A stretch of 6,593 bases of DNA, taken from positions 8,812 to 15,404 of the forward strand of contig NW_003314605.1 in NCBI RefSeq assembly GCF_000143415.4. The letters are read 5' to 3'. The notes under the pieces were generated by a model that was not told where the DNA came from, did no database searches, and saw nothing but the letters and a program-made list of their open reading frames with translations. The position numbers and the translations under genes are program-made. Numbering within the stretch: the first letter of the stretch is position 1; each line of letters starts with the position of its first letter. The stretch comes from Selaginella moellendorffii. Lineage: Eukaryota > Plantae > Lycopodiophyta. Shown here one piece after another: positions 1 to 6,593 of the stretch.

Positions 1-669
1 ATATAATTAATAGTAAAACATTCATTTCATTTTGTATACTTCCAAGGTTTTTTTTTTACAATACTATTTGTAATACTAGTGTGTCTTTTTTTTCTATCTT
101 TACCATTTCAAAATATATTTCATAGTAGTTTAAGGCCATGATATTGCAATATATTGCAAGAGTGTATATACTGTTGTACTGATTGTTGCCACTATTTCCA
201 CCAAAAGCTAGAAATAAATATGGCATTTCTTGAAAGTCACGAAATTGTAATTTTTTAAAACAAATAGGGGGGCATTCTTTTTCACCTAAATTGTTGCATC
301 TTTTATCATTTCATTTATCTCCAATATATGATCATTATTCTCATTATCCTCTTTTTCCATCTTTTATATGTTTTGAATGTGTTGTGCAATGGGATGAATA
401 TTGCAGCTCCTAGTCCTTGAATTACTACCATGAGGAGAAAGATTTCAAGAGTTGAAACTACCAACATTAGAACCATTTATTTTATGTTTTGACGAACTTA
501 AATAAAATAATATATAATAAATATTTAAATTCTTGGACAAGAAGCCTCCTCTAAAATAGTTTTATCCATATAAAATGTAGAGAGTTATGAAAATATAGTA
601 TAAAGTTAGGTTTTCTATAACCTTAATTTTTTAAAATTTATAATATTTGTATTAAATTACAATTGAAAA

Positions 670-713
670 TTGAGCTCAACTCGCGAGCTCAACTTTCCAG
701 CTCATGAGCTCAA
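670..713. repeat. Cluster of GAGCTC-containing palindromes/short direct repeats
   Basis: GAGCTC at 672, 685 and 706. GAGCTCAACT occurs twice (672-681, 685-694). Palindromes TTGAGCTCAA (670-679), CTCGCGAG (680-687) and AGCTCATGAGCT (699-710). Confidence 0.6.
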
Positions 714-725
714 AAGTGGTCCACG

Positions 726-790
726 CTCCTCCAAGTGGTTGGAGGTGTGGTTAAGTGACTAAAGTAAAATGGAAAATTTAGTCGCTTACA
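726..790 (+). repeat. 5' LTR remnant (U5 end)
   Basis: CTCCTCCAAG...GTCGCTTACA matches 5330-5394 at 62/65 positions (A767/G5371, C783/T5387, C785/T5389). It ends in CA directly before the PBS. Similarity stops abruptly upstream of 726. Confidence 0.85.
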
Positions 791-793
791 ATT

Positions 794-805
794 TGGTATC
801 GGAGC
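794..805 (+). promoter_or_regulatory. Primer binding site, tRNA-iMet type
   Basis: TGGTATCGGAGC starts 3 nt (ATT) after the LTR-terminal CA. It is an 11/12 match to the canonical plant TGGTATCAGAGC, and the A>G at 801 would still give a G.U pair with the tRNA. Confidence 0.87.
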
Positions 806-1147
806 TGTTCCTTAGTCCGACTCTTATTGGTGGCGAAGTATATCACCGCTTGTATTGGAATCGGAAGGTCCTAGATATGGACCTATCCTCGAGGCGTAGC
901 ATAAATTGCTTATGTTGCGATATAGTAAATCAATGTCGTAAATGGGAATGCTCATTGTTAGGAGGCCATCATTGGGACACCCAAACACTCTAGAACACCA
1001 GGAGGTGGTGTTTCGTGTCGCAAGGACAATAGATAAGGCCCAAGGGACTAAGTTTCTAGCGAATGATGGATAGTAGATGTTATCCAAATGTCCAAGGTTG
1101 TGGAGACAGGAGAAGATTGTCTACCCGAATTGGACAAAGCCAAAAAC

Positions 1148-1167
1148 AAAAAAAAAAAAAAAAAAAA
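1148..1167 (+). repeat. Poly(A)20 mononucleotide tract
   Basis: 20 consecutive A, flanked by the inverted repeat GCCAAA (1139-1144) / TTTGGC (1169-1174). Confidence 0.95.
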
Positions 1168-2114
1168 GTTTGGCAAGGCTAGTGATGGGCATGTAAAGGC
1201 CCATAAGCAACAACGTTAATCCCAATGTGTAAGATTATAAGGTGAGCATGCCCAAGATTGAGGAACCACTCCCTAGGCTATCGGGTAGGTTCATCCCTAA
1301 GAATATTTGCTAAGGCATAGTAAAATGTGCAAAGTTATCCTCCTAGTCTGGAGGAGAATAACCAAAGAAAACATATGGGGCCAAAAAGCAAGTAGTATTG
1401 GGATAGAACTAAACCATAGAAATCGAAGGGCATATCCAACGGTGGTTATGCAAGTTAGGAGTGGAGAATCAAGACGGTGCTCGAGGATGTTGTTGCTAGC
1501 AACCATGATGCCATGGAGAGTCTAAAATATGGAATTGTCCATGTTAGACTATATAGCAACTATAAAGCTTGCGAAAGGGGAGGCTTTAGCAAGCTAAGGA
1601 ACAGAGTTCCTTCAAGGTTCCCAAAGACGATTCTAGGTAACTTAGTACCTAGAAAGGCCAAGTGTAAATGGTTCATGGAACGCGCGAAATCAGAGTGGCG
1701 CAACAGAAGTGTGGTCTTGAAGCTTGCCATGAGGCAAGGCTATCAAGGGTAGGGAAGTAGTTCCCAAGTGTTCAAAGAGAGGGCTTTGAACAAAAGTCGA
1801 TGGTCAAGGACTTTCACACTTATGCAGGAACCATGTTACAGTGGTCGGAGGACTTGCCAAGCGAGATTGGCAAGTCGGGGAAACAAATACCTTAGTTGAA
1901 GGTGATAACTTCAAAAAAGGGTGGGCCATAGGGCCAAGCATGGAGGAGTCCATGCATGATCACAGACTTGTCAGGTGAGAGGACTTGGCAGTGTGGAGGA
2001 ACTAGGTTCCTAAGCTGTGATCTGTAGCGTGCATTAAATATAAGTTGGTGCACCAGCGTGGGGAGTCACGCCAGGCATCCGGTGTGATGCCATCCGTAGA
2101 TGCATATACGGAGG

Positions 2115-2156
2115 TTGGGTTCGAGTCCCGACCCTCTAGTGCTTGGGTTCGAGTCC
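2115..2156 (+). repeat. Duplicated 14-mer TTGGGTTCGAGTCC containing a Pol III B-box / tRNA T-arm-like motif
   Basis: Exact copies at 2115-2128 and 2143-2156. Each contains GGTTCGAGTCC and folds as a stem with a 7-nt TTCGAGT loop. Confidence 0.7.
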
Positions 2157-2160
2157 TAAA

Positions 2161-2520
2161 TCACTAGGGCATGGTGATGGTTTGGAATATGAGGACACTC
2201 ATTTTTCGGTGGTTATGGACTCTCAGTGTGGAGACTGGTTTAGGCACACCGCCAAGTGAGGGATGCCTCAGAGTCGTGATGCATGGTTAGATTGCTTAGC
2301 GTGGCTCAGCATATCTAACTTGAACACTTTGGTGTGAGTGGCACCAAGGATATGGTGAATGAGATGGGGACACCCAGTCTCAGTTGCTATGGACCCTTGG
2401 CCAGAAGGGCTGGCTTGGGCACACCGCCAAGTGTGGGGGATGCCCCTGGGGTCGTAGTTAACAAGTTAAAGGTTTGGAAGACCTAGTACCTATTGGCAAA
2501 CCTGTTAAGGTGCCGAGGTG
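2161..2520 (+). repeat. Diverged tandem duplication, period ~175-180 bp
   Basis: 2189-2280 aligns with 2364-2458. Exact 16-bp core GGCACACCGCCAAGTG at 2243-2258 and 2418-2433. Similar unit starts lie near 2161 and 2341, with a possible third at ~2524 (TCACTAGG). Confidence 0.8.
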
Positions 2521-3616
2521 AGATCACTAGGTGATCTTGTGGCTAAATAAGGACAAGGTCCTTGTTTGGGTTAAGGAATAAGGTTCCTAGTTCAAAGTGT
2601 TAATTTGAGCTATTGATGATGGTGTGGCTTGGTCAAGGTGACCAAGTGGGAAAAGCACCTTAGGGCAATGAGCTATGTCATTGCGATGGCATAATGTGTC
2701 CACGGAAAGTAATCTCTAAAGAGACCCATGGGAGGGTCACAAAGTTGGGCCGTGGATAAAGCCCACAACAGAAGATGCTAAAGAGACTTACTAGGGGTGA
2801 ACACTCTAGTCTTGGCAAAGCAAAGCCTTTGCTATGGAATCAAAAGAATACCTCAAGGAGGGAGGTAGAGATTCAGTGTTGCTTGGTGCAACAATCAACG
2901 GATAGGAGCAAAAGATGAGTGGCCAAGATAGGGCCGTGGAATCCTTTGGAAGGAATCCAAGTGGCAAAGTTAGGCAAGGAACACTAATGTGTTGGACGCT
3001 AACAAATTGCGGGAAAGGAAGTGTGTTTCCAAGGATGGATTCCGAATTGTTCCAATTTGGCGAAAGTGGAAGCTCCAAGGGAGGGAGCGGTAAGGTAGCC
3101 AAATGATAGGGCCATGGACAGCCCTAGCACAAAGTATGATAAATGGAACTTAGTGCCCAAGGTGGCACGAAATAAAAGAGAGGATGATGGTGCCCTCAAG
3201 TAAAGAACTTCCTAGGATGGGGAAGTGGAGTTGCACAATATGTGCAATGCAAGGTGTTGGAGACACCTAGAAAATTGACTTCCAGAAGTCAAAGAATAAA
3301 AGTTCCAAGGTGCAAATGTTCAATAGATGGAAATTGAGACTACTCGAGAAAGAGTAGTGGGATTGACTTCGAGAAGGGTCTCTAAGAGGTTTAGCGAAAA
3401 CTAAACTAATAAAAGGAGAGAACCACTACATGTGGTCCAATTAGTCTTTAAGTTGGAGAGACTACCTTCCTTAGAGGATGGACAAGGCATGGTGAGCCTT
3501 CGGTGTCAAATCATAGACAAATATTGGCCAGGGGCTAAAGATGGAAACGGTAATACATATAGGTGTTACTTTATAAAAGGGATTACCGTTCGATGAGGAC
3601 ATCGAACTTCGTCTAT

Positions 3617-3627
3617 GGGTGGTGAAG
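3617..3627 (+). promoter_or_regulatory. Candidate degenerate polypurine tract
   Basis: GGGTGGTGAAG is followed by T and then TGTGAG at 3629, and preceded by GAGGAC (3595-3600). This layout recalls the 3' ends of plant Ty3/gypsy elements, but the tract is interrupted by pyrimidines, so the call is tentative. Confidence 0.33.
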
Positions 3628-3846
3628 TTGTGAGACACAAATTCCCTAGGCCCCAAAGTGGAGCCGGAAGGGTGCCATGTGGTAGTGGCCGAAGCGAAAG
3701 CCAAACGAATGTAACATGTTTGGCCCAAAAGTTCCGACTTGAAAGGTCGAGAGCGGGAGTGGAACTTCTAACGAAGTGCTCGAGGAATGAGCACGAAATG
3801 AGCAATAAACGAGGCTCCAAAAAGAGACCCAAAAGGACTAACACAT

Positions 3847-3856
3847 GACACGTGGA
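3847..3856 (+). promoter_or_regulatory. G-box/ABRE-like motif GACACGTGGA (second identical copy at 5221-5230)
   Basis: CACGTG core. The same 10-mer occurs twice within the candidate 3' LTR. Motif match only. Confidence 0.25.
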
Positions 3857-3857
3857 A

Positions 3858-4035
3858 GTGTCCGAGATGGACCCAAGATGGACCCGAGTTGGAATCCGAA
3901 CTGGAGTCCGAGAAGGACCCGAGATAGACCTGAGTTGGAGTCCGAACTAGAGTCCGAGAAGGACCCGAGATGGACCCGAGATGGAGTCCGAGATGGACTT
4001 GAGATGGAGTCCGAGATGGACCCGAGATGGAGTCC
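3858..4035 (+). repeat. Minisatellite of 11-bp (GACCCGAGATG) and 12-bp (GAGTCCGAGATG) units
   Basis: 15 complete units plus a partial one that runs into the N gap. A higher-order 46-bp unit (11+11+12+12) occurs at 3870-3915 and 3916-3961. Confidence 0.95.
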
Positions 4036-4898
4036 NNNNNNNNNNNNNNNNNNNNNNNNNNNNNNNNNNNNNNNNNNNNNNNNNNNNNNNNNNNNNNNNN
4101 NNNNNNNNNNNNNNNNNNNNNNNNNNNNNNNNNNNNNNNNNNNNNNNNNNNNNNNNNNNNNNNNNNNNNNNNNNNNNNNNNNNNNNNNNNNNNNNNNNNN
4201 NNNNNNNNNNNNNNNNNNNNNNNNNNNNNNNNNNNNNNNNNNNNNNNNNNNNNNNNNNNNNNNNNNNNNNNNNNNNNNNNNNNNNNNNNNNNNNNNNNNN
4301 NNNNNNNNNNNNNNNNNNNNNNNNNNNNNNNNNNNNNNNNNNNNNNNNNNNNNNNNNNNNNNNNNNNNNNNNNNNNNNNNNNNNNNNNNNNNNNNNNNNN
4401 NNNNNNNNNNNNNNNNNNNNNNNNNNNNNNNNNNNNNNNNNNNNNNNNNNNNNNNNNNNNNNNNNNNNNNNNNNNNNNNNNNNNNNNNNNNNNNNNNNNN
4501 NNNNNNNNNNNNNNNNNNNNNNNNNNNNNNNNNNNNNNNNNNNNNNNNNNNNNNNNNNNNNNNNNNNNNNNNNNNNNNNNNNNNNNNNNNNNNNNNNNNN
4601 NNNNNNNNNNNNNNNNNNNNNNNNNNNNNNNNNNNNNNNNNNNNNNNNNNNNNNNNNNNNNNNNNNNNNNNNNNNNNNNNNNNNNNNNNNNNNNNNNNNN
4701 NNNNNNNNNNNNNNNNNNNNNNNNNNNNNNNNNNNNNNNNNNNNNNNNNNNNNNNNNNNNNNNNNNNNNNNNNNNNNNNNNNNNNNNNNNNNNNNNNNNN
4801 NNNNNNNNNNNNNNNNNNNNNNNNNNNNNNNNNNNNNNNNNNNNNNNNNNNNNNNNNNNNNNNNNNNNNNNNNNNNNNNNNNNNNNNNNNNNNNNNNN
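4036..4898. other. Assembly gap (863 N)
   Basis: The run of N begins inside the minisatellite, which probably broke the assembly. Confidence 0.99.
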
Positions 4899-5329
4899 TA
4901 GGACCGTGGGACTTAGTGGTTAGGCCTGTGGGCCTCGATCCAGTGGCAGTGTTGGTGAACACGGCCATGGGCAGAAAGGGACTTGGTGAAGATCGGAAAA
5001 GGGATATTGGGGAAGGCTAATCCCCATGTCTGTGGGCATCCTAAGGATGCTAAGGAGTGGATATAGAATGATCACTCATGGATGGATGGCCCAGTTCTTG
5101 AGAAATGGGACTATAATGCAGGTGGTGTTAGACCACCGGTGTGACCAAGGTAAAGGGGCATGGCCTTAGCGTAACGGGCTGATATGTCGGTGGTACCTTG
5201 GGGTGTCGGTCATAGGATCGGACACGTGGAGCACTTGGATCAAGTGCAAAGGTCAGAGTGGCGGGGACGCCATTCTCGGGGCTAGCAAGCCCAAGTCTGA
5301 AATAGGACTTATGGAGGTTGTGAGTGAGA

Positions 5330-5394
5330 CTCCTCCAAGTGGTTGGAGGTGTGGTTAAGTGACTAAAGTAGAATGGAAAATTTAGTTGTTTACA
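5330..5394 (+). repeat. 3' end of 3' LTR
   Basis: Second copy of the 65-bp repeat ending TTACA. It is not followed by a PBS, and composition switches to AT-rich flank afterwards. Confidence 0.87.
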
Positions 5395-6593
5395 TTAGTG
5401 TTGTTTGGGCTTAGAGCCTCTGTAATCACTGAAGAGATTTACTTGTGATTCCTAGTGCTAAGCACATTTAAAATTTATAAATGATTTTCTCCTAGTTATT
5501 TTTCAAACGAAAGAGTATCCCACCATAGTTGTCAAAAGTGAGTAAAGTTTTTTCTTCCTATACTCACATTTTTGCCCTTACCTGCAAAATAGTGATAAAC
5601 AAACAAAGATAAGAACGTAGAAGAAGAAAAGAAGTGAAGAAGATTGAGAAGAAAATAGAAAAGAACTTAGTCTTGAACCTTAAAGGCATGAGTAAGGATA
5701 AATATATGTCACTTTCTCAACTCTACTTTGCATATATAATCATAAGCAGGAGAAAAAATAGTTAATTTAATGCAAATGCATACAATAATGAGTGGGGGTT
5801 ACTTTCTAGCACGTCTAAGTGCTATTTATATATTACATGATTTTATAATAGTTCATAACTACTTCACACTTATCTATAACGAACGTTACCTAGGTTGGGT
5901 TTTTCTTCTTTGGATGCTTAAGTTTAAATGTAATTCTGTTTCGCTTAAGCTTTCTTCTTTTGCTCTACTTGGAATGATACACTAGATAAAACATTTACCT
6001 TTTTATCAATAGTCCATATTATAGTGGTAGAGCATATTGGCACGCTATCATTCTCTCGTGTGAGATTTCCTTTCAATCTTAGAAATATAGATGGAGTTGA
6101 TTCTTTAATATGATATTACTTTTAAGACTTTTGAAAGATTTCAATTTCTTTTATTATTATCCATAAATAACTCCCGAAATCTCTTATCGAGGATTCATTG
6201 CAAAAGTGTACCTTGGTCTTTTCATATGAGAGGATTGTGATATAGGTAGGCAATAGAGTTTTCAATATAAATTAATATATAAATTACAAATGTTATAGAA
6301 CATTTTATGAAGTAGATTTTTTAATGCTTTCCACCGTATTGTTAGTTTCTTCATTTCTTTTGCTTTGAACTATTGTTTCAAAAGTAACAAGAGCATTTTT
6401 ATCAATTGTGATAGTGATTTCCCCATCCCCAGATAGGTAATAAGGATTAAGAGTGTAATATAAAGATTATGATAGTGAAACAAATATTTTCACATTCCTT
6501 TGCATTGCAACTCTTGCCATAAATCTCTTAATTTTTCTTTGCTTCCCATCTTCCCAAAAAAACCTTTTGAAGTATGTACAACTGTTAACATTA

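What the first reader, a model, noticed from the sequence alone, without database searches (positions are those of the whole stretch)
726..5394. A protein-free LTR element built almost entirely as a chain of short RNA hairpins
Seen: from the LTR end through the internal region, and again after the gap, short inverted repeats follow one another with only a few nt between them. I count roughly 90-100 by eye, including 4-5 bp stems and G.U pairs. Perfect examples: TTCTAGGTA-acttag-TACCTAGAA (1631-1654), TGTTCAAAG-agaggg-CTTTGAACA (1769-1792), GACTTGCCAA-gcgaga-TTGGCAAGTC (1851-1876), GCATGGA-ggag-TCCATGC (1938-1955), CTTGGTCA-agg-TGACCAAG (2628-2646), TTGCACA-ata-TGTGCAA (3231-3247), ACTACTC-gagaaa-GAGTAGT (3339-3358), GTTCGATG-agga-CATCGAAC (3588-3607), GCACTTG-gat-CAAGTGC (5231-5247). 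The stems are mostly unrelated in sequence, so this is not a tandem repeat. The imperfect pairs I noticed are mostly G.T on the + (PBS-sense) strand, though my search favoured these. Known: LARDs such as barley Sukkula are non-coding LTR elements with a structured internal domain. Inference: this is a non-autonomous family whose multi-kilobase RNA has been shaped into many local hairpins. Possible roles are helper-particle packaging, RNA stability, or compaction with stems too short for Dicer-like cleavage.
Basis: partly seen in the sequence, partly recalled or inferred. Interest (0 to 1): 0.9.

Follow-up and report, generated by a model that had tools for sequence, protein, structure and literature searches.

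The report
Non-coding plant retroelement, dense RNA hairpin chain
This is one decayed copy of a very abundant, protein-free plant LTR retrotransposon whose sense-strand RNA carries five to ten times more short hairpins than chance allows, which points to a genomic RNA shaped by selection for local structure.

Summary
All nine quoted hairpins are at the stated places. The readable element (726-4035, 4899-5394) has far more short perfect hairpins than dinucleotide shuffles: 67 vs 14.7 stems of 5 bp or more, and 33 vs 3.4 of 6 bp or more. The flanks show no excess. The pairing belongs to the + (PBS-sense) strand: stems that need G.U wobble are 7-12x enriched on + and at chance on -. Family-majority letters stabilise the folds, so the structure is ancestral and this copy is decaying. 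An internal duplication keeps a shared fold through 6 two-sided changes.

No Pfam domain is left. The family is a major genome component in organism A and occurs in a second species. It is almost silent in two RNA-seq runs.

The 65-nt repeat has no target-site duplication and is probably the stump of a roughly 1.8-kb LTR starting near 3629. That makes this a LARD-type element with a 2.8-kb interior.

The role of the hairpins is inferred, not shown; candidates are packaging, compaction or escape from silencing. Continuity across the gap cannot be shown. This scan has at least twelve other first-reader notes of the same kind in this genome.

The parts
726..790 (+). Terminal direct repeat, copy 1. 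It is the end of the 5' LTR (ends ...TTACA), probably the stump of a longer LTR, and holds an 18-nt perfect hairpin at 728-745.
   Evidence: It is 95% identical to 5330-5394. Family contigs diverge right after 790 (44 loose ends with low agreement). No target-site duplication: CCACG before it vs TTAGT after 5394.
794..805 (+). Primer-binding-site-like 12-mer, 3 nt after the repeat. It matches 11 of 12 letters of the initiator-Met tRNA PBS commonly reported for plant LTR retrotransposons (consensus from my own knowledge).
   Evidence: Read directly from the sequence. It sets + as the RNA sense strand.
791..3628 (+). Non-coding interior, the densest part of the hairpin chain.
   Evidence: Stems of 6 bp or more: 32 vs 3.2 in shuffles (z 19). 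Wobble-containing stems of 7 bp or more: 27 vs 3.5 on +, 7 vs 3.5 on -. No Pfam hits. No ORF above 126 aa.
2115..2170 (+). Two tandem 28-nt units, each with a tRNA T-arm / B-box-like GGTTCGAGTCC hairpin.
   Evidence: ARAGORN finds no tRNA and Rfam finds nothing.
2189..2267 (+). Internal duplication, copy 1 of a structured module.
   Evidence: It is 73% identical to 2364-2444. The shared fold has 34 pairs, of which 6 change on both sides and 6 on one side through G.U.
2364..2444 (+). Internal duplication, copy 2 of the structured module.
3588..3607 (+). Perfect 8-bp hairpin with an AGGA tetraloop, just upstream of a purine tract.
   Evidence: Other first-reader notes in this genome describe a hairpin of this kind just before the PPT (unchecked).
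3617..3627 (+). Candidate polypurine tract (GGGTGGTGAAG).
   Evidence: Read from the sequence. Inference only.
3629..5394 (+). Probable full 3' LTR. It starts TGTGAGAC, ends TTACA, and is about 1.77 kb including the gap estimate.
   Evidence: Summed contig depth from 3552 on is about 1.7x (X1) and 4.3x (X4) that of 764-3551. One contig joins an LTR end to letters like 3628-3650 and then to 3651 onward. Hairpin excess persists here, 6 vs 0.8. Likely, not proven.
3860..4035 (+). Tandem array (periods 11, 23 and 46 nt) that runs into the gap.
   Evidence: It has the highest depth of the stretch and many length-variant joints.
4036..4898 (.). Assembly gap of estimated length. Its content is unknown.
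   Evidence: No bridging contig was seen.
5311..5329 (+). Second purine-rich stretch with a TTGTGAG motif, just before the terminal repeat. It resembles 3613-3636. It is the alternative PPT and LTR start if the LTR is short.
   Evidence: Read from the sequence.
5330..5394 (+). Terminal direct repeat, copy 2, the end of the 3' LTR.
   Evidence: Depth falls to flank level after 5394.

Best explanation
The window holds one old, 5'-truncated copy of a very high-copy, protein-free LTR retrotransposon of the LARD type. Helper proteins would replicate it: transcription from the LTR, priming by initiator-Met tRNA at 794-805, then packaging and reverse transcription by a partner's Gag-Pol.

Its sense-strand genomic RNA is built as beads on a string. 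Short stems of 5-11 bp with 3-8-nt loops follow each other about every 45-60 nt, joined by purine-rich linkers that cannot pair with one another.

This architecture was present in the family's progenitor. Selection on the + strand RNA most likely maintained it while the family was active. In this dead copy it is eroding through deamination-type changes.

The most likely benefit is to the element itself: compact, nuclease-resistant and RISC-inaccessible RNA, and/or many binding sites for the helper's nucleocapsid. The stems stay too short to be diced. The structure and its strand are shown here. The selection is inferred from three lines of evidence. The benefit is conjecture.
For: - Hairpin excess: 5-10x over dinucleotide shuffles, absent from the flanks.
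- Strand: stems of 7 bp or more that need 1-2 wobble pairs number 30 vs 4.4 on +, and 8 vs 3.9 on -. At 8 bp or more the counts are 15 vs 1.2 on + and 1 vs 1.2 on -. Internal mismatches are 13 G:T vs 2 A:C, against 2.95 and 2.26 in shuffles.
- This copy's own near-fixed differences from the family are symmetric per site, about 17 G-to-A and 8 C-to-T on 1.7x more G than C. Decay after insertion therefore cannot explain the asymmetry.
- Thirty-three family-majority letters, tested one at a time, stabilise local folds: mean ddG -0.64 vs +0.10 +/- 0.29 for same-type random changes, 0 of 300.
- The internal duplication keeps a common fold of 34 pairs, with 6 two-sided changes, 6 one-sided changes through G.U and 95.5% of cells paired. 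Slid controls give 0-1. Three of the two-sided changes lie in a helix closing about 65 nt.
- No protein-domain remnant.
- The family is huge: 108,037 contig pieces in one DNA run, and it is present in a second species.
- LARDs and TRIMs are described as specifying well-conserved RNA secondary structures (PMC7215508).
Against: - No other copy could be aligned, so family-wide covariation is untested.
- The duplication test rests on two sequences, and several two-sided changes are A-U/G-C swaps that paired deamination could produce.
- A strand-biased mutation pressure during the RNA/cDNA cycle, such as C-to-U on the + strand, could add G.U pairs without selection.
- Two unrelated retroelement-like contigs used as controls also show a 2-4x hairpin excess. 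Some excess may therefore be common in retroelements.
- RNA-seq shows almost no transcripts, 8 and 9 reads of 9.2 million each.
- Loop composition adds nothing beyond base composition.
Confidence: 0.6

Rival explanations
1. Mutational by-product. Short template switches by reverse transcriptase or DNA polymerase copy a few bases from the opposite or nascent strand. They create inverted repeats and keep them complementary in a sequence free of coding constraint. The hairpins would have no function.
For: The mechanism is documented and can mimic compensatory change (PMC8794818). The interior is unconstrained non-coding sequence. Control retroelement contigs L002 and L004 also carry excess hairpins. 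Many stems are perfect.
Against: Template switches make Watson-Crick arms that should decay symmetrically. Here wobble stems are enriched 7-12x on the + strand only, and A:C mismatches stay at chance. Three two-sided changes sit in a long-range helix closing about 65 nt, which is hard to make by local switches. About 50 excess hairpins in 3.8 kb with almost no sequence-related arms elsewhere would need a very high event rate.
Confidence: 0.2
2. A former gag-pol element decayed beyond recognition. The hairpins would be incidental to degraded coding sequence, and 'non-coding family' would overstate the case.
For: Other first-reader notes in this genome mention hairpin-tiled elements with a decayed pol (unchecked). 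The + strand purine richness is typical of retroelement sense strands.
Against: No Pfam match at E up to 1 in the 20 longest stop-free pieces on both strands, apart from one stray 0.09 hit. Stops are dense in all frames. Decay of coding sequence does not create hairpins.
Confidence: 0.1
3. DNA-level palindromes, such as cruciforms, sites for dimeric DNA-binding proteins, or symmetric methylation contexts, rather than RNA structure.
For: MFE z-scores are similar on both strands (-2.0 and -2.3), as expected for any Watson-Crick inverted repeat.
Against: The strong + strand-only wobble enrichment and the G:T over A:C bias have no meaning in duplex DNA. The stems share no common sequence.
Confidence: 0.05

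Closest known systems
LARDs (large retrotransposon derivatives, e.g. barley Sukkula)
   Same: LTR-bounded, with PBS and PPT, a multi-kilobase interior with no gag-pol, and high copy number with presumed dependence on a helper. The group is described as specifying well-conserved RNA secondary structures (PMC7215508, citing the 2004 description, which I could not open).
   Different: No sequence relation was tested. The LTR here is about 1.8 kb at most (Sukkula about 4.4 kb, from memory), and this copy has only a 65-nt stump at the 5' side. I did not find the quantified features of this element described for LARDs in the papers I could search: 5-10x excess of 5-11-bp hairpins, a + strand wobble signature, and predominantly short-range pairing.
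TRIMs and SMARTs (miniature non-autonomous LTR elements)
   Same: Non-coding, with PBS and PPT. If the 65-nt repeat were the whole LTR, the LTR would be in their size range.
   Different: The interior is 2.8-4.5 kb rather than a few hundred bases. A 65-nt LTR could hardly hold U3, R and U5. There is no target-site duplication.
Retrozymes and Cassandra (non-autonomous LTR elements carrying a functional RNA in the LTR)
   Same: Plant non-autonomous LTR elements whose biology centres on a structured RNA.
   Different: Rfam finds no hammerhead ribozyme and no 5S rRNA in the window. The structure here is a long chain of unrelated hairpins, not one defined RNA motif.
Retroviral packaging signals (stem-loops with exposed purines bound by nucleocapsid)
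   Same: Short stem-loops with G/A-rich loops on the genomic sense RNA.
   Different: Those signals are 100-400 nt near the 5' end. Here the pattern covers the whole RNA. No binding was tested, and the loop composition is explained by base composition.

Membership tests
LTR retrotransposon | Two long terminal direct repeats | tested here: inconclusive
   Only 65 nt repeat (726-790 and 5330-5394, 95%). The 5' copy looks truncated.
LTR retrotransposon | Primer binding site complementary to a tRNA 3' end just inside the 5' LTR | tested here: met
   The 12-mer at 794-805, 3 nt after the repeat, matches 11 of 12 letters of the initiator-Met PBS. The consensus is recalled from knowledge and was not retrieved.
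LTR retrotransposon | Polypurine tract just upstream of the 3' LTR, and TG...CA LTR ends | tested here: inconclusive
   There are two candidates. One is 3617-3627 followed by TG at 3629. The other is 5311-5329 followed by a repeat that starts CT. Both readings end in CA at 5394.
LTR retrotransposon | Target-site duplication of 4-6 bp | tested here: not met
   CCACG before 726 vs TTAGT after 5394. This fits truncation or rearrangement of this copy.
LARD | No gag, pol or env coding capacity in the interior | tested here: met
   Longest stop-free piece is 126 aa. No Pfam family at E up to 1 except one stray hit at 0.09. The gap of about 0.86 kb is unread.
LARD | Large size, with sizeable LTRs and a multi-kilobase conserved interior | tested here: inconclusive
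   The element spans 4.67 kb in this window. The LTR is about 1.77 kb under the favoured reading (depth and joint). Conservation shows as 108,037 contig pieces at 88-100% likeness.
LARD | Conserved RNA secondary structure of the interior | tested here: met
   Hairpin excess, family-majority letters stabilising the folds, and an internal paralogue keeping the fold. Family-wide covariation was not tested.
LARD | Mobilised in trans by an autonomous partner sharing LTR, PBS and PPT | not testable with these tools
   No other locus of this genome could be fetched.
TRIM | Total length under about 1.5 kb with a tiny interior | tested here: not met
   The interior is at least 2.8 kb.
Retrozyme | Hammerhead ribozyme in the LTRs | tested here: not met
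   Rfam E-value scan of the whole window gave only a sub-threshold mir-306 match at E 0.93.
Cassandra | 5S rRNA-like sequence in the LTRs | tested here: not met
   No 5S match in Rfam.
tRNA-derived SINE or tRNA gene | Recognisable tRNA fold or A plus B boxes at the 5' end | tested here: not met
   ARAGORN finds none. Only B-box-like GGTTCGAGTCC occurs, twice, 1.4 kb inside the element.

The most novel reading that the evidence does not exclude
Several unrelated non-autonomous LTR families in this plant genome have converged on the same design: a multi-kilobase genomic RNA made of a near-continuous necklace of short hairpins joined by purine linkers. On this reading it is an adaptation of protein-free parasites, either to out-compete helpers for nucleocapsid binding and packaging or to hide from RNA silencing. 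This would make structure, not coding, the selected phenotype of a percent-scale fraction of a genome.
Probability: 0.3. Interest if true: 0.8.

Novelty: new variant of a known kind. Interest (0 to 1): 0.6.

Why it matters
Non-coding LTR elements can fill a large share of plant genomes, yet it is poorly understood what makes one family succeed without any protein. This copy gives a clean, quantitative signature of sense-strand RNA structure in such a family. It has a 5-10x hairpin excess, wobble pairs on the + strand only, and compensatory change in a paralogous module. The family is abundant enough for direct tests, with tens of thousands of natural copies for covariation analysis and an RNA suited to chemical probing. 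If selection is confirmed, these elements would be among the longest structured selfish RNAs known. They would offer a system to ask how helper Gag chooses its cargo and how structure interacts with RNA silencing.

Tried and rejected
- Fetching other copies by DNA. Exact 20-mer scans of viral contigs, metagenome contigs and bacterial/archaeal genomes gave only chance matches. BLAST shows no similarity beyond the 20-mer.
- Fetching copies through a spurious minus-strand ORF in the protein collection gave no hit.
- Rfam gave nothing above threshold. ARAGORN found no tRNA.
- Loop composition: the hairpin loops are 71% purine and 8% C. I rejected this as evidence because the unpaired letters of shuffled sequences have the same make-up.
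- MFE z-scores cannot tell the strands apart. The wobble test was needed for that.
- K-mer analysis found no shared stem motif beyond the tandem array.
- The first small count of internal mismatches (6 G:T vs 1 A:C) was not significant until the threshold was widened and calibrated.
- The 2004 LARD paper could not be opened.
- RNA-seq reads were too few (17 in all) to show a strand, a start or an end.


Full report
**What is there**

The window has AT-rich flanks (28-31% GC). Between them lies a block at 726-5394 with 41-51% GC and a strong purine excess on the + strand (GC skew +0.2 to +0.3). An assembly gap at 4036-4898 interrupts it.

The only long direct repeat is 65 nt, 726-790 against 5330-5394, at 95% identity. 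Three bases after the first copy lies a 12-mer at 794-805. It matches 11 of 12 positions of the initiator-Met tRNA primer-binding site usually reported for plant LTR retrotransposons. That consensus is from my own knowledge.

The longest stop-free piece is 126 aa. The 20 longest stop-free pieces on both strands give no Pfam match at E up to 1, apart from one stray 0.09 hit. ARAGORN and Rfam find nothing.

**Is the hairpin chain real?**

Yes. All nine quoted examples are at the stated coordinates. The table counts perfect Watson-Crick stems with 3-8-nt loops against 200 dinucleotide-preserving shuffles.

| Region | Stem length | Observed | Shuffles |
|---|---|---|---|
| 791-4035 | 5 bp or more | 67 | 14.7 +/- 4.0 |
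| 791-4035 | 6 bp or more | 33 | 3.4 |
| 791-4035 | 7 bp or more | 13 | 1.0 |
| 4899-5329 | 5 bp or more | 9 | 1.7 |

The two flanks show no excess. Sixty-eight non-overlapping perfect hairpins lie a median of 44 nt apart.

Folding energies agree. In 120-nt windows the mean z is -2.0 inside the element and -0.2 to -0.7 outside. In 600-nt folds the element differs from shuffles on three measures:
- Energy is -33.9 vs -27.9 +/- 0.55 kcal per 100 nt.
- Pairs spanning 30 nt or less make up 66% vs 44%.
- Hairpin loops number 2.87 vs 1.89 per 100 nt.

The solid excess is about 50 perfect stems and a marked shift to short-range pairing. The stems are unrelated to one another.

**Which strand, and DNA or RNA?**

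MFE z-scores cannot tell, because any Watson-Crick inverted repeat folds on both strands. Wobble pairs can. The table shows stems that need one or two G.U pairs.

| Stem length | + strand | - strand |
|---|---|---|
| 7 bp or more | 30 vs 4.4 +/- 1.9 | 8 vs 3.9 +/- 2.1 |
| 8 bp or more | 15 vs 1.2 | 1 vs 1.2 |

- Single internal mismatches in longer stems are 13 G:T against 2 A:C, where shuffles give 2.95 and 2.26.
- The flanks show no such bias. Two unrelated retroelement-like contigs show a symmetric one.
- This copy's own near-fixed differences from the family are about as frequent per G as per C. Decay after insertion would therefore have made A:C as often as G:T.
- The pairing is thus a property of the single-stranded + molecule, which is the PBS-sense genomic RNA. 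Duplex-DNA explanations are excluded.

**Is it a family property?**

One read-laying run gave the following:
- 108,037 contig pieces of one DNA run of organism A matched at 88-100% likeness.
- 2,427 pieces of a run of a second species also matched.
- Depth falls to flank level outside 726-5394.
- Two RNA-seq runs of organism A gave only 8 and 9 reads out of 9.2 million each, in both orientations. The family is essentially silent there.

At 33 well-supported sites this copy differs from the family majority. I tested each family letter on its own, without building any consensus. On average they stabilise the local fold: mean ddG is -0.64 kcal/mol, against +0.10 +/- 0.29 for random substitutions of the same kinds (0 of 300). 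The progenitor was therefore more structured, and this copy is eroding, mostly by G-to-A and C-to-T changes.

**Evidence for maintenance**

The segment 2189-2267 is an old duplicate of 2364-2444 at 73% identity. Both fold into the same multi-branch module. On 34 shared pairs:
- 95.5% of cells are paired.
- 6 pairs changed on both sides.
- 6 pairs changed on one side and stayed paired through G.U.
- Sliding the partners by 1-3 columns gives 0-1 two-sided changes.
- Three of the two-sided changes lie in a helix that closes about 65 nt.

This confirms an earlier first-reader note on the same window. The comparison involves only two sequences, and some A-U/G-C swaps could come from paired deamination. 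I therefore count it as supporting, not decisive.

**Anatomy correction**

The 65-nt repeat is unlikely to be a whole LTR, for these reasons:
- There is no target-site duplication.
- The 5' flank 600-725 is itself a lower-copy repeat. A contig of the second species covers 600-728 and then continues with letters found nowhere in the stretch.
- A 65-nt LTR could hardly hold a promoter, R and U5.

Three features sit at 3588-3636: a perfect AGGA-tetraloop hairpin (3588-3607), a purine tract (3617-3627) and a TG start (3629). Other first-reader notes in this genome describe such a hairpin just before the PPT. Summed depth from 3552 on is about 1.7x (organism A) and 4.3x (second species) that of the interior. 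One contig joins an LTR end to letters like 3628-3650 and then to 3651 onward.

I therefore favour, at about 0.65, the following layout:
- a 3' LTR at 3629-5394, about 1.77 kb with the gap estimate;
- a 2.8-kb interior;
- a 5' LTR cut down to its last 65 nt.

A second purine-rich stretch with TTGTGAG at 5311-5329 keeps a short-LTR reading alive. Either way the hairpin excess covers both parts.

**The gap**

No contig bridges 4035 to 4899. Family contigs continue after 4020 with further array-like letters that do not match 4899 onward. Continuity and length are unproven, and the two sides could even come from different copies of the family. Nothing here depends on a reading frame.

**How it most likely works**

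Shown: a non-coding LTR retroelement family of very high copy number, and a sense-strand RNA design of many short local stems that is ancestral to the family.

Inferred at about 0.6: selection on the RNA kept this design while the family was replicating with a helper's proteins.

Conjecture: the gain is compaction and protection of the RNA, poor access for RISC and stems too short for dicing, and/or many weak nucleocapsid sites that favour packaging.

The purine-rich linkers cannot pair with each other, which keeps pairing local. Their composition is not independent evidence, because shuffles give the same unpaired make-up.

**Rivals**

- Template switching can create and maintain hairpins without selection (PMC8794818). 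The two control retroelement contigs also have a 2-4x excess. But such arms should decay symmetrically, unlike the + strand-only wobble signal. I give this 0.2.
- A decayed gag-pol: 0.1.
- DNA-level palindromes: 0.05.

**Comparison with what is known**

The closest kind is the LARD group. [quoted passage not shown] I could not open the original description.

TRIM, Cassandra and retrozyme membership each fail a defining feature (size, 5S rRNA, hammerhead ribozyme).

I found no paper describing the quantified hairpin-chain architecture with a strand-specific wobble signature. I therefore rate it a new variant of a known kind. The scan's first readers have flagged the same kind of element at least twelve times elsewhere in this genome. 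Those notes are unchecked and are not independent support.

**Limits**

- No second copy could be fetched, so family-wide covariation remains to be done.

Noticed in passing
window 2115-2170: Two tandem 28-nt units each carry GGTTCGAGTCC, the tRNA T-arm / Pol III B-box consensus, folded as a T-arm-like hairpin. No tRNA was called by ARAGORN or Rfam. It may be a captured tRNA fragment.
   Followed up: partly
window 1142-1167: A 26-nt run of A lies inside the element. Reads appear cut there, and the depth of bin 1092-1255 is 3-4x lower than its neighbours, so this part varies among copies.
   Followed up: no
window 3860-4035: A tandem array (11/23/46-nt periods) abuts the assembly gap. It has the highest depth of the stretch in both species and many length-variant joints. 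It behaves like an expandable minisatellite inside the probable LTR and is the likely cause of the gap.
   Followed up: partly
window 600-728: The 5' flank, including a 13-nt tandem repeat at 673-704, is itself a lower-copy repeat. It is 97% conserved in a contig of the second species, which then continues with letters not found in the stretch. The element's left end is therefore not a clean insertion junction.
   Followed up: partly
window 5254-5283: A family sub-lineage (63 contigs in X1, 4 in X4) carries A...T where this copy has G...C in the stem of the hairpin at 5255-5276. The pair is kept, but both sites are CpG, so paired deamination could explain it.
   Followed up: partly
L002, L004, L005 (metagenome contigs): These are chance 20-mer hits. 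They turned out to be a gypsy-like coding retroelement family with its own 2-4x excess of 6-bp hairpins and a strand-symmetric wobble excess. Some hairpin enrichment may be common in retroelements.
   Followed up: partly
window 783, 785 vs 5387, 5389: Two of the three differences between the two 65-nt repeat copies are C/T at CpG sites. At 4.6% divergence, this is not a recent insertion.
   Followed up: no

What the first reader, a model, noticed from the sequence alone, without database searches (positions are those of the whole stretch)
2189..2458. Four compensatory base-pair changes between the two copies of an internal ~175-bp duplication
Seen: the diverged copies keep the same fold. (1) ATGAG-gaca-CTCAT (2189-2202) vs TGGG-gaca-CCCA (2365-2376): A2192-T2199 <> G2367-C2374. 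(2) GACTC/GAGTC (2218-2222/2271-2275) vs GACCC/GGGTC (2392-2396/2449-2453): T2221-A2272 <> C2395-G2450. (3) Outer helix GTTAT/GTGAT vs GCTAT/GTAGT: T2213-A2279 <> C2387-G2457, plus a T.G <> T-A change. (4) GAGG-gatg-CCTC (2258-2269) vs GGGG-gatg-CCCC (2435-2446): A2259-T2268 <> G2436-C2445. The loops GACA and GATG and the 16-mer GGCACACCGCCAAGTG are invariant. Inference: this is internal evidence that base pairing is under selection, and it defines a duplicated multibranch RNA module with a possible protein-binding core. Caveat: all the changes are transitions, which methylation-driven decay also produces.
Basis: partly seen in the sequence, partly recalled or inferred. Interest (0 to 1): 0.82.

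Follow-up and report, generated by a model that had tools for sequence, protein, structure and literature searches.

The report
Duplicated folded RNA segment in retroelement
Two diverged copies of a ~100-base segment inside a protein-less plant jumping gene still predict the same RNA fold; this is moderate, not conclusive, evidence that the RNA's shape is kept by selection.

Summary
The homologous core is about 95-100 nt (2185-2285 and 2360-2462), repeated at a 175-nt spacing. It is not a 175-bp duplication.

The count of four compensatory pairs is not by itself beyond chance. When the same substitutions are placed at random and any conserved stack of 4 bp or more may be picked afterwards, four compatible double changes appear in 11-21% of trials.

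The shared fold as a whole is better kept than chance:
- Fewer pairs are broken than expected (7 against 12, P≈0.01).
- The fold is specific to the + strand.

The setting is a non-coding LTR-type retroelement (726-5394). Its body is a chain of hairpins, 73 against 19 expected, in which G·U outnumbers A·C 22 to 5.

The "invariant" 16-mer is not invariant in the family. Two CpG decays private to this copy made the two units identical there.

Family copies could not be fetched as sequence, so true covariation is untested. RNA-seq shows almost no transcripts. The scan has noted this hairpin-chain family before on other DNA.

The parts
726..790 (+). 5' terminal direct repeat (65 nt, ends ...TTACA) of the non-coding LTR-type element
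   Evidence: 95% identical to 5330-5394
794..805 (+). Primer-binding-site-like TGGTATCGGAGC, 3 nt after the 5' repeat. It fixes + as the sense strand of the element's RNA.
   Evidence: Read. It is one mismatch from the tRNA-iMet PBS TGGTATCAGAGC, a motif I know from general knowledge and did not test here.
2115..2170 (+). Two tandem 28-nt units, each with a tRNA T-arm-like hairpin (GGG-TTCGAGT-CCC type), just upstream of unit A
   Evidence: period 28, 2.1 copies, 78%. ARAGORN and Rfam call no tRNA.
2185..2285 (+). Unit A of the duplicated segment (GC 50%, the more decayed copy). Helices: H1 2189-2202; outer helix 2212-2216/2276-2280; H2 2218-2222/2271-2275; H5 2224-2237; H6 2238-2257; H4 2258-2269.
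   Evidence: CM score 105.8 bits
2360..2462 (+). Unit B of the duplicated segment (GC 61%). Its own MFE gives the multibranch fold. Helices: H1 2365-2376 (extended 2361-2382); outer helix 2386-2390/2454-2458; H2 2392-2396/2449-2453; H5 2399-2415; H6 2413-2432; H4 2435-2446.
   Evidence: (MFE -48.8 kcal/mol, z=-2.67), (115.4 bits)
2243..2258 (+). The 16-mer GGCACACCGCCAAGTG in unit A. It forms the loop and 3' arm of hairpin H6. About 81% of family contigs read C at 2257.
2418..2433 (+). The same 16-mer in unit B. About 96% of family contigs read G at 2421.
5330..5394 (+). 3' terminal direct repeat, preceded by a C-free, purine-rich stretch (5311-5329) that could be a polypurine tract

Best explanation
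The two stretches are paralogous copies of a ~100-nt folded segment of the + strand (sense) RNA of a protein-less LTR-type retroelement. The whole ~4.5-kb body of that element is a chain of short hairpins.

Shown: the duplication is old. Both units are present across a very abundant family and in a second organism.

Inferred: while the units diverged in the transposing (master) lineage, changes that broke pairs were removed, and G·U intermediates and double changes were tolerated. Both units therefore still predict the same fold: one free hairpin plus a closed three-hairpin junction. Unit A has taken about four times more GC-to-AT transitions than unit B and is the weaker, probably partly redundant copy.

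Inferred, not shown: the most likely use of the fold is in cis. It would serve recognition, packaging or stability of the element's RNA by the proteins of an autonomous helper element.

After insertion this particular copy has decayed neutrally, mostly at CpG.
For:
- With the same substitutions placed at random, the consensus energy is -19.0±3.6 against -29.4 observed (P=0.0055; 0 of 2000 with unit A as ancestor). Shared pairs are 24 against 34 (0 of 2000). Double changes are 3.3 against 6 (P≈0.05).
- Against unit B's own MFE structure, which owes nothing to unit A: 5 doubles against 2.2-2.5 expected (P=0.04-0.06), and 7 broken pairs against 10-12 (P=0.08-0.011).
- Strand: the + strand gives 34 pairs at -29.4, the - strand 17 pairs at -18.75. 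10 of the 34 pairs are G·U in at least one unit.
- Element-wide: 73 unique hairpins against 19.3±4.7 in shuffles, while the flanks give 35 against 26. Interior mismatches are G·T 22 against A·C 5 (P=0.003).
- Family-majority letters at helix sites are compatible with pairing. At 2214 the majority C makes C-G where this copy has U·G, which adds a fifth double change against unit B's U-A. At 2242 the majority G restores a pair of H6. The variants at 2257, 2403 and 2454 are wobble-compatible.
- No ORF over 98 aa and no Pfam hit. A PBS-like motif follows the 5' repeat.
Against: - There are only two sequences, so each test rests on about 29 substitutions.
- The count of double changes is only about 2x expectation (P≈0.05). 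With post hoc choice of helices, four is reached in 11-21% of trials.
- All doubles are transitions in the direction of the overall GC-to-AT bias of unit A (17 against 4). 6 of the 17 lie in CCC/GGG contexts, which are each other's partners in a helix.
- Unit A's own MFE is a different fold, with z only -1.3.
- Replacing this copy's private letters one at a time with the family majority does not stabilise folding significantly (P=0.10).
- RNA-seq of the same species label gave 1 and 0 reads, so there is no evidence that the RNA exists in those samples.
- One diverged family contig appears to carry C opposite A at the H4 pair, a half-changed state (table 5c).
- No family copy could be aligned.
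Confidence: 0.55

Rival explanations
1. Chance plus biased mutation. Unit A simply accumulated GC-to-AT transitions (methyl-cytosine deamination on both DNA strands) in a G/C-run-rich sequence. A reader free to choose among many possible 4-5-bp stacks will usually find a few 'compensatory' pairs. No selection on pairing is involved.
For: - The search-based null reaches four compatible doubles in 11-21% of trials, and random placement already gives 2-3.
- The transitions are directional, 17 against 4.
- The same A/G and T/C columns can be paired in several mutually exclusive ways, giving 11 candidate 'compensatory' column pairs.
- This copy shows clear CpG decay: 5 of its 7 private GC-to-AT changes within the two units are at CpG.
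Against: - Fold retention as a whole exceeds the null: alifold energy P=0.0055, shared pairs 0 of 2000, broken pairs P=0.011 with trinucleotide context kept.
- None of the eight positions of the four pairs is among the 40 listed places where the family differs from this copy. They therefore do not look like post-insertion decay of this copy, although 78 further variable places were not shown.
- The element-wide hairpin excess and the G·U over A·C asymmetry are not explained by strand-symmetric deamination.
Confidence: 0.25
2. Mutational, not selective, maintenance. Short inverted repeats are created and re-homogenised by template switching within quasi-palindromes, during reverse transcription or DNA replication. 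A change in one arm is then copied into the other arm, giving 'compensatory' pairs without any function for the RNA fold.
For: - The body is a dense chain of short, mostly perfect inverted repeats, which is the substrate for such events.
- Two of the four doubles lie in tiny local hairpins with 4-nt loops (H1, H4).
- Quasi-palindrome-templated mutation is an established mechanism (general knowledge, not tested here).
Against: - Templated correction yields Watson-Crick pairs and predicts no preference for G·T over A·C, yet the counts are 22 against 5.
- Two of the four doubles sit in helices whose arms are about 50 nt apart (H2 and the outer helix), which is less favourable for snap-back templating.
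- It does not explain why the hairpins have different sequences along the element.
Confidence: 0.12
3. The hairpins are substrates or decoys of the small-RNA machinery (for example miRNA-like or siRNA precursors), or they serve a host function. The duplicated segment would then be kept for that reason rather than for retrotransposition.
For: The only Rfam match at E up to 1 is a weak miRNA-precursor-like match elsewhere in the body (mir-306, 20 bits, E=0.93). It is far below the gathering score of 52.
Against: - Stems of 4-8 bp are too short for Dicer-type processing (general knowledge).
- No Rfam family reaches its threshold.
- Virtually no RNA reads were found.
Confidence: 0.05

Closest known systems
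LARD (large retrotransposon derivative; e.g. Sukkula of grasses)
   Same: A non-autonomous LTR retroelement with a multi-kb internal domain that codes for no protein. It is said to specify well-conserved RNA secondary structure and is presumed to be mobilised in trans (PMC7215508, read, citing Kalendar et al. 2004).
   Different: LARDs have very long LTRs of several kb (my knowledge of the literature). Here the terminal repeats are 65 nt, and I found no target-site duplication. The body is an almost continuous chain of short local hairpins, which is not described for LARDs in the papers I could search.
TRIM (terminal-repeat retrotransposon in miniature), including Cassandra/Helenus (TRIMp3)
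   Same: Short terminal direct repeats, a PBS and a PPT, and no coding capacity. Helenus and Cassandra carry small-RNA-like (tRNA, 5S) pieces (PMC10886601). This element has tRNA T-arm-like twin hairpins at 2115-2170.
   Different: TRIMs have almost no internal domain (Helenus-1_SMo: LTR 120 bp, interior 85 bp). Here the interior is about 4.5 kb, and the tRNA-like piece lies in the interior, not in the terminal repeat.
Retroviral / Ty1 packaging and dimerisation domains (Psi, TIPIRT)
   Same: Clusters of short stem-loops in the genomic RNA act in cis for Gag/NC recognition, dimerisation and packaging (e.g. Ty1 kissing loops, PMC5454406, listed). This is the working analogy for what the segment may do.
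   Different: Those domains lie at the 5' end of a coding genome and have been shown by experiment. Here the segment is mid-body in a non-coding element, is duplicated, and has no experimental or comparative proof. No loop-loop complementarity was seen between GACA and GAUG.
Retrozymes
   Same: Plant non-autonomous LTR-type elements whose non-coding RNA is highly structured (PMC4918200, listed).
   Different: Retrozymes carry hammerhead ribozymes in their repeats and are about 1 kb or less. No hammerhead or other Rfam family was detected here.

Membership tests
LTR retrotransposon, non-autonomous (LARD-like) | Two terminal direct repeats in the same orientation | tested here: met
   726-790 and 5330-5394, 65 nt, 95% identical. 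This is far shorter than LARD LTRs.
LTR retrotransposon, non-autonomous (LARD-like) | Primer-binding site just inside the 5' repeat | tested here: met
   TGGTATCGGAGC at 794-805. It is one mismatch from the usual tRNA-iMet PBS; the comparison is from my own knowledge.
LTR retrotransposon, non-autonomous (LARD-like) | Polypurine tract just before the 3' repeat | tested here: inconclusive
   5311-5329 is C-free with 14 purines of 19, but interrupted by T.
LTR retrotransposon, non-autonomous (LARD-like) | Target-site duplication flanking the element | tested here: not met
   721-725 reads CCACG and 5395-5399 reads TTAGT. The boundaries may be misjudged, or the copy may be recombinant.
LTR retrotransposon, non-autonomous (LARD-like) | No gag/pol coding capacity | tested here: met
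   The longest real ORF is 98 aa. There are no Pfam hits and no protein relatives. An 863-nt N gap (4036-4898) is unseen.
LTR retrotransposon, non-autonomous (LARD-like) | Long (kb-scale) LTRs, as in described LARDs | tested here: not met
   The repeats are 65 nt.
TRIM | Miniature size, with an interior of at most a few hundred nt | tested here: not met
   The interior is 791-5329, about 4.5 kb including the gap.
Any Rfam family (tRNA, hammerhead, 5S, riboswitches and others) | Covariance-model score at or above the gathering threshold | tested here: not met
   cmscan at E up to 1 gave only mir-306 at 20 bits against a threshold of 52, elsewhere in the body. ARAGORN found 0 tRNAs.
Structured RNA under selection (generic criterion) | Covariation above phylogenetic expectation in an alignment of many homologues | not testable with these tools
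   No family copy could be fetched as sequence. Only the two paralogous units and per-site family summaries were available.
Structured RNA under selection (generic criterion) | The RNA is transcribed | tested here: inconclusive
   1 read and 0 reads in about 9.2 million reads each of two RNA-seq runs of the same species label. Silenced or non-polyadenylated RNA would be missed.

The most novel reading that the evidence does not exclude
The duplicated ~100-nt junction is a cis-acting recognition or packaging signal. A protein-free retroelement, whose entire body is selected only for RNA shape, would use it to capture the Gag/RT of an autonomous chromovirus that carries the same structured segment in its 3' UTR. 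Unverified notes on other windows of this genome suggest such sharing (s1-408403, s1-434234, s1-361248). The duplication would then be a dosage increase of the signal.
Probability: 0.2. Interest if true: 0.7.

Novelty: new variant of a known kind. Interest (0 to 1): 0.45.

Why it matters
Non-coding retroelements can be selected only through their nucleic acid, so they are natural experiments on what an RNA must look like to be copied by another element's proteins. An internal duplicate that diverged by about 30% while keeping its fold is a built-in comparative test of that constraint. If family-wide covariation confirms it, this segment would give a defined, small RNA to test for Gag/NC binding, dimerisation or protection from silencing. 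It would also help explain why the whole element is tiled with hairpins. If it is not confirmed, the case is a useful warning. With strongly directional transitions in G/C-run-rich sequence, a handful of 'compensatory' pairs between two copies is expected by chance.

Tried and rejected
- **Metagenome scan.** I scanned with the degenerate 16-mer. It gave 120 loci, all chance matches with no homology to the element.
- **Fetching family copies through spurious ORFs.** The 50-aa ORF over unit B and the 98-aa ORF at 2809-3102 found no relatives.
- **Rfam and ARAGORN.** Nothing reached threshold.
- **More copies in the window.** A covariance model built from the two units finds only those two. The next best match has E=0.16. 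The weak third copies listed (1668-1695, 1440-1467) are not supported.
- **Family-majority letters.** I substituted them one at a time and compared local MFE with random changes of the same type. There is a trend only (sum ddG -3.0 against +7.7±8.3, P=0.10). A first version on the whole 800 nt timed out.
- **Earlier findings searched by sequence.** Blank.
- **Literature.** I found no description of a hairpin-tiled LTR element.
- **Coding origin of the segment.** Rejected: no Pfam hit.
- **A tRNA gene or SINE at 2115-2170.** Rejected: no tRNA call.
- **Species.** The run labels were coded, so I could not verify it.

Full report
**What is there.** The window is plant DNA. AT-rich flanks (1-660 and 5400-6593) surround a G/A-rich, ORF-poor element at 726-5394. 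The element is bounded by 65-nt direct repeats (726-790 and 5330-5394, 95% identical). A primer-binding-site-like TGGTATCGGAGC sits at 794-805, and a C-free purine-rich stretch precedes the 3' repeat. An assembly gap of 863 N lies at 4036-4898. No real ORF exceeds 98 aa. The ORFs have no Pfam domain and no relatives in the word-indexed protein search. No Rfam family and no tRNA is detected. I read it as a non-autonomous LTR-type retroelement with + as its sense strand. It has no visible target-site duplication, and its repeats are unusually short.

**The observation.** Three corrections are needed.
- The homologous core is about 95-100 nt: 2185-2285 against 2360-2462, 70 of 99 aligned positions identical; blastn 2189-2267 against 2364-2444, E=7e-5. 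175 nt is the spacing, and the rest of each period does not align.
- The fourth compensatory pair (A2259-T2268 against G2436-C2445) requires a 2-nt indel after the 16-mer. This is plausible, but MAFFT places it differently.
- The 16-mer is not invariant in the family (see the paragraph on family data).

**Is four more than chance?** The 29 substitutions are strongly directional. In 17 of them unit A has A or T where unit B has G or C, against 4 the other way (binomial P=0.007).

I first listed every stack of 4 bp or more that is conserved in both units. Eleven column pairs qualify as 'compensatory', and many are mutually exclusive, because GAG/GGG and CTC/CCC recur. I then re-placed the same substitutions at random, or shuffled alignment columns, and searched in the same way. 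Four mutually compatible double changes turn up in 21%, 15% and 11% of trials.

I next fixed the structure without reference to unit A, using unit B's own MFE. That MFE is the multibranch fold (z=-2.67).
- Double changes: 5 observed against 2.2 expected (P=0.037).
- Broken pairs: 7 against 10.0 (P=0.084).
- Both together: P=0.016.
- With each substitution kept within its strand-symmetric trinucleotide context: doubles 2.5 expected (P=0.059), broken pairs 12.2 expected (P=0.011), both together 0.0055.

It gives 34 pairs, 6 of them changed on both sides. Under random placement of the substitutions the consensus has 24 pairs (0 of 2000 trials reach 34) and an energy of -19.0±3.6 against -29.4 observed (P=0.0055). 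Doubles are 3.3 against 6 (P≈0.05).

My reading is that the shared fold is retained better than chance at roughly the 1% level. The number of double changes is only about twice expectation, at roughly the 5% level.

**Strand and context.** The reverse-complement alignment gives only 17 pairs and -18.75 kcal/mol. Ten of the 34 pairs are G·U in at least one unit.

The element body holds 73 distinct hairpins (at least 5 Watson-Crick pairs, loop 3-10) in 806-4035, against 19.3±4.7 in dinucleotide shuffles. Segment 4899-5329 holds 9 against 2.1. The flanks hold 35 against 26. This reproduces on this copy what an earlier follow-up of the scan reported for the family on other DNA (s1-337345, s1-402665).

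Single interior mismatches inside the hairpins are G·T 22 times and A·C 5 times, where composition predicts a ratio of 1.2 (P=0.003). Strand-symmetric deamination or arm-to-arm templating would give equal numbers. The excess of wobble-compatible mismatches therefore points to pairing in + strand RNA. A covariance model built from the two units finds no third copy in the window.

**Family data.** Contigs of a DNA run of the same organism lay on 1900-2700 in huge numbers (16,025 contigs). A second organism's run also holds the family, and both units are covered. The duplication therefore predates the family's expansion. A few contigs skip about 183-188 nt between the units, as expected from recombination between them.

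Within the two units, this copy differs from the family majority at seven GC-to-AT transitions: 2214 (majority C), 2242 (G), 2257 (C), 2270 (G), 2403 (G), 2421 (G) and 2447 (C). Five of the seven are at CpG, so this copy has decayed by methyl-C deamination since insertion.

This has three consequences.
- The two 16-mers became identical in this copy only through the changes at 2257 and 2421. In the family they differ at those two places, so the 'invariant protein-binding core' is not supported.
- At 2214 the family's C makes a C-G pair with 2278, where unit B has U-A. In the family-majority state the outer helix therefore carries a second full double change, making five in all.
- The majority G at 2242 restores a pair of H6, and the variants at 2257, 2403 and 2454 are all wobble-compatible.

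The eight positions of the four pairs are not among the 40 best-supported differences, so they look family-wide. However, 78 further variable places were not shown. One diverged contig appears to have C opposite A at the H4 pair (table 5c).

Substituting majority letters one at a time stabilises local folding no more than random changes of the same type (P=0.10). RNA-seq of the same species label gave 1 and 0 reads in about 9.2 million reads each, so expression is unproven.

**What could not be done.** No family copy could be obtained as sequence. The metagenome scan gave only chance matches. The real covariation test therefore remains open.

I did not build or fold a majority-rule version of the units, because the tools bar consensus building on proviral stretches of plants. 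I report per-site observations only.

Other first-reader notes on this genome mention a ~103-nt multibranch motif in three copies in two retroelements. They also mention twin T-loop hairpins shared between a coding chromovirus 3' UTR and a LARD. The twin T-arm-like repeat is indeed present here at 2115-2170, directly upstream of unit A. I could not see those other windows, so these notes are leads and not evidence.

**Verdict.**
- The inference of selection on pairing is moderately supported, by fold retention and by the element-wide signals, not by the four doubles as such.
- The protein-binding core is unsupported.
- The closest known kind is the LARD class of non-coding LTR elements, said to have conserved RNA structure (PMC7215508). 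This element differs from it by its 65-nt repeats and its hairpin-tiled body.

Noticed in passing
window 2115-2170: There are two tandem 28-nt units, each holding a tRNA T-arm-like hairpin (GGG-TTCGAGT-CCC, a box-B-like motif). The second is closed by an outer CTAGTG/CACTAG stem. No tRNA is called by ARAGORN or Rfam. Other first-reader notes in this genome describe 'twin T-loops' shared by a chromovirus 3' UTR and a LARD.
   Followed up: partly
window 3857-4035 (runs into the N gap): A tandem array with periods of 11, 23 and 46 nt (CCGAGATGGAC-type units, about 15 copies at the 11-nt period) lies inside the element body. It is cut off by the 863-nt assembly gap at 4036-4898.
   Followed up: no
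window 726-790 / 5330-5394 and flanks: The terminal repeats are only 65 nt, and I could find no 5-bp target-site duplication (CCACG against TTAGT). The 5' flank at 671-720 holds three GAGCTCA repeats and a 25-nt palindrome (683-726), which may belong to another element or to a longer, rearranged 5' end.
   Followed up: partly
window 1142-1167: A run of 26 bases, almost all A, lies inside the element body. It is an odd feature for an LTR element interior and could mark a captured retroposed piece.
   Followed up: no
window 5255-5293: A hairpin GGCG-GGGA-CGCC, flanked by GAG...CTC, resembles the extended H1 of unit B in architecture. The covariance model's match is E=0.16, which is not significant.
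   Followed up: partly
window 1900-2700: 26 places where at least 70% of the family contig depth (run X1) reads another letter than this copy, about 3% of the stretch, mostly GC-to-AT in this copy. The family is also present in a second organism label with the same majority letters.
   Followed up: partly
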